Origin: a virus
IMG/VR virus record: IMGVR_UViG_3300035698_017588
Coordinates: 31,002-95,001 of that record
Direction: 5' to 3' (one strand)
Length of the DNA stretch: 64,000 nucleotides
Under the pieces are notes generated by a model, which was given only the letters and a program-made list of their open reading frames with translations, was not told the origin of the DNA and made no database searches. Position numbers and translations under genes: made by a program. Position 1 is the stretch's first letter. Each line of letters starts with the position of its first letter. Shown here in pieces: positions 1-64,000 of the stretch.

Positions 1-714
1 CTGACGAGATGATAACTTAGTCCAAAATTGCGGTAATTTCTTAGCATAAACAGAAAATCCACAACAATTAGCGAACAATTTGGAAAAACCAGAAGAACAG
101 ATTCTAATTGATCTGCCTTTATCAGATACTTTAGAGATATCACTTGGAGAAAAACCAAATTGGGTAAAATATTCTTGTATCCGACTGAAACGATCAAGTT
201 CCAAATCATTACCAGCAAATCCGAGCCTGTAGTCCTTATCGGTATGACCTTCAGCAATGTAAATGCCGAACAACCATAATAATTCATCAGTCAATTCTAT
301 GACATTTGGTATCGGATTTATCGATTTGCCGCCAAATGGGTAAATCAACCCATCCCTTACTTTACATCTAGGGTCGTCAATATAATCACTAATAGTCAAT
401 TCTTTTAAATCGTCATCAGGAAGAATGGGAGCGGCTACGTGTATAAAATCATCGGGACTAATATCACGAATCTCTTTCATTCCAATCAAACCGGTTTCAT
501 GGCATTTAGAATACAATCTATGATTTTCAGTGCATACCATCACTTGGCTACCCAGAAAACCATATAATTCTTCTCTATCTCTAACCTTTCTCTTACCAAT
601 ACACTGTACTTCTCTAAGACGATTTTTATGTGTCCAAACATACTCACCAGGGCGAATGTCGCACAGCCTCTTAGAACCATTGATAGTCTGAACAGTAACC
701 TCAGGATTCCAACA
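1..714 (-). mobile_element. Intein with LAGLIDADG homing endonuclease in DnaE (partial)
   Basis: After LAND the frame reads CWNPEVTVQTING (block A), CTENHRLY (block B TxxH), LWLFGIYIAEG (LAGLIDADG block C); segment is AT-richer than the extein. Confidence 0.9.
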
Positions 715-1482
715 ATCATTCGCAAGAACAGTCTTCAATCCAAAATAATCTGCCAAGCCTACTAGATCCCAAAAGACCTCGTAGTCATCCTCAATCCCTG
801 GCATTTGCAATTCGATATAGTAATCCTCACCGAATGCATCCTTAAACTTCTTTACCCACGTCGCAGCAGCTTGAAAACGCTCCTTACGAGTAGTCTCAAC
901 AATGAGATTATCCTCTTTGTCTCGAAGCTCCTTATACCGAAGCTCATGAGCCACGGGACCATTGAGGCACCCGCTGAGAATAATCAAGCCTTCCCGGTGT
1001 TTACAAAGCTTGTCGAACCAAATACGGTTCATTTTACGACTACCAGCCCCGAAGAGCCCATCATCATAAGCTTCCGTGGTCAATTTGAGCAAGTTATGTA
1101 AACCCTGCTCTGTCTTGCAGAGCACGGTAAGGTGACGATTACGATTGATTCTAGTGGCGAGTGCGAAATTCTCAGCACGCCAAGCCTGACTCTTGAGCTT
1201 TATGCCTTGTTCGACCAACGACTGTCTTTGGGGTTCATAATCATTAAAATAAATCTCGCAGCCAAATATACTTTTCAGACCGTGTTTTTTGAATTCAAAA
1301 TGAAAATCTGGAACAGATCCCATATGACCATGTTCAGTGATGGCCATGCCGGGCCATCCATTATCGACACATTTTTCGGCGTATTCTTCGATAGTCGCTA
1401 CACCATCAAGTGCCGAATAAATCGAATGACAATGAAGGTGGGCAAATCCCGAAGATCCGGTATATTCGCTAGGTTCAGGCAT
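1..1482 (-). CDS. dnaE: DNA polymerase III alpha subunit, N-terminal PHP domain, with intein; runs off the left edge
   Basis: Manual translation from ATG at 1482 is open to position 1: MPEPSEYTGSSGFAHLHCHSIYSALDG..AITEHG..FGCEIY..HLTVLCKTEQGLHNLLKL..LIILSGCLNG..YYIELQ..VLAND, the DnaE PHP motifs. Absent from the ORF track because there is no stop inside the window. Confidence 0.93.
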   Translation of the reverse strand, partial: MPEPSEYTGSSGFAHLHCHSIYSALDGVATIEEYAEKCVDNGWPGMAITEHGHMGSVPDFHFEFKKHGLKSIFGCEIYFNDYEPQRQSLVEQGIKLKSQAWRAENFALATRINRNRHLTVLCKTEQGLHNLLKLTTEAYDDGLFGAGSRKMNRIWFDKLCKHREGLIILSGCLNGPVAHELRYKELRDKEDNLIVETTRKERFQAAATWVKKFKDAFGEDYYIELQMPGIEDDYEVFWDLVGLADYFGLKTVLANDCWNPEVTVQTINGSKRLCDIRPGEYVWTHKNRLREVQCIGKRKVRDREELYGFLGSQVMVCTENHRLYSKCHETGLIGMKEIRDISPDDFIHVAAPILPDDDLKELTISDYIDDPRCKVRDGLIYPFGGKSINPIPNVIELTDELLWLFGIYIAEGHTDKDYRLGFAGNDLELDRFSRIQEYFTQFGFSPSDISKVSDKGRSIRICSSGFSKLFANCCGFSVYAKKLPQFWTKLSSRQ

Positions 1483-1505
1483 CGAAAATCCAAAGAGTTG
1501 AAGTA

Positions 1506-2942
1506 ATGGCAAGAAGAAGAACACAAGAAGAATTTATTGAACAAAGCTTAAAGAAACATGGCGAAAAATATGATTATAACAAATCTGATTATATAAATGA
1601 ATATACTAAAATAATAATAATATGCCGAGAGCATGGCGAATTTGAGCAAAAACCGTCAATCCACTTAAAGGGACATGGGTGCAGAAAATGCCGATATGAA
1701 AAATTAGCAGCCAATATGGGTGGTGGATTAACCGGTTTTATTAAGAAAGCTTCTAAAATTCATGATAATAAATACGATTATTCAAAAGTTGAATATTCGA
1801 CATCACAGAAGAAAGTGGTTATCATATGTCCAGAACATGGTGAATTCGAACAATTACCGTGTAATCATATTAATAAGTGTGCTGGTTGTTTGAAGTGTTC
1901 GACCGCTTACCAACCCACAAATAAAGAATTTATAAACAAACTTGTTTATAAATTCGGAGAAAGGCATGATTATTCTAAAACTATATATACATCATCGAAA
2001 GACAGAATTACTGTAATATGTCCAGAGCATGGTGAATTTCAAATTAGAGCTGAATCTTATGTAAGATCTGGATCTTGCCCTAGATGCTGCTCGTCTAACG
2101 AACAATTGGTGATCCACGATTTTGTTACCAGCTTCGAACCAACGGCAAAATCGAATGATAGGGAAGCCATACGCCCTTTAGAATTAGATGTCTATATTCC
2201 AAGCAAAAAACTTGGAATAGAATATAATGGAAATTATTGGCATTCATTTAACAGAAATGAAACAACAGAAGAGAGAAAGAGGCACCAAACAAAATTCGAG
2301 AAATGCGAAAAATCTGGTATAAGATTATTTCAAATAAACACCACGGAATATGAAGACAAATTCGAAATAGTCCAATCTATGATCAGACACAGATTAGGAT
2401 TATCAAAAAAGGTCGGTGCCAGAAAAACAATGGTCAAAGAAATATCTAACAAAGAAGCGGGAATTTTTTTAGACCGCTGTCATATTAGTGGCCACAGAAA
2501 TGCATCTAAAAATTATGGATTGATTCTTGACGACAAATTGATCGCCACAACCACATTTAGTAAATATAAAATAGGTTGGGAAATAATAAGATACGCCAAC
2601 GAGTTAAACATAACCGTGGTAGGCGGTTTTTCTAGATTACTAAAATCATTTATAATCGACAATCGACCGAAAACAATCATGACGTTTGCTGATCTAAGAT
2701 ATGGAAGTGGAAATGTTTATAAAGAATCTGGCTTCGAGTTAGTGAAACGAACGAAACCAGGATATGTCTATCTTGACTCTAATGCAAGATATATGGGGTC
2801 TAGGATAAAATTCCAAAAACATAAACTTGAAAAAATTTTAGAAGTCTTTCATACAGAACTAACGGAATCTGAAAACATGTTTCTCAACGGTTATAGAAGA
2901 ATGTGGGATGCTGGGCATAATCAGTTTATTTTGAATCTCTAA
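1506..2942 (+). CDS. Free-standing homing endonuclease (repeated zinc-ribbon modules + PD-(D/E)xK/Vsr-like nuclease + C-terminal GNAT-like domain)
   Basis: Three ICxEHGEF..CxxC repeats, ELDVYIP..GIEYNGNYWH, C-terminal TFADLRY..VYKESGF; AT-rich and antisense to both neighbours. Confidence 0.8.
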   Translation: MARRRTQEEFIEQSLKKHGEKYDYNKSDYINEYTKIIIICREHGEFEQKPSIHLKGHGCRKCRYEKLAANMGGGLTGFIKKASKIHDNKYDYSKVEYSTSQKKVVIICPEHGEFEQLPCNHINKCAGCLKCSTAYQPTNKEFINKLVYKFGERHDYSKTIYTSSKDRITVICPEHGEFQIRAESYVRSGSCPRCCSSNEQLVIHDFVTSFEPTAKSNDREAIRPLELDVYIPSKKLGIEYNGNYWHSFNRNETTEERKRHQTKFEKCEKSGIRLFQINTTEYEDKFEIVQSMIRHRLGLSKKVGARKTMVKEISNKEAGIFLDRCHISGHRNASKNYGLILDDKLIATTTFSKYKIGWEIIRYANELNITVVGGFSRLLKSFIIDNRPKTIMTFADLRYGSGNVYKESGFELVKRTKPGYVYLDSNARYMGSRIKFQKHKLEKILEVFHTELTESENMFLNGYRRMWDAGHNQFILNL

Positions 2943-3564
2943 AGCTTATGATCTTATCGATATTTTGAATGAGTAGAGGAACGTCCGAGTCCTCAATCTC
3001 TAACACATCGAGAAGTTCATTAAAAGGATCAAATGTGACAGACTCCATTTCCTGAGTAATCAGATAAATCTTGTCACCATATTCCTTATCCCCAACATAC
3101 TTAGCCCTAGGTTGGTACCTATCAAGTGTCATGCGAGAAGCACGGGCTGACCTCTCTCGAATCAATGGATTAGCCACTATTTTGGCTACAAACTCTTTTA
3201 TCTTGTCGAATGGACGGAGTTCGACCCAAAACAGTTGCACAAATCTTTCAGCTGTCTCTGGGTCAGATAAGGATTTAATCAACCTCTTAACGAAGTCTTT
3301 GAAATACCGTTTCGATTTCGAAGAATAACCAGCATTGTAGCCATTCTCATAAGCCAAAGAACAAGCTTTGAGAGTAGAAAGAGAAGCTTCGCCCCTAGTT
3401 GCTTCCGGAAGCCAATATTCAGGAGCAATTATGTTGAGTTGTTTGAATTCGGAATCGAAGATTTTAATGTCCCAGATATCGAAAATATCAAGATAATAAA
3501 CCGAGTTACCTATCTTGATAACAACCACTTTATCTTTTGAACACAGAAATTCAAACTTCGCCAT
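2926..3564 (-). CDS. Hypothetical protein
   Basis: 212-aa ORF abutting the upstream actin-like gene. Confidence 0.65.
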   Translation of the reverse strand: MAKFEFLCSKDKVVVIKIGNSVYYLDIFDIWDIKIFDSEFKQLNIIAPEYWLPEATRGEASLSTLKACSLAYENGYNAGYSSKSKRYFKDFVKRLIKSLSDPETAERFVQLFWVELRPFDKIKEFVAKIVANPLIRERSARASRMTLDRYQPRAKYVGDKEYGDKIYLITQEMESVTFDPFNELLDVLEIEDSDVPLLIQNIDKIISFRDSK

Positions 3565-4850
3565 TAGAACATTTCAGCAGCTTTCAAGCATCCTCGTGCC
3601 ACAGTGAAGAGTGGACTTTTGCAAAGGATGACTTTATTAATCTCGAATGGCACTTCGAGTTCTTTGATCAATTTGATGCATCGATCATTGAATCCGGCAG
3701 GGCTGGCGGTGCCTCCTGCCATGTAGAGGTTGACACCTTCTTCGATTCTGGCTTCATTCTCGTTCTCTTTGAATCCTTCGATGATACCGGTAAGAACATT
3801 ATTAATGAGAATATCATAATGTAACACAATATCCATGCCAAGCCGGTCATCAGGCTCTTTGCCGGGAGTGAGATTAACAGACATTTTACGTTTCGACACA
3901 GTAGTCGGAGTCTCTTTGGATTTCTTCCGGCTATCGGCATTGAATCCATGTCGTTGTGCTGTTTCATAATCAATCCAATCTCCGGAACCAACCCAGCAAA
4001 AGCTGAATATTTCTAGACCGTACTTGACATAGCTGACAGTAACGGTACCAGCACCCCAACTAATACCAATCCCCGTGCCATCGTCTGAGGAATCCAACAC
4101 AATCGCGTGTGATTCCTTGATCGTATGCCGTTCGATATTGGACTTAGTTTCATAACTATCCAAGATGACATTGACTACACGAGTATGGTAATCCAGATTG
4201 ATATCTTTATTAATCGCTTTGGCGGTCGTACAGTAACACAGCTTGACACCATCACCGAATTTGCCGATGTCGTCTTCAGCCGTCTGCAACAAGCCAGTGA
4301 CAATCGTTGAGAGGATCGTCATAGCTTCTTCGTCAGCCGCAACACCGCCCTCAGCCATGGGACGCCGAAGATAATCGTTTTTGGCATAAGCGAATTCTTC
4401 TGCGTCTTTGCCGAGAATGATTGCTTGACCGTCTAGCTCGATCCAACGTGCCGGGCGTTTGGTCCCGTCAGATCTGACCTTGTTGGGATCATCGAGCATA
4501 TTCTTCAAGAATGGAGTGACACGCTCGAAAGGCCAATAACCGTTAACCTCACTGAGGTAGCCGATTTCGCCGTTCTCTTCCTTAAAGGCAAGAACGATAT
4601 TACGGGTTCCGAGGTCGAGTCCTAAGTATTCCATTTTCATTCTCTTTGTTCTACAAATTTCGCCAAGCCGAAACACCCTTGGTTTCTTGGCAACCTTATT
4701 TACTACCGAAGCAATGCGGGTATGCCCACGAACGATATCGATCTTGGACAGTGCGGGCTTGGTAGGTTTAGGAGCAAGAGGGGTATCAGCGATGACAGGG
4801 ATTGGACGCTTTACAGTGTCCGACAATATTCTATTAGGTTCACTCGCCAC
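3564..4850 (-). CDS. Actin-like ATPase (MreB/ParM/MamK superfamily); true start may be ATG at 4640
   Basis: Phosphate-1 GLDLGTRN, RRPMAEGG, connect-1 ESHA, phosphate-2 ISWGAGT, adenosine MAGGT, connect-2 VARG. Confidence 0.85.
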   Translation of the reverse strand: MASEPNRILSDTVKRPIPVIADTPLAPKPTKPALSKIDIVRGHTRIASVVNKVAKKPRVFRLGEICRTKRMKMEYLGLDLGTRNIVLAFKEENGEIGYLSEVNGYWPFERVTPFLKNMLDDPNKVRSDGTKRPARWIELDGQAIILGKDAEEFAYAKNDYLRRPMAEGGVAADEEAMTILSTIVTGLLQTAEDDIGKFGDGVKLCYCTTAKAINKDINLDYHTRVVNVILDSYETKSNIERHTIKESHAIVLDSSDDGTGIGISWGAGTVTVSYVKYGLEIFSFCWVGSGDWIDYETAQRHGFNADSRKKSKETPTTVSKRKMSVNLTPGKEPDDRLGMDIVLHYDILINNVLTGIIEGFKENENEARIEEGVNLYMAGGTASPAGFNDRCIKLIKELEVPFEINKVILCKSPLFTVARGCLKAAEMF

Positions 4851-5106
4851 TCTTTGCCCTTGAACCGAAGCTAGTCTTGGGTGCTTTCTTCATCATCGAA
4901 GCAGGATCGGGTAATGGAACTTCCTGTTTCTTACCGTAGCCATTTTCCTCTCTTGTTGGAAAATCCAACGTCTCCACATTGCCCTTATAGACTGTGGGAG
5001 TCTTGGGTGCTTCAACATTAATATTGATGACGGATTCCTTCTTCGAAAACACCCATGCCCAATAATTTGCTGAAACAAGAAAAAGGATCATCCAGACAAT
5101 TGACAT
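4840..5106 (-). CDS. Small putative membrane-anchored protein
   Basis: Hydrophobic N-terminus followed by a Pro/Lys-rich tail; overlaps both neighbours. Confidence 0.55.
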   Translation of the reverse strand: MSIVWMILFLVSANYWAWVFSKKESVININVEAPKTPTVYKGNVETLDFPTREENGYGKKQEVPLPDPASMMKKAPKTSFGSRAKSGE

Positions 5107-6221
5107 ACATCACCCAAGATCTTGAAGGAAATACCACGATCAGTGCAATGCTCTATGATCCTAGTCATAAAAGTCTGACGTTTAATGGATTCAGAATTAT
5201 CGCCAGCTGCGACCAAAGCACTGAACACACTATTAGAATTGACCAGGATAGACTTTGGAGAGCACGACACCAAGATCTCAATGGCAGTCAGCATATTATT
5301 GGAAGAGACAGAAAAGGGCGGTGCGAAATTGATATTCGACGTGAACTGCTTAACTGCGAACGTCCCAACCGGACCCAAAGACGGAGTGAACAAAGGTCCC
5401 GGACTAGTATGGTCAAGCAAGACTATCTGTGCGAATGTTCGAGACATATCGAATTCCGTGATCATCGCACCCGGCAAAGCGAAATAAAAATCCGCGTCGA
5501 TATCGGGGTCCAAAGCAAAAGTCAAATAATTATACTGACAAAATTGATAATCATTCGAATAAGAGTCAGTCAGCAATACATCATTACCACGGACCTTATC
5601 AAAAAGTTTAATAAACCCGTCGCGGTTTGAATTGTGAACTCCGGTCATTGAACCACGAGATTGTGTAACAACGATCTCGTCTTTTTCAGTAGACAACAAG
5701 TAGTCTAAAGATTGGCGTGAATAATTCGACGACAATGAAGCCCTAACTGTTGGCAACGCTTCTCGGAATTTAACAGATGCGAGCCACCCTTCCAAGACTG
5801 AAACATCATATGACTTAGGGTGCAGCAGTAAACTCAATTCTAAAAACAAGTCGGTGATGTTAGTACACCGATGCAATAATCGTGCCAACGTGCCCTTATG
5901 AGCTATTAAACCGAACGGGATAAAATCCGGCTTAACATCGACATTCGTCAAAACCGGTTGAGTCTTCAAATTAGCTTGGAGAGCAACGTGGTTAATCTTC
6001 TTGCCGAATGGGTTCTGGATTTTAGAACTAAATGGCAAGATCTGAGGAACATACATTGCTTTCACATTTGTAGTATCAAAATCAGCCGGTGGTTCCAAGC
6101 ACTGATACGACAAGTCTGCAATCATTACCCATTCTGTTGGAGATTTCCGGACTTTATCAAAGAGCCCAGAAATAGACAATCCATCAGAAAACTTGATACG
6201 ATGTAATTCTTGATATTTCAT
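5088..6221 (-). CDS. Hypothetical protein
   Basis: 377-aa ORF in a co-oriented run. Confidence 0.7.
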   Translation of the reverse strand: MKYQELHRIKFSDGLSISGLFDKVRKSPTEWVMIADLSYQCLEPPADFDTTNVKAMYVPQILPFSSKIQNPFGKKINHVALQANLKTQPVLTNVDVKPDFIPFGLIAHKGTLARLLHRCTNITDLFLELSLLLHPKSYDVSVLEGWLASVKFREALPTVRASLSSNYSRQSLDYLLSTEKDEIVVTQSRGSMTGVHNSNRDGFIKLFDKVRGNDVLLTDSYSNDYQFCQYNYLTFALDPDIDADFYFALPGAMITEFDMSRTFAQIVLLDHTSPGPLFTPSLGPVGTFAVKQFTSNINFAPPFSVSSNNMLTAIEILVSCSPKSILVNSNSVFSALVAAGDNSESIKRQTFMTRIIEHCTDRGISFKILGDVCQLSG

Positions 6222-6249
6222 AGATTAATAATACAGTGTGGATTTACAC

Positions 6250-7761
6250 TCAACATTCGCCGGATTCCGGAAAGATAAAGTAATCATCCTGACAACACTC
6301 ATCACCAGTTGGCTCTTTAGGACGAACCAACTCGTAAGGATATCTACCGGGTCGAACGCCCTCTGGGCCATACCATTTGAGATCTTCTGAACATGCTGCA
6401 GCATCAGTCCCAGAAATCCAATCGAATTCATGTTTTTCAAATGAACGGCGAGTGAAGCATCCGTCTTGAGGTTCCCATTGTTGTAGATCTGGGTCCTCGA
6501 CTTCTACTTCAGGAAATGCATTAGACAAAGGCGTCGTCTTTTTTATAGCTGTCGCTACACGTTCCACAGCAACATACCGGCCTTCAACTATAGGCCGAGT
6601 AGTGGTAGTACCAGCCAAAATATCAGTCGTAATCAACTGAAAAGCATCTTGAGAAACCAAACGAGTATAATTGACATAAAAAGTGTCATTCTCGCAGTCC
6701 AACCGAAAATGAGTCAAAGTCCCATCAGGACGAACATTCGAATCATCTGGGAATTCACAAGGCTCAGTCCGGATAAAACCGTCCGGAATATCACCACGAT
6801 CACCAGTGGGACCACGTTGACGGGCTTTCCAAACAGTTTCTTCGGGCCAACCACCGGGAATTTCGAATTTGAGAAGTCCGATATTTTGATCAAATTCGAT
6901 CACAATATCATCTGGATTAGCCCCGATGCCATTGACCACTATTTCAAAAGAGCCATCTACTGGATTAATATCCAACTGGAAAATGACATTAGGCACAAGA
7001 TTCAAGGAATTCGTCACAGTTTGTGACAATGCGATATTTGGACCAGTCGTAAGACCTAGAGACTGGTCAATTATTTGCTGGCGTAAACGTGAGAAAACCG
7101 TTTTCTCTTCATCAGCAACAAAAGGGCTGCCAATCACATCAATCCAATATACCAACTGGTCCCCGAACGAAAACGAACCAGGGATTTCATAAAACCCGAA
7201 AAACCTAAGGCTAATAGGTGTGATTGTAGGATGATTAAAATACGTCCCAATCGGAATAGGAACATAAGCTTGGCCGGTAACGACATCATTAACCTTAAAA
7301 GGATAATATGTCGCCTCATTTGGGGCCGGAATACCAACCTCACCATCAGGACCTTGCTCGCCCTGGGGGCCTCGATCGCCAATACAGAGATATCGGTAGT
7401 AATAAGCGACGAGCTTTTGTTCGTTGACGTCGATATTGATTTCGCCATTACCACGATAGCGAATATCGATTAGCCCGTCAGGACTGTAGAAATAATAGTA
7501 ATATGCGTCAGTGCCAGGAGCGATCTTGAAAACGGAAACATCAAGACCTTGAAGAGAATCCTGCAGCGTAACGAGCTTGTTATAAATTACCGGTGTGATC
7601 AACCCATCCTGGACAGGCGATGCAAGAGGAATCAACTCATTCAGCTCATTCTGCACCCAACGAATAGATCCGCTTTGATACCGCCACTCAATTCCATTTG
7701 TGTCGACAAACAGTTGACCGTTTATCGGATTACGAGGGAATTTAGTGACAGCTGCCATCAA
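6250..7761 (-). CDS. Putative virion structural protein with short collagen-like segments
   Basis: FPRNPINGQLF N-terminus typical of tail/baseplate proteins; GDRGPQGEQGPDGEVG and GPTGDRG triplets. Confidence 0.55.
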   Translation of the reverse strand: MMAAVTKFPRNPINGQLFVDTNGIEWRYQSGSIRWVQNELNELIPLASPVQDGLITPVIYNKLVTLQDSLQGLDVSVFKIAPGTDAYYYYFYSPDGLIDIRYRGNGEINIDVNEQKLVAYYYRYLCIGDRGPQGEQGPDGEVGIPAPNEATYYPFKVNDVVTGQAYVPIPIGTYFNHPTITPISLRFFGFYEIPGSFSFGDQLVYWIDVIGSPFVADEEKTVFSRLRQQIIDQSLGLTTGPNIALSQTVTNSLNLVPNVIFQLDINPVDGSFEIVVNGIGANPDDIVIEFDQNIGLLKFEIPGGWPEETVWKARQRGPTGDRGDIPDGFIRTEPCEFPDDSNVRPDGTLTHFRLDCENDTFYVNYTRLVSQDAFQLITTDILAGTTTTRPIVEGRYVAVERVATAIKKTTPLSNAFPEVEVEDPDLQQWEPQDGCFTRRSFEKHEFDWISGTDAAACSEDLKWYGPEGVRPGRYPYELVRPKEPTGDECCQDDYFIFPESGEC

Positions 7762-8861
7762 TCTACGCCTATGTTATCAACTGTGTACAGTGAATCGCCT
7801 TCATGGATAATCTCACTGTTTAGCTGCTCCATTAAAGACTTATTATATTTATCTGCGTGTTTATCACGATCAAAATATCGGCTAAAGAGATCTTGAACTT
7901 GCATCCTGGACGGAGCACCATGACCCCTATTAACTTCGGGCTCAAGGGAATCTTTCAGTCGAAGGAATCTGACGACCTTTGCTCCCTTATCCAACAATTC
8001 TTTCCGGTATTGAGTCGTCAAATCATCAGGGAGATACTGCTCCGCAATAATCCGAAAATGATTCCCCATCACATCATGTTCCGATAAACCAGCCACATCA
8101 TCAAGACCAATCGTTAACATATGAGGGGGAATCATCTGGCCAGGATTATCAGTGTACATCAGAGGACGCAAATCCACGAAGCTATGCTTCCCGGTGTCAC
8201 AATCGTATTCAACAAAACCATGGGGCACAACACCCTCATCGAATGAGAAAGGAATCGGCGACCCCACATAGTGAGTCTTCACGCCAGCCCGATGATAACA
8301 ATGAAAATGTCCGGTGAAGACCTGACCAGCCGCTCGGTGGTCGAAATTAATGGCCTTTTGTTCTTGGAATAAGAAGCAAAGGTTGTACGAGGCCCCGATA
8401 CATCCAATGTGAGTGAGTAAAACGTCGCTTTGGCGACATTCCTTGTCGATCTCGTCGACGACGTCCATATAAGCCTTGTCGACGGCGATGAACGGGATCA
8501 TCCAAAATCGACGGTCAAATAACTCGACGCGATGAATGTCTTCCAGCACGTGACAGACGTCCGCTAACGGTCGGAGTGATGTGATTTTCCAGTTGTACTT
8601 GTAGTACATGTCATGATTGCCTGGAAAGACATACCATTCTTGATCGTATTCTCTTTTCGTAGCCGCGAGAAACTCATAAACGACGTGCATCACTTCAACG
8701 TTAATTGACTCACGATCATGGAAGAGATCACCCAAAACAAAAACGTGTTTAATACCGTTCTTCTGGGCGTAACTCCGAATCGATTTCGCTGCCATCAAAA
8801 TGTCTTTGGTCCGACCGTGAAGACCAAAATGAAAATCTGCCGTTAAAAGGACTTTGCTCAT
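7758..8861 (-). CDS. Mre11/SbcD/gp47-like metallophosphoesterase nuclease
   Basis: ADFH, GDLFH, GNHD, LLTH, GHFH, YVGSP motifs. Confidence 0.9.
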   Translation of the reverse strand: MSKVLLTADFHFGLHGRTKDILMAAKSIRSYAQKNGIKHVFVLGDLFHDRESINVEVMHVVYEFLAATKREYDQEWYVFPGNHDMYYKYNWKITSLRPLADVCHVLEDIHRVELFDRRFWMIPFIAVDKAYMDVVDEIDKECRQSDVLLTHIGCIGASYNLCFLFQEQKAINFDHRAAGQVFTGHFHCYHRAGVKTHYVGSPIPFSFDEGVVPHGFVEYDCDTGKHSFVDLRPLMYTDNPGQMIPPHMLTIGLDDVAGLSEHDVMGNHFRIIAEQYLPDDLTTQYRKELLDKGAKVVRFLRLKDSLEPEVNRGHGAPSRMQVQDLFSRYFDRDKHADKYNKSLMEQLNSEIIHEGDSLYTVDNIGVD

Positions 8862-11694
8862 GTCTGAAACAATTCCAGCTCAAGTAATTGATGAAAATCT
8901 GATCGATGCCTGTTTCCCAATGGAAACCTATCGACCACAACAAAAAGAAGTAATACAAGGGATAGTTCGTTCAATCAACGCAGGCTACAAGTACATCATT
9001 GCCGAATGCCCAACCGGAAGCGGCAAAAGCCCAATCGCTGTGGCAATCGGAGCCCTAGCAGGAACCGAACGTGCTTACTACATCACAACCACAAAACACC
9101 TGCAGGACCAGATCGAAACGGACTTCCCAACCGTCGTCACGCTCAAAGGCCGCAATGCCTATCCTTGCACCGCATACCAGAACTTCCAGACTCGACTCTA
9201 CACGATCCTGGGAAAAGACCGGTACACCCAACAAGCAGGTCAAGAACTCAGCTGCGACGAAGGATACTGCAAAACCAACACCGGCAAAGCCAGCTGCAGC
9301 ATGTGCCTCCCAAGCCAAGAGGACAAAGACTCAGGCCGAGTCCAACTGCCACAGGACATGAACTACAGCTTCTGCCCATACTACGAAAAGCTCTACGGCG
9401 GGATCAACGCCCAAACCTGCTCGATGAACTTCAACAACTTCATCCTGCACCTGAACGCCGGGCACCGATTCTCCAAACGCAAAATCCTCATCATCGACGA
9501 ATGTTTTCATGCACACACATTCATCGAAACAGAAATTGGAAGAATTCCAATTGGAAAAATAGTAAACCAAAATCTGCAAGTAAGGGTAAAAAGCTGGAAT
9601 TTCGAAGAAGAAAAATTCGAATATAAACGAGTCACCAGATGGCTAAAAAGAGATGAAAACCAGACATTCAGAGTTCTGGCTGGCAACAGAATAATGTATC
9701 CCACTATGGACCATAAGATTTATACCCCAAATGGTTTAAAAAAGTTGTCTGATTTAAGGATCGGAGACCAAGTCATGGTAAATCAAAATCAGATCACAGA
9801 TGACCAAGAACAATTGGTCTTAGGGTCCTTGTTGGGTGACGCATCACTTGATATTGTCGAATCAAAAAGAATTTCGAAAAAACATGTCAATAAAGGCAAT
9901 AGAGCAAGAATAAGTTTTCGACATGGGCCGAAACAATATGAATACTTGCTTTGGAAACATTCTTTATTAAAAGGACACGTCGGAAATAAACCCAAACTAG
10001 AAAAATCGAAAGGTTTTGGAAAAACAACAGCCAGATTCCAAACAAATTGCGGGTTTTATGATACGATCATGCCGACAATATTAGGCGGTCGTAAAACACC
10101 AAAAGATTCATGGTTGAATAAAATCGGACTACTCGGTCTGGCAGTGTGGTACATGGATGATGGTGGAAAATCGAATGAGACGTGCAGATTTCACACTCAA
10201 GGATTTGATTATTCAGAAGTGGTTACATTAAGAAATTGGTTAACAACCAAATGGGATCTTGCAGCCAGCGTGCACGAAGAGAAAAAAGAAGATGGGAGAA
10301 TCTATTTCTATATCTCATTAAACAGACAATCATCAAGAAGGCTAATGTGGATTATATCAAAATTTGTGCCAACACATATGAGATATAAATTACTTGAATT
10401 CAAAAAATGCAATCAAGACGGGGTTTTAGACAAGTCCATTGAGAACGATTCATGGCCTCAATACAACGACCAAATAGAAAATCAAGATGTAAAAGAAACG
10501 ACATTTCAACCGATCATCTCGATCGATCAGTATAAATATGATTACACCTATGACTTAGAAGTAGAGGATAATCATAATTATGTTGCAGGAAACACTGTTG
10601 TTTCTAATTGCCACAACACCGAAGCCAAGCTGCTTGATTATCTCGAATGTACAGTGAGCAGCCGACACATCGAAACCAAAATCCCAGAACTCACCAACCC
10701 GATGCAATACGTCACATGGTTGCAACAGATCGGGGCGTTGCAATATCTCAAGGACAAAATCGAAACAGCTCGGGAAAGCCAAAATCTCCGGATGATGACG
10801 ACTTATGAGGGACTGTTCAAGAAGTACATCAATATGATGATCGAGGTCAAGGAAGATCCAACAGGGTGGGTCGTCGAGTACGAAGAAGACAAGAAAACGG
10901 ACACGACCAAAGCGACTCTCAAACCGATTTTCGCTCACCGGGCTGCGAAGAATTTTCTATTCAAGTTCGCTGATCACATCGTCTTCTTGAGTGCGACGAT
11001 TCTCAATGCTAAGACTTTCGCACGAAACCTTGGAATCCAAGAGGGAGAATACGCCGCTATGCGTATCCCATCGCAATTCCCGATTGTTAATCGCCCGATC
11101 ACGACTGATTTCGCCGGTCGATTCACTGGTGGCAAAGCCAAAATGAACCAATGGATCGGTGATATGTCTAATAAGGTAGTCGATATCGCACTCCGTTACA
11201 AAGAGCATCGCGGGATCATCCACACTCACTCATTCGGCATTCAACGAGCCCTCATCGAGAAGCTTCCACCGGTAGTGAGTAATCGATTGATTCAACAATT
11301 CGATTTTCAGACCAAAACCGAAATGATCGAAGCCCATGCGAAACGTCCGGGCTCTATTATCATCGCACCGGCCATGCATGAAGGTGTCGACTTGAAGGAT
11401 GATCTGAGCCGATTCCAGATCCTTTGCAAGGTGCCTTTCGCCAATTTCTACGAGAACAAGCAACTCGAAGCTCGAATGGAGCTTGACTCAGAATATTATG
11501 ACTACATTACCATACTCAAAATTATACAAAGCGTAGGGCGCAGTGTTAGAAGTATGACAGATTGGGCAGATACTTTTATTATTGACGAGTCTTTTGACCG
11601 AATTTATCGGAATAATCAAAATTCTTTTCCATTGTGGTTCAAAGAAGCCGTAACCAAGGAGATACCAAATGTCCGCAAAAAGGAAAAGATTTAA
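8860..11694 (+). CDS. DinG/Rad3-family SF2 helicase with intein
   Basis: Q motif YRPQQ, Walker A PTGSGKS, Cys cluster, DE|CH, SAT, EGVD, KVPF, QSVGRSVR. Confidence 0.92.
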   Translation: MSETIPAQVIDENLIDACFPMETYRPQQKEVIQGIVRSINAGYKYIIAECPTGSGKSPIAVAIGALAGTERAYYITTTKHLQDQIETDFPTVVTLKGRNAYPCTAYQNFQTRLYTILGKDRYTQQAGQELSCDEGYCKTNTGKASCSMCLPSQEDKDSGRVQLPQDMNYSFCPYYEKLYGGINAQTCSMNFNNFILHLNAGHRFSKRKILIIDECFHAHTFIETEIGRIPIGKIVNQNLQVRVKSWNFEEEKFEYKRVTRWLKRDENQTFRVLAGNRIMYPTMDHKIYTPNGLKKLSDLRIGDQVMVNQNQITDDQEQLVLGSLLGDASLDIVESKRISKKHVNKGNRARISFRHGPKQYEYLLWKHSLLKGHVGNKPKLEKSKGFGKTTARFQTNCGFYDTIMPTILGGRKTPKDSWLNKIGLLGLAVWYMDDGGKSNETCRFHTQGFDYSEVVTLRNWLTTKWDLAASVHEEKKEDGRIYFYISLNRQSSRRLMWIISKFVPTHMRYKLLEFKKCNQDGVLDKSIENDSWPQYNDQIENQDVKETTFQPIISIDQYKYDYTYDLEVEDNHNYVAGNTVVSNCHNTEAKLLDYLECTVSSRHIETKIPELTNPMQYVTWLQQIGALQYLKDKIETARESQNLRMMTTYEGLFKKYINMMIEVKEDPTGWVVEYEEDKKTDTTKATLKPIFAHRAAKNFLFKFADHIVFLSATILNAKTFARNLGIQEGEYAAMRIPSQFPIVNRPITTDFAGRFTGGKAKMNQWIGDMSNKVVDIALRYKEHRGIIHTHSFGIQRALIEKLPPVVSNRLIQQFDFQTKTEMIEAHAKRPGSIIIAPAMHEGVDLKDDLSRFQILCKVPFANFYENKQLEARMELDSEYYDYITILKIIQSVGRSVRSMTDWADTFIIDESFDRIYRNNQNSFPLWFKEAVTKEIPNVRKKEKI
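9502..10608 (+). mobile_element. Intein (369 aa) with LAGLIDADG endonuclease in helicase motif II
   Basis: Starts CFHAHT, block B TMDH, LGSLLGDAS and WYMDDG, ends YDLEVEDNHNYVAGNTVVSN|C; removal restores IIDECHN. Confidence 0.93.
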
Positions 11695-13180
11695 TTGCCA
11701 TAAATGCGGAAAATCATCAGAAAAAACCGTTCCCAATTTTTACAAACAACTTAAAATCTACGGTTGTTCATATTGCACAGATTGTGCTATAAAGATAAGG
11801 AATTCTAATAACTCAAAAAGAGAAAAAGAAAGAAATAAATCGAAGATAAAGAATAAAGATCTTGTTGGGGCAATATGTGAGAAATGCGGGCAAACCAGAT
11901 CGATTCAATATAGATTAGCAAAACAATCTAAACTATGCTACTCTTGTGCGGCCAAAGAATCACATAGATCACATCGCGATTCATATTTAATAGGACAAGA
12001 CAAACTAAAAAACAATAATAATTTCAAAAAACTAGTATCAAATGGTATAATGGCGGCTTCAACGCCAGAACAAAGATCAGAGAACGCAAGAAAATCTGCT
12101 GAATATTGGAATAATCCAGAAATTAAAGAATGCATCTTAAAAAGACGCATGGAGCCCGAATACCGCAAAACCATGAGGGAAATTTGGGATAGACCGGGAT
12201 ATAGAAAAGCGGCCTCAAAAAGAGCCAAAGAACACTTTAAAAAGTTGTGGCAAAACGAAGAATTCCGAAACAAAATGGCAATAGCAAGAAGCAAAATGCC
12301 TAGGGAATCAAGCCAACAAAAGATTCTTTCGAATATACTCGATGATCTTAATATAGAACATTTCAAGGAATACCCAATAGGACCTTGGTGTTTTGATTCA
12401 TTCATCCCAGAACATAACTTATTAATAGAAGTACAGGGAGAATATTGGCACTCACTACCAAAGGCTATTAGAAACGATAGATCGAAGAGAACATATATTA
12501 CTAATTATACCGACTACGATGTGTTGTATTTATATGAAAGAGACTTTTATTCCAACAACACTGTCCTGAATAAATTATTAAGTAAATTCGGCATATCTTC
12601 TGTAGATGAAAAAAAATTTGATTTTTCAAATGTATCAATAAAAGTAGAAGAAAATAAGACCATTTCAGAATTTTTATATTCATATCATTATCTCGGGACA
12701 ATAACACACAGTAACAATATTTGTTTTTATCTCAATGATGAATTAATAGCGGTTGGGTGTATAGGGCCATGTTCAAGAAATGAAACGCCAAAAAGACACG
12801 GCTTAACCAACAATGAATGTCGAGAATTAAGAAGATTTTGTATAAAACCTGGATATCATAAGAAAAATTTCGCTAGCTGGTGTTTGAGTAGAATAAGGTC
12901 AGAACACAAAGAATCAAGACCAAAAACAAAAAGAATTTATAGTTTCGCCGATAGCACCATGGGGCACAATGGCACAATCTATAAAGCGGATAACTGGATA
13001 TATGATGGTGACACTCAGCCATCATATTATTATATCAGTAATAATGGTTGGGTTATGCACAAGAAAAGCCTGTATAATATGGCCATAAAAATGGGTTTAA
13101 AAGAAAAAGAGTATGCAGAATTACATGGATACGCAAAGCAACATACAGATAATAAATCAAGGTTTTATAAAGACATCTGA
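11669..13180 (+). CDS. Free-standing homing endonuclease (Zn ribbons, helical repeats, Vsr/DUF559-like nuclease) fused to Mom-like acetyltransferase domain
   Basis: CxxC pairs, FDSFIP..LIEVQGEYWH, then HYLG..ELRRF..SFAD..GHNGTIYKADNWIYDG; AT-rich. Confidence 0.8.
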   Translation: MSAKRKRFNCHKCGKSSEKTVPNFYKQLKIYGCSYCTDCAIKIRNSNNSKREKERNKSKIKNKDLVGAICEKCGQTRSIQYRLAKQSKLCYSCAAKESHRSHRDSYLIGQDKLKNNNNFKKLVSNGIMAASTPEQRSENARKSAEYWNNPEIKECILKRRMEPEYRKTMREIWDRPGYRKAASKRAKEHFKKLWQNEEFRNKMAIARSKMPRESSQQKILSNILDDLNIEHFKEYPIGPWCFDSFIPEHNLLIEVQGEYWHSLPKAIRNDRSKRTYITNYTDYDVLYLYERDFYSNNTVLNKLLSKFGISSVDEKKFDFSNVSIKVEENKTISEFLYSYHYLGTITHSNNICFYLNDELIAVGCIGPCSRNETPKRHGLTNNECRELRRFCIKPGYHKKNFASWCLSRIRSEHKESRPKTKRIYSFADSTMGHNGTIYKADNWIYDGDTQPSYYYISNNGWVMHKKSLYNMAIKMGLKEKEYAELHGYAKQHTDNKSRFYKDI

Positions 13181-13274
13181 GTCTTTCAACCGCGTCTACC
13201 GCAATAATCAAAGCTCGTTCCCTCAGTGGTTCAAAGAAGCGGTAACTGACATTATCCCAAAGGTCGACAGATAA
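13179..13274 (+). pseudogene. Orphaned original 3' end of the helicase gene
   Basis: Reads ESFNRVYRNNQSSFPQWFKEAVTDIIPKVDR*, 19/23 identical to ESFDRIYRNNQNSFPLWFKEAVT starting at 11587; its stop lies 1 nt before the next ATG. Confidence 0.9.
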
Positions 13275-13275
13275 T

Positions 13276-15087
13276 ATGCTTGAAATTGCTAAATTCTCAT
13301 GGTCCAATTACTTAAGCTTCGGTGATTACGTATCAACCGTTGACTTGACCAATTTGAAAGAGTGCTTCATAACCGGGACCATTGAAGACGAAAACGGCAA
13401 TCTGCTCGATGGACGATCCAACGGAGCCGGTAAGAGTAATGTCATTTCGGCCCTTCAATGGACGCTTTTTGGTCGCACCACTCACTCAGCCAACCCCGGC
13501 AATAAAATCAGAAACTGGGGCAGTAAAGCGGATACGTGGGGCAAGGTGGTCCTCGAAAACGGCGATAACATCCTCAGAACACGCACAGCAGATGGAACCA
13601 CGGAAGTCACCTTCTATCACGCTGGAGAAGAAACGTGTGCAACAGCCGACACACTTGGCACGCTCAAAGCACAACAAGCCAAGCTGAACCAAGCATTCAA
13701 GCTCGATTGGGATATCTTCTCCAAAAGCGTTTTCTTTTCATGCTTCGACAAGCCCTGGTTACAAATGAGTGACCAGAAGCGGAAAGAGGTTTTAGAAAAG
13801 CTGCTCAAGTTGGATAGATTGGGATATTACGCCAAGAGTGCTCAAGCGAGAGCCGGTGCTGATACCAGAGATCTTGAGACACAAAAGACTGAAATCAGCA
13901 GCAGAATCCGATTCTTAACCGATCTAAAGACACAGACAGAAGCCCAGAAGAATGCTGCAGACCAATTTGAAGTCAACCGCACTAATCGTATCAACGCCAA
14001 AATCCAACAAAAGAACGACACACAGGTCCAGCTTGACCAATGCCAAGTATACGATATTGAATTAGTACGTGGGTGCTGGGAGCGATATAATGCTCTCAAG
14101 GCCCAAATGACCGAGAAGATCAACGCAGTCCAGACTAACAGGACCAAGACGGCGAATAGCTATAATTATTCTATGCGGCGGGTGGCGGATCTTCAACGAG
14201 AGATCATGGCGTGGGAGAGCAAGAAAGGTACTACGTGTGCGTCTTGCGGTCAGCCGGTTGCCGATGGTCATGTTCATGAGCAAACGACGCCGAAGAGCGA
14301 AGAAAAGGCTTCCTTGGAGTCAACGTTGCCTGATCAAGCTGGTCAGATCGAAGCGATGGATGCGATGATCGCCAAGGTTCAAAAGGTAATGGTCGAACAA
14401 GCACCAAAGATCGAACTGAGCGTTGTAGAAGCAAACGAACGGTATCGGGTGAGCCTCCAGCATCAGATTCAAGGCTTTGATGCCGAGATTGTTCGGATTC
14501 AAGAAGAGGTCGCTCCGAACGTCCAGGCGATGGATGAACTCAAGTCATCGTTGGGTCGGATTAAGCAGGAGATCGGCGAATGTCAGAAGAAGGTCGGAAT
14601 TCTCGAAGAGAGAATCATCCACCTTGAGTACATCCGCAAGGCTTATAGCGATCGATCGAAAGTCAAGAGGGATATTGTCGGACAGCATATTCCCCTAATC
14701 AATGAAAGACTTCGGTATTACTTGGATGTAATGGAGCTTGAAGTCAAAGTACAATTGACTGATAGTCTTGGAGTAGAGAGTAATTATTGGGGGTACGATT
14801 TTCAGAGTAATGGTGAGAAACGTCGTACTGATGTGGCGATGATGCTAGCTACTTATGACCTCCATGAGCAATTGTATGGGCGTCAGTGCAATATGCTTGT
14901 TCTTGATGAGGTTGATGGTCAAATGGATCGTCAGGGGATCAACGCACTGATACATATTATTAAGAATGATTTGGTCAATCGTGCCGGATCGGTTTTTATC
15001 ATTTCGCACAATAATACAATGCAGAGTGTATTCGGAAGCGAAATTAAAGTACGCAAGCGTGCTAAGTTGTCATACCTAGAGTCATAA
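13276..15087 (+). CDS. Rad50/SbcC/gp46-like SMC ATPase
   Basis: Walker A NGAGKS, coiled coil with CASC zinc hook, signature QSNGE, Walker B LVLDE, IISH. Confidence 0.92.
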   Translation: MLEIAKFSWSNYLSFGDYVSTVDLTNLKECFITGTIEDENGNLLDGRSNGAGKSNVISALQWTLFGRTTHSANPGNKIRNWGSKADTWGKVVLENGDNILRTRTADGTTEVTFYHAGEETCATADTLGTLKAQQAKLNQAFKLDWDIFSKSVFFSCFDKPWLQMSDQKRKEVLEKLLKLDRLGYYAKSAQARAGADTRDLETQKTEISSRIRFLTDLKTQTEAQKNAADQFEVNRTNRINAKIQQKNDTQVQLDQCQVYDIELVRGCWERYNALKAQMTEKINAVQTNRTKTANSYNYSMRRVADLQREIMAWESKKGTTCASCGQPVADGHVHEQTTPKSEEKASLESTLPDQAGQIEAMDAMIAKVQKVMVEQAPKIELSVVEANERYRVSLQHQIQGFDAEIVRIQEEVAPNVQAMDELKSSLGRIKQEIGECQKKVGILEERIIHLEYIRKAYSDRSKVKRDIVGQHIPLINERLRYYLDVMELEVKVQLTDSLGVESNYWGYDFQSNGEKRRTDVAMMLATYDLHEQLYGRQCNMLVLDEVDGQMDRQGINALIHIIKNDLVNRAGSVFIISHNNTMQSVFGSEIKVRKRAKLSYLES

Positions 15088-15091
15088 TTTC

Positions 15092-15619
15092 ATGCCAGTT
15101 GATCTAGATAATCTCAGAAGAGCCGCGAACTGCCATAAAGTACAGAAGAACCTGATTCATTATTTTATCGGCAAGGTCGGCAAAGAAAGTATGGGTAGGA
15201 TTGTTGATCCTAGCCAATTGGCCGATATAACTGTGCAGATCCCACAGCTTCACACGAAGTTGGAAATTGTGCCGAACGCTAAGGATTTAAAAATCCAAGA
15301 TGACCACCTATCATTAGAGTGGAATCTATTCGTTCTGGGCACGAAGAGAATGTTCCTGGGGCGTACGGCCCACCAGGATATTATGGCGACACTCCATACT
15401 GTTAAGATGGGTGAACCTGTGAATAGGGTTCATGGTATCGAGTATGGGGTAAACCCGAAGCAGATTATTGCTTTTATTATTCGGGTGTTGAGTAAGCACG
15501 AAGATGGCTACGTTCCTTGGGTGACACCTGAACGTAGTATCGATCAGGTACTCAACTTCGGAATGTTGGGGACAGGATATAGTCACTCAGCCGGTATGGC
15601 TGGTGACATTTATCGCTAA
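15092..15619 (+). CDS. Hypothetical protein
   Basis: 175-aa ORF directly after the Rad50-like gene. Confidence 0.65.
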   Translation: MPVDLDNLRRAANCHKVQKNLIHYFIGKVGKESMGRIVDPSQLADITVQIPQLHTKLEIVPNAKDLKIQDDHLSLEWNLFVLGTKRMFLGRTAHQDIMATLHTVKMGEPVNRVHGIEYGVNPKQIIAFIIRVLSKHEDGYVPWVTPERSIDQVLNFGMLGTGYSHSAGMAGDIYR

Positions 15620-16806
15620 TAGTCGCCTTTGACCATCGCTAGTGTCAAAGCTTCGACCTGGACACGGACGGTGGTCAATTCCTTCTTGGACAGCCCGAGC
15701 ATTGACTCAATGTTCTTGAGTGACACTTTGGCGTCTCCGAATTCTTGCAGGTATCGGTCGTACCAGTACCCTTCGCCGCTCTTGATTTGGCGATAGGCTC
15801 GACAGTTCTCGGTTGGTAGTCGTGCGTCGACCGTTGCGAGGAAGTCATCTGAGATAATTTTGGCAACGTGGTCTTGCTCGGCTTCGTGTGGTACCTCAAT
15901 TGGGCTTGGTGCGTCTGGCCCACACTGACTTGGTGTGAGCATCGTGACGTGGACTTTTTCGGTCACGCTTTGGGTGATGCTCTTGCAGTCTGGTCCACGT
16001 TGGATGGTGATGCCAGATGGGTCGAGGGAGATGACCACTCCGTTTTCTTGTGCTTCTTGTCGGATTGCGGAGATTTGTCCGATGGTCCGGCTTGGGCATG
16101 CCTGGACGTCGAAGTAGACGCTTGCGGCTTGTTCGCTACCTTTGTCGGTGTTGACTTTCTGGTGGCTGATTTTGGAGCTGTTGAGTAGGCTTTCGACGGA
16201 TCTTACGATCTGTTTGTCGGCGTAATCGGTCACGGTATTCGTCCTCGTAGTGGTGGTGATAGGATTTTCCCGTAATTGTTGACGAGTGGCATTAGACAAT
16301 TGTTGACTAAACCACCGAGACATTTGTGTCTCGTCTTGGATTACGGAGTCAGGGTCAGGGTGGCGTTCGCCTACAACAATGGCTCGGATCGGAGATTCAC
16401 CGTCATCGCCTGTGCAACCGCAGTTCTTGCAGGGATTATCACGGCTTTGAATTTCCGATAGAGAACCAGTCTTGTTCTTGTAAGTCCGTGATCCGCACTG
16501 GGTGCATTCGAACTCGTATTTCTTGTGGTAATAGAGCATCACGACGCCACGCCAGATGATGACGTAATAGTCTTGCTCGGCGGCTTCCTTGTCTCGGTAG
16601 TCACCCCCAATGGTGGTACTCATATCTCTAATGTACCTCCGCTTGTGTTTTTCCATTTCGGGGTGGTTTACAACCAACGCCACCACTTCATTTGCCCGGT
16701 CCTGCTCTTCAGCAGTCAAGTTGGCCATCGTTTCATTAGCTAGGCTACCTCGCAGGTAAAGCTCTGGCAGTTGAGTAATAATACTCATAATAGGAAAATC
16801 CTCCAT
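15616..16806 (-). CDS. Putative divergent sigma-70-family factor with zinc-ribbon insertion
   Basis: AAEQDYYVIIWRG (region 2.2-like), CTQC..CKNC insert, MSRWFSQQLSNATRQQLR (region 2.3/2.4-like), C-terminal SLKNIESMLGLSKKEL (region 4 HTH-like). Confidence 0.5.
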   Translation of the reverse strand: MEDFPIMSIITQLPELYLRGSLANETMANLTAEEQDRANEVVALVVNHPEMEKHKRRYIRDMSTTIGGDYRDKEAAEQDYYVIIWRGVVMLYYHKKYEFECTQCGSRTYKNKTGSLSEIQSRDNPCKNCGCTGDDGESPIRAIVVGERHPDPDSVIQDETQMSRWFSQQLSNATRQQLRENPITTTTRTNTVTDYADKQIVRSVESLLNSSKISHQKVNTDKGSEQAASVYFDVQACPSRTIGQISAIRQEAQENGVVISLDPSGITIQRGPDCKSITQSVTEKVHVTMLTPSQCGPDAPSPIEVPHEAEQDHVAKIISDDFLATVDARLPTENCRAYRQIKSGEGYWYDRYLQEFGDAKVSLKNIESMLGLSKKELTTVRVQVEALTLAMVKGDY

Positions 16807-17464
16807 GGCACGTTATTGTGACAGTAAAGAGTTAGAACGATTTTGGTTCGAATGGGCAATGGCATCCAGCACACCCGATTTCGAACCGTTACGACAGGTA
16901 GGAGCGATCTACAGCCGTGTTAAACCCGACCAGATTGTAACACAGAAGACTCAAACGTGCAAGAATCCCTGGCTTCCTCTGAAAGAGCATTTTTTGGTCC
17001 TCTTTGACCCCGTACATGTTACAAGCGAGGCGGGTGACGTTAATTTCGACCTCGAAAGAATACAAGTCAGGGTAGCCGACAGGGTAACACATCAGAGATT
17101 ACTTGACGATGGTTACTACCTGGAGCCGACCGAGTCTTACGCCTGGGAAAGGCTGTTCCTTGAGGTCAAAAAGATGTGTGAAGGAATATCCAGAAAATTC
17201 TCTGTCGAACCTGATTCAAGGATGGAAATCGAACAGGAAGGTCTGGTTATGGTCATCGATAAAATACGGAACAAGAAAATTCGGTATGAGCCAGGCTTGG
17301 CTCCCGTCTTTAATTTTCTGACGACAGCGATCCATCGCTGTATATACAACCACCTGAGGAAATCGACTCGTTATTCAAAGCAGATGCACGAGTTGCGAGA
17401 ACGATTAGACAAGGGTCACCTTGATGTTTCTATGAGAAGTTACAAGCCTATTTCAGGAGTTTGA
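16805..17464 (+). CDS. gp55-like phage late sigma factor (region 2 only)
   Basis: YCDSKEL N-terminus, MCEGISRK, EIEQEGL, YEPGLAPVFNFLTTAIHRCIYNHLRK; near gp46/gp47-like genes as in T4-like phages. Confidence 0.7.
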   Translation: MARYCDSKELERFWFEWAMASSTPDFEPLRQVGAIYSRVKPDQIVTQKTQTCKNPWLPLKEHFLVLFDPVHVTSEAGDVNFDLERIQVRVADRVTHQRLLDDGYYLEPTESYAWERLFLEVKKMCEGISRKFSVEPDSRMEIEQEGLVMVIDKIRNKKIRYEPGLAPVFNFLTTAIHRCIYNHLRKSTRYSKQMHELRERLDKGHLDVSMRSYKPISGV

Positions 17465-17465
17465 A

Positions 17466-17720
17466 ATGAGCAGAGTTAGCGATTTGTTGGATGATGCAGA
17501 TGAATTCATCATCATTACCATGAAGAAAAATAATGATGCCCAATTAGATGTGGGCGTCATTATGGGTTGTGACCCCGGTGGTCCAATGCTTGACGTCCTA
17601 GACAATGTTGTTAAGGACGCTAAAGATGCAGCGAGCAGTTACAGCAAGCGTGCTGAGACGGACAGCGATCAAACCGAAAGTGACGGTAATTCAAAAACCG
17701 GTTACGCAAGCAGCGTCTAA
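17466..17720 (+). CDS. Small acidic hypothetical protein
   Basis: 84-aa ORF starting 1 nt after the previous stop. Confidence 0.5.
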   Translation: MSRVSDLLDDADEFIIITMKKNNDAQLDVGVIMGCDPGGPMLDVLDNVVKDAKDAASSYSKRAETDSDQTESDGNSKTGYASSV

Positions 17721-18633
17721 TAAACAGACCCTTCAGCGTACTACTCAAGTACGTCACCAACCGATTCCACCACGGACCCAAGTACAACCAATTCCACCAA
17801 GCGAAGCGGCCCCGGTGGTCGCTCGAAGAAACCAATCGGTTAACACGGTCCGAGACCGAATCAACAGGACACGGCGGGAATTAGTCCCCCAAGCTCCTAG
17901 ACGAAAAGTCCCACCCAAAGTCACCTATCTCAGTGCTGACCTAACGGTCGATCAGATCGAAAAAGTCAAAGCACTCAAGGGATCAGCCCAAGGCCGATAC
18001 CTGGTGATTTTGGGTAACGGGCCATCTTTAGAGCAAGTCGATACTAACCGCTTAGCACAGTACGACAATATCAAGCTCTGTACGATCAACGTCCCAGACA
18101 AACGATGCTGGCCAACACCATACTGGGCCTTCTATGATCGATCACAATATCATCGTCACAAAGAATTATACAAGGGCTTTGCAGGAACCGTCTTCAATAG
18201 CACCGGCATCAAAGAAGGCAACGTAGGAAGCATCAAGTTCAAACACAACCCCGGACTAGGTTGGAGTAGAGATATTTCTAGGGGAGTATATGTCGGCATG
18301 TCGAGTGTCTACGCCACCCTTCAAATCGCTGTGTACATGCAATTCAACCGGATATACGTCGTCGGTTGCGATATGAGCGAAAGCATGGACCTAGGCAAGA
18401 CCCATTTTTACGGGATAAACCCAGACGTCAAGCCAGAGGAACGCAAAAAGCGTTTTGTCAAGGAAGCGAATTGGTATGATAGGATGACGGAAGTTTTAAA
18501 AGAAGACGAGAAACAAAAAATCGTGTTTTGTAGTAAGGGTGTAAATAAGTGGCCATTCATGAGTCACTTTACTACTGTGAGGCCAGATCAAGCCACACAA
18601 TTTATCATCCAGGATACGGGTTATGCCAGCTAA
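17605..18633 (+). CDS. DUF115/Maf/CstII-like glycosyltransferase-fold protein with basic Pro/Gln-rich N-terminal extension
   Basis: VILGNGPSL, SSVYATLQIAVYMQFNRIYVVGCD, THFYG. Confidence 0.75.
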   Translation: MLLRTLKMQRAVTASVLRRTAIKPKVTVIQKPVTQAASNKQTLQRTTQVRHQPIPPRTQVQPIPPSEAAPVVARRNQSVNTVRDRINRTRRELVPQAPRRKVPPKVTYLSADLTVDQIEKVKALKGSAQGRYLVILGNGPSLEQVDTNRLAQYDNIKLCTINVPDKRCWPTPYWAFYDRSQYHRHKELYKGFAGTVFNSTGIKEGNVGSIKFKHNPGLGWSRDISRGVYVGMSSVYATLQIAVYMQFNRIYVVGCDMSESMDLGKTHFYGINPDVKPEERKKRFVKEANWYDRMTEVLKEDEKQKIVFCSKGVNKWPFMSHFTTVRPDQATQFIIQDTGYAS

Positions 18634-19030
18634 GTTCTATGTCGCGACCACTCTTTCTAATGCAGATCAGGCCAAAATAGCAATTAATCGACTGAGTGAC
18701 TTTGGTCATGAAGTCAGCTACGATTGGACGACCCATGGTTTCGCACCAGTCGAAGTCAGGAAAGAGATCGCAGCCAAGGAATTGCAAGGCGTTATTGATG
18801 CGGATGTTTTATTCGTTATCTGGCCCGGTGGTGGCGGAACCCATATTGAGATGGGTGTCGCGATATCTCTAAACAAGCCGATCATCTTTGTTGCTCCAGA
18901 GAGTCTTGAAAGAGAAGTATCATTTTACCAACTCGACAATGTATTGAGAATGAGTGAAATGAGCAAGGCCATCGAGGTCGCCCACAAGCATCTATCCCAA
19001 TACGAAGGACAATTAGCAGATTATGAGTGA
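18623..19030 (+). CDS. Nucleoside 2-deoxyribosyltransferase / nucleotide N-glycosidase family protein
   Basis: FYVA start, ELQGVIDADVLF, GTHIEMGVA with the catalytic Glu, KPII. Confidence 0.8.
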   Translation: MPAKFYVATTLSNADQAKIAINRLSDFGHEVSYDWTTHGFAPVEVRKEIAAKELQGVIDADVLFVIWPGGGGTHIEMGVAISLNKPIIFVAPESLEREVSFYQLDNVLRMSEMSKAIEVAHKHLSQYEGQLADYE

Positions 19031-19625
19031 CATCAAATGGGGTTCATTGATTATTCAATGCAACGACGCACAATCTATCCGACCAGCTTCTGAGCTTGCT
19101 CACAAACAAAGAGTCGGCAATGTAATCGTCCCGCCCGAGAGCATCGAGCAAAGCATCATGGGACGCAGCATGATGAAGGCGAAATACCATCTCCTGACAA
19201 CAATCAAGAACCCAAGCCAACGGGCTCCAGGCTCTGACAAATTCATCAACATCAACGCAGATGTTTTTGACGTCGAAGGATTCGAAATCGTTCCAATGAA
19301 AACGGATAACCCGCAAGTCTTGCTCAAAGACTTGCGGATGTGCTCTGACTTTCTGAAAAACAACCTCAACCAACAAGTAACTATTGGTTGGAACCTTTCA
19401 GGTCACGGTCTCAAGGACAAAGAGACCCTGCAGCTTTTAGATTCAATCGCCAAGGGCTACAGACCAGATTATATCCGGTTTGATGAATCCCAAGGGCTGA
19501 TCTGCACAATCGCGAAAAAGATTTGTGCGACGAAAATGGCTCTTCCATTCAATGCTGACGTTGAATCTGACTGGAAAATCATCGAAGCTTCGGAAGCCCT
19601 CAAGCTTGCGAAACAACCAGCATGA
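19023..19625 (+). CDS. Hypothetical protein, weakly reminiscent of a degenerate DeoC-like TIM barrel
   Basis: 200 aa; VIVPP, PGSDK, GFEIV spacing loosely follows DeoC; weak. Confidence 0.4.
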   Translation: MSDIKWGSLIIQCNDAQSIRPASELAHKQRVGNVIVPPESIEQSIMGRSMMKAKYHLLTTIKNPSQRAPGSDKFININADVFDVEGFEIVPMKTDNPQVLLKDLRMCSDFLKNNLNQQVTIGWNLSGHGLKDKETLQLLDSIAKGYRPDYIRFDESQGLICTIAKKICATKMALPFNADVESDWKIIEASEALKLAKQPA

Positions 19626-19643
19626 GAACGATCTGGGACTGAA

Positions 19644-19880
19644 ATGAACGAACAGCCCGAATTTTATCCGGCGTGGAAAGTGAAAGGTGGTCTGTTCTGG
19701 TCATTCAGAATCATGTTAGTGCATTTATTGTTCATCTTAACTCCGCTAGCAGGACTCTTCATAGACCCATTGATGGTTCCAGTCGGACTGTGCATCTCAA
19801 TGGGCTGGGCATACACAGAATTTAATAGGTATTCTAAATGGTGGAACAAGACCCTCAGAAAAGACCGAAAACCATTTTGA
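19644..19880 (+). CDS. Small two-helix membrane protein
   Basis: Two hydrophobic segments and a basic C-terminus. Confidence 0.55.
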   Translation: MNEQPEFYPAWKVKGGLFWSFRIMLVHLLFILTPLAGLFIDPLMVPVGLCISMGWAYTEFNRYSKWWNKTLRKDRKPF

Positions 19881-19920
19881 TATCAGACGTCACTTAACTT
19901 CATTTCATTACAGAGATACT

Positions 19921-21051
19921 ATGAAACTTGGAAAAATTAACCTCGTCGTAGACGGACAACATGGCTCAACTGGCAAAGGTCTGATCAACTCATACCTTGC
20001 ATGGCGAGACAGGCCCGAAGTCATCAGTTGCACCAACATGGCAAACGCAGGCCACACCGCCATTCTCCCGGACGGAACAAAATTCGTCGCAAAAGCCCTG
20101 CCAAGCTCCACGATCCTTAACAAACTCGACAACTACTCACCAGAAGTCGTTGTCGGAGCAGGAGCAGCATTCACCGTCGACCAGCTGCTCAAAGAACTGA
20201 AAGAATGCGGCAACCCGAACTTAACCGTCCATCCAAGAGCCGGAGTGATCACGCAAGAACACAAAGAGCGTGAATCCGAACTCAAGGGCGGTACAAAGCA
20301 CATTGCCAGCACAATGCAAGGCTGCGGAGCCTTTTTAGCTGATAAAGTGATGCGAGGACCAGATGTCAAGCTGGCTGGAGACTACGAAGATCTGTCCTTC
20401 TTCGCTCCGAGTTTTCTTGCTGATCGTCTTGGCTCCAAAAGCAAGTATCTGCCCGATCTGTTGATGCAATATTTAACCACCGGTCGCACTATTCTCCATG
20501 AAGGCTCCCAAGGTTTTGGGCTTGATATCAATCACGGGAATCAATACCCGAATTGCACAAGCCGTCAATGTACAGCTTTGCAATCAGTCGCTGATATGGG
20601 GCTGCCCCATCAAGTTATTGGCGACGTTTACATGGTGATCAGGCCCTATCCAATTCGAGTTGGGAATGTGGTAGAAAAGGGCAAGACTGTTGGCTACAGC
20701 GGCGACCCCTACTCCGACAGCAAGGAGATCACTTGGGAGGAAGTCGCGACTCGATGCGGTGCTCCACCCGAAGTGATGGCCGGAGAGCTAACAACGGTCA
20801 CGAAGAGGCTTCGACGGGTGTTCGAGCGGTCAGATATTCAGTTCCGCCAAGCTGCAATGGTCAACGGGGCCACGAAAATTGCTTTGAACTTCGCGAATTA
20901 TGTTGATTGGTCTTGTTATGGCAAGAACAATTGGGATGAACTTGGCGACAAGGTTCACAGTTTCATTGCGAAGGTCGAAGACGCGGCTGGAGTGCGGGTT
21001 GAGCTTGTTGGGACCGGGCCGAGCGTTGAACATGTTGCGGTTCGTCCGTAA
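19921..21051 (+). CDS. purZ: PurZ-type N6-succino-2-amino-deoxyadenylate synthetase (PurA paralogue)
   Basis: DGQHGSTGKG (Ser-Thr where PurA has Asp-Glu), NAGHT, EGSQG, YPNCTSR, RPYPIRVGN, TTVTKRLRR, LNFANY (where PurA has TKLD), VGTGP. Confidence 0.82.
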   Translation: MKLGKINLVVDGQHGSTGKGLINSYLAWRDRPEVISCTNMANAGHTAILPDGTKFVAKALPSSTILNKLDNYSPEVVVGAGAAFTVDQLLKELKECGNPNLTVHPRAGVITQEHKERESELKGGTKHIASTMQGCGAFLADKVMRGPDVKLAGDYEDLSFFAPSFLADRLGSKSKYLPDLLMQYLTTGRTILHEGSQGFGLDINHGNQYPNCTSRQCTALQSVADMGLPHQVIGDVYMVIRPYPIRVGNVVEKGKTVGYSGDPYSDSKEITWEEVATRCGAPPEVMAGELTTVTKRLRRVFERSDIQFRQAAMVNGATKIALNFANYVDWSCYGKNNWDELGDKVHSFIAKVEDAAGVRVELVGTGPSVEHVAVRP

Positions 21052-21147
21052 CGTACATAATCCAGACAATGAGCGACTCAAGGGCTTGAGGGACATGGTT
21101 GTTTCTCAAGCCCTTGCTATATACAAACATAAGGAGGGAGATTCTTT

Positions 21148-21675
21148 ATGACTGAAACAAATCCAATTATGGCCTCGGCTAAATATCCACTTGGTAGCAC
21201 GGCATGGTTCCTGGGATTAGAGCCGCATGAAAGTTATCAATTGGGTGAACAATATGACATGTTCATGTTCGAGCATCCGATTTTCGCACTTAGCCGAACG
21301 CCGTTGCGACATATTTGGAAGAGTAGTCGTGCATTGCCAAAGTTAGAACATGAATCTTTTGACAATATAATCACTCTGGTTACGAGTCGTATCTTAGTCC
21401 AGTCAATGGTTGTCGAGAGTATCGAACGAAGCGAAAATACAGGGGAATTCGTTTATTTGGATAATGATCTAGAGGTCTGCTTACCAGAGCAAGTTCTCTA
21501 TTCTACGAGGCGTGAAGCTTCGCGAGAACAAACACGAATTCTTAAAATGGTCAGAGACTGGGCAATAGCACAATTGGAAACGAACAATGAAATGTTTTCC
21601 ATGCGAAGGAATAGCAAAAAACAACAAAATCGACGTCGTGATCGTCGATCCGGGAAAGCCCCTAATCAGGGGTAA
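21148..21675 (+). CDS. Hypothetical protein
   Basis: 175-aa ORF with a strong AAGGAGG RBS. Confidence 0.7.
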   Translation: MTETNPIMASAKYPLGSTAWFLGLEPHESYQLGEQYDMFMFEHPIFALSRTPLRHIWKSSRALPKLEHESFDNIITLVTSRILVQSMVVESIERSENTGEFVYLDNDLEVCLPEQVLYSTRREASREQTRILKMVRDWAIAQLETNNEMFSMRRNSKKQQNRRRDRRSGKAPNQG

Positions 21676-24600
21676 TTCTAATCAAGCACGATCGGAGTTC
21701 CCGTGGACTAATCCTCGCAATCGGTATGACGTCAATAATAGTGGCGATGTAACGGCACTTGATGCCCTCTTAGTTATCAATGCATTAAATCGAGGCATTG
21801 AATTCGACCCTTTCGTAGAACCAGAATTCTTCTACGATGTGAATGGCAGTCGGACTGTTTCGGCACTAGATGCACTGCAAGTCATCAATTACATTAATGG
21901 CCAAGACACCAACAATAATGGCGTCGTAAACAGCGGAGATCTTGACACACAACGCCTTATCGCAAAGAAAATCGAAGGCGTAAAAAGACAAGCAACCCGT
22001 CTACGGGCACAAGAATCGAACGAGCCAATCAGACTTCAAAGCAGTGGAAACGGGGCAGCATTAAGATTCGAACTATTGTTTCCATTCAGAACAATGGGTG
22101 GAGCTTTCCGATTCACCCTACAATCAGTAGAATGGGGCGAATCAGTATGGTCGCCAGAAATTCGTATCCCAAATTCTGTCTATCACAATGCTTTAAGTGA
22201 CCAACCAGCTGCTGGAGCCAATTATTCTTCTGACATGGCGGACGTCAGACAACAGATGTTGGACGCGGTCTTAGCCGTATACAACAATACTCCGACTTTC
22301 GATAACATCACAGCCGCAAACGTCACTATCCAACAATATGTTAATCAGGGATTCTGTTGGTATGATATCGTCGTCGATTGTGTGCCACCAGCGGGTTTTT
22401 GTGGAGCAGGTCAAGAATATGATTTCACCATCTTTCGAACGACATCGACGAATCGAGCTCTAGCAGCACAGTCAGCTGGATTTTATGCTGAAAAAGTTTT
22501 TTCATTCTCTGGACCAGGAGGAAGTTCAGCCTTAGGTTCGACTTGGAGCACTGATAGAAGACTAACAGATGGAACATTGACCTTCCAATTCAGAAGACCA
22601 ATTTCTATCCAACGAGGAAATATCAATAGCTTCGTAAGTATGACTGTCCCGTGGGACATGAATTTCAGTGACTTTGCGGCCTTGGTGGACCAAACCATCG
22701 GCCCATTGTATGGCGGTGCAGGACAAGGAAATACATCTGTAGAGAATTATACTGGTAGTTTTCTTTTCAACAGCAAAATCGGTGAGAACACTCTTGGAAT
22801 TCGAGTAAAGCAGTTTCCATTTCTTGCAGTAGACCCAGCCACATTGAGCGACCTCTTATTTGAGATCGATGGAAACAATACCAAAATGCTGGTTCCATAT
22901 AATAATGTAACTCCAGGCATTACACAATTATTCTTTAGAGAATGTGGCGGCACCGGTCCAACAAACGTCAGCGGTGGCGGATGCGGACCCTGCAATCCAG
23001 GTGGTGGCTCCAACGGCTCCAACGGCTCCAACGGCTCCAACGGCTCCAACGGCTCCAACGGATCAAACGGCTCCAATGGATCAAACGGCTCTAATGGATC
23101 GAACGGCTCTAATGGATCGAACGGCTCTAATGGCTCAAATGGTACCAATGGACAAGATGGAGGACCAGACAATACTTGTGTTTATGATTTTCTAGAAGTG
23201 CCCGTCTGCAACACTCTGCTTGACCCCAATTTAACGCCTCGGCAAAGAGGATATGGTGTATATGGTGCGAGCCACGAATGGGATCTCACTAATATCGGAT
23301 ATGCTAGTTTTACTATCAACTTCACATTCGGTGGTGGTCAGACCGCATCTACTCAACCAATCATCGTAAACGATACGACGATCTCTGCGTCGCCATTTGT
23401 CGACTATAACACCGAAGATGTGATAAAAAGTGGCGATCAACCGCCATCATTTTTCGCATTGAATAGTTTGATCCTCGAAGCAATATTCAATCTATATAAT
23501 TCGAATAATGCATTCCCATACATCAGTCGAAGTGAAATCCAGGTTTACAATTTCCATGTCCCAACTGGTATAGCACCATCCACGTATATCGTGAAATGGG
23601 GCTTCCGAATTAAGAAGGCCCCCTTCGACGGATTCGAATCAATCAGCGTTACCACGTCAACCAAAACCAACAAGATCTTCTTCAACGACACCGTATCTGG
23701 ATCGACGTTTCCAGGAGTTTCGATCGAAAGATGGCTAAGGTTTGTCGGTGGTTCAACTGGAACATTCAATATCGTTGCTACAATCGACCGCCAATTCGAT
23801 GATGTCGATGACGTGCTGTTGTATCAAAATATCCCAGCCAATATTACACTGGCTGATCTCAAGACATTATTAAACACCCAGAGTTTCTCTAATGTTGGAA
23901 CTGGTGGACAATTCAATGCTGGGCAATTTGAAGTAACCCCATACACAAATGGAACAATGTCTGATCCAGTAAACAATGGATCACTATTCAGAATCGCATA
24001 CTTGTTCACATCACCGCTTCAGCCGGTGATTAATCAAAGAAGATTCATACAAATCGAGGCTGAAGGTCTCAACGACAATATTATCCACAATTATTTCAAC
24101 AAGACAATTAACTTAGATAATTGTGGAGAGATTAATGGTGTGGTGAATGGGAAAACGCCAGCGACATTCACACCATTTCAAATCAGATTCGAACCAGGAC
24201 CAAACCCAAATGTTCCTATAAACATCTACTCTGTTTATGTGAAATACAGTCTAAGAAGCACTGTTAACACAGCAAACAGAACTATCGTTTACATGCCGAT
24301 AAGCGAATATGATGGAACTTCCGCTCCTAACTGTGTGGACTGGGGAATCAACGGTGTAAGTGGAGAACTCAACACTGACTTGAACTTAGCAGAGCTTCAA
24401 ACAACAAGCTTAGACGTATCAGGCAATGAAAGATTCATCTATACCAGATTCAACCAAGGGAGCGGAGAAAGCTTCGCAACTCAGCTGGGCTTTGAATTCG
24501 AATCGCCATGGACCAACAGTCCAAATCGAGTAATCGATGGTGATACCGGTCTTGCGATGCTTCCCGGAATGACAGGATACAAACCCAGCCGGATTGAAAA

Positions 24601-27600
24601 AGCCGAGCTATTGATTCTGGCGGGAAAGCCCGACAACCTAGAAGCACAAACACCAATCGAACTGTCATACTTCCCAGACGAGAGAAAAGTTTACAGCTCT
24701 GTGGGCACCACCCCGACCCACAATCAATTCAACGTAGTTCTGATGGTCTCAAGAAATTCGGGGGCCATTCACGGACAATTGACTACTCCGAACATCACAC
24801 AGTTTGTCGATGATTTGGAACTAGCACTAGGTTCAACATCTTCTGTTGCAGTCGTCGAATTTGGTAAAGTGCCCTCCTTATTCTCCGGAAATAGCAATAC
24901 AGTTCTTGGTTTCACACCATTAACGAACAAACCAGCGATAATCGCAGCAATTGACGGCATCGTTTACAATGCAAGCGAATCAAAGTGGGGACAAGTCCAA
25001 GGCTTAGACGCAGCCGTCACTCTGTTCAATAGCCTTGGAACATCGCCATCACGAAAATTGTTGATCTCACTCAGCAATGGTATTGAGACACGACAAGCAA
25101 GAATCGAAAGAGGCACTAGTCCGACTAGTTGGCTTGTGAGAGCTTCACAGTTTTCATCTAATGGAACAGATGTAGTCTTATCAAATCAAAGCAATGACTT
25201 CCCTGGTATGACATTGCCACTTGGAGTCAGCTACGGTGAACCAGACGACTATACCGATTTTCTAGACAGACTCGCAGGAGCGATCTACGCCTACAACAAT
25301 GTTCCGTACGCCGATCCAAAAAATCTGCTTATTGAACTACCAGTATCATGCACTGAGGGTATTTCAGAGCCGAACGATTTGGTGATTTCGACACAAATCG
25401 GTGCCTCGACTTGGCGAACCATTCTACCTTCTAACAGGATCATAGCTTCAACGGGCAATCCGTTCTTTTGGGGCTATGATTTTGATGAAGGCAGTGGATT
25501 CTTACGCAATATCAGAATCGACGCACAGACCGTCTTTAACGACGCCGTCGTTGGGAACTGGAATAATCTTCCAGCTATCGACTTCAAAAGAGTAGGCATT
25601 GAATTGGAAGAAGCTGGCTGGAACACACTATGCTTGCCTCTTGGAGAGAATTTGCAAGGTGGTGGAGATGGAGGGGGATCGGACGGCGGTATTGTCACAG
25701 ATGGATGTGATCTGAGCAACATTCAAGTCAGCTTGACTTACGATCTGTTCACAAGGAATCCAATCAACATCTATGCCTCGGCTATGAAGTACGTCGTTCG
25801 AGACTTCATCAATCCTTCTATTAGAGCCACAATCATTGTGCCAATTGAAGGATGGAACAATCTGAACCTCTCCTATGGACAAACACCATGTTCATATTGG
25901 GTGAGCAATACGATCCCTACTCAATATAGCCGATATCCCGCCCCGACATCTGGTAGCGTGGTAAATGTATCAGGAGTAGCGAACTTCATTTCGCCATTGT
26001 TCGGACTTGGGGGTAATCCTCAAACGACGATATCCACGGTGCCGACACACGATCAAGATAACGTAATGGGGCGGATCGTTTCTGGTGATCCAAGATGCAC
26101 ACTGACAAGAAGCCAAGTTGGATATCGATCGTGTGTGGTCGAGTCGATGGAACTTCTGCTATTATCGTCACTTGCTAACAATCTACTGGCTGATCCACCA
26201 TTCATTGAAAGAATCTTCGATGAAGAAATTATTTTCTTCGATCCCGGCAACTGTGATGTGTTAGACGTCGTTTTCGCAGTTGACAATTCTGGAAGCATGA
26301 ACGGACCGATCAATAATGTTAAATCCGGTATCGATCAATTGATCGATTTCATCTTTAGTATCAGTCCCTTAGGACGCATTGGTTTGGTGAGTTATGGTCA
26401 ATCATCTAACAATGGTTTACCAATTGTTTATCTCTCGCCCACGTCCGTAGCTACCGCGATAGAAAGAGACACCATTCGACAAGCAGTCCAATTATACCAA
26501 GCAAGTGGTAGTAGAGAACCACACGGTTCAGCAGTAAAAACAGCCGTTGACGAACTATTGGCAGTACCATTTTCTGGTTTAACGTTCTCCGGAGCACCAG
26601 AAAATATCGAGCCACAAAACAACTCGGAAATCAGACCGAGCATTATTAACGGCCAGCCTACTAGCAATTATGAAGCCGTTGGTGTCGTCAATGGAAACTG
26701 CACAGGAACACTAATTGCACCAGAATATGTGTTAACAGCGGCCCACTGCATGTTCGACCAGAACAATGTTAAGATACCGCTCAGCAGTATGAGCTTTGAG
26801 GTTGGCGGAACCGTTTATAATGTAGTCGAAGAGACAACTCATCCAAATTACGATGATGCATTCTTCGAAGTGGGATTTGACGCCTCTATATTAAAACTAT
26901 CGACACCAGTGACTGGAGTAACCCCGTATGGTCTACTAACAGTACCACCAACCGTTGGCGATACATTGACCATAGTGGGCTTCGGAGAGGGTGGCAACAG
27001 TGCATCACCTCAGCCCAACTTTGGCACAAAAAGAGTAGGACAAACGCCACTAGAAAACCTGACTTTCGTCCATTTAAACTGGAGTTATGATCCGGGCGAA
27101 GCGAACACAAGTTTCGGCGATTCGGGAGGACCATCATTTGTCGATGTCAACGGCACAGATTTAATCGCTGGAATCGTTAGCGGCGGTGCCGGTATTCCTA
27201 GGGATACACCGGGTGTGTCATCATTCAACACCAGGATAGACACGATACTACCATGGATCAATTCCGTGTTAAGCGGAGGTGGTGGTGGAGGTAGCGGACC
27301 CGTCGATCGTTCGCAAGTAGTCATATTAATCACTGATGAAGGATCGGCAGATGACGGATATGGTAGTTCCAATGAGTCGGATGCTTTCATTCGGACACAA
27401 GCACAATACGCTGGTGCTAATGATATCCCGATTTTTAGCGTTCAAGTGGCGAACAATTCTGGAGATGGAGTAATCTTCGATTTCCATAAAATCAACGCTC
27501 AGGAAAGCTCAGGTGCGGCAGTCAAGCAGATCGATGGTTTGATTGTTGAACCGTTAATCAAATTGTTCACCAGATTCTGTCTTACAGCAGTAGGCACTTC

Positions 27601-28693
27601 AAACACAGAAGTAGTAACACCGAACCAGTGTACGGGTCTTAACAATGGCAATATGCTGATCGATCTGGAATTCGACAGCGAAGCCTATCCGAATAGACAA
27701 TCTTTTCAATACAATCTTCAAGCGATTGAGATATTGCAAACCACTGGCAATGAAGTATTCTGGCCTTATAACCCACCAGCATCTCTTCAATATGACACCA
27801 GACCAGACGGCAATTGGTTGAACTATCCAAATATCGACCGACAGGGTGTTGAGATGGGTCTGGCACGATGGGAAGGTTTCAGAATCTTCACTGACCTACC
27901 GGATGGAACTGGAGTTGTACAGTGTACTGGTATCAATGTCCGACTAATCGAAGGTCGAGGCAATATCAACATCCCACCAATTGAAATCGCTGGTGTCGGT
28001 CAAGTTGCAAGATGTTTCACAAATGTGACTGTTGCGACAATCAATGAAGGTGGCAACGGAAACCCAACAGTTCAGGTTATCACTCTAGATAACGCTACTG
28101 GTGGAGATTGGCAGATAGAAATACCAGACACCACAGCTGGAACAGTAACATCTGTTTTGGGTTGGGATGCTACGGCCACAGATGTAGAAAACGCATTAAA
28201 CGCTCTCCCGCCACTCACTGGCAGAGTCGCAGTAACAGGAAATAATCCAATATTCACAATTACTTTCAATGCTGGGATTAGCCCAATTAGTGAATTGATT
28301 CTGATAAACAATCTTACCTGTACTGATCAAGCGATCACGATTGTACCAGATGGGCCATATTGTTATGAAGTGCCTAAGCCAGGACCGAATGACAATGTTG
28401 ATCCGCCAGATGAATCATGTAATTTCTGCATCCCAACGGTGACACAAACCGTAAACCTTCATTATGAAGGCATTAGTGCTGGATGTGATACATCGACACG
28501 TAAAATAGCTTGCAGATTCACCAAGATTCCTGGTGATTACAACTATTTCAAATTGGTCAATGGCGTTTTGCAAACGGTACCTGCAGATTATGAAGCAGTT
28601 CCCGGCGACAAGATCGTTTTGTTAAACAAATCGGTCGAACAGACCAGCGTTATTCTCAGTAAAGTCAGTCGGTCATTTACTGAGAAGATATGA
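21587..28693 (+). CDS. 2368-aa multidomain putative virion/adhesin protein: planctomycete-type dockerin pair, (GSN)15 tract, two vWA domains, trypsin-like serine protease
   Basis: YDVNNSGDVTALDALLVINALN / YDVNGSRTVSALDALQVINYIN; DVVFAVDNSGSM MIDAS and VILITDE; IINGQP, CTGTLI, LTAAHC, DASIL, GDSGGP. Confidence 0.85.
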   Translation: MKCFPCEGIAKNNKIDVVIVDPGKPLIRGNSNQARSEFPWTNPRNRYDVNNSGDVTALDALLVINALNRGIEFDPFVEPEFFYDVNGSRTVSALDALQVINYINGQDTNNNGVVNSGDLDTQRLIAKKIEGVKRQATRLRAQESNEPIRLQSSGNGAALRFELLFPFRTMGGAFRFTLQSVEWGESVWSPEIRIPNSVYHNALSDQPAAGANYSSDMADVRQQMLDAVLAVYNNTPTFDNITAANVTIQQYVNQGFCWYDIVVDCVPPAGFCGAGQEYDFTIFRTTSTNRALAAQSAGFYAEKVFSFSGPGGSSALGSTWSTDRRLTDGTLTFQFRRPISIQRGNINSFVSMTVPWDMNFSDFAALVDQTIGPLYGGAGQGNTSVENYTGSFLFNSKIGENTLGIRVKQFPFLAVDPATLSDLLFEIDGNNTKMLVPYNNVTPGITQLFFRECGGTGPTNVSGGGCGPCNPGGGSNGSNGSNGSNGSNGSNGSNGSNGSNGSNGSNGSNGSNGSNGSNGTNGQDGGPDNTCVYDFLEVPVCNTLLDPNLTPRQRGYGVYGASHEWDLTNIGYASFTINFTFGGGQTASTQPIIVNDTTISASPFVDYNTEDVIKSGDQPPSFFALNSLILEAIFNLYNSNNAFPYISRSEIQVYNFHVPTGIAPSTYIVKWGFRIKKAPFDGFESISVTTSTKTNKIFFNDTVSGSTFPGVSIERWLRFVGGSTGTFNIVATIDRQFDDVDDVLLYQNIPANITLADLKTLLNTQSFSNVGTGGQFNAGQFEVTPYTNGTMSDPVNNGSLFRIAYLFTSPLQPVINQRRFIQIEAEGLNDNIIHNYFNKTINLDNCGEINGVVNGKTPATFTPFQIRFEPGPNPNVPINIYSVYVKYSLRSTVNTANRTIVYMPISEYDGTSAPNCVDWGINGVSGELNTDLNLAELQTTSLDVSGNERFIYTRFNQGSGESFATQLGFEFESPWTNSPNRVIDGDTGLAMLPGMTGYKPSRIEKAELLILAGKPDNLEAQTPIELSYFPDERKVYSSVGTTPTHNQFNVVLMVSRNSGAIHGQLTTPNITQFVDDLELALGSTSSVAVVEFGKVPSLFSGNSNTVLGFTPLTNKPAIIAAIDGIVYNASESKWGQVQGLDAAVTLFNSLGTSPSRKLLISLSNGIETRQARIERGTSPTSWLVRASQFSSNGTDVVLSNQSNDFPGMTLPLGVSYGEPDDYTDFLDRLAGAIYAYNNVPYADPKNLLIELPVSCTEGISEPNDLVISTQIGASTWRTILPSNRIIASTGNPFFWGYDFDEGSGFLRNIRIDAQTVFNDAVVGNWNNLPAIDFKRVGIELEEAGWNTLCLPLGENLQGGGDGGGSDGGIVTDGCDLSNIQVSLTYDLFTRNPINIYASAMKYVVRDFINPSIRATIIVPIEGWNNLNLSYGQTPCSYWVSNTIPTQYSRYPAPTSGSVVNVSGVANFISPLFGLGGNPQTTISTVPTHDQDNVMGRIVSGDPRCTLTRSQVGYRSCVVESMELLLLSSLANNLLADPPFIERIFDEEIIFFDPGNCDVLDVVFAVDNSGSMNGPINNVKSGIDQLIDFIFSISPLGRIGLVSYGQSSNNGLPIVYLSPTSVATAIERDTIRQAVQLYQASGSREPHGSAVKTAVDELLAVPFSGLTFSGAPENIEPQNNSEIRPSIINGQPTSNYEAVGVVNGNCTGTLIAPEYVLTAAHCMFDQNNVKIPLSSMSFEVGGTVYNVVEETTHPNYDDAFFEVGFDASILKLSTPVTGVTPYGLLTVPPTVGDTLTIVGFGEGGNSASPQPNFGTKRVGQTPLENLTFVHLNWSYDPGEANTSFGDSGGPSFVDVNGTDLIAGIVSGGAGIPRDTPGVSSFNTRIDTILPWINSVLSGGGGGGSGPVDRSQVVILITDEGSADDGYGSSNESDAFIRTQAQYAGANDIPIFSVQVANNSGDGVIFDFHKINAQESSGAAVKQIDGLIVEPLIKLFTRFCLTAVGTSNTEVVTPNQCTGLNNGNMLIDLEFDSEAYPNRQSFQYNLQAIEILQTTGNEVFWPYNPPASLQYDTRPDGNWLNYPNIDRQGVEMGLARWEGFRIFTDLPDGTGVVQCTGINVRLIEGRGNINIPPIEIAGVGQVARCFTNVTVATINEGGNGNPTVQVITLDNATGGDWQIEIPDTTAGTVTSVLGWDATATDVENALNALPPLTGRVAVTGNNPIFTITFNAGISPISELILINNLTCTDQAITIVPDGPYCYEVPKPGPNDNVDPPDESCNFCIPTVTQTVNLHYEGISAGCDTSTRKIACRFTKIPGDYNYFKLVNGVLQTVPADYEAVPGDKIVLLNKSVEQTSVILSKVSRSFTEKI
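23006..23140 (+). repeat. 15 x 9-bp coding tandem repeat (Gly-Ser-Asn)
   Basis: ggctccaac x6 perfect, then nine synonymous variants. Confidence 0.95.
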
Positions 28694-28727
28694 TATCACC
28701 CCGTCCGACAAAATCGAGCTTGTTTCA

Positions 28728-29240
28728 ATGTTGGGAAAAATAGTCCTGCCAGTCGAATTTTGTAATCGCAATATCTTAAAAAGCGAAAGACTGGCAAGAA
28801 TCACCACCAATATGGCTCAGCACGGGTATACTGAGATTGTCGAAAAGCTCCGTGGGCACAGAAACCCATTGTATGGTCTTTTGCGACAGTGTCAACTTGT
28901 CGGTGGGACCTATCAAAAGATATTCTCATCGAACGAAGTGGTCTTCCACCCCGTTCATCCGTTTCTTTATTCGAAACGAGAACAATTAATAATTTTGAGA
29001 CTTTTCGAAGGGGACATAACAGAATACCTCATTAGCACGATGGTCAATGTTCCAGACCACAAAGCCCAACGACGCAAAACCGTGGGCGACAAGCAATTGT
29101 ACTGGGGAGTGGCAAGCAAATTATCAGAACTAGATGAACTCTTGTTTGGTCAAACACCCCAAGAGATATTGTTACCTGGCGATGTTGCTAACGTTTTTGG
29201 GCTTGAAGTGCTCAGTAGCCTCAAGACGCCTTTCCTGTAG
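28728..29240 (+). CDS. Hypothetical protein
   Basis: 170-aa ORF. Confidence 0.6.
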   Translation: MLGKIVLPVEFCNRNILKSERLARITTNMAQHGYTEIVEKLRGHRNPLYGLLRQCQLVGGTYQKIFSSNEVVFHPVHPFLYSKREQLIILRLFEGDITEYLISTMVNVPDHKAQRRKTVGDKQLYWGVASKLSELDELLFGQTPQEILLPGDVANVFGLEVLSSLKTPFL

Positions 29241-30618
29241 CTCGCTCGAACATTCGACGAACTATTGCGGCCTCAGGGATTTTTGCTTCTTCATAACGCT
29301 GAAGAACGTAATCAGCCATTGCTACAGGATCTTGACCTGAAGCTTTAGCCGCACGAGCAGCAGACATCATCTTTCGATAGATCATCGCACCAGTCGAGAC
29401 AGGCTTTTCCTTTTCCTGTTCAGGAGCCGGTGGTACCGGTGGTGCTTCAACAGGTTGTTCGAGATTCACCATTGGATTTTCCGGTATCAATGTTGGAGGT
29501 AATTGTGTCACCTGAGGCATAGGTACTTCCCTCTGATCTGATGGGCGACCTGGATTCTGAGATATCTCATCAAATCCATCTTGTACAGGCGGAGCACCGC
29601 TCATAGGTCGTACGGCTCCAGAACCCGGTGGTTTTGGCTCTGTTCTCCACCTTTCTGGTTTAGGTGATTGGGTCTTTTGTGCTGGCGGCTTCTTGGTTGG
29701 CATCTTGAATTTATCAGAACCCAATAATTTCGAAGCTTTGGCCAGGATTTCTGCGTTGCCTGATTCTTCACGACTTTTCCAGGCTTTCATCATGAATTTG
29801 CGATCAATTCCAGCTGTTTGTAGCTTGTCGTAAGCCCTATCGGTTACGATCTGCAATAGATGGAAAATAGCAGCTTTGGCGAGGTTCTGAGATCTTTTCT
29901 TGTCATATTTCTCACCCGCCATGATTTTGGTCAATTGGGGCGAAGCGAAGAAACTGGACATTTTGGAGACTACGTCGGTGAACATATTCTCTAGTAGAAT
30001 TTCTTCGGAGATCATGTCCCGATCGTCTTGCTTCGATTCCTTGGGCCACTCTGAAAGGCCACCGGAAGGCTTTCCCTTTGAGTCTGTTTTCTTGGTTTCT
30101 CCGGAGCCGGGCGGACCTTTTACAGCACCACCGGAGCTACGGGAGAGCCTTTCTTGGGTTTCGAGAGCCTTAGTAAGACGTTCGTTGAGCTTGTTGAACC
30201 GTGCGGAGATCATCTTCTGCATTTTCAGAAGGTCTTCGGGGGTGGTTTTACCGCTTGATGCACGTTTTCCGAAAGTTCCTAGCATTTTCTGTAGTGCTGG
30301 GTCTTTTTGGGCCAGGGGTGTATTGGTGTACTTCTTGATGGCGTCTAGAGCGTTGGCTCGGGGTTGACTTGCGGCTGCTTGGACGTTAGAATGGACTTTT
30401 TTGATGTCAGCCCATTTTGCTCCCGTTGCCTTTCGTACTTCCCCCCACCATTCCCGGTTGTTTACGAAATCGCTCGGAGCACCTCTGATTATACGAGTTA
30501 GGTCGCTCTTGTAAGAATCTGGTAAGAGAATGGCTGCAATCGGTGCGAATGCAGGCGGCGTCGGAAGTTCCGCAGCACTCGTGACAGCACTGAGGGCTTT
30601 GCTGAAAATGTTTGGCAT
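29221..30618 (-). CDS. Hypothetical Lys/Pro-rich protein (possible internal virion protein)
   Basis: 465 aa, GAGG RBS, helical blocks separated by low-complexity linkers. Confidence 0.65.
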   Translation of the reverse strand: MPNIFSKALSAVTSAAELPTPPAFAPIAAILLPDSYKSDLTRIIRGAPSDFVNNREWWGEVRKATGAKWADIKKVHSNVQAAASQPRANALDAIKKYTNTPLAQKDPALQKMLGTFGKRASSGKTTPEDLLKMQKMISARFNKLNERLTKALETQERLSRSSGGAVKGPPGSGETKKTDSKGKPSGGLSEWPKESKQDDRDMISEEILLENMFTDVVSKMSSFFASPQLTKIMAGEKYDKKRSQNLAKAAIFHLLQIVTDRAYDKLQTAGIDRKFMMKAWKSREESGNAEILAKASKLLGSDKFKMPTKKPPAQKTQSPKPERWRTEPKPPGSGAVRPMSGAPPVQDGFDEISQNPGRPSDQREVPMPQVTQLPPTLIPENPMVNLEQPVEAPPVPPAPEQEKEKPVSTGAMIYRKMMSAARAAKASGQDPVAMADYVLQRYEEAKIPEAAIVRRMFERATGKAS

Positions 30619-30668
30619 TGTTGACCTCTATAATAATTACTAATGTATTTTTCTACTGGAGGTAACTC

Positions 30669-31334
30669 ATGGTTAAGAATCTTGGCGGTCGAATTGAACT
30701 GGAAGTTGGTAAGAAGGTTCGATTCCTAGATATTCATGGTTGTGTCAGCCCTGATATTTATGAATTCGACACCCCGCACACTGATTACAGAGCAAGGGCA
30801 TCACTAAAGAATGGAGACTGTGTTGTTCAAACGCACTACGATCGCATTCTACCCCTTGAATCGGGAGGAAAAGCAATCGCAGTGTTGGGCGAAAAGGACA
30901 TAACCATTACTTGTCCGAGTTGCCGCAAAGTCGTGACCGCCGAGTCCGGTCAAACCCATTTCACTTGTTGTTCGACATTAGAGGTATTTTTCATGTCAGA
31001 CGCTGTAAACGAAGTCCAAAAGCAGGAAGAGCAAAAGTTCGACCTTGAATCACTCAAGGCTAACTACGAAGTATGGACCAAGGATGGTCAATTCAGCGAG
31101 AACATCGGCTTGACGACAGTCCAGCTGGTCCTTCTCCAAGGCGAAACTCCGCGAAAGATGAGTTTCAATCTCTACGACGGCAAATTATCCACCAGCGGCA
31201 AACAAGTCGATCTTCGCCTCGAAGAATTCAACAAGGGCGAAGTCAACGAGGGCAAGAAAAAATTCTGGTACGACGTGGATTCCACCAAGTACCAAAAAGC
31301 CCTGACGTCCAAGGGATATGAAAAGCTTGCCTAA
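30669..31334 (+). CDS. Hypothetical protein with zinc-ribbon motif
   Basis: GGAGG RBS; CPSC..CC. Confidence 0.65.
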   Translation: MVKNLGGRIELEVGKKVRFLDIHGCVSPDIYEFDTPHTDYRARASLKNGDCVVQTHYDRILPLESGGKAIAVLGEKDITITCPSCRKVVTAESGQTHFTCCSTLEVFFMSDAVNEVQKQEEQKFDLESLKANYEVWTKDGQFSENIGLTTVQLVLLQGETPRKMSFNLYDGKLSTSGKQVDLRLEEFNKGEVNEGKKKFWYDVDSTKYQKALTSKGYEKLA

Positions 31335-31392
31335 GTTACCAAATCGACACAAAGATAGGACGCCCCTTTTACTACTAACGGAGTAACAGTCG

Positions 31393-31581
31393 ATGCTAGT
31401 GCTAAGTCGCAAGAAGAATGAAGAGATCATTATCGGGGAAGGTGAGAACCAAGTCCGACTAATGATCGTGGAGATAAGGGGTGACAAAGTTCGCCTCGGA
31501 ATCGACGCAGATCGAAGCGTACCAGTACACCGTAAAGAAGTGTACGACGCCATCGAACGAGAGAAAAACGGCGGAAAATAA
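31393..31581 (+). CDS. csrA: Carbon storage regulator (translational regulator)
   Basis: MLVLSRKKNEEIIIG..VEIRGDKVRLGIDA..VPVHRKEVYDAI. Confidence 0.95.
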   Translation: MLVLSRKKNEEIIIGEGENQVRLMIVEIRGDKVRLGIDADRSVPVHRKEVYDAIEREKNGGK

Positions 31582-31605
31582 CCGCCGAAACATTCTGTTA
31601 ATCAC

Positions 31606-31640
31606 AAGCCACTCGGGTTATGTAACCCGAGTGGCTTTTT
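31606..31640 (+). terminator. Rho-independent terminator after csrA
   Basis: aagccactcgggtta-tg-taacccgagtggctt perfect inverted repeat ending in a T run. Confidence 0.85.
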
Positions 31641-31663
31641 AATATATTAACAGGAGTAGAAAA

Positions 31664-33829
31664 ATGAAAGTATTAGTCACAGGTGGAACCGGATTCCTAG
31701 GCAGACACCTACAAGCCCGACTAACACTACACGGCAACGCACAATTCTGCTACGCCAATAGCATGGACTGCGACCTACGAAATCAAGCAGCAGTCAACGC
31801 CTTCTTCCTCGAACACAAATTCACCCACGTAATCCACCTAGCAGCAAGTGTTGGGGGAATCGGGGCCAACAAACAAAACCCAGGCAAATACTGTTACGAA
31901 AACCTCATCATGGGCTGCAACGTAATCGAAGCAGCCCGACTCGCAGGCATACGCAAGCTAATCTGTGTTGGAACAGTTTGTTTTCCAAAAGGAACGATGA
32001 TCAACACAAATAGTGGTTGGAAATGTATATCTAATATTAATGAATTTGATGATGTTGTTACTCACACTGGTAAATTAAAACCAGTAACACAAACAATGTG
32101 TCGAGATTATGACGGCCCAATACAACACATTAAAATCAATGGAATACTCGATATTAAATCGACACCAAAGCATCCTTTCTTAACAGAGAGGGGTTGGATC
32201 GAAGCTGTAGAATTACGCCAAGATGATAGAATTTTGGTGCCGATAACTCATAATTATAAAGACCAAAGACTCCAGGTTTTACAAGGCCGAGACTTGTTAA
32301 GATGGGTATATCACCACGAACCGATAAACAAAGTGGAATTCGCACAAAAAGGTGGGACAAATAATCAATGGCGTGATTGGAAACGACATACACCAAAATG
32401 TGCTAGAATCACATCACCATTTATCACCACAAACGATATAGCATGGTTATTCGGAACATATGCTGCCGAAGGATTTAGATGCAAAAATGATACTGGTAAA
32501 AGAGGTTCAAAACATTATTTATATTGGGCGACAAACCATGAAGAACGAAGATTTAGATTAGAAATAAATTCAGAATATTACAAATTGTTTGGAAAAACAA
32601 TGTCAGAAGTCGTGAGAGAGACCGCTACTAATCTGGAAGTAGGAGACAAATATACAATCGATTTGTTTGATGATTTTTACTATGATGGTGGAACAACGGC
32701 GGAATTTAAAAAAGTCCCTGATTCAATAGCAGATTCATCAGATTCCACAATAAAGCTTTTTATTAAGGGATATTGGAAAGGAGATGGCCATTGGGCAGAA
32801 AGAGCTAAAAGGCCCGGACAATACATTGCTACTTGTAATTCTACATCCCTTAGAATGATTTTAGATATTCAAAAACTTTTGCTAAAGTTAGGCATATTTA
32901 GTACAGTCCATCCTCGGAAAAAACAAGGGAAAATAATTATTCAAGGTAGAGAAGTGGAAACAAAAGACTCTTGGTCTATTAGAATAACTGGTAAGTGGGC
33001 TATAATATTTATTGAAACTGTCTTAAACGAAAAACTCGACAGAAAAAATTGGATTAACAGAAAAAATGATGCTATAATCAATTATAACCATGCGTCATTA
33101 GGAATGTCTAAAAACACTCAAGAAGATTTCGTAGGTGTGGTTTATAATATATCTATCAGAGACGACGAATCTTATATTGTACAAAATGTGGCTGTACATA
33201 ATTGCAGTTATCCCAAGCATTGCGAAATACCCTTCGTCGAAGAAGACCTCTGGAAAGGCTACCCAGAGGAAACAAACGCCCCATACGGTATCGCTAAAAA
33301 AGCCATACTAGAAATGCTCAAGGGCTACCATACTCAGTACGGCATGGACTACACCTATCTAATACCCGTCAACATGTACGGCGAATTCGACAACTTCGAC
33401 CCAAAAAGCAGCCACGTCATACCCGCACTAGTAGACAAGATTATCGCGGCGAAACGCAAAGGTTCAAACACAATCGAAGTATGGGGCACCGGGAAAGCCA
33501 CCCGTGAATTCGTCCACGCCTCCGACGTAGCAAACGCTATCGTAAAAGCTTTATACATCGAAACAGACGTGGAGCCACTAAACGTGGGCTCCGGAGAAGA
33601 GATCTCAATTGCAGATCTCGTCGACAAAATCGCCATAGCAGCAGAATGGTCTGGCAAAATGGAATGGTTATCCGATAAACCAGATGGTCAACCACGACGA
33701 CTCATAAGCTCAGAAAAAGCTTACCGAATCCTGGATTATCAGCCAGAAATAACCCTAGATGAAGGGCTCAAAAGATTAGTAGCCTGGAGAGAAGCTACTT
33801 GCTTACCAGAGAATAGCCCCGTTCAGTAA
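31664..33829 (+). CDS. fcl: GDP-L-fucose synthase with intein
   Basis: VTGGTGFLG, HLAASVGGIGAN, EETNAPYGIAK, PVNMYG, SSHVIPAL, WGTGKATREF, KPDGQPRR. Confidence 0.93.
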   Translation: MKVLVTGGTGFLGRHLQARLTLHGNAQFCYANSMDCDLRNQAAVNAFFLEHKFTHVIHLAASVGGIGANKQNPGKYCYENLIMGCNVIEAARLAGIRKLICVGTVCFPKGTMINTNSGWKCISNINEFDDVVTHTGKLKPVTQTMCRDYDGPIQHIKINGILDIKSTPKHPFLTERGWIEAVELRQDDRILVPITHNYKDQRLQVLQGRDLLRWVYHHEPINKVEFAQKGGTNNQWRDWKRHTPKCARITSPFITTNDIAWLFGTYAAEGFRCKNDTGKRGSKHYLYWATNHEERRFRLEINSEYYKLFGKTMSEVVRETATNLEVGDKYTIDLFDDFYYDGGTTAEFKKVPDSIADSSDSTIKLFIKGYWKGDGHWAERAKRPGQYIATCNSTSLRMILDIQKLLLKLGIFSTVHPRKKQGKIIIQGREVETKDSWSIRITGKWAIIFIETVLNEKLDRKNWINRKNDAIINYNHASLGMSKNTQEDFVGVVYNISIRDDESYIVQNVAVHNCSYPKHCEIPFVEEDLWKGYPEETNAPYGIAKKAILEMLKGYHTQYGMDYTYLIPVNMYGEFDNFDPKSSHVIPALVDKIIAAKRKGSNTIEVWGTGKATREFVHASDVANAIVKALYIETDVEPLNVGSGEEISIADLVDKIAIAAEWSGKMEWLSDKPDGQPRRLISSEKAYRILDYQPEITLDEGLKRLVAWREATCLPENSPVQ
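31979..33202 (+). mobile_element. Intein (408 aa) with LAGLIDADG endonuclease in GDP-fucose synthase
   Basis: Starts CFPKGT, block B TPKHPF, FGTYAAEG and FIKGYWKGDG, ends VYNISIRDDESYIVQNVAVHN|C; removal restores VGTVCSYP. Confidence 0.93.
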
Positions 33830-34418
33830 ACCAATCGCCGAACGAATCTTCGATTCTTTTGATCAGTTTATCACAGACAACGCCCTTGAAGGCCATGTGC
33901 TTACCATTAGTAACATGGCCTTCATGATATAACTCTTCTTTGTTATAAGGCTTGCCATCACTGGCAGGCTTCTTATCAGCACTAAGCTCTGCCATGACTT
34001 TATCAATGTCAACAGTTACTCCAAGCTGTGCTGCGATATCCTCTACGATCTTTCGAGGATTTAGCAAGAAATCCTCATATCTCATAATATAATGAGCAGC
34101 TTTATCGAAGAATTGAGACTCAGTCGCGAGGCCACGAGCAACGTCCATCGTTGGCTCCATACCCCACATTCTCTTTCTGCTGGCCAATACGTCGCGAATA
34201 TCGCGATAAGAATAGAAAATGTAAGTCGCTTCGGACAATAACCGATGATCTATACCATGGGCTTTGATGAGATTTACTTTCCGACGTTCTTTGATGTCGT
34301 CATGCCAACCACATAGGAAATCTTCTGGCTCAGTAAATTGAGACAGAATGTGACGAAGAGCGTTATAAAGCCAGGTGCTTCCCGACCGAGGCATTCCATT
34401 AGTCAGTACGACTTGCAT
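33795..34418 (-). CDS. Sulfotransferase
   Basis: GMPRSGSTWL (5'-PSB loop), YRDIRDVLAS (3'-PB), RYEDF. Confidence 0.85.
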   Translation of the reverse strand: MQVVLTNGMPRSGSTWLYNALRHILSQFTEPEDFLCGWHDDIKERRKVNLIKAHGIDHRLLSEATYIFYSYRDIRDVLASRKRMWGMEPTMDVARGLATESQFFDKAAHYIMRYEDFLLNPRKIVEDIAAQLGVTVDIDKVMAELSADKKPASDGKPYNKEELYHEGHVTNGKHMAFKGVVCDKLIKRIEDSFGDWFTERGYSLVSK

Positions 34419-35008
34419 TATCGATAAAACCAGATGTCGAATTGCTTGATATAGGATTTGTAACCGTTCTTGGTAAACAGTTCGGTAAGTTCATCAGAAC
34501 GTTTTGTGTTGCCACGAGTGTGATCATTATGCTCGATCGTCCACCTTTCGACGTCCCATTTATGAAATGGAAAGACATTGAGGATTTCCATCTCATTGCC
34601 TTCAGTGTCGACCGAAATGTAGTCGATTTTCTGAGGACAATTGTGTTTGGTCAACAAATCATCAAGAGTGATCGTCTCGACTTCGATAATTGGACCTGGG
34701 AAATTGGTGGCATCTGCATGACTCAGATGCTCGACCATCCCACCATAAAGATCACTGCATTGAAATTGGACTTTTTCGCCCGACTTTCCATGAACAGCAA
34801 GATTCGATACATCACATTGACGACACTTGCTCAACTTATCGAACAGTTCCGGCTGAGGCTCTACACAAAGGCCCTTCCAACCGTTTTCTTCGAGCCTGAC
34901 GGTGTTCGAAAACGTAAGGCCGTCGTGAGCCCCGACTTCGACGAAGAAGCCTTTCTTGATGCTCTTGAATACCCAGTCGTCTTGACCAAGCTGGCTGTAT
35001 TTTGGCAT
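34418..35008 (-). CDS. FkbM-family methyltransferase
   Basis: YSQLGQD, FVEVGAHDG..SNT, GLCVEP, IDYISVDTEG; start placed at ATG 35008. Confidence 0.88.
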   Translation of the reverse strand: MPKYSQLGQDDWVFKSIKKGFFVEVGAHDGLTFSNTVRLEENGWKGLCVEPQPELFDKLSKCRQCDVSNLAVHGKSGEKVQFQCSDLYGGMVEHLSHADATNFPGPIIEVETITLDDLLTKHNCPQKIDYISVDTEGNEMEILNVFPFHKWDVERWTIEHNDHTRGNTKRSDELTELFTKNGYKSYIKQFDIWFYR

Positions 35009-35009
35009 A

Positions 35010-35624
35010 TTATAACTCAAGTGGTGGCGAAGCTTTGATTTTACGCGATGGAGCAACATCCGGACGAATATGATGACCGATGACAAGGCTCGTGGTGTTC
35101 GAATCAGCATGGACAACGGTATTATACTCAGCCGGAAGCATATGAAGTGTCGGACGGTCACGCGGGCCTGAATTGCGATAGAGATTCAACAACGTAATCT
35201 CATCTGGTTCATTTGCTTTCGTAGCTTTAAGCCATCGTTCTACAAAACGAATAGCTTTGGGTCTGAAATACAAAGTACCACTCAGCCAATGCCCGCCTTT
35301 GGAAGCATGGATCGCCATTTCAGCAGTGCCCATGTTTTCGAAAATCTCTGGGTGCTGGTAAATCTCTGCGTCCGCGTCGACCCAAAGAATCGGTGCTTGA
35401 TACAAACGAAGAGCATGCAAGATTACGGTCGGCTTGAGAGAACACCCCGCAGTCCAATCAGTGACTGGGTTGAGTGGATAAACCGCATGTGGTAGATCGA
35501 ACTTGATGCACGATTTGGTGAAACGGGCTGTGGCTCGTTTATAATAATCACCCAAATGACTATGGACCGTATAAGCAGTAACGATCGTAGGGAAATGTGG
35601 GCGATGTAGGATGTCTTTCAGCAT
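35010..35624 (-). CDS. Putative nucleotide-diphospho-sugar transferase
   Basis: KPTVI..ILWVDADA (DxD), SGTLYF, LPAEY. Confidence 0.7.
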   Translation of the reverse strand: MLKDILHRPHFPTIVTAYTVHSHLGDYYKRATARFTKSCIKFDLPHAVYPLNPVTDWTAGCSLKPTVILHALRLYQAPILWVDADAEIYQHPEIFENMGTAEMAIHASKGGHWLSGTLYFRPKAIRFVERWLKATKANEPDEITLLNLYRNSGPRDRPTLHMLPAEYNTVVHADSNTTSLVIGHHIRPDVAPSRKIKASPPLEL

Positions 35625-36262
35625 AATCTCTCTTCAATAGGAAGTTTGGACCTTGTGTGCCATGTATTGGCGTCCTGTGAACCCACCTTGATATAATGAG
35701 CATCATGCTCATCGATCTCTCGTTTCTTCAAAGCCCAATTCTTGTGTTCGAAGACGGGAGAATTATCCCATTTGTCGATCAACAAATTAAGTTCACGCAG
35801 ATTATGCATCAATTCAGTATCTGAATATTGATGAATGTAGCTTGTGTGATAGATGATTCGATTAAGACGTTTCAAGCAACTCATCGTCATGATGGGAATT
35901 GTCATCGAATCTTGCTTGATATACCCATCATGCACATGAACAGCGGCCACTTTACCGGCCAAGACTTTTTTGACCCATCGGTCCCAATGCAAAGGAGCAT
36001 AGAAATCGTCGGAAGCGAGGATGATAATATCATCATCTTCTGCTTCGACCGCATCTGTCAACATCTTGCAGGCATGGGTTACGCCTTTAACGTTCCCCGA
36101 CACAAGAACTTCAGCACCAGGAATATGGATTGCATCCTTCTGTTCTTGTGTGTTAACAGCCACCAGCAATCTGAAATTCTTATCATCGGCATTGGCTAGC
36201 CAATGATGATAAGTTGCAGACATCATGGTTGGGCGAATGGTTGGCCAAAGCAAATGAATCAT
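35618..36262 (-). CDS. GT-A fold glycosyltransferase
   Basis: PTIRP start, IILASDDF, YSDTE. Confidence 0.7.
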   Translation of the reverse strand: MIHLLWPTIRPTMMSATYHHWLANADDKNFRLLVAVNTQEQKDAIHIPGAEVLVSGNVKGVTHACKMLTDAVEAEDDDIIILASDDFYAPLHWDRWVKKVLAGKVAAVHVHDGYIKQDSMTIPIMTMSCLKRLNRIIYHTSYIHQYSDTELMHNLRELNLLIDKWDNSPVFEHKNWALKKREIDEHDAHYIKVGSQDANTWHTRSKLPIEERLC

Positions 36263-36337
36263 AATATACCACGCAACAGAATTAGTCTATCAACAATATT
36301 TACCAACCAAAGACTACATTCTAAATTCGCCGAAACC

Positions 36338-37711
36338 CTACTCAGGCTCTGCAGTGCCCGGAACGATCATGGTTTTAGTAGCTGGGAACCGGCCATGCCA
36401 GCAAGCAAGAACCTCACGCATCCGAGCAGCATACGTATAATGAGCCCCAAGACCGGTACGAAGCTCACATTGGTAGAGGAATTTGTCGGCGGTTGTAATG
36501 TGCTCGTAAGCACATTGAGCACCAAGTGGGAGATAATACACATAAGACGGATCGCCCTTCTGGGCCATCTTTAAAGCACGTGCCACCAACCTCTCGCCAC
36601 ACTCTCGAAGACCGTCGAGGTCTTTCGCCGCATCGGGGTTGCTCAGACTCAGCTTACTGACCTGATCATCCGCGAAGTAACAACCAACCGGGGTCAAATC
36701 GAAAGTCTTTGTACCGGTTCTATGACGATTCAAATCACGGAGTTCTGCAATAGTCAAGGCTGCCCATCCAAATCGAACAGCAGTTCGACGAATTGTAGGA
36801 CCAAAATAATCATACCTACCATTATGATCTTCGAGATCACCGACTATAGCCGCTTGTAGATCATTTTCTTTCATTTTGGGCGGAGTAATCTCGCAATAAG
36901 CACCAGCACTATGCAGCTTTGAAACAGAAAGCGGGGTCTGCTCATACGCAGTCTTACGAACTGTCTCAAGCTCTTTCGTAAGTCCGGAACTGAATGATTC
37001 ATCGGGGCGAGCGTGACGAGTCAATCGAGGGGTAGCAAGACCGAGATTCTCAGTCATCAACTCAGCAAGTTCGACGGATTCAGCGTTGTAATCGGACCAA
37101 AGCATCTTGATCAGATCTACCCAGCCACGAGCACTCATTTCGAGCATGACGTTAGTCTGGCAACTCATTGGTAGGAAATATCGAGCCCTATCAAAGGCGA
37201 AATTCCGCCGCATTCGAGGAAGAGCTTTATCTCCCTTTTCCATTCCATCTGGGAGATTCATGATGCTTGGGTCAACTTCCGCAGCTTCCGACCAGATCTC
37301 ATATGCTGTTTCATACGCTGCAAAGGCTTCTGCCATCAAATCATTGTAATCGGCATCAGCTTTTGGCGGTTTAACGATATTCTCTAGTTTGAGCTTCACG
37401 TACCGAGTCGAAGATTCCTGACCACCAGCTGTCGGACTCCATTGCCACAGACGCAAAGCCATCCAAAGTGATACATCATCAATGAACATGGCAACCGGAG
37501 CCATGTCGGTGATGGACCGGTGTCCATAATCGACCATCTTAAAAATCGAATCAACAGCTTTGTCAGGGTCCATACCCTCGACTTTGGACAGAATGGCTTC
37601 TAGACCCTCATTATTGCGAGAGTACCGAGCCCCGGTAGCTGCGAGCATTTCTGGTGTTAGCTTAACTGTTTGTTGGGCTGTAGAATCAATGCCTACACAA
37701 GTGACTTTCAT
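36338..37711 (-). CDS. thyX: FAD-dependent thymidylate synthase, long duplicated-domain type
   Basis: ARYSR, YGHRSI, QESSTRY, FDRARYFLP, RDLNRHR, ELRT. Confidence 0.8.
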   Translation of the reverse strand: MKVTCVGIDSTAQQTVKLTPEMLAATGARYSRNNEGLEAILSKVEGMDPDKAVDSIFKMVDYGHRSITDMAPVAMFIDDVSLWMALRLWQWSPTAGGQESSTRYVKLKLENIVKPPKADADYNDLMAEAFAAYETAYEIWSEAAEVDPSIMNLPDGMEKGDKALPRMRRNFAFDRARYFLPMSCQTNVMLEMSARGWVDLIKMLWSDYNAESVELAELMTENLGLATPRLTRHARPDESFSSGLTKELETVRKTAYEQTPLSVSKLHSAGAYCEITPPKMKENDLQAAIVGDLEDHNGRYDYFGPTIRRTAVRFGWAALTIAELRDLNRHRTGTKTFDLTPVGCYFADDQVSKLSLSNPDAAKDLDGLRECGERLVARALKMAQKGDPSYVYYLPLGAQCAYEHITTADKFLYQCELRTGLGAHYTYAARMREVLACWHGRFPATKTMIVPGTAEPE

Positions 37712-38107
37712 TTAATCTTGGCTTTGTACAGAGGTTAAAATTTCTGAATCGGGTTCTTGAATCAATTTAACACTTCCGAGATTCAACCAACGTTGTGTAG
37801 GGAGGATCAGCACCGAAAGAATTACTGGAGCACGGGCTTTTGTGACAATTTTACCAGCGGAGTGTTTCCGCACGGCTTGCAGAGATTTAGCCACTTCATC
37901 TGGATTAAAACCGTAGCTTTCGAGACCTTCTGAACCCGATATCAAACCTGTTATGGTACCATATTGTGGATCAGGACCGTAATACGATTGTGCTACAGAA
38001 ACACAAAGCATACAAATGTGTTCGTGCTTCCGGCCATCCAAGAAGGGCTCGTTTTCGAATCTTTTGACTATCACCTCGATTTCAGCATCACAGATTTCGC
38101 AATACAT
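37712..38107 (-). CDS. Hypothetical protein with CxxC pairs
   Basis: 131-aa ORF abutting thyX. Confidence 0.55.
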   Translation of the reverse strand: MYCEICDAEIEVIVKRFENEPFLDGRKHEHICMLCVSVAQSYYGPDPQYGTITGLISGSEGLESYGFNPDEVAKSLQAVRKHSAGKIVTKARAPVILSVLILPTQRWLNLGSVKLIQEPDSEILTSVQSQD

Positions 38108-38157
38108 TCTCTTACTCCAAAAAAGATTTATTACACTTTAACACGGGAAGTCATCTG

Positions 38158-38826
38158 ATGCGTAATCTTGTATTTCTTGTTGCGATTCTAATTAGTGCAA
38201 CATCACACGCCACATCTGGTAGACGATTCGGCCCAGAAGTCTACACCGTAGACGCTCTTGAGATAAATTGGAGATATACTTGGCACGAAGCTTGGGGACC
38301 AAATCTCAACAGAATCAAGGTAGCAAAGATCAGCTTCTGTCAATTAATCTATTGGGACGCAGTTTCACACGACCCTTACGAAAAAGCACCACGGAAAGGC
38401 TGGGCAAGTTGTGGATGGACGATGTATGAGGTCAAAACGGAGACCAAAAACGGCAAGACAGAAAAAATCAGAGAGCTAAAAGACCATCAAACCAAAGTCA
38501 GCTTCCCAAGACGCAATTGGAATGACGGCTATTGGTACGTCACTGTCCGAGACGGGACGCACACAATTAAGGTCAGAACTAAAATTTTAATCGGTGGGAT
38601 CGATGGGACAGACACTCTAATCGATCCGGATTCAGCCGATAGAAATCTACGGCACGAAAAACGCACCAGTCCGATAAGCCTCCACAGAGAAATTATGAAA
38701 GCTCGTCAGGATGTATTGCGGGCACGGCGTGAACGCCATCAGAAGGAGGAAGCTCTGACACCAAATGATCAGGAGTCTGTTCGTCGGCAGGATGATCTTG
38801 ATTCACTGGAGCCGGTTGATCAGTAG
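38158..38826 (+). CDS. Hypothetical protein with signal peptide
   Basis: MRNLVFLVAILISATSHA signal-like N-terminus. Confidence 0.6.
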   Translation: MRNLVFLVAILISATSHATSGRRFGPEVYTVDALEINWRYTWHEAWGPNLNRIKVAKISFCQLIYWDAVSHDPYEKAPRKGWASCGWTMYEVKTETKNGKTEKIRELKDHQTKVSFPRRNWNDGYWYVTVRDGTHTIKVRTKILIGGIDGTDTLIDPDSADRNLRHEKRTSPISLHREIMKARQDVLRARRERHQKEEALTPNDQESVRRQDDLDSLEPVDQ

Positions 38827-39370
38827 CCGGTTGATCAACGTCCACCTGTTGGAACTCGAACTTGTCGCGATCCGTCAAGTATAATTGGCGGAAGTCTTCC
38901 TCTTTGATCATTTCCATCGCCTGGCGCACTTCTTGACTGTGACGACCCCAACGACGGGCAATACTATCAAACCAACCAAATTCCCGATCGTGGGGACGCA
39001 TCTTGAACTCAACACGACCTAGATCATCAAGCTTGACCTGACCATCCTTATTCCGTTTGATCTCCAAATGATATAATTCGTGGTCGATCAGAGCCCGTTG
39101 GCCATCCTCGGACAAATGTCCAACAAGAGTGCCATCAAAAGTGATTTCAGCGTCACCACGACCCATGGTTCGGTCTTTGAGAGGGACAGCTCGTACCACG
39201 GCGTAAGCTGGTAAACCGTGGTGCATGACAGCTGGTCCTCCAGCAGTGTCATAAGCATCAATCAAATCAATGATAGCACTGTGATCACTCAAATGAGGAT
39301 GAAATTGGGCCGCAACTTCTTCCATCAATCCCCTGGTGAGGGTGCTCGATTTTCGGTATGTCTTTGGCAT
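38693..39370 (-). CDS. Putative phage metallopeptidase
   Basis: ALIDHELYH (HExxH), RPHD..F...ARRWG. Confidence 0.75.
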   Translation of the reverse strand: MPKTYRKSSTLTRGLMEEVAAQFHPHLSDHSAIIDLIDAYDTAGGPAVMHHGLPAYAVVRAVPLKDRTMGRGDAEITFDGTLVGHLSEDGQRALIDHELYHLEIKRNKDGQVKLDDLGRVEFKMRPHDREFGWFDSIARRWGRHSQEVRQAMEMIKEEDFRQLYLTDRDKFEFQQVDVDQPATDQPAPVNQDHPADEQTPDHLVSELPPSDGVHAVPAIHPDELS

Positions 39371-39444
39371 CTATTCACCTATCGTAGGGTTCGGTAACAG
39401 TCGAATAACACGTTATTCGGTTATATAATCGGGACAAAAACACA

Positions 39445-39876
39445 ATGGAGAGTGTGTTTTCAAACCGGACAAAACATGTGACGAAGGAATCAATTGTGAA
39501 AAACTTTGAAAAGCAATTAATCGACGCCGAAGAACAAATAGATGATTCGTGCGTCGAGTTCATAATTATCAAAGACAAATTGGACAAGGGAAAGGTCCAT
39601 TTCGTCGGCAAGAATATCTATGTCGATAAGACACACGTGATCAGTGTAATGGAACGACACACAACTAAAGAACAACAAGCAGTCACCTTGGCGTCTTTCG
39701 CAAAGATGTACGAGGTACCAATCAAAGAATTATTTCAGTTGAAGCATTACTATAGAGTCAGAGTATGGAAACTGACTCTAAGATTTTGGTTCATGAATAT
39801 CGTTTTTGTTACAATCGGCATCGCATTGGGTTTACTTTGGTTCTATGAAATTATACAAATCAACACCAGTCTTTGA
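39445..39876 (+). CDS. Hypothetical membrane protein
   Basis: C-terminal hydrophobic helix. Confidence 0.55.
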   Translation: MESVFSNRTKHVTKESIVKNFEKQLIDAEEQIDDSCVEFIIIKDKLDKGKVHFVGKNIYVDKTHVISVMERHTTKEQQAVTLASFAKMYEVPIKELFQLKHYYRVRVWKLTLRFWFMNIVFVTIGIALGLLWFYEIIQINTSL

Positions 39877-40327
39877 TCGCTATACTGGCAAAAGAGAAGC
39901 GTGCGAGCAAATCCAAGATGGCATTATTTGTGATGTATGCGGCGTCGAACTCAACTACGAGTTCGACGACGAAAACTCTCCCCATGTCTCTTTCGAAATC
40001 CACGATCTAACAGGCTGTGAACCATATTATCACGAAGATCGTCTAAAGTTCACAGCAAAAGAAGCTTTTGAACTATTCGAAATCGATTGGGATGACGATA
40101 TTGAAATGGACAATTATGTGACCTTCAATGATAACCCATTCGTTTATTGTCGATCGCGACCATGTCTTGAAGATGTCCTTAAGGACACTTTATTCGCTCA
40201 AGCACCATTCGAGGACGAAGTCTGGCTTCAAAACGCAATGATGGAAGCCAGATTAAAAATGATTGAACGTGTTTTAAGGCAGAAACTTTTTACTCCCGAG
40301 CGTTTGGGAATCAGTTTCGAAGATTAG
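39806..40327 (+). CDS. Hypothetical acidic protein
   Basis: 173-aa ORF; likely start at MKLYKS. Confidence 0.55.
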   Translation: MLQSASHWVYFGSMKLYKSTPVFDRYTGKREACEQIQDGIICDVCGVELNYEFDDENSPHVSFEIHDLTGCEPYYHEDRLKFTAKEAFELFEIDWDDDIEMDNYVTFNDNPFVYCRSRPCLEDVLKDTLFAQAPFEDEVWLQNAMMEARLKMIERVLRQKLFTPERLGISFED

Positions 40328-40396
40328 GGCCTACAGTCGGGTGACTTAACCGGTCTTCAAAACCGGAAATGGTGGATTCGAGTTCCACTAGGCCCT
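40327..40396 (+). tRNA. Atypical tRNA, anticodon UCA (opal-reading), Trp-like anticodon arm, reduced D arm
   Basis: Acceptor GGGCCTA/TAGGCCC; anticodon arm CCGGT-CTTCAAA-ACCGG; T arm GTGGA-TTCGAGT-TCCAC; D arm only AGTC-GGGT-GACT. Confidence 0.7.
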
Positions 40397-40399
40397 CTC

Positions 40400-40472
40400 G
40401 TCCCTGTAGCTCAATTGGTAGAGCGGTGGATTTCAAATCTACTGGTTGTCGGTTCAATTCCGACCAGGGACA
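40400..40472 (+). tRNA. tRNA, anticodon UCA (opal suppressor)
   Basis: Canonical cloverleaf: GTCCCTG/CAGGGAC, GCTC-AATTGGTA-GAGC, GTGGA-TTTCAAA-TCTAC, GTCGG-TTCAATT-CCGAC; short variable loop. Confidence 0.9.
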
Positions 40473-40486
40473 CTACACAAAGGAAT

Positions 40487-40768
40487 ATGATGGGAAATTC
40501 ATTAAATGCCATCTCAGCCGATGAAGACAAATACATCCACCGATGTAAGATACTCAATGTCAAACCCCAAGAAGACAAAGACCCATACTCTCTTCATGCA
40601 GAATGGGTAGACGAAACATTCTGGGCGAAAACCCAAGATTCTTGGGAAGAATATCAAAAATCTGGACAGATAAAGAAGCTGGATCGAGCTATTAAAGTAA
40701 AACAAGCGATCGTTGACCAACAACAAACAGAACTTAATGTACTGATTGAGTATCGCAAGACAATGTGA
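40487..40768 (+). CDS. Hypothetical protein
   Basis: ATG at 40487 preceded by AAGGA; the listed 40415 start lies inside the tRNA. Confidence 0.6.
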   Translation: MMGNSLNAISADEDKYIHRCKILNVKPQEDKDPYSLHAEWVDETFWAKTQDSWEEYQKSGQIKKLDRAIKVKQAIVDQQQTELNVLIEYRKTM

Positions 40769-40814
40769 TCCCAATAGCCGCAAAATTATCTTAACTAATT
40801 TGCGGGGAATCCAA

Positions 40815-41543
40815 ATGTCATACGTTCTAGAACTATCCGGCGTCGTTTCTTATGACGACAATACCGAAAAATCGTTTCTTGCAGTAGACGACATCAAAGA
40901 TGATATCGTCCTTCAAGACCAACAGGCTTTCCTTGACGTAAGCCAACGATTCCGAACCCTCATCGCGGCCAATGGCGGCGACCTACACACCCCACAAAAT
41001 CTACCACGATCTGGTAAAACCATACGGGAAACAGTGGTTAGTATAAGGTGTCTATACACCATTGGCCAAGATAACTACGAATTCACCATTACCAGTAACG
41101 ATCCAAACGGATTCATCACTACTGGTAACGGCAATTGGATGCAATTTTGGAATCTCTACGGAGAGCAAGCCAATCAACTATTCTTCGCAGCATGGGGTGG
41201 TGCTTCCGCCTACAATGTTGACTTTGCCGACAGAACATACTTTACGTTCACGAACAACTCAATGGAAGACGGACCATTAATTGTCGGTGCTTACCTCGAC
41301 AACATCGGTCCAACACTTTACCAAGAATTCCTCATCGATCCGAACAAACAAGCAGCCTTCTTGTTTGATTTTGCGTCTCAAAGTAATTTTTGGGTTCACG
41401 CTCGACGAGCTGGAGACCCGGCCCCATGGCCCGCAGCATTAAACACGCAAATCAGCATAATTGGCATTGCTGGTGCAGAACTCGACGTTACCGGCAGCTA
41501 CCAAGCATTCAACTTCGGATTGAATAGTATCGTTGCTAGTTAA
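40815..41543 (+). CDS. Hypothetical protein, tandem paralogue 1
   Basis: Begins MSYVLELSGVVSYDDNTEKSFLAVDDIKDDIVLQDQQAF. Confidence 0.75.
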   Translation: MSYVLELSGVVSYDDNTEKSFLAVDDIKDDIVLQDQQAFLDVSQRFRTLIAANGGDLHTPQNLPRSGKTIRETVVSIRCLYTIGQDNYEFTITSNDPNGFITTGNGNWMQFWNLYGEQANQLFFAAWGGASAYNVDFADRTYFTFTNNSMEDGPLIVGAYLDNIGPTLYQEFLIDPNKQAAFLFDFASQSNFWVHARRAGDPAPWPAALNTQISIIGIAGAELDVTGSYQAFNFGLNSIVAS

Positions 41544-41630
41544 CATCATACTATCTTTCGCCCAAAATCAAGTCGCAATCTTTGTCTAATCCGACAGCAA
41601 AGTTAAATCGACTAATTGCGGGGGATCACA

Positions 41631-42353
41631 ATGTCATACGTTCTTGAATTCAGTGGTGTCGTCTCTTACACCGACAACACCGAAAAATCTTTTCTAGCAG
41701 TCGATGATATCAAGGACGACATAGTCCTTCAAGACCAGCAAGCATTTGCCGATGTGGGTAGAGTGTTCAGAATCCTGGCAATTGAAGCGGGCGGAGAGCT
41801 TGCACTCCCTCGCACCATCCCACAATCTGGAAAGACGGTCAAGAATACCAACGCCAAAATCAACTGTTGGTATACTATTGGAGAAGAAAGCTTCGAATTC
41901 TCCATAATAGAGTCGGACACTACTGGCCTGACTACCATTGGTGACGGAAACATCGCACAATTCATGAGTAATTATGGAAATGGGGCGAACAGCTTCGTCA
42001 ACAGAATCTACAAAGGTGCCACATTATATGGCACAAAATTCACAAATCCAGCTCTTGTGTTCATCAGAAATGACGTTTTTGCTCCCGCCCAACATATAGT
42101 TGGATTTTATTCCCAAGTCAACCCGACTTTGGAATTCATGTTGGAAAAGATTATCGACCCAAGCAACGAAGCCGCGATAATTATTAACAGAGATGGGCTA
42201 GTAGCTCCTTTTGTTCATGCGAGAATTGTTGGAAACCCACCCCCACAGCCAATCGACATCAACACCCAAGTCAATTTCACTAGTATAGCACAAGTGGATT
42301 TGACGATCAATTCGGTCCAGAATTTTAGTCTGACCAACGGGGTGCTTGCATAA
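41631..42353 (+). CDS. Hypothetical protein, tandem paralogue 2
   Basis: Begins MSYVLEFSGVVSYTDNTEKSFLAVDDIKDDIVLQDQQAF. Confidence 0.75.
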   Translation: MSYVLEFSGVVSYTDNTEKSFLAVDDIKDDIVLQDQQAFADVGRVFRILAIEAGGELALPRTIPQSGKTVKNTNAKINCWYTIGEESFEFSIIESDTTGLTTIGDGNIAQFMSNYGNGANSFVNRIYKGATLYGTKFTNPALVFIRNDVFAPAQHIVGFYSQVNPTLEFMLEKIIDPSNEAAIIINRDGLVAPFVHARIVGNPPPQPIDINTQVNFTSIAQVDLTINSVQNFSLTNGVLA

Positions 42354-42414
42354 TACTCGCCGTTTTATCAAAAGTAGATACGACGTCCAATTTCATCTCT
42401 AACGGAAAAACATC

Positions 42415-42726
42415 ATGTTGTGAGCATATTGCTACGTAATAGTCACCTCGGATCTAACTGATCCACAAAAGGCAGTGCAAGGAATGCACGCGGCCATTGA
42501 ATCGGCCAGATCAGGATTGATCACAGGACCACACCCTAATTTGGTGTTTTGTATGGTCCCCGACTCTGAATCTCTAAGTCAGCTGTCGAAAAAACTCAAA
42601 ATCCGTGAAGTCGATCATCGTATATTCGTAGAACCGGATCTCGACGACAAGCCTACTGCTATAGCCACACGAACCGTAAGTGGCAAAGAGCGTAAACTAT
42701 TCTCAAATTTCCCGTTGGTGAGATAA
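42415..42726 (+). CDS. Peptidyl-tRNA hydrolase (PTH2/PTRHD1-like) with in-frame TGA at codon 3
   Basis: ATG TTG TGA then AYCYVIVTSDLTDPQKAVQGMHAAIES..LVFCMV..IFVEPDL..TAIAT..FSNFPL; the YVIV..DL strand lies upstream of the listed GTG start. Confidence 0.75.
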
Positions 42727-42728
42727 TT

Positions 42729-43028
42729 ATGTCAGCACGAGAACCCAGAGACGTAAAAGAATTTCGAACCGAAGCCGAATTAGAAGAAGCTGCGAGCGGG
42801 AATGACGTCCGAAAACTCGATTGGGAAGGAGAAGGATATTATGCCATCTACCAATATGGTCAACGATGTCCACGAGGATGCTGCTATGATAGCGTCTACG
42901 AGGCCAGACCAATAGCCGACCATATTTCCGATCTGGAAGCACATATCGAAGATCTTTCTTCCGACCTAAGTCATTACAAAGATCTCAACCACAAATACGA
43001 CCTACTAGCCAAGTACACAAAGGAATAA
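42729..43028 (+). CDS. Hypothetical protein
   Basis: 99-aa ORF between the two ATG-TTG-TGA genes. Confidence 0.6.
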   Translation: MSAREPRDVKEFRTEAELEEAASGNDVRKLDWEGEGYYAIYQYGQRCPRGCCYDSVYEARPIADHISDLEAHIEDLSSDLSHYKDLNHKYDLLAKYTKE

Positions 43029-43030
43029 TC

Positions 43031-43564
43031 ATGTTGTGATTACCGCGAGCCCCGCCCTGGAAACCGATTCTCCGACAATTTTTACGATTAATCAATTTTC
43101 AAGGCACAGACATTATGACTACTCAAACAATTGAAACCCACACTTCAAAATGGGGTTTCCACCCCTGCACACGCGAAACTTGCCAAAAACTCAAGGAAGC
43201 TCATCTCTTGTTGCTCCGTGCTTTACGAGACATCAAAAGACACCAACGATGGAGCAACAAACTTGAGCCCGAAGGAGAAGAACCAAAGCACCCTTCTTTC
43301 CTGGTAAAAGACGGGCGTTTCTATCGCAGTGAAAAAGCAAAAGAAGCAAAGAACATGACTTATGGTATTACGCTTGGGACAAGCTATTGGCCCGTAGGAT
43401 TTAGATGTGAAATCCACTACTACGAACACATTCTATCCCAATACCGAAATGCCAGGAGGCCACAGGCCACAGAAGAAGAGGTAGAGCCTCTTAATTTACC
43501 AGATGACTTATGGCTTATCATCGAAAAGCTCAAAGGCTTTTATAAAATCAGCCCTGCATCCTAG
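43031..43564 (+). CDS. Hypothetical protein (ATG 43115) with in-frame leader M-L-opal-LPRAPPW
   Basis: AAGGAATAATC ATG TTG TGA TTA CCG CGA GCC CCG CCC TGG..., open and in frame (84 nt) with the 149-aa ORF. Confidence 0.65.
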
Positions 43565-44066
43565 TAATGTTGTTCTGCGGAGTATTAAGTTCTTCGGGAG
43601 TGGGCTGATAACGATGTTGCATAAGGTATGCATCCTCATGATTGTTATCATAAAAGTCCCGAAGAACAGAAATGGCTTTGAATCCTAAGTTCTTGAAAAA
43701 GAGCTGAGCATTCAAATTAGTCTCACGAATTTCAAGTGCAATTCTGTTTCGACGTTCGTGAGACAATTTGCCAAGCAATTTGCCAAGCAATTGGGACCCA
43801 ATTGTCTTTCGTTGTTCAGATGGTGTGACAGCGAAGTTCAAAATGTGCAATCGATCCTTGTGTAGTTCATAGATCATATATCCCACAATTTCATCATCAA
43901 GCTTTGCGACAATTCCGATACAATTTCGTTGACGCAAGCATCTAATGAAGTCATCTTCGATCCAGGCATGTTGAAAACATTTTGATTCAATATCCAAGAC
44001 TTCGGGCATATCTCTGCGGATCATCCAACGGATGTGGACGTTCGGAGTTTTACAATCCTTTGCCAT
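43548..44066 (-). CDS. rimI: Ribosomal-protein-alanine N-acetyltransferase, planctomycete-like
   Basis: VHIRWMIRRDMPEVLDIE..CLRQRNCIG..LHILNFAV..EIRETNLNAQLFF..EDAYLM. Confidence 0.9.
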   Translation of the reverse strand: MAKDCKTPNVHIRWMIRRDMPEVLDIESKCFQHAWIEDDFIRCLRQRNCIGIVAKLDDEIVGYMIYELHKDRLHILNFAVTPSEQRKTIGSQLLGKLLGKLSHERRNRIALEIRETNLNAQLFFKNLGFKAISVLRDFYDNNHEDAYLMQHRYQPTPEELNTPQNNITRMQG

Positions 44067-44141
44067 CTTATTATCGCCAATAAATGGGAGCAACTTGAGT
44101 ACGTCGTATCTACTCAATAAGTTCATAGCGTAATTTCCATT

Positions 44142-44882
44142 TTAAGGTTTTTTGCAGGAGTGATTCTTACAATAACAATCGGGTGGGCACGGGCAATTTA
44201 GAGGGGATTCATTGGCATGATCACAATAAATCGGGCTCTGAAACTCTCGAAGTTTCGGTTTCTCAGGAGAATCCAAGTTAGCTATAGGTGACTCCGACAA
44301 TCCGACACGATTTACGTGTTCATCGATTTGTTGCCGAGCTTCTCTAACGGCAGTCTCAAACACTTCCTCTGTCACAGTGGCGATGAAGTCCAAATTGGAT
44401 CGATCTTGATCAGCATGATCCAATAAATTGATCATTTCTGTCATTTCGGACTTGGTCGGTCTCTTACCGTCTTTCATTTTCTGTTTGAGTAATTCCTTAA
44501 CCTGCCGAATTTCAGTATTCTGCCGTTCTTCAATGTCACTCGCGTACGCGATCAGAGTCTTTTTCTGATCAGGAAGTTCATATCTTGGCATTCCCTCACC
44601 ATTGTATCGACGGATGGTACAGGGGGTTCCCTCTCCCTTACCAATCGATGTAAGCACTTCAGCGAATTGTAAGAGGGACATATCAACCTTAATCAGAGAT
44701 TTCCCAAATTCTGGGCAATGACGATCGAAGGGGTCCATGGAATCTCCGCCGTCAGAGACGGCAATTTCAATCCCAATCCAGTGTGAGTGCTTGATTTTGG
44801 AACCGTAAAGGTCTGTATCCCCGGAGGTTTTTACCACCCGCATGGTACCCCTATTAGTCGCTTCCATTGTATTCTCTTGCAC
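44142..44882 (-). CDS. Hypothetical phage protein
   Basis: 246-aa ORF with Cys-rich tail. Confidence 0.65.
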   Translation of the reverse strand: MQENTMEATNRGTMRVVKTSGDTDLYGSKIKHSHWIGIEIAVSDGGDSMDPFDRHCPEFGKSLIKVDMSLLQFAEVLTSIGKGEGTPCTIRRYNGEGMPRYELPDQKKTLIAYASDIEERQNTEIRQVKELLKQKMKDGKRPTKSEMTEMINLLDHADQDRSNLDFIATVTEEVFETAVREARQQIDEHVNRVGLSESPIANLDSPEKPKLREFQSPIYCDHANESPLNCPCPPDCYCKNHSCKKP

Positions 44883-44922
44883 TAGATAAATGTATTAATA
44901 GAACTATCGATTTAACACGCAA

Positions 44923-45543
44923 ATGGATTTTTGCAACAGACTCTCAGAGTCATATTCATCGAACTGGAGAAAAACCATGAAACGATTAATCGCATTGCTG
45001 GTCCTACTCACCTGCACCACGCTAAGAGCCGAAGACAAACCAAACGTTATTATCATTCAAGCCGCCGATATGGGTCTGAATGACATGAGTTACCATGCAC
45101 AAGAGTACCCTCAAACACGGGCTCTTGATTCTTTTATCGCAAACGGCGTCATCTTCAGCAGAGCCTATTCCGTCGCCCCCGATAACGTACCAGGACGATT
45201 CGGGGTTTTAACTGGCTTGTACCCACAAAAATTCGGCATTGAAGCGAACCCACGAGACGAACACGCCAAAGAAGAAGTCAAATTCTGGCCGAAAGACGCG
45301 AAACACATTGGTTACTACGCCGGAAAAGCAGGATACGAATCAGCTTACTTCGGAGACTGGGAATTCGGATATGATCCTGGTGAATTACCATGGGAGACTG
45401 GATTTGGAGAATATGCTGGATGTGTCCGACGACACTCAAGTTATTATGTCCAACCTGCCATGTCAAGCAAGGGAAAAGTCGATAAGTTCATGCTGCAACC
45501 AGCAGGAACAGAGCTATGGAAGAGTGTCGAAAATGGAATCTAG
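44923..45543 (+). CDS. Truncated, catalytically degenerate sulfatase-like protein with signal peptide
   Basis: KPNVIIIQAADMG, NVPGR in place of CxPxR, GDWEFG in place of GKWHLG; only about 190 aa. Confidence 0.7.
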   Translation: MDFCNRLSESYSSNWRKTMKRLIALLVLLTCTTLRAEDKPNVIIIQAADMGLNDMSYHAQEYPQTRALDSFIANGVIFSRAYSVAPDNVPGRFGVLTGLYPQKFGIEANPRDEHAKEEVKFWPKDAKHIGYYAGKAGYESAYFGDWEFGYDPGELPWETGFGEYAGCVRRHSSYYVQPAMSSKGKVDKFMLQPAGTELWKSVENGI

Positions 45544-45615
45544 ACAATCGTGAAGTGGAAAATGTTTCAAGAGGGGGAGAAATTTGCGATCGACCAGAAG
45601 TACAAGGACTTCGAT

Positions 45616-45960
45616 TCAAGACGATAAATTGTTCTTGTACTTATCAACTTGGGTAATCTCTTCCGCGAAGATATTATGACAAGTGCCGCTATGGGAAATC
45701 GATTTATTGATTTTCTCCAGCGGCACTCGCCCTGTTAAAATCATAAGACAATCCATAAGACAATCTCCTTCGCCAATCTTTTTGAAAGCATCGGTAAGCT
45801 TAGCATATTCCTGCTGTACTAATTCCGGTGTTCCGTGCGTCAAAAGAGTGCCGGTATTCTTATCAAACAAGACCGCGATTTCTGGGCCTATACTAGTAGC
45901 GTCATCTGGGCCACGATGCCAAATGTAATTTCCGTCTTGTAAATCATAATAAAATTCCAT
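45616..45960 (-). CDS. Hypothetical protein
   Basis: 114-aa ORF. Confidence 0.5.
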   Translation of the reverse strand: MEFYYDLQDGNYIWHRGPDDATSIGPEIAVLFDKNTGTLLTHGTPELVQQEYAKLTDAFKKIGEGDCLMDCLMILTGRVPLEKINKSISHSGTCHNIFAEEITQVDKYKNNLSS

Positions 45961-46056
45961 TTATGATGTGCCGCCAGTTAGAATTGTGAGACAAAAGTTC
46001 ACTTTACCTAATACGCCGCACACTATAGACTAAAGACGGGTCTTCGAGGCTCTCCT

Positions 46057-46266
46057 TTAGCTTTCCTTGCGTTTCGATGCATCTGATCGATTGTCTACAG
46101 GTCTCGCCGCCCGAAGCACTTTTCGGGGCTCTTCTCTGGATCGAAAACCATATGGACAGTGGCGACAACTGTTCTCACAACAATAGCCTCTACCACTGAG
46201 AAAATGGGCGGTCAGAACCATCTTACCATCCTCGTAATAAAAATCCTTTTGTGGATCTAACTTCAT
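46057..46266 (-). CDS. DUF5522-like small Cys-rich protein
   Basis: DFYYEDGKMVLT..RGYCCENSCRHCPY. Confidence 0.8.
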   Translation of the reverse strand: MKLDPQKDFYYEDGKMVLTAHFLSGRGYCCENSCRHCPYGFRSREEPRKVLRAARPVDNRSDASKRKES

Positions 46267-46280
46267 TGCAGGAGTGACCT

Positions 46281-46514
46281 ATGAATTGCCAATATTACTG
46301 TCGCATAAGAGGTTTGGACGACGATGAATGGGCAGGATACCAAGCAAAAGATCACATCGAAGCCGCATCGGAGTACGCCAAAGACGTATCAAGGCAAGTC
46401 ACAGAACATGATCCAAACAGTTATGTGAAAGACATAACCGTAGAAGTATACAGTGTCAAGTCAGAAGAATTTTGGAGAATCGATATTGACATGATTCACA
46501 TAAGAAGAATATGA
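46281..46514 (+). CDS. Hypothetical protein
   Basis: AGGAG RBS; fills the gap between minus-strand genes. Confidence 0.55.
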   Translation: MNCQYYCRIRGLDDDEWAGYQAKDHIEAASEYAKDVSRQVTEHDPNSYVKDITVEVYSVKSEEFWRIDIDMIHIRRI

Positions 46515-46946
46515 TCAAGCAGGCTGCTTAAGACACCATTTCGATTTTTCGTCGATCATAATACCGCAGAGGTGGTCGTATTCGTGCTGGAAAACCACGG
46601 CTTCGGTACCACCAATAACCTTCTCTATCTTCTGGCCGATGATATTATCATATCGGACTACCAAACCCGGCGACCGCAAAACATCGAACGATTGACCCGG
46701 TAAAGAAAGACACCCCTCTTGGCATTTGAAAACATCCGTGTGAACTTTCACGATCTCTGGATTGACAACCAGCTCCCCAGAAGCCCAAAAGAACCGTTTA
46801 TCGGAACCAACTTGTGGGGCTGAGATACCAATACCATCGTTTTCTTGCATTATCTGCAACGATTTCAACGCTTCTTCCAAGGTCGGCGGCTCGGGATTTG
46901 TGCATGGTACGCGGAGGTTTGGGCTCGGATCTTTTACTAATTGCAT
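46515..46946 (-). CDS. def: Peptide deformylase
   Basis: GIGISAPQVG, EGCLS, QHEYDHL. Confidence 0.93.
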   Translation of the reverse strand: MQLVKDPSPNLRVPCTNPEPPTLEEALKSLQIMQENDGIGISAPQVGSDKRFFWASGELVVNPEIVKVHTDVFKCQEGCLSLPGQSFDVLRSPGLVVRYDNIIGQKIEKVIGGTEAVVFQHEYDHLCGIMIDEKSKWCLKQPA

Positions 46947-47148
46947 TTGGATTCACTGCTTGTTGATGATCAAGGGCTTCATTGATAAGTCGGTATTGCA
47001 TATGTAGGGGCTGCTCTGCTAACAACTCCCACATTGCATTAGCTGAACGTTCCAATTTCCGAGGATGGATCTTAGAACGACGTGCAGCCTCAGAATAGAG
47101 TTCCTCTAAGTCTTTCATGTCTATCTCCAGAATGAACCATTAGTATGT

Positions 47149-47811
47149 TCATTCTGATGAATCGTCAGACTCAAGGCATGGCGGAGTATCAGCACTCGGA
47201 TCGACACTGTCGTGATCCACAGACTCAGCAGACGATTCATACGCAGGCTGCTCAGCAAATGCCAAAGAAAACGTCGAAATGCCCTTAGCAACTTCGACAG
47301 CAGATTCAGTGCCAAGGTATTCATTGGCCTCCGCGAATCGTTTAGTATAAGCGGCCCAGAGAGGTTGGCCCTTATGAAAGACTTTTTTCGCTTTTTCAAG
47401 GCCATCCGGAAGAGACATTGAATCAGCAGTATTGCAGATTCGATCGGCGATTTTCAAGACCAATGCACCAATCGATTTGTCAACAAATGAATCAATGTAA
47501 GTTGCTTTCGCTTCTAGATCTCGATCATCGCCTTCGAAAGTCAACTCTTTCACCAAATCGGCGACTTCCGTTCCCCAATCTTTTCGAATATCAGCGTCAG
47601 TAGCACTGGTATCCTCCACCAAATCGTGGAACATAGCCGCTTCCCATAGCACTTTGTACTTCTGGTCGACGATCCCCCATCCCTGTAACTGACGCATCAG
47701 ATCTAGTGGATGAATGATATACGGGATTCGACAGTCACCGATCTTCTTTCTGACTTGGCGACCGTGATGCTTGATTGCGTAATTGAGTTGATGTTCGAAA
47801 GTGATTTTCAT
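47149..47811 (-). CDS. HD-domain small alarmone ((p)ppGpp) hydrolase-like protein
   Basis: HGRQVRK..PYIIHP, HDLVEDT, VKELT, KIADRICN. Confidence 0.85.
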   Translation of the reverse strand: MKITFEHQLNYAIKHHGRQVRKKIGDCRIPYIIHPLDLMRQLQGWGIVDQKYKVLWEAAMFHDLVEDTSATDADIRKDWGTEVADLVKELTFEGDDRDLEAKATYIDSFVDKSIGALVLKIADRICNTADSMSLPDGLEKAKKVFHKGQPLWAAYTKRFAEANEYLGTESAVEVAKGISTFSLAFAEQPAYESSAESVDHDSVDPSADTPPCLESDDSSE

Positions 47812-48581
47812 CTTGAATGATCTTCAAAGTAAATGTCGGAATTGACGGTTTCAGGAATCAAGTCAGAGACTTTCTCTTCGTATTGCCGAATCTTGCCTCC
47901 ATTTCTGGAATCAGAAAGCAAACGATTCAGAGTCCGAATGTCCCTAATATCTTGATCATCAATGTACATGTCAAGAGCAATTCTCTTAACACGTTCGATA
48001 TAGGGTGGCATCGTAGCATCAATGTCTTGAGGCGACAGAACCGGACTAAAGTCCTGAGTTCTGACCAAGTCACGAGTATAGCCAACATGAGCTGGGACAC
48101 GGCTAGTCCGGAACACCATATCCCACTGCATACCACGCCTTTGCCATTCTTCTTCATCGACATCATCCGGTCGATCTTGATCAGTCCAGTATGAGTAATC
48201 GGTAACAGCGAGATCCGGCAAAGAATTGTTCAACATGTCGACGAAAGAATCATGCTGAGTGAACACGAGAATCAGGAACCCATCCCCGGTAGGGAAAAGA
48301 ACCGTTGAGCATGAATAATCGACGCTGGGATCTCGCTCCCCTGCCAAGACGTTTTTCATACGATCATTGATGTCATTTCTAACAAAGCCAGCTGGGTTGA
48401 CCTTCGATGGTCCAAGCCCGACTGACCAGAGATCATAGAAATAGACAATTTCACGAGTCACGTAATCTGTGAACATTTCTCCAGCTTCTTCCTTCACCTT
48501 GACGGCGAGAGAACTGAGAGCCGTATGTAAATGGTTCAGTGGTGACTCAGTTCGAAACGCATTGTAAAGGTTAAGATTCAT
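47808..48581 (-). CDS. Hypothetical phage protein
   Basis: 257 aa; DYSYW..DRPDDVDEEEWQRR..W. Confidence 0.65.
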   Translation of the reverse strand: MNLNLYNAFRTESPLNHLHTALSSLAVKVKEEAGEMFTDYVTREIVYFYDLWSVGLGPSKVNPAGFVRNDINDRMKNVLAGERDPSVDYSCSTVLFPTGDGFLILVFTQHDSFVDMLNNSLPDLAVTDYSYWTDQDRPDDVDEEEWQRRGMQWDMVFRTSRVPAHVGYTRDLVRTQDFSPVLSPQDIDATMPPYIERVKRIALDMYIDDQDIRDIRTLNRLLSDSRNGGKIRQYEEKVSDLIPETVNSDIYFEDHSR

Positions 48582-49275
48582 GGATATTTCCTGTTCGGTG
48601 TCGTGGGCGACGGTGCAAGATACGTGGGTTGCTTACCTGAACTGTAGCGTTCTTTATGATGGAACAGCAGTTGGAGCATTGAGTAGGGGTGATTACCTAC
48701 TCATTAAAAAACATGATGGAAGTGTCTCGATCCACGGTGGCAGTTTAAATCAACCACGCAACTACATCCGTTGTACAGAAGTAAAGACCAAAGAAAAATC
48801 CATCATATTTATCAACAAGAAGGAACGTTTGGTAGTTGAAGTAGCGAAGCTCCATTGGATGCAACCAATAAGATCATGGTCAGAAAACAAAGTCGCCATC
48901 TACAAAAGCGAACGACAACTGGTCGAGAAATTCTGCAAGAATATCAAAACACTTCTACCAGAAGCATATGGCGGAGAAGTGGTTCTTGAGTACCGGATTC
49001 CTGGAAATGGAACAGTCGATATCGGAATCTTCAAGCCCAACGAAACTTGGCTGATTGAAGTCAAGAGAAAAAGAGCGACACAGGCAACAACCGGCCAGAT
49101 TCTAAAATACCGTGATCATTACTCCGAAGAGCATCAACCCAATCTTCTGCTTGTAGCCCCTGATATCTCAGACAACGGGCTCGCTTACGCTGAATCGAAC
49201 AATATTCGGTTCATCCCTCTTGATTGGGACCCGATTCCCGGCGATTTTGAGAGACTGCTCGCAAAAAGTCGGTGA
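48580..49275 (+). CDS. nucS: NucS/EndoMS-like mismatch endonuclease
   Basis: CSVLYDG, LLIKKHDGSVSIH, PRNY, SERQL, VDI..LIEVK, GQILKY, LLVAPDIS. Confidence 0.8.
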   Translation: MDISCSVSWATVQDTWVAYLNCSVLYDGTAVGALSRGDYLLIKKHDGSVSIHGGSLNQPRNYIRCTEVKTKEKSIIFINKKERLVVEVAKLHWMQPIRSWSENKVAIYKSERQLVEKFCKNIKTLLPEAYGGEVVLEYRIPGNGTVDIGIFKPNETWLIEVKRKRATQATTGQILKYRDHYSEEHQPNLLLVAPDISDNGLAYAESNNIRFIPLDWDPIPGDFERLLAKSR

Positions 49276-49290
49276 AGAGTGGGACTTACC

Positions 49291-50052
49291 CTAATAGAGT
49301 CCGCCAATTAAATCGCCAGTACGGCTCTGCCAAGCCTGAATGAAATTAGCAGCTTCTAACATTCGATCAGGCGTACCACAATCGAACCAAGCTTGATGAA
49401 TTCGATTATAGGTCACGTGCTTACGCTTGATGTAAAGATTAATCAGATCCGTAATCTCATATTGACCACGGGAGCCCTTCTCCAATTCTCTAGCGTAAGC
49501 TGGAGCATCTGCATCAAAATGATAGGCACCAGTAACAGCCCATTGTGATGGCGGCTGCAGAGGCTTCTCGACAACGAAATCGATAACGCGATACTCACCA
49601 AAAGACACCACACCATAATCTGACGGATCAGCTACCTTGCAAATGTTCAAGGAATTTGGAGCCGGAGGATTACCAACATTATCGATGAAAATATTGTCGC
49701 CCAATAGCAAGGTCGATGGCCGACCATGAAGCCAATTATCCGCAATAGTATAAGCCTGAGCAATACCGCCAGTAGGATCATCTTGAATCGTGTAAAAGAT
49801 TCTAACATCGTCACGGACTTGCATATCCAGAAGATCTCTAGTCAATTCTAGACTACGTTGACCGTTCGTGATTACCATTATATCCTTAATTCCAGCCGTA
49901 ACCATGGTTGAAATAGGATACAGAATCATCGGTTTATCATAGACCGGCAAAAGATGTTTAGAAATCACATCAGTGCACGGAGTAAGACGAGTTCCAAGAC
50001 CACCAGCAAGGATAATGCCAGCTCTATCTTTCAAACCATTCATCATTATCAA
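49291..50052 (-). CDS. rmlA: Glucose-1-phosphate thymidylyltransferase
   Basis: GIILAGGLGTRL, SKHLLPVYDKPMI, LGDNIF, VEKP, RGQYEITD. Confidence 0.92.
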   Translation of the reverse strand: MIMMNGLKDRAGIILAGGLGTRLTPCTDVISKHLLPVYDKPMILYPISTMVTAGIKDIMVITNGQRSLELTRDLLDMQVRDDVRIFYTIQDDPTGGIAQAYTIADNWLHGRPSTLLLGDNIFIDNVGNPPAPNSLNICKVADPSDYGVVSFGEYRVIDFVVEKPLQPPSQWAVTGAYHFDADAPAYARELEKGSRGQYEITDLINLYIKRKHVTYNRIHQAWFDCGTPDRMLEAANFIQAWQSRTGDLIGGLY

Positions 50053-50977
50053 GATACCATTTTACAGTAGAACGAAGATCTTTATCGACCGATTTCTGAG
50101 GTTTCCAGTTCCAACGAGAACAAGCACTGTAATTATCAACGCTGTAACGAAAATCGTGACCCGGTCGGTCAGCCACATGATTCATTAAACGACGAAGACC
50201 TCGATATCCAGACAAAGTCTCATAATGGTCGATGATTTGTTCTACGATCTGATTGTTAGTCAGACAATCTTTGGCACCAACAACGATTGATTCGTCATAA
50301 TGCGACGAATTCATCACAGTCCAAATGAATGAACAAAAATCGTCGACATGAATCCAATCCCGGATGTTACTACCATCACCATAAATATGGATCGGGTTTT
50401 TCAGCATCAATGATTGGATTGTCTTCGGAATGAACTTGTTTGCAGCTTGATGAGGACCGAAGTTGTTCGTACAATTAATCGTAGTGGCGTTAAGGCCATA
50501 TGTCTGACGATAAGATCGCACCAAATGATCACAAGCAGCTTTCGAGGCTGAATATGGTGAATTTGGTCGGTATTGTGATTCTACTGTGAATAGAGGATCA
50601 TGCTCATCATCTAATGAACCAAAGACCTCATCAGTCGAAATATGGATCAAACGAGCATCAAAATGCCGGGCTAATTCCAGAACGTTCTGAGTAGCCGCCA
50701 CATTATTCATAACCGTCGATATGGGATTTCTAATGCTGACGTCAACATGTGACTGAGCAGCAAAATGCACGATAACATGGATACCATCAGTATCGATTAA
50801 TCGAGAGGGTACTCCTTCAGCCAAATCAGCAAGAATATGAGAATAACTGTCAGGACCACCCAAAATATAACTCGGGTTGACTTTATCAACACCCACTACC
50901 GAGATATTACTACCCCTCAAGCTCTTTCGAAAGTTGGTCCCAATGAAGCCCGAGGCTCCGGTAATCAATAATCGCAT
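50024..50977 (-). CDS. rmlB: dTDP-glucose 4,6-dehydratase
   Basis: ITGASGFIG, HFAAQSHVD, ISTDEVFG, PYSASKA, DRPGHDFRY. Confidence 0.93.
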   Translation of the reverse strand: MRLLITGASGFIGTNFRKSLRGSNISVVGVDKVNPSYILGGPDSYSHILADLAEGVPSRLIDTDGIHVIVHFAAQSHVDVSIRNPISTVMNNVAATQNVLELARHFDARLIHISTDEVFGSLDDEHDPLFTVESQYRPNSPYSASKAACDHLVRSYRQTYGLNATTINCTNNFGPHQAANKFIPKTIQSLMLKNPIHIYGDGSNIRDWIHVDDFCSFIWTVMNSSHYDESIVVGAKDCLTNNQIVEQIIDHYETLSGYRGLRRLMNHVADRPGHDFRYSVDNYSACSRWNWKPQKSVDKDLRSTVKWYLDNDEWFER

Positions 50978-51818
50978 TCGAATCAGATCTGTTAGCAAAG
51001 CACCGGTCCACAGCTGCACTTACATCAGTCCATTGCACTCCGGCTTCTGTCGATTTCTCATTAGAAATAACACAATTAGACCTGGGTACGTCAACAAAAG
51101 AATTAAATTCTTCGATGGTCATCCACTTCGGCGAATTTACGAATCCATGTTTTTCTGCAATCGCTAGAACTTCGGGAGCCGTGATCGGACCAGTATTCAC
51201 CATATTATAAACACCAGGCTCAATATCAAACTCCCAAAACAATGGGAGATTAGCAACGAATTCTTCCACCCAAGTAACACTATTCTGGGTAACAACCTGC
51301 TGATCGTAAGCCAATAATTTATCAAGGTAATTCCTCGATCCTTCTCGAATCGAAAACGGCATCCGGATTCGCCAGATATAACAGTTATCCTTGACTACCT
51401 TTTCTCCATGAGCCTTTGTGCCTGAATACCAACTAGAATTGTCAGTCTCAAATGAGAAATTAGGGGCATCAGTCTCATCGAAGACCTTATCATAGCCATC
51501 GTAAAGGCATCCAGAGCTAATGTGACCCCAATTCACATCAGCTGTCTTGGTAGCAATTGAAATTATCTCAGGAAGGATAACGTTCGCACGGTAACATTCA
51601 TATTTCTCTTCTTCACAAGCGGCTACATTGGGCTTGCCAGTATAACCAGCAGCATTGATCACAAAATCGCAACGTCCGTTAATAAAGTCGAATAACTCGA
51701 ACGGATGATAATAGTCCAACTCCACACGGCTTGGAGCTACATATGGAATTTTACATTGGTCAAGGTATTCAAGAATGAATGAACCAATATAACCAGAACC
51801 ACCTAGAACAAGAATCAT
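50910..51818 (-). CDS. RmlD-like / bifunctional 3,5-epimerase-4-reductase (NRS/ER type)
   Basis: GGSGYIG, NAAGYTGKPNV..CE, HISSGC, YSGTK, RIRMP. Confidence 0.8.
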   Translation of the reverse strand: MILVLGGSGYIGSFILEYLDQCKIPYVAPSRVELDYYHPFELFDFINGRCDFVINAAGYTGKPNVAACEEEKYECYRANVILPEIISIATKTADVNWGHISSGCLYDGYDKVFDETDAPNFSFETDNSSWYSGTKAHGEKVVKDNCYIWRIRMPFSIREGSRNYLDKLLAYDQQVVTQNSVTWVEEFVANLPLFWEFDIEPGVYNMVNTGPITAPEVLAIAEKHGFVNSPKWMTIEEFNSFVDVPRSNCVISNEKSTEAGVQWTDVSAAVDRCFANRSDSNAIIDYRSLGLHWDQLSKELEG

Positions 51819-51853
51819 GAAACCTACCTCTGATAAACAATTTTGTGGTTTAT

Positions 51854-52243
51854 CTAGAGACCAATCGCTTCATTGGGTGTCTTGAATCCGTCTTCAGCAT
51901 CATCCGGATCGACAGGTTGGATTTCTTGCATTATCTTGTCAGTGATTATATCCACACTCTGACAATGTGGACATCGATAAGCATCAGGTTCATATGCGGT
52001 TATATCAGATAAATCACCGCAGTTCACCCAATACACTTCTTCACAAGCTTTACATTTAATAGAAGAAAGTGCTTGGCTTGATTCATTTCGGAACACGACC
52101 GCATTGTACATCAATGATCTGGTCATTTCAGCATAATTCAGAATATAGTTGACAGCCTGCCGATCAGCGGGCATTAAGTAAACTTTCAGAAATTTAAGAA
52201 TCGCTATATTTTCATCAAGCAGGTTAACCACGATCAGCTCCAA
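51854..52243 (-). CDS. Hypothetical zinc-ribbon protein
   Basis: CKAC..CPHC. Confidence 0.5.
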   Translation of the reverse strand: MELIVVNLLDENIAILKFLKVYLMPADRQAVNYILNYAEMTRSLMYNAVVFRNESSQALSSIKCKACEEVYWVNCGDLSDITAYEPDAYRCPHCQSVDIITDKIMQEIQPVDPDDAEDGFKTPNEAIGL

Positions 52244-52922
52244 TCTTGCGTAATTCGACTTTTTTCAATGGCATATTAGAATGTTCACAGTGGCGTCGTT
52301 CCAGTGAACATGGATTATTGAAGTAAAGAACAAGATCCTCTTTGACTTGCAAAAATTTCTCACCACCCCGACGCCATTTCTGCCACATCATTGCATCACT
52401 GATGATTTGAAAGTCTTCAAACATCCCATATTTATCATGCAACGTACGACGCCAAACAGGACAAGGACCCATGGTCCCACCAGGGAAAGGCTGACGTGAC
52501 AAACCACCCTTATATTGCCATGTCTCGTGGTCAAATTGGTTAGGAATACCAGATTGTAGAACGTAAGAATAAGCCGTGGCGTAAGACTTATTCAAACTGA
52601 GAACGTTCGTCATTTTCTTGATGTAATCAGGGTGCCACATGTCATCAACATTAGCATTGACAACATACTCAGTATTGCACTGACTGATTCCATTATTCCA
52701 GGTGGAATAAAGACCAACATGGTCTTCATACCGAATTTCAGACACGTTCTCATTCTCTTTCAGAAAATCAGCATAAATTTCAGCTTCATTTTCTAAATTC
52801 TGGCAATTCAATAAGACAACATCCATTTCGTCGAACGCAGATTGACGACGAAGATTCTCTATCTTCGCTTCCAGAAACTTGTCTGCTTTATAAAGCCCGA
52901 CCAATACCGTTATCTTTTTCAT
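52224..52922 (-). CDS. GT2-family glycosyltransferase
   Basis: WNNGI, YVVNANVDD, PCPVWRR..HDKYG.F, SDAMMW. Confidence 0.82.
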   Translation of the reverse strand: MKKITVLVGLYKADKFLEAKIENLRRQSAFDEMDVVLLNCQNLENEAEIYADFLKENENVSEIRYEDHVGLYSTWNNGISQCNTEYVVNANVDDMWHPDYIKKMTNVLSLNKSYATAYSYVLQSGIPNQFDHETWQYKGGLSRQPFPGGTMGPCPVWRRTLHDKYGMFEDFQIISDAMMWQKWRRGGEKFLQVKEDLVLYFNNPCSLERRHCEHSNMPLKKVELRKIGADRG

Positions 52923-52974
52923 ACAATCACAAATCGTTTTTCTAGAGTGTTACATCAAACAGTATTCGCTGGAG

Positions 52975-53529
52975 ATGGTTATGAGGTCCAACATTCAACA
53001 TCGAAACAGTTTATCTACCGTGGATAGCGAGATTACGCCCCAAAAGCCTACTAGAACAAATGGAGTAGCAAAAAGGTATATAATACTAAAACGCGACAAA
53101 TTCCGTTGCCATTACTGTCAAGGCACACTAAACATGGACGGAATGACAATCGACCACAAAATCCCAAAAGCCTACAACGGCAGCAACGACAACAGCAATC
53201 TTGTAGCAAGCTGCATCGAATGCAACCAATTAAAAGGCACGATCCCCTACAATGTCTTCATGGAGGCCATGCTTGGTGGCTACATCGAAGAATTAATCGA
53301 AGATCACCGTGCTTTGTTATCAGCTTTCGATAGGGTCAAAAACCAAGGCACCGAATTAGCAAAGAAGATCGTAAATCATTCGGCCATTGTTCGATCAATC
53401 GGTCGACACCTCGAAAGAGGCGAAGTCAATCTGGATATTCTAGAAGACCTCGAACAGCATATCGAAATGCTTGGACGACTCAAGAACGATTACGAAGAAT
53501 ATGTCTGCCACCATGCCCCGGATTTTTAG
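52975..53529 (+). CDS. HNH endonuclease
   Basis: RDKFRCHYC..TIDHKIP..G..NLVASCIECNQLKG. Confidence 0.88.
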   Translation: MVMRSNIQHRNSLSTVDSEITPQKPTRTNGVAKRYIILKRDKFRCHYCQGTLNMDGMTIDHKIPKAYNGSNDNSNLVASCIECNQLKGTIPYNVFMEAMLGGYIEELIEDHRALLSAFDRVKNQGTELAKKIVNHSAIVRSIGRHLERGEVNLDILEDLEQHIEMLGRLKNDYEEYVCHHAPDF

Positions 53530-53721
53530 AGAGGAAAACCAATAGCAACGGTTTTCTCATTCGTCGACGCTAATACGCGATCAATGATCTTTCCCCTATT
53601 CTCTTTACACTCAGGACATATATCCACTGATGGTCTTGGGGCCACAGTAGACCAGTTGTCCCACAATTTTATGGTTTCTTCTACTTCTGTTTTACAGAAG
53701 TCGCATATCTCAGTAATCATA

Positions 53722-54666
53722 TCAATTTTTCTCGAAAATCCACGGAAAACCGTCTTCTATCCTTCCTTTGAATCCACAGGCGTTCTTGTGGCCACCGCCA
53801 CCCCAAGCAGAAGCAATAACGGAAGCGTCAAAGGAAGGCACAGAACGAACAGAAAACAACAACCCGCCATCTGGGAAAATGGAGTACATGATGGCGACTT
53901 CAACTCTTTCATTATCTGGCTTCTCTGTTTCTAATTCCAAGATCCTGTGTCCAGTCATGCTTATCAATTCACGGACTGAACAATTAACAACTTTGGCCCT
54001 CACCGTGTTACCACGTTCAGGACCAGTGTAAAGCTCTACTAAATTCGCATACTCAGCTAACTCATCGGCCATCCGATTTTGAGTTTCTAGAATCATCGAA
54101 CCTTTTTCACGTATCTGCCTGAATCCAGCGGCACCATTCAATTCTTCGGCAACAAAATCCCACACTGAAAATTCGAAAGCCAAAGTTTGGAGATAAGCAT
54201 TGACCTCATGTGAATACTCCACATTCCAATTCCACAGATCACGATCCTTCACGAAATCAATTATCGACGGCATCTCACCATCGAAGTAATGAGGATGTTG
54301 AGCCTGCATTTCCCTATACAAGAGGCTCGCACCACATTCATCCTCATCGAAGATTGCGAAGTCTAGATCTTTCAAGGCCGCAGCAGCAGTCTTATGGTGA
54401 TCAAGAACCAAAACACTCCGAGCGACCTTCTGAATATCGAGTAAATCGTCCTCAGAAAAAGAGAGATCGACTACCAAAATATTCTTGCCCGCGAATTTCT
54501 CAAGATCCTGTTCATTAATCTTGGTCGAGGGACCTAAAGCAATATACTCAATGTCTTGTAAACCATAGTCGCCGACCGTAGACCAGACAAGCCAAGCACA
54601 ACAAAAACCATCACCACAATTTCGGTGATAAATGCAAATGTCAGTCTGAGAAAAGTCAAAATTCAT
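53722..54666 (-). CDS. DHH/DHHA1 phosphoesterase
   Basis: YHRNCGDG, VVDLS, LDHH, DRDLW, SVRS, GGGGHKNACGF. Confidence 0.9.
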   Translation of the reverse strand: MNFDFSQTDICIYHRNCGDGFCCAWLVWSTVGDYGLQDIEYIALGPSTKINEQDLEKFAGKNILVVDLSFSEDDLLDIQKVARSVLVLDHHKTAAAALKDLDFAIFDEDECGASLLYREMQAQHPHYFDGEMPSIIDFVKDRDLWNWNVEYSHEVNAYLQTLAFEFSVWDFVAEELNGAAGFRQIREKGSMILETQNRMADELAEYANLVELYTGPERGNTVRAKVVNCSVRELISMTGHRILELETEKPDNERVEVAIMYSIFPDGGLLFSVRSVPSFDASVIASAWGGGGHKNACGFKGRIEDGFPWIFEKN

Positions 54667-54891
54667 GTAGTTCCCGAATCTTTCTTGGTTTTAAGTGCAC
54701 ACAACTCTTTTTGGCGATCCTGCTGAGCCTGACACCGGGCCTCTCTTTCTTTGGCGGAAAGAGCCCTAAGATCTTGCATAGTCTGCACGTATGTCGGCAT
54801 ATCCTGATTGTCAGGTGTCGCACCACTATGAATCAGTTTAGTGCAAGGAGGAGTGGGATGAAACCCCATCTCTCTCAATGAAATAGACTTC

Positions 54892-55458
54892 TTAGAATCC
54901 GTCACGTTCAGGGCTCATTCTTTTTGGTTTGACACCAACTAATGCAATGACCCATTCTAGACCACGCCAGAAATTTAATACTTCAAGAATTGCATTAGTG
55001 GCATTAGTCAATGTGCAATAATATTTATTGTACGGAGGTATGTGGTGCATAGCATGTTGCTTCTTAGACTGAATCAACCCAGTATCCCATAAGAATTTGA
55101 TAACAGGATTTTTAGACTTACTATGATTCCAGGTGTGGACTTCATTTCCGAAGCTAGCAAGAACGGCAGTCAACACAATCGTCCAATGTAGCCAACCGAA
55201 CAACCAAAACAAAATGATCGCCCCAAGAGCTATCACAAAAGGCTGATAGTTACGGCTAATAAAGGTACTCATGTACCCTATCAAACCAGGATTACGATGA
55301 TGGTCGATATTAGGAACAACTACCGACTCACCTATCAAAGGCCACGTAGGAAGACCGTACGTATCTTCCAGCCAATGAAAAAGACCGGTTAAGAAATCAG
55401 CAATTAATATACACAGTGCGATTTTAAATAACATCCTAAGTTCCCCCGAACGAAGCAA
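54892..55458 (-). CDS. CarF/TMEM189 (FAD4/Kua-family) lipid desaturase
   Basis: ADFLTGLFHWLEDTYG, HHRNP, NEVHTWNH, HAMHH, YCTLTN; transmembrane segments. Confidence 0.85.
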   Translation of the reverse strand: MLRSGELRMLFKIALCILIADFLTGLFHWLEDTYGLPTWPLIGESVVVPNIDHHRNPGLIGYMSTFISRNYQPFVIALGAIILFWLFGWLHWTIVLTAVLASFGNEVHTWNHSKSKNPVIKFLWDTGLIQSKKQHAMHHIPPYNKYYCTLTNATNAILEVLNFWRGLEWVIALVGVKPKRMSPERDGF

Positions 55459-55474
55459 CTTAGGTTTGAAGAGA

Positions 55475-55999
55475 TTACACTCGCATAGTGTTAAGAATAG
55501 TAATTGCAGAAGGGTCCCAAACTACCGCATACTGATCTCCACCCGTGTCAGAAGAATCGGGTAAAGCAAGAGACCATCTAAACAATTTCAGAACGTTCTT
55601 AGCCCAAACGTCCTCTTGATGGCGATAAAAATCGATCCAAACTTGTTGTATTAGATCATGTGGGCCTTCTGTAGAGTCGAGCGTCAAATCAAGGGCCTGA
55701 TTTAATGCTTCACGAGGATTCTCTCCCCAATTTTCTAAATGCGTGCGTGCTTGGGGAGCGGACTTCATCATCCTAGCCACACGAGAACGGAGCCTACTAG
55801 TATCCCCAACATTGGGACATACATTCGAGACATTAATATCACACTTTTGTAAGACACCCTCCGGCCCATCTGCGTAGCCTTTGGCCACTTTCTCATTATC
55901 CGTGAAATACCACCCCGGCCCATACTGATCATTACCCTGCCCAAGCGAGGAAAGGTCCCACGTCTTGCGGGGTCTGAGTGAACCGTGATAAAAAATCAT
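55475..55999 (-). CDS. ADP-ribosyltransferase-like protein
   Basis: FYHGS, YGPGWYFTD..VAKGYA, YAVVWDP. Confidence 0.65.
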   Translation of the reverse strand: MIFYHGSLRPRKTWDLSSLGQGNDQYGPGWYFTDNEKVAKGYADGPEGVLQKCDINVSNVCPNVGDTSRLRSRVARMMKSAPQARTHLENWGENPREALNQALDLTLDSTEGPHDLIQQVWIDFYRHQEDVWAKNVLKLFRWSLALPDSSDTGGDQYAVVWDPSAITILNTMRV

Positions 56000-56427
56000 T
56001 TCTTAGATCTGATACTTTGGAGTACACGCTTGACAAATCCGAGATTGTGCCTCTCATAAAAATGAGTCTTTCTCAGATTTGGACCATTGCGATAGTAAAT
56101 TGCCGTGAAGGGTAATGACATTTTATTATCACCCAAGATTTTCACTGCGATCTCTCGATCATTGTCGTAATCCAGTATTGCCAAATGGTAGTCGGCTTTG
56201 TCTCGAATTACTTCGTTCGCTGCCGAAACTATCGCATCTGCTTTATACTGGAGACAGGGGGCACACCATGACGCACCGAGAACAACTACTAACGGTTTGC
56301 CGGTTCGTTTGTGTTCTTCGACAGCATTCTGATACTCAAAGCGAGCGTCTTTCAGAACATCTGTAGGACTTTGAGCTTGAGCCGTCGTAGCGACCATTAC
56401 CAAAATCAGGCAGATCAAGTAACGCAT
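55996..56427 (-). CDS. Secreted thioredoxin-fold protein
   Basis: Signal peptide, GKPLVVVLGASWCAPC. Confidence 0.8.
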   Translation of the reverse strand: MRYLICLILVMVATTAQAQSPTDVLKDARFEYQNAVEEHKRTGKPLVVVLGASWCAPCLQYKADAIVSAANEVIRDKADYHLAILDYDNDREIAVKILGDNKMSLPFTAIYYRNGPNLRKTHFYERHNLGFVKRVLQSIRSKK

Positions 56428-56484
56428 TGATTTTTATTCCTTTAAAGTGTGGGTACGAATCCATGTTGTCGATCAAGGTGTTAA

Positions 56485-56724
56485 TTAGTTTTGGTCTTCA
56501 TCCGCAAGATTACACAAGTGATGACCGAATGACTTAAAACGCTTATCATCCGTTTCGGTTTCCAACAACAATTGCCCAAGTGCTAATGCAAAATCAAAAT
56601 CGAGTTTACACTGAATCATTGAACTTACTTCGAAGTGCTTAACACGATCCTTTTTGGGCTTGCAACGCTTTTTGGGAGCATCAGAAGGATACGAATCAGG
56701 CGTATGGGGATATTCGTCAGACAT
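56485..56724 (-). CDS. Hypothetical protein
   Basis: 79-aa ORF. Confidence 0.5.
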   Translation of the reverse strand: MSDEYPHTPDSYPSDAPKKRCKPKKDRVKHFEVSSMIQCKLDFDFALALGQLLLETETDDKRFKSFGHHLCNLADEDQN

Positions 56725-56804
56725 TAAAAAATCTCTAGAAGATTAGCGACAAAGAAATATTCATCGATTAAGGATTAAATTCCGAAATCTAATTTTTGTG
56801 GCAG

Positions 56805-57185
56805 CTACCTATCTTGGGCATCAGCCATATCAGCAAAAGAATCATAGATCGGGGCGTCCATGTCCAATTTCCGGCGATCATAAAGACCAATCCGTTCACA
56901 GATCCGCATCATTTGGGAAGGACGTTCTTCTTTCTCCATAAGAATCAAAGCACCAGCACAATGCTTAGCCTTCTTCTCGACTTCATCAGGCAATAGATCG
57001 CCTTCCTCATGCCCAGCTTTTTCGAGCGTGTTATAATCAAGCGTTTTGTGATACGGGAAAGACCCTCTCTCTAAAGAGTCTTCGAGATCCTGGACACGAT
57101 CATAAGTTAGGTACGCTTTGATATCGCACCGGAAGGGGCAATCTGAACACGGTTCATATTTATCATAATCCATTAAATCATCCAA
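56805..57185 (-). CDS. Hypothetical phage protein
   Basis: PCSDCPFR..FPYHKT..HCAGAL pattern. Confidence 0.65.
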   Translation of the reverse strand: MDDLMDYDKYEPCSDCPFRCDIKAYLTYDRVQDLEDSLERGSFPYHKTLDYNTLEKAGHEEGDLLPDEVEKKAKHCAGALILMEKEERPSQMMRICERIGLYDRRKLDMDAPIYDSFADMADAQDR

Positions 57186-57265
57186 TCAATCTTACGGCAT
57201 TGAGCAATCTGTTTGAATGTACCGACCCCGAACAAAATCGACGAAAGATCGATCCTGACGTCCAA

Positions 57266-58126
57266 TCAAGCATTGTCCTTACGCTTGACGACCCAATCCT
57301 TAACTAATTGGAACAGTTCTTGAGCACCGACAGAATTAGTATAAATCCTATTTTGCCAACGTTTGTCCTTATGCCACCAGACTACCACCTGCAGATCTCT
57401 CCGTTTTTTGCATATACCGTCATAACTGCGGTCCGATCCATCAATCACAGCAAAATGGAAATACTTATACGCCCCAAGACTATTAAGTGTATCCATAAAA
57501 CCATTGACTAATTCAACGTGTTCATCTGAATTTAAAGCGAACACGATTAAAGGACGTTTAGAAATGATCGATTTTTCATAAGCTTTCTCATATGAAAGAA
57601 GCTTTAATTTCGTTTTTTCTTCAACTTCCGGCGTGCTTGGGGGCTCGATCTCGGTGGGGATTTTTGGTTTGAAATTTTCGATGAGCCTCTTTTTAGAACC
57701 AAGAGGCTCAGGATAAGGAAACCCATCGATACCAAAATCGGCCCCACCTGATGGTAAAAGAAGAACCGTACTACCGTCCTCCTTATCAAATCGAAAGTAT
57801 TCCGGATTAGAGCCCGGAACCTCCTTCCCAGTCAGACTGAAATTGATCGTCTTGGGGGTTTCTACGGATTTCTCAGTGTTTGAAATCATATCGAGAGTGG
57901 GCAACGGCACCTCTGGTTTAACCACCACGGGCTCCGGCTTAACGGGCTCCGGCTTAACTGTCTCAGCTTTTGATTTAACAGCTTTAGGTTTACCCAGCAA
58001 AGTAAATTCCTGACCAAATGCCGGAATAGAAAACAACATCAAAACTGCCACAAAACACGAACGTGTCATCTCACCCTCCAATGTGCACATTAACGTGCGA
58101 ATATAGGCTTCGCACAAATCGGACAA
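57266..58126 (-). CDS. Hypothetical secreted protein, Pro-rich linker, degenerate thioredoxin-like C-terminus
   Basis: Signal-like MTRSCFVAVLMLFSIPAFG; VKPEP repeat; YEKAYEKS..RPLIVF. Confidence 0.55.
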   Translation of the reverse strand: MSDLCEAYIRTLMCTLEGEMTRSCFVAVLMLFSIPAFGQEFTLLGKPKAVKSKAETVKPEPVKPEPVVVKPEVPLPTLDMISNTEKSVETPKTINFSLTGKEVPGSNPEYFRFDKEDGSTVLLLPSGGADFGIDGFPYPEPLGSKKRLIENFKPKIPTEIEPPSTPEVEEKTKLKLLSYEKAYEKSIISKRPLIVFALNSDEHVELVNGFMDTLNSLGAYKYFHFAVIDGSDRSYDGICKKRRDLQVVVWWHKDKRWQNRIYTNSVGAQELFQLVKDWVVKRKDNA

Positions 58127-58271
58127 TCGACATGAAGAGTAACGCCACCGCCCTTACTTTCAGTCGACCTTACCTCATCCTGCCTCATTTTCAACACACT
58201 CTTACAGTATGAACAGGTAACCGTGAAGACCTTATCCTCAGGAACCTCACCACGCTCAAGAATATCCACAA

Positions 58272-58604
58272 CTATCTCCCATATTTCCGAACTTCCTCGG
58301 TCCAAGATGCAGCAATCTCAGACACTTCCTTCTTATATTCCTCAGGCGACGGAGGAACCAACAACTTCGACCAATGCGTGTAATAGTTCTCAATGAAATC
58401 GTCATCAAGGGGAGTTCCAACCCATGGAGCCTCTTCGATGGGGCATCGCCACCAAACCACCGGCCCGAAATCCTCATGCCAATCATCAATATCATACAAC
58501 ACCTGATAATCACGCAAACAATCAGGGTCCGAACCAGGAGAAGGATAATAAAGACTCATCGACCCGACTCCACTTGGGACAACCCAACAACTTGACCAAT
58601 CCAA
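58272..58604 (-). CDS. Hypothetical phage protein
   Basis: DWHEDFGPVVWWRCPIEEAPWVGTPLDDDF..YTHW. Confidence 0.6.
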   Translation of the reverse strand: MDWSSCWVVPSGVGSMSLYYPSPGSDPDCLRDYQVLYDIDDWHEDFGPVVWWRCPIEEAPWVGTPLDDDFIENYYTHWSKLLVPPSPEEYKKEVSEIAASWTEEVRKYGR

Positions 58605-58803
58605 TTGTGCTTAAAATCATTAACATTGATCTTCTTACCCAATGCCATTGGATCAGTCTCAATGTTCGAGGTCATCATCGTCGCCGACTTTTATTAGTGC
58701 GACCGCCAGTGCGTCGATGATTCGTCGATCGCGATCTGTCCGCAGCGGCGGTGCCTGCTTCGCCCTTTCGTGTGGCATCATCATGTTTTGATTCCCGGTA
58801 GCC

Positions 58804-58893
58804 GCACAACAACGATGATGCAAACGACGGGCGGCATACGTCGAATACAATGGTTAATCTTCTATCGCCCGCGTTTGATCACGAGCGTTCTCT
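58804..58893 (+). repeat. attC-like site 1
   Basis: gcacAAC..GATGCAAACG..CGTTTGATC-acgagc-GTTctct. Confidence 0.75.
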
Positions 58894-59204
58894 CTCTCTA
58901 CTTGCGGCTTTTCGCAAGCCAGCGGAGCCACGCTAAGTGCCACCGCAATTCACGTTCTTCCACCCGCGTGACCGCATTGTCTTCGCAAAATTCTCTGATC
59001 GTCATTACGGCCTCAACGGTGTCCACCACCCCTGCGAATCTCCGTATTGTGCCATCCACGCTGTCACGTTGACCAACACGACCCCAAATAGCCACGCACT
59101 ACCGCCGACGCAAAACACATTCCATCCAATGAGTACGCCCGTTTTTGCGATGGTTCTCCACGGCCAATCTTCGATCGGTGTCCCCCTTGGCGGATCGTAC
59201 GGAT

Positions 59205-59429
59205 TCATTGCTCGTCTTCCCTTGCTGCTCGCTTGTATTCTGCGTTGCATGGCTGGCAATACTCGGCGTCTTCGATTCCGTGTTCGCACACTTCCTCTGG
59301 ATTGTCCTGCATCCACAATTCAAGCTCAACAATTGAATCGCTGATTGATTCGGCCTTGTGCGTGTGTGGTCGCCATTCTTGTCGACTGTTGGCTTCGTCG
59401 TCAAATACTACTAAAACTGGCTTGCTCAT
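59205..59429 (-). CDS. Small hypothetical cassette protein
   Basis: MSKPVLVVFDD..CEHG..YCQPC; followed by further small overlapping minus-strand ORFs down to 58898. Confidence 0.55.
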   Translation of the reverse strand: MSKPVLVVFDDEANSRQEWRPHTHKAESISDSIVELELWMQDNPEEVCEHGIEDAEYCQPCNAEYKRAAREDEQ

Positions 59430-59441
59430 TGGTTTCTCGCG

Positions 59442-59461
59442 GCTGAACAAAAAATTGGTGA
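59442..59461 (+). repeat. Left half of an attC-like site, cut by the IS right end
   Basis: gctgAAC-aaaaa-ATTG resembles the start of the 62428 site (tgcgAAC-aaaaa-ATTG); no right arm found. Confidence 0.5.
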
Positions 59462-59670
59462 GTAAACATCCCCACGGATAAATCCGGGGGCTTTTGTGAA
59501 TAACCTCAAGCACAATTCCCAAAGGCAGTGCCGTCAACGATTCGTCGTGCGATTTGGTGGTTGTTAGTTCTCCTGTAATTGGCCTCATCTTTGGACAGGG
59601 ATTTAAGCCGACGCTTTGCCGACTTTGTTCCGACAGATTGAAGAATGTCCCGGCGAGCCTGAAACCAAAC

Positions 59671-60183
59671 TCATTTGGCCTTAAGCTCGTCGGCGGGAAA
59701 AGCATTGCCGTCGGAATCGACGGCAATCTTAGCTACGCCGAAATCGACGCTGAGTACGCTACTGGAAACATCCTTCGGGACGTCATCGAGCTTGATCGAA
59801 ACAAGCAAGTAGAAAACGCCTTTTACGTAAACCAAGTCAGCCTGGTCGCCTTTAATTGCTTCCTGCAACCGAGACTCTTGATAGCCAGCGATCACCATTG
59901 GAATTACAAGTCGGCCGTCAAGCGACCCAAGGCTAACATGCGTCAGCCCCTTGAATCGCATAATCCGTTCGTCATAGACAATGGTAGATTGCTCGCGAAG
60001 ATCGCGGTAGCAAAGGCGGTGGATGCTGGGCTGCGAAAACACCTTGGCATCAAAGCCGACCTTGGCATCAAAGCCGACCTTGGCGGCGTGACTAGCCGAC
60101 AGATAGAACGCCTTGAAAGTACGCAACAATGCGTCTTTCTGGGTGGCGTCAGGAAGCAATTTGATTTTGACGGTGAGTTGCAT
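59671..60183 (-). pseudogene. tnpB: Truncated TnpB
   Basis: MQLTVKIKLLP..QKDALLRT, GDQADLVY..FYL, RuvC-I VLSVDFGV..IAVDSDG; RuvC-II, zinc finger and RuvC-III are missing. Confidence 0.8.
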
Positions 60184-60189
60184 ACGAGA

Positions 60190-60217
60190 ACTATAGCCAG
60201 ATACGTTCATAAGTCAA
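60190..60217 (-). promoter_or_regulatory. Putative sigma-70 promoter for a leaderless tnpB transcript
   Basis: TTGACT-16 nt-TATAGT, with 6 nt between the -10 box and the ATG. Confidence 0.5.
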
Positions 60218-60316
60218 GCAGGTTGTTTATTTCTTCGGGATAGCGAGGTTTTCGATGACCGCCGGGAGAATCAATCGACTTTTAGGATCAATGTTGGCGT
60301 CATCTGGTTACACGAG

Positions 60317-60409
60317 TTGGAACAAGCGGATGCACCGATCCGCGTTAAAATTGGTTTGGTTTGAAAGTTTGAGTCTACCGTGGCAACCCGGTAAACATTA
60401 GCGTTAGGT
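60317..60409 (+). repeat. attC-like site 2 (arms pair poorly, probably chimeric)
   Basis: ttggAAC-aagcg-GATGCACC..GGTAAAC-attagc-GTTaggt. Confidence 0.7.
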
Positions 60410-60895
60410 GGACGACGGCTGCACGATACAATCGTCGCAACGTTCAAACGCCGATTCGGTTGTGCCATCGCAATCGGGGCAAACCCACTTGCCGCTTGCG
60501 GCGTCGTTGGCTTGCTCACACAATCGGCGGCACTCGCTTTCGACATACGACTGCGACCGCACCACACCATCGACGAAATCCGTCGAAGTCCATCCGCGAT
60601 TGTTCGGCAGGTCTGGGTCTCTCGCATCCCAAGCGTGAGCGCAATCAAATCCGACCCACCACGCATCGTCGTCGCCCTTGCCGCAATCCGTATCCGGCTG
60701 TGAAAACGTGCAACCGCCGTGAACGTCCACGGGTTGCTCCATCGTTTCCACGCCGTGCCACGGGTGACCCTTCGGAACGCGGACGTATCCGCACCGATAG
60801 CCGCCGTCGTTGTGGACAACCTGCCACTCGAAACCTAAATGCTCACCCTTTGCCAAGACGCAATCTGGGCGGGAAATCGCAACGCTTAAACACAT
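60404..60895 (-). CDS. Cassette gene: conserved phage hypothetical protein
   Basis: CGYVRVPKGHPWHG..VHGG.TF..WWVGFDCAH; stop codon inside the R' box; AGGAG RBS inside the next R'' box. Confidence 0.8.
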   Translation of the reverse strand: MCLSVAISRPDCVLAKGEHLGFEWQVVHNDGGYRCGYVRVPKGHPWHGVETMEQPVDVHGGCTFSQPDTDCGKGDDDAWWVGFDCAHAWDARDPDLPNNRGWTSTDFVDGVVRSQSYVESECRRLCEQANDAASGKWVCPDCDGTTESAFERCDDCIVQPSST

Positions 60896-60902
60896 GTCGC
60901 AC

Positions 60903-60991
60903 TCCTAACAATTGATTGCACCGATTGCCGTCGATGCGTGTTTGAAATGGTTAATTTCACCGTCGGCAATCGGTGAATCAATGCGTTACGA
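60903..60991 (+). repeat. attC-like site 3
   Basis: tcctAAC-aattg-ATTGCACCgattgccg..cggcaatcGGTGAAT-caatgc-GTTacga. Confidence 0.9.
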
Positions 60992-61291
60992 CGACGACTT
61001 CCGCTCGAAGTGCATCGTCATTTGATCGTCGCTGAATCCTGTCGGTGTGATGTCGCTATCGGGATTGCACGTATGCCAAGCGAACAGCAAATCTTTCGCT
61101 GCTGCAATGTGGACGAACTTTTTCGTGAACCACTGAAAGTCGTCAAACCACTGCCGGGGTGATCGATCTTTCTCTGGGCCGTTCCAAAACAGCCCGTAGT
61201 AAACTTCGCGGAACAACACGTCACCGCCAATTTCTTGGTGCAATGCGGACAGCACCGCTTCCACCACTTCTGTTCTGCTTTTCGTAATCAT
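60986..61291 (-). CDS. Cassette gene: hypothetical protein
   Basis: ATG 61291 with AGGAG RBS; TAA inside the R' box. Confidence 0.65.
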   Translation of the reverse strand: MITKSRTEVVEAVLSALHQEIGGDVLFREVYYGLFWNGPEKDRSPRQWFDDFQWFTKKFVHIAAAKDLLFAWHTCNPDSDITPTGFSDDQMTMHFERKSSS

Positions 61292-61314
61292 GTCATCTCC
61301 TGGATAGGTCGCGA

Positions 61315-61404
61315 TCGTAACAATGGGTTGCACCATGTCGGGCTTGCACGTCTTTTCGCAATGGAGAGTCAACCGTCCCGACACGGTGAACCCAAGCGTT
61401 CGTC
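61315..61404 (+). repeat. attC-like site 4
   Basis: tcgtAAC-aatgg-GTTGCACC..tgtcggg..cccgaca..GGTGAAC-ccaagc-GTTcgtc. Confidence 0.9.
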
Positions 61405-61978
61405 ATACCGAGCTTGCGGCTGCCAACTCGATGTCAACCGTTTCGTTGTCGTATGGATTGTGACCTATCCACCTGATGTTTTTGAGACAATACGTTTTGC
61501 AAAGATACTCGGTAATTCGCTGCATGATCTCCGCCGTTGGCGGCCTCCACGCCGTTTGAAACTCAATCAAAATCGGCGAACCGTCGCCCCCAAGTTCGTG
61601 GACTTTCAATCCGTAGGTGCCCCATTTGGTACCCCACTCTTTCGTTTGCCAGTCAAACCAATCGGCTGCGCCGTGCTTGGAAAACAGATCGGTAATTTCA
61701 TCTTCGGTCAAAGCAACTCGCTCCCACTGGTCGCGTTCATCGTGCTTGGGTCCGTTGCAATCTTTCGACACTTCGCCGCTAGTCTTGTGGACATAGCGGC
61801 ATTTCGGATTTGACGCGACAATGCCAGCTAGCTCATCTGGCAACTTTGACATCAACTCGCAAAGGTTTGCACCCTTCAGCGACTCGAAATCAATCTCGTC
61901 GTAATCCTCTTTGCCGATGGCTTCGAGTGCGAGCCAGTCTCTAGCACAAAGCCCAATGGTCAGGAAATTGTTTGGCAT
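61403..61978 (-). CDS. Cassette gene: DUF1281/YubB-like ferredoxin-fold protein
   Basis: MPN start, DWFDWQTKEWGTKW, FQTAWRPP. Confidence 0.78.
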   Translation of the reverse strand: MPNNFLTIGLCARDWLALEAIGKEDYDEIDFESLKGANLCELMSKLPDELAGIVASNPKCRYVHKTSGEVSKDCNGPKHDERDQWERVALTEDEITDLFSKHGAADWFDWQTKEWGTKWGTYGLKVHELGGDGSPILIEFQTAWRPPTAEIMQRITEYLCKTYCLKNIRWIGHNPYDNETVDIELAAASSV

Positions 61979-61994
61979 CTATTGGTCCTCGGAT

Positions 61995-62086
61995 GACGAA
62001 CAAAGCGATGATGTGGATCGCTCGTTCAATGTTGTTTGGTTTGGTCAATGTCTTTCGCTCGCGACCACATATCGCAAGCGTTCGCA
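61995..62086 (+). repeat. attC-like site 5
   Basis: gacgAAC-aaagc-GATGATGTgg..ccACATATC-gcaagc-GTTcgca. Confidence 0.9.
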
Positions 62087-62089
62087 GGA

Positions 62090-62410
62090 CTAAACCTGCA
62101 CAACCAAAACCTCTTTGCCTGCCAGCGGGTTCGGCATCGCCGCATATCGCTTCATGGCCGCTTCGTTTTCTTCGACCGTCATCTCTCGCAACGGGTAATC
62201 TCCGACGTGGCTTGGATCGTGCTGGCCGTCCCAAAATCGCTCGTCCGTTACTTGCTCTCGCAACCAAGGCTCCACGGCTCGCATCACTCGCGGAATCATG
62301 TGCGTCATGATTCCGCCGTCACGGGTGATGAAATCCAAGTCCTGATAGATGTCCTGCATTTTCGTATGCAGCTTGCTGGTTGTAAGGTTTCTCAATCTCT
62401 GAATGTCCAT
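62090..62410 (-). CDS. Cassette gene: hypothetical phage protein
   Basis: AAGGAG RBS then MDIQRLRNLTT.KLHT..DIY..THMIPR..PWL. Confidence 0.7.
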   Translation of the reverse strand: MDIQRLRNLTTSKLHTKMQDIYQDLDFITRDGGIMTHMIPRVMRAVEPWLREQVTDERFWDGQHDPSHVGDYPLREMTVEENEAAMKRYAAMPNPLAGKEVLVVQV

Positions 62411-62427
62411 GTCAAAACTCCTTAGCC

Positions 62428-62518
62428 TGCGAACAAAAAATTGCATCGAAGTCGCGGTCGTGCTCTTTTCAAATAGTTAGGTTCATCGCCGCGACTCGAT
62501 GAATTTTAGACGTTCTGC
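62428..62518 (+). repeat. attC-like site 6
   Basis: tgcgAAC-aaaaa-ATTGCATCgaagtcgcgg..ccgcgactcGATGAAT-tttagac-GTTctgc. Confidence 0.88.
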
Positions 62519-62836
62519 TTACGACAAAACACGAATGGCCTGGAACTCCCACAGACCTGTAGGGTTGAATCGCCATCGGAAATACTCACCTTCTTCGTCG
62601 CGGTCCCAATTGTCTTCGTCGCAAATCCATTCGCGAACGGCACCATCAACGAAATCCGTGCCGGTCAGTTCGATCAATTGCGACATCGCTGCATGTCCAG
62701 ATCCACACAACTGCGATACACGAATCTCCCCAATCTCGACAAGCAACCACGACGATAACGCGGCCTCGCCGTCGGTTAACGGGTTGACCGTCGAAGTAGA
62801 ACAAGCCGTTGGATGCGGATCGGCGGGAGAATTCAT
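62519..62836 (-). CDS. Cassette gene: hypothetical protein starting inside the attC loop
   Basis: AAGGA RBS and ATG (MNSPADPHPTACST) lie within site 7. Confidence 0.55.
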   Translation of the reverse strand: MNSPADPHPTACSTSTVNPLTDGEAALSSWLLVEIGEIRVSQLCGSGHAAMSQLIELTGTDFVDGAVREWICDEDNWDRDEEGEYFRWRFNPTGLWEFQAIRVLS

Positions 62837-62906
62837 TCGTGATTCCTTTAAGTCTTTTGGTTTGCAGAATTTCTTCATCGCCGACCGATCAACGGCAGCG
62901 TTAGGA
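62796..62906 (+). repeat. attC-like site 7
   Basis: gtagAAC-aagcc-GTTGGATG..tcggcg..cgccga..GATCAAC-ggcagc-GTTagga. Confidence 0.82.
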
Positions 62907-63149
62907 TGACGAAAACACCGAGCGAAGAACGCCAGCAACGTCGCCAATGATCTGGCGTTGCTGCTCTGGGATGCTGCCCAGATTGCTTAACAGCGTCAAC
63001 TCCTCAACGGCTCCATCCATCCTCTGTTGCAGACCGGGTATCTTCGCCAGTCGTCCGTGTGGGCTGTCTGGCTTGGCGATAAACAACGGCCAATCACCGG
63101 CAATGCCGGGTGCCATCGCCTTTTCTTCGGTAACGTAAAAATCTGCCAT
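62901..63149 (-). CDS. Cassette gene: hypothetical protein
   Basis: 82 aa filling the cassette; TAA in R'; AGGA RBS from the next R''. Confidence 0.65.
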   Translation of the reverse strand: MADFYVTEEKAMAPGIAGDWPLFIAKPDSPHGRLAKIPGLQQRMDGAVEELTLLSNLGSIPEQQRQIIGDVAGVLRSVFSSS

Positions 63150-63157
63150 GGTCGCGA

Positions 63158-63248
63158 TCCTAACAATTGATCGATCCCGTTTGCGGTCGAGATCAATTGG
63201 TTGAGTTTAGTTTTCCCGCCGCAAAACGGGATAATCAAAGCGTTATGC
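63158..63248 (+). repeat. attC-like site 8
   Basis: tcctAAC-aattg-ATCGATCCcgtttgcgg..ccgcaaaacgGGATAAT-caaagc-GTTatgc. Confidence 0.85.
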
Positions 63249-63465
63249 GGATTTACGTTCCGCGTCTTTTTCGAGCGTGGTCTTGAATCCGAAATTGCCC
63301 GCAACGTGAAAACACACAACGCCTTCGGGGCGCATGAATCCCGGTGCGGCCTTGCTGCCGTTGGCTCGCAGTTCCGCCAATGCCTGCGAAGAGGGAACCA
63401 AACGTTAAAGGCGTGCTAACAAAGTCATGAACCGGAGCAACCGGCAACGTCTCTTTTGTATTCAT
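63243..63465 (-). pseudogene. Deletion-fusion remnant: C5 DNA methyltransferase N-terminus joined out of frame to an RNA-ligase-like C-terminus
   Basis: LTFGSLFAGIGG (MTase motif I), then in another frame (63377-63243) AELRANGSKAAPGFMRPEGVVCFH..FKTTLEKD..* with TAA in R'. Confidence 0.65.
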
Positions 63466-63503
63466 AATAACTTTCGGTTGCCCGGTTATGACAAGCGTTC
63501 ATC
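63414..63503 (+). repeat. attC-like site 9
   Basis: tgctAAC-aaagt-CATGAACCggagcaacc..ggttgcccGGTTATG-acaagc-GTTcatc. Confidence 0.9.
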
Positions 63504-63507
63504 GGAC

Positions 63508-63948
63508 CTACCTGTAGTTCTCTATCGCCTTGAGCAATTCGGGGCGAGGTCCAAAATCCCGAATATTCAACTCGATGTCGCGTTTCGACATCCACAACCA
63601 TTCACCGTCGCAGGCGACCCTAGCCGCCTTCGCACCTCTCGCCTTGCGACGATGGTTGAACTCGATGAACTCAAACACTGGTTCGCTGCTCAATGCGATC
63701 ACCTCCTCGACTCGCCGATCGTAGTCCGATTGTGCTTTTCCCAAATCTCGGAACTTGTTCGCGTCCGCAATCTGGCCGTTGTCGCGAAAGTCCCATACGT
63801 GATACGTCGTCCAGTTTGCGTGTTCCCGTCCTTCCACGACGCGATCAAACCATACCTCCTCTCGCATCGTGCGACCATTGAAAAATTGCCGAACTGTGCT
63901 GCAATCGTCGTTCGTCATGTGTCGGCCAAAAATACTTATCTCGCTCAT
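63508..63948 (-). CDS. Cassette gene: hypothetical protein
   Basis: AGGA RBS then MSEISIFG; fills the cassette. Confidence 0.65.
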   Translation of the reverse strand: MSEISIFGRHMTNDDCSTVRQFFNGRTMREEVWFDRVVEGREHANWTTYHVWDFRDNGQIADANKFRDLGKAQSDYDRRVEEVIALSSEPVFEFIEFNHRRKARGAKAARVACDGEWLWMSKRDIELNIRDFGPRPELLKAIENYR

Positions 63949-63966
63949 GAAATTTCCTGACGGCAC

Positions 63967-64000
63967 GATGAACAATGCGATGATGCCGATCGCTCGTTCA
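63967..64000 (+). repeat. attC-like site 10 (cut by the window edge)
   Basis: gatgAAC-aatgc-GATGATGCcgatcgctcgttca, nearly identical to the left arm of site 5. Confidence 0.85.

Follow-up and report, generated by a model that had tools for sequence, protein, structure and literature searches.

Integron-type cassettes with genes on the opposite strand in an array at the end of a phage contig

The end of the phage contig IMGVR_UViG_3300035698_017588 carries a row of integron-type mobile gene cassettes in which all supported genes lie on the strand opposite to that used in textbook integrons. The same layout is shared by a lineage of phage-encoded integrons with their own integrase. The window analysed is the 64,000-nt stretch from position 31,002 to 95,001 of that record, and coordinates below are those of the window. 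The array occupies 58.8-64.0 kb and includes at least 10 attC hairpins, but no integrase gene or attI box was found in the 95-kb record, making this a CALIN rather than a complete integron. That the array is physically part of this phage is likely but not certain, since a chimeric contig cannot be excluded. The features of the array are as follows.

58808-58889 (+): attC a0, the leftmost recognisable site, with bulges G..6 bp..A on the plus-strand 5' arm
58898-59429 (-): one cassette with three tightly overlapping small ORFs (58898-59005, 59005-59208 and 59205-59429), read directly from the sequence alone
59442-59470 (+): R''/L'' half-site (GCTGAAC AAAAAATTG...) of an attC with no recognisable partner arm, next to the IS remnant; identified by eye and uncertain
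59671-60210 (-): truncated transposase (TnpB/OrfB-like) fragment inside the array (phrog_506 transposase, 4e-5), with a sigma-70-like site at 60217-60190
60321-60405 (+): attC a1, a hybrid in which the 5' arm of one site is joined to the 3' arm of another, the arms not being complementary; R' is GTTAGGT, and the 3' arm matches an arm of the attC at 1886-1968 of L003, a homologue locus
60404-60895 (-): cassette gene c1 (163 aa; phrog_2164, 3.7e-26); its stop TAA is the first 3 nt of the cassette and its Shine-Dalgarno AGGAG is supplied by R''
60907-60987 (+): attC a2
60986-61291 (-): cassette gene c2 (about 101 aa), with ATG at 61291, its own Shine-Dalgarno AGGAG and a stop TAA at the crossover; no homologue found
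61319-61400 (+): attC a3
61403-61978 (-): cassette gene c3 (191 aa), a conserved family with 82 homologues (best 95%); 76% identity in this frame against 53% antisense
61999-62082 (+): attC a4 (G..6 bp..A)
62090-62410 (-): cassette gene c4 (DUF7736; PF24875, 1e-11, residues 14-67 of the long form), with a likely start at 62410 preceded by Shine-Dalgarno AAGGAG
62432-62514 (+): attC a5 (G..6 bp..A)
62519-62836 (-): cassette gene c5 (105 aa), whose Shine-Dalgarno AAGGAA and ATG lie in the loop of attC a6 and whose first 13 codons read through its arm; a 68% homologue keeps the frame open through the arm
62800-62902 (+): attC a6, a long (103 nt) site with a start module in its loop; a loop-embedded Shine-Dalgarno-ATG module also lies at 5136-5238 of locus L113
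62901-63149 (-): cassette gene c6 (82 aa), with TAA at the crossover and Shine-Dalgarno from R'' (GTTAGGA)
63162-63244 (+): attC a7
63243-63401 (-): c7, a 52-aa frame ending at the crossover TAA, probably a gene fragment in a truncated cassette
63418-63499 (+): attC a8 (G..6 bp..A)
63508-63948 (-): cassette gene c8 (146 aa), two small domains that occur separately in homologues (141 representative homologues)
63971-64000 (+): attC a9, cut by the contig end; resembles a4

The attC sites have the RYYYAAC...GTTRRRY inverse cores flanking an imperfect hairpin that are expected of integron cassettes, reading AACAA...GCGTT on the plus strand. Folding of both strands, one of the checks set beforehand, places the extrahelical bases on the 5' arm of the plus strand, the same arm as 5'-AAC, which is the top-strand geometry defined by Nivina et al. 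2016 (PMC5027507). The full G..6 bp..A pattern is seen in a0, a4, a5, a8 and a9, with G only in a2 and a3. The bottom strand would read T..C instead of the usual T..G. The minus-strand folds are on average about 1.3 kcal/mol more stable. The skew evidence is mixed, since the loops are T-rich on the plus strand (AT skew -0.27) but slightly G-rich (GC skew +0.13), the latter being opposite to the skew of mobile-integron attCs. The attC finder is crude, but with the same script two real controls, aadA1 in R100 and the CALIN of phage TJE1, give the opposite, canonical ORF/attC relation. Neighbouring sites are also linked in the way expected of cassettes: the R' after site N-1 equals the reverse complement of the R'' of site N in 7/7 positions for 5 of 8 junctions and in 6/7 for 2, and fails for 1, the c7 cassette.

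Minus-strand ORFs have a PHROG, Pfam or homologue hit in 5 of 8 cassettes, whilst ten plus-strand ORFs gave no hits. The promoterless ORF on the attC top strand, followed by its own attC, that defines a standard cassette is therefore not found here. Four stops (60404, 60986, 62901 and 63243) are the TAA made by the first three bases of the cassette (G|TTA), at distance 0 from the crossover, and the other four are 4-10 nt away. Two Shine-Dalgarno sequences come from R'': GTTAGGAG-6 nt-ATG for the start at 60895 and GTTAGGA-8 nt-ATG for the start at 63149.

The observation made in the first-pass annotation, that the cassette ORFs are inverted relative to their attC sites and that these sites supply some of their translation signals, is confirmed. 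Some details need correction. The array, placed there at 60317-63975, extends left to about 58.8 kb. The gene at 62090-62446 more likely starts at 62410, outside the attC. Two ORFs were proposed to start within attC loops, but only that at 62836 appears to do so; the other frame (VAPVHDFVS, 63253-63465) is probably spurious. That cassette looks like a truncated fragment. The transposase is also incomplete: the full-length TnpB/OrfB with RuvC-like domain expected of an IS200/IS605-type element is absent, leaving only a 179-aa N-terminal fragment with a weak PHROG hit and no Pfam hit.

The reversed polarity is not a local oddity. Two homologue loci, L002 and L003, are arrays with the same polarity, and the same assembly holds a true IntI (TIGR02249, 311 bits against a cut-off of 265; no match to this profile was found in the 95-kb record). 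The array of this IntI lies on the 5' side of intI, with the attC top strand pointing away from intI and the ORFs pointing toward it. The polarity also holds in complete phage integrons (loci L015, L023, which is the same as L119, L112, L113 and L115-L118), which carry their own IntI clade and a conserved attI box, xxxxAAC|AAYTTATT, in the canonical place. In L015 and L023, the first-cassette junctions lie 50-72 nt from the intI start with no hairpin in between, and the junction 7-mer matches the R'' of the first attC in 7/7 positions. The attI box is conserved in 10 loci, each with an intI-sense ORF stopping 0-14 nt before the AAC, and the complementarity between successive cores continues up to the attI box in L112, L113, L116 and L118. 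L115 and L116 are 100% identical over intI plus 91 nt and unrelated beyond exactly that AAC, consistent with natural replacement of the first cassette, although this is only indirect evidence for IntI-mediated recombination.

A survey of ORF against attC polarity used a test for stops at the box, since a longest-ORF heuristic was noisy in this GC range. In this clade, 25 of 49 oriented sites were antisense-only, 3 canonical-only, 16 both and 5 neither; in controls and other clades, 4 of 35 sites were antisense-only, 15 canonical-only, 6 both and 10 neither. The site and ORF heuristics are crude, with many 'both' calls. The integron platforms are phage-borne, with terminase (8e-112), portal (1e-76) and major head protein (1e-108) genes beside intI, and more than 548 IMG/VR contigs encode IntI relatives. 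No IntI was found in 200 genomes of the order of the MAG that holds L002, L003 and L015, and the 'Microbacteriaceae' label of those GC-0.53 contigs is probably a binning artefact. Comparisons of shared cassettes, aimed at mapping the mobile unit, showed that the methylase cassettes of L015 and L024 are only 73-84% alike and that L113 and L118 share only the attC. A search for an attI box at the left edge of the window's array gave only a weak, wrongly oriented resemblance near 58687, which was rejected.

The explanation favoured here, with fair but not full confidence, is that the window contains the visible part of a cassette array belonging to a phage-associated integron lineage in which the recombination machinery is laid out canonically and only the cargo is flipped. 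In this view, intI is divergent from the attC top strand, attI (box xxxxAA|C-AAYTTATT on the intI-sense strand) lies 40-90 nt upstream of intI, the crossover is at G|TT of R', and the attC bulges sit on the R''-L'' arm with the usual 6-bp spacing. The cargo gene, however, lies on the attC bottom strand, so that each mobile unit is 'attC first, gene second': a hairpin, then a ribosome-binding site (sometimes made by R'', sometimes with the ATG inside the hairpin loop), then the ORF, with the stop at or within 10 nt of the last base of the cassette. The site geometry, the linkage between neighbouring sites, the minus-strand coding evidence, the layout of the relatives and the phage setting of their platforms are demonstrated by the sequence analysis. 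Recombination of these sites by IntI through the bottom strand, and the way the genes are transcribed and translated, are inferred.

If genes are read toward attI/intI, a promoter at attI cannot drive them, and they are most likely transcribed by read-through from upstream cassettes and flanking phage promoters. The phage genes at 43.5-58.6 kb are mostly on the minus strand, like the cassettes. A promoter for each cassette is unsupported: a sigma-70 scan of 58.6-64 kb found 3 sites against 3.8 expected, none in an attC, and no -10 element was seen by eye. The recombinogenic strand would be the non-template strand and, if the genes are co-oriented with replication, the lagging-strand template, which would favour folding and fast shuffling. 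Placing the bottom strand on the lagging-strand template is known to raise cassette excision (PMC11023631).

The interpretation offered in the first-pass annotation is therefore partly supported. A distinct cassette class is supported, and more strongly than could be seen from the window alone. Expression from the opposite end of the array fits the geometry but remains an inference. The idea that such cassettes may be silent when parked in a host integron remains conjecture, and is not needed because the lineage has its own phage-borne platforms.

An alternative is that the attC sites are mirrored: the cassettes would be ordinary, with each gene followed by its own attC, and this IntI lineage would recombine the other strand, the bulges having simply moved to the other arm. 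Read in the ORF sense, the layout does look textbook (GTTRRRY, Shine-Dalgarno, ORF, stop in TAAC, hairpin), the bulged base next to the R box is G on the ORF template strand, as in canonical bottom strands, rather than the C of the proposed bottom strand, and the loop GC skew points the same way. However, in at least 10 related integrons the conserved attI box lies next to intI at the 3' end of the last ORF with no hairpin between them, and L115 and L116 diverge exactly at that AAC, whereas a mirrored arrangement would require attI to sit at the far end of the array, away from intI. The arm that carries the bulges, the 6-bp spacing and the distal bulged T all fit canonical bottom-strand geometry on the ORF strand, and this alternative seems unlikely. 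It is most improbable that the sites are merely terminator or REP-like palindromes that happen to end in AAC/GTT. All are intergenic hairpins of similar length with no integrase in the record, but this reading is contradicted by the matching of neighbouring cores, the conserved bulge pattern, the lack of T-runs after the hairpins and the presence of the same site type beside true IntI genes and attI boxes, with natural cassette replacement.

It is also possible, though unlikely, that the array belongs to a bacterial chromosome or another element and was joined to the phage contig by mis-assembly. The GC content jumps from about 0.44 to 0.52 near 58.6 kb (0.39-0.48 in the rest of the record), the array runs off the end of a contig from a record that is only 27% complete, an IS remnant lies in the region, and a viral scan with the adjacent phage protein (57266-58126) found no relatives with which synteny could be compared. 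Against this, the cassette ORFs are co-directional and contiguous with the flanking minus-strand phage genes, cassette families hit phage protein families, one of them occurs as an ordinary gene in another viral contig, and the same attC/IntI lineage lies inside bona fide phage genomes. The polarity finding holds whatever replicon carries the array.

CALINs in virulent phages are already known, as in TJE1 (Qi et al. 2023, PMC9892861). Like the class 1 aadA1 array of R100 and the array of TJE1, the window's array has R''/R' inverse cores, an imperfect hairpin, bulges spaced by 6 bp, a crossover at G|TT and matching neighbouring cores, and its relatives have IntI (TIGR02249) with attI beside it, divergent from the attC top strand. 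In R100 and TJE1, however, the ORF strand carries the bulges (C..A) on the 5' arm, whereas here it carries them on the 3' arm, so that the gene follows its attC instead of preceding it; the top-strand bulge is G rather than C, and the attI box AAC|AAYTTATT is specific to the lineage. In the 'inverted integron-integrase' integrons of the Treponema type (Cury 2016, PMC4889954; Wu 2013, PMC3607928), intI and the cassette genes are also transcribed in the same direction. But in L015, L023, L112, L113 and L115-L118, intI is opposite to the attC top strand and transcribed away from attI, the array lies upstream of intI and the genes run into intI. Loci of Treponema-like layout (L046, L066 and L084) were seen separately in the survey. 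Reverse-oriented, self-promoted cassettes, for example toxin-antitoxin cassettes, occur in Vibrio chromosomal integrons and are expressed independently of Pc; such cassettes are only touched on in PMC11023631. These are a minority in otherwise canonical arrays and carry their own promoters, whilst here the reversal is a feature of the array, as far as its genes are supported, and of a whole IntI lineage, with the site counts given above. No toxin-antitoxin domains and no promoter enrichment were found. Literature searches for reversed cargo polarity, though not exhaustive, found no description of it.

A more far-reaching possibility, which the evidence allows but which is tentative and somewhat less likely than not, is that phages run their own class of integron, with a dedicated IntI clade, the attI box AAC|AAYTTATT and 'attC-first' cassettes in which the hairpin doubles as the 5' leader, ribosome-binding site and sometimes the start codon. 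In this class the reversed polarity would be functional. Genes would be expressed by read-through within phage transcription units that end in intI, coupling integrase expression to cassette transcription, and the recombinogenic strand would be the non-template (lagging-template) strand, giving fast cassette turnover during infection. Integrase-less arrays such as this one, in a jumbo-type phage, would draw on the same cassette pool.

The standard integron model rests on promoterless cassettes inserted at attI so that they face away from intI and are read from Pc. In the lineage described here, on phage genomes, the recombination topology appears to be kept but the cargo is flipped, so that the newest cassette would be the last gene of a unit that reads into intI, and the hairpin would become the leader of the gene. 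If this holds, the expression-gradient logic does not apply to these integrons, and surveys that annotate cassettes by attC strand will mis-assign their cargo. Whether strand placement tunes cassette turnover in phages would become directly testable. The arrangement would also point to a large, shared pool of small phage accessory genes exchanged by site-specific recombination.

The array lies at the very end of a 95,001-bp linear IMG/VR virus record (bases 31002-95001 of which form the window) that is rated 27% complete by CheckV. GC content is 0.39-0.48 up to 58 kb and 0.50-0.53 from 58 to 64 kb. Inspection of the sequence, folding and an arm-against-arm alignment script identified hairpins of 81-103 nt bounded by AAC...GTT. 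Read on the + strand, these are located as follows:
58808-58889, hairpin
60321-60405, hybrid site with non-complementary arms
60907-60987, hairpin
61319-61400, hairpin
61999-62082, hairpin
62432-62514, hairpin
62800-62902, long (103-nt) hairpin
63162-63244, hairpin
63418-63499, hairpin
63971 onward, hairpin cut by the contig end

On the + strand the sites read AACAA...(A/G)(G/A)CGTT, and the 5' arm carries one to three unpaired bases, typically G, then a 6-bp stem, then A. The two arms of the hybrid at 60321-60405 do not pair; its 5' arm comes from one site and its 3' arm from another, the latter being nearly identical to an arm of the attC at 1886-1968 in L003, a related array. The likely cause is a deletion between two sites, perhaps through their similar T/G-rich loops.

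The array also holds a half-site at about 59442 and a truncated transposase (TnpB/OrfB-like) fragment at 59671-60210 on the - strand. This fragment contains an 18-nt tandem duplication (VGFDAK VGFDAK, about 60046-60085), and the only good sigma-70-like site of the region (TTGACT-16-TATAGT, 60217-60190) lies just upstream of it. One cassette, at 58898-59429 on the - strand, holds three tightly overlapping small ORFs of 35, 67 and 74 aa joined by ATGA and TAATG overlaps. The middle one looks membrane-spanning, and the cassette may be a small operon or a toxin-antitoxin-like module.

The classical signature of integron cassettes is present. The 7-mer following G|TT of one site is the exact reverse complement of the R'' of the next site for 5 of 8 junctions; it matches at 6/7 positions for two more and fails once, at the short cassette between the sites at 63162-63244 and 63418-63499. 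A site's own R'' and R' match far less well. This is taken as strong evidence for integron-type mobile cassettes.

The strands of the sites can be assigned from the rules given by Nivina et al. 2016 (PMC5027507). The extrahelical bases lie on the same arm as 5'-AAC-3' in the top strand and on the opposite arm in the bottom strand, with a 6-bp stem between the first and last extrahelical base. On the bottom strand the distal base is a conserved T and the proximal one is usually G, and the bottom strand is more stable and richer in purines. In the window, the + strand has the top-strand geometry, the - strand would carry T..6 bp..C, and the - strand folds are on average about 1.3 kcal/mol more stable. 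The loops are T-rich on the + strand (AT skew -0.27) but slightly G-rich. So position, spacing, the distal T, stability and AT skew agree with this assignment, whereas the identity of the proximal base and the GC skew do not. As positive controls, the same script was applied to aadA1 of plasmid R100 and to the published CALIN of virulent phage TJE1. In both, the annotated ORF strand carries the extra bases (C..A) on the 5' arm, the opposite relation to that in the window.

The evidence for coding favours the - strand, where five ORFs have supporting matches:
60404-60895 (-), hit to phrog_2164 (3.7e-26)
61403-61978 (-), 191-aa protein with 82 homologues of up to 95% identity; 76% identical to its relatives in this frame against 53% in the antisense frame
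62090-62446 (-), DUF7736 (1e-11)
62519-62836 (-), a 68% homologue
63508-63948 (-), 146-aa protein with 141 representative homologues

In contrast, ten + strand ORFs of 63-229 aa gave no Pfam and no PHROG hit. The 146-aa protein is a fusion of two modules that occur as separate small proteins in homologues, residues 5-87 matching proteins of 86-106 aa and residues 88-146 matching more than 100 proteins of 60-90 aa. The observation of the first-pass annotation, that the cassette ORFs are inverted with respect to their attC sites and borrow signals from them, is confirmed, with corrections to two of the ORFs.

The sites seem to supply several translation signals, as judged from sequence. Four ORFs end with a TAA that is the complement of the first three bases of the cassette (G|TTA), at 60404, 60986, 62901 and 63243, and all four GTTA sites are used in this way; the other stops are 4-10 nt from the crossover. 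R'' supplies the Shine-Dalgarno sequence for two genes (GTTAGGAG-6-ATG at 60895 and GTTAGGA-8-ATG at 63149), whilst the others have their own AGGAG, GAGGA or AAGGAG. These stops and Shine-Dalgarno sequences are as the first-pass annotation had claimed. It had also proposed that two ORFs start within attC loops. Gene 62519-62836 does start at an ATG with an AAGGAA Shine-Dalgarno in the loop of the 103-nt site at 62800-62902 and reads through its arm, and its homologue keeps that frame open with a 3-nt indel. The second claimed loop start (VAPVHDFVS, 63253-63465) has an implausible Arg-rich product and competes with a more protein-like frame that ends at the crossover, and is probably spurious, lying inside a truncated cassette. 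Gene 62090-62446 probably starts at 62410, outside the hairpin.

Near-identical long (103-nt) attC sites with a Shine-Dalgarno sequence and an ATG in the loop occur in two phage integrons, at 5136-5238 in L113 and 563-665 in L118 (both viral contigs encoding related IntI proteins). There they encode a leader peptide of about 22 aa (MSD(S/F)KEVPSDVDGASCPSRCST) fused in frame to unrelated downstream sequences in the two phages. This looks like a portable translation-start module.

The reversed polarity is not local. Loci L002 and L003, fetched through the 191-aa protein, are arrays with 11 and 6 sites. With the gene on the + strand, those sites read AACGCT...TTGTT with the extra bases on the 3' arm, the same polarity as the window. 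The same assembly encodes a true integron integrase (TIGR02249, 311 bits, cut-off 265). On that contig, L015, intI lies at 1976-2989 on the - strand and the array lies on its 5' side with the attC top strand on +, which is canonical; the ORFs, however, are on the - strand, running toward intI. The first cassette of L015 starts at taataaattG|TTACCA, 72 nt from the intI start, and TTACCA is complementary to the R'' of the first attC. L023, a second intI-bearing locus, shows the same arrangement with G|TTCGCA. In neither is there a hairpin between intI and the stop of the first ORF.

An IntI alignment was used to retrieve 80 metagenome and 80 viral loci. All relatives above about 46% identity carry a conserved box, xxxxAAC AAYTTATT, 40-90 nt upstream of intI on the intI-sense strand, and in each an intI-sense ORF stops 0-14 nt before the AAC. 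More distant IntIs lack the box. Between this attI box and the intI start in L015, L018-L025, L028 and L112-L118 lie one or two copies of a GCGCA(A/G)(A/G)T(A/T)AT-like motif, for example GCGCAAATAA or GCGCAGGTTAT, which may be accessory IntI-binding repeats or an operator.

A natural experiment is provided by two of the viral loci, L115 and L116, which are 100% identical over intI plus 91 nt and unrelated beyond a breakpoint that falls exactly at the AAC of the box, with different ORF ends abutting it on each contig. The cassette chain rule (complementarity between the 7-mer after G|TT and the next R'') runs through the arrays up to the attI box in L112, L113, L116 and L118. This places attI beside intI and the crossover at the ORF-stop end of each cassette, and argues against the alternative that the sites are merely mirrored. 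A stop-at-box count, made with an attC finder that is crude, gave for this clade (49 oriented sites in 13 arrays) 25 antisense-only, 3 canonical-only, 16 both and 5 neither, whereas 35 sites from controls and other clades gave 4 antisense-only, 15 canonical-only, 6 both and 10 neither. The survey also included canonical integrons (L047, L080) and Treponema-like ones with the array downstream of intI (L046, L066, L084). The architecture described here is distinct from the published 'inverted integrase' group, which is defined by intI having the same orientation as attC and being transcribed toward attI.

The close IntI relatives lie on IMG/VR contigs of 17-44 kb. L117 has large terminase (8e-112) and portal (1e-76) genes a few kb from intI, and L112 has a major head/protease protein (1e-108) and a tape-measure protein. 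L023 equals L119 (99.97% identity), a roughly 39.8-kb genome seen in two samples. More than 548 viral contigs encode IntI relatives. DNA methyltransferases recur as cassette or array-adjacent genes in these phage integrons (L015 3073-3738, L023 6808-7524, the first cassette of L024 and L112 745-1737), as Qi et al. noted for published phage CALINs. The 191-aa cassette gene also occurs as an ordinary gene in another viral contig, and a solitary attC of the same polarity (9330-9412) follows an ordinary gene in L098, a 24.6-kb viral contig that carries a homologue of the 191-aa cassette gene outside any array. The window's own record has no IntI. The GC shift and the position at the contig end leave it possible that the record is a chimera, although the cassette genes are co-directional with the neighbouring phage genes.

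CALINs in virulent phages have been published (Qi 2023), but the example tested here, TJE1, is canonical. Searches of the literature, within an incomplete collection, found no description of reversed cargo polarity.

The analysis shows, at the level of sequence, that the recombination topology is canonical and the cargo is flipped, so that the mobile unit is a hairpin, then a leader and ribosome-binding site, then the ORF, then a stop at the crossover. Recombination of the sites, the expression of the genes and the role of the strands are inferred, without experimental or RNA evidence. The interpretation in the first-pass annotation, of a distinct cassette class expressed from the opposite end of the array, is partly supported. 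It is inferred that a promoter at attI cannot drive these genes. With no promoter signal found in the sites, read-through from upstream cassettes or flanking phage promoters is the most likely source of transcription, and in complete platforms that transcription would run into intI. The recombinogenic strand is likewise inferred to be the non-template strand and, by GC skew, it may be the lagging-strand template, a condition that raised excision in Vibrio experiments (PMC11023631).
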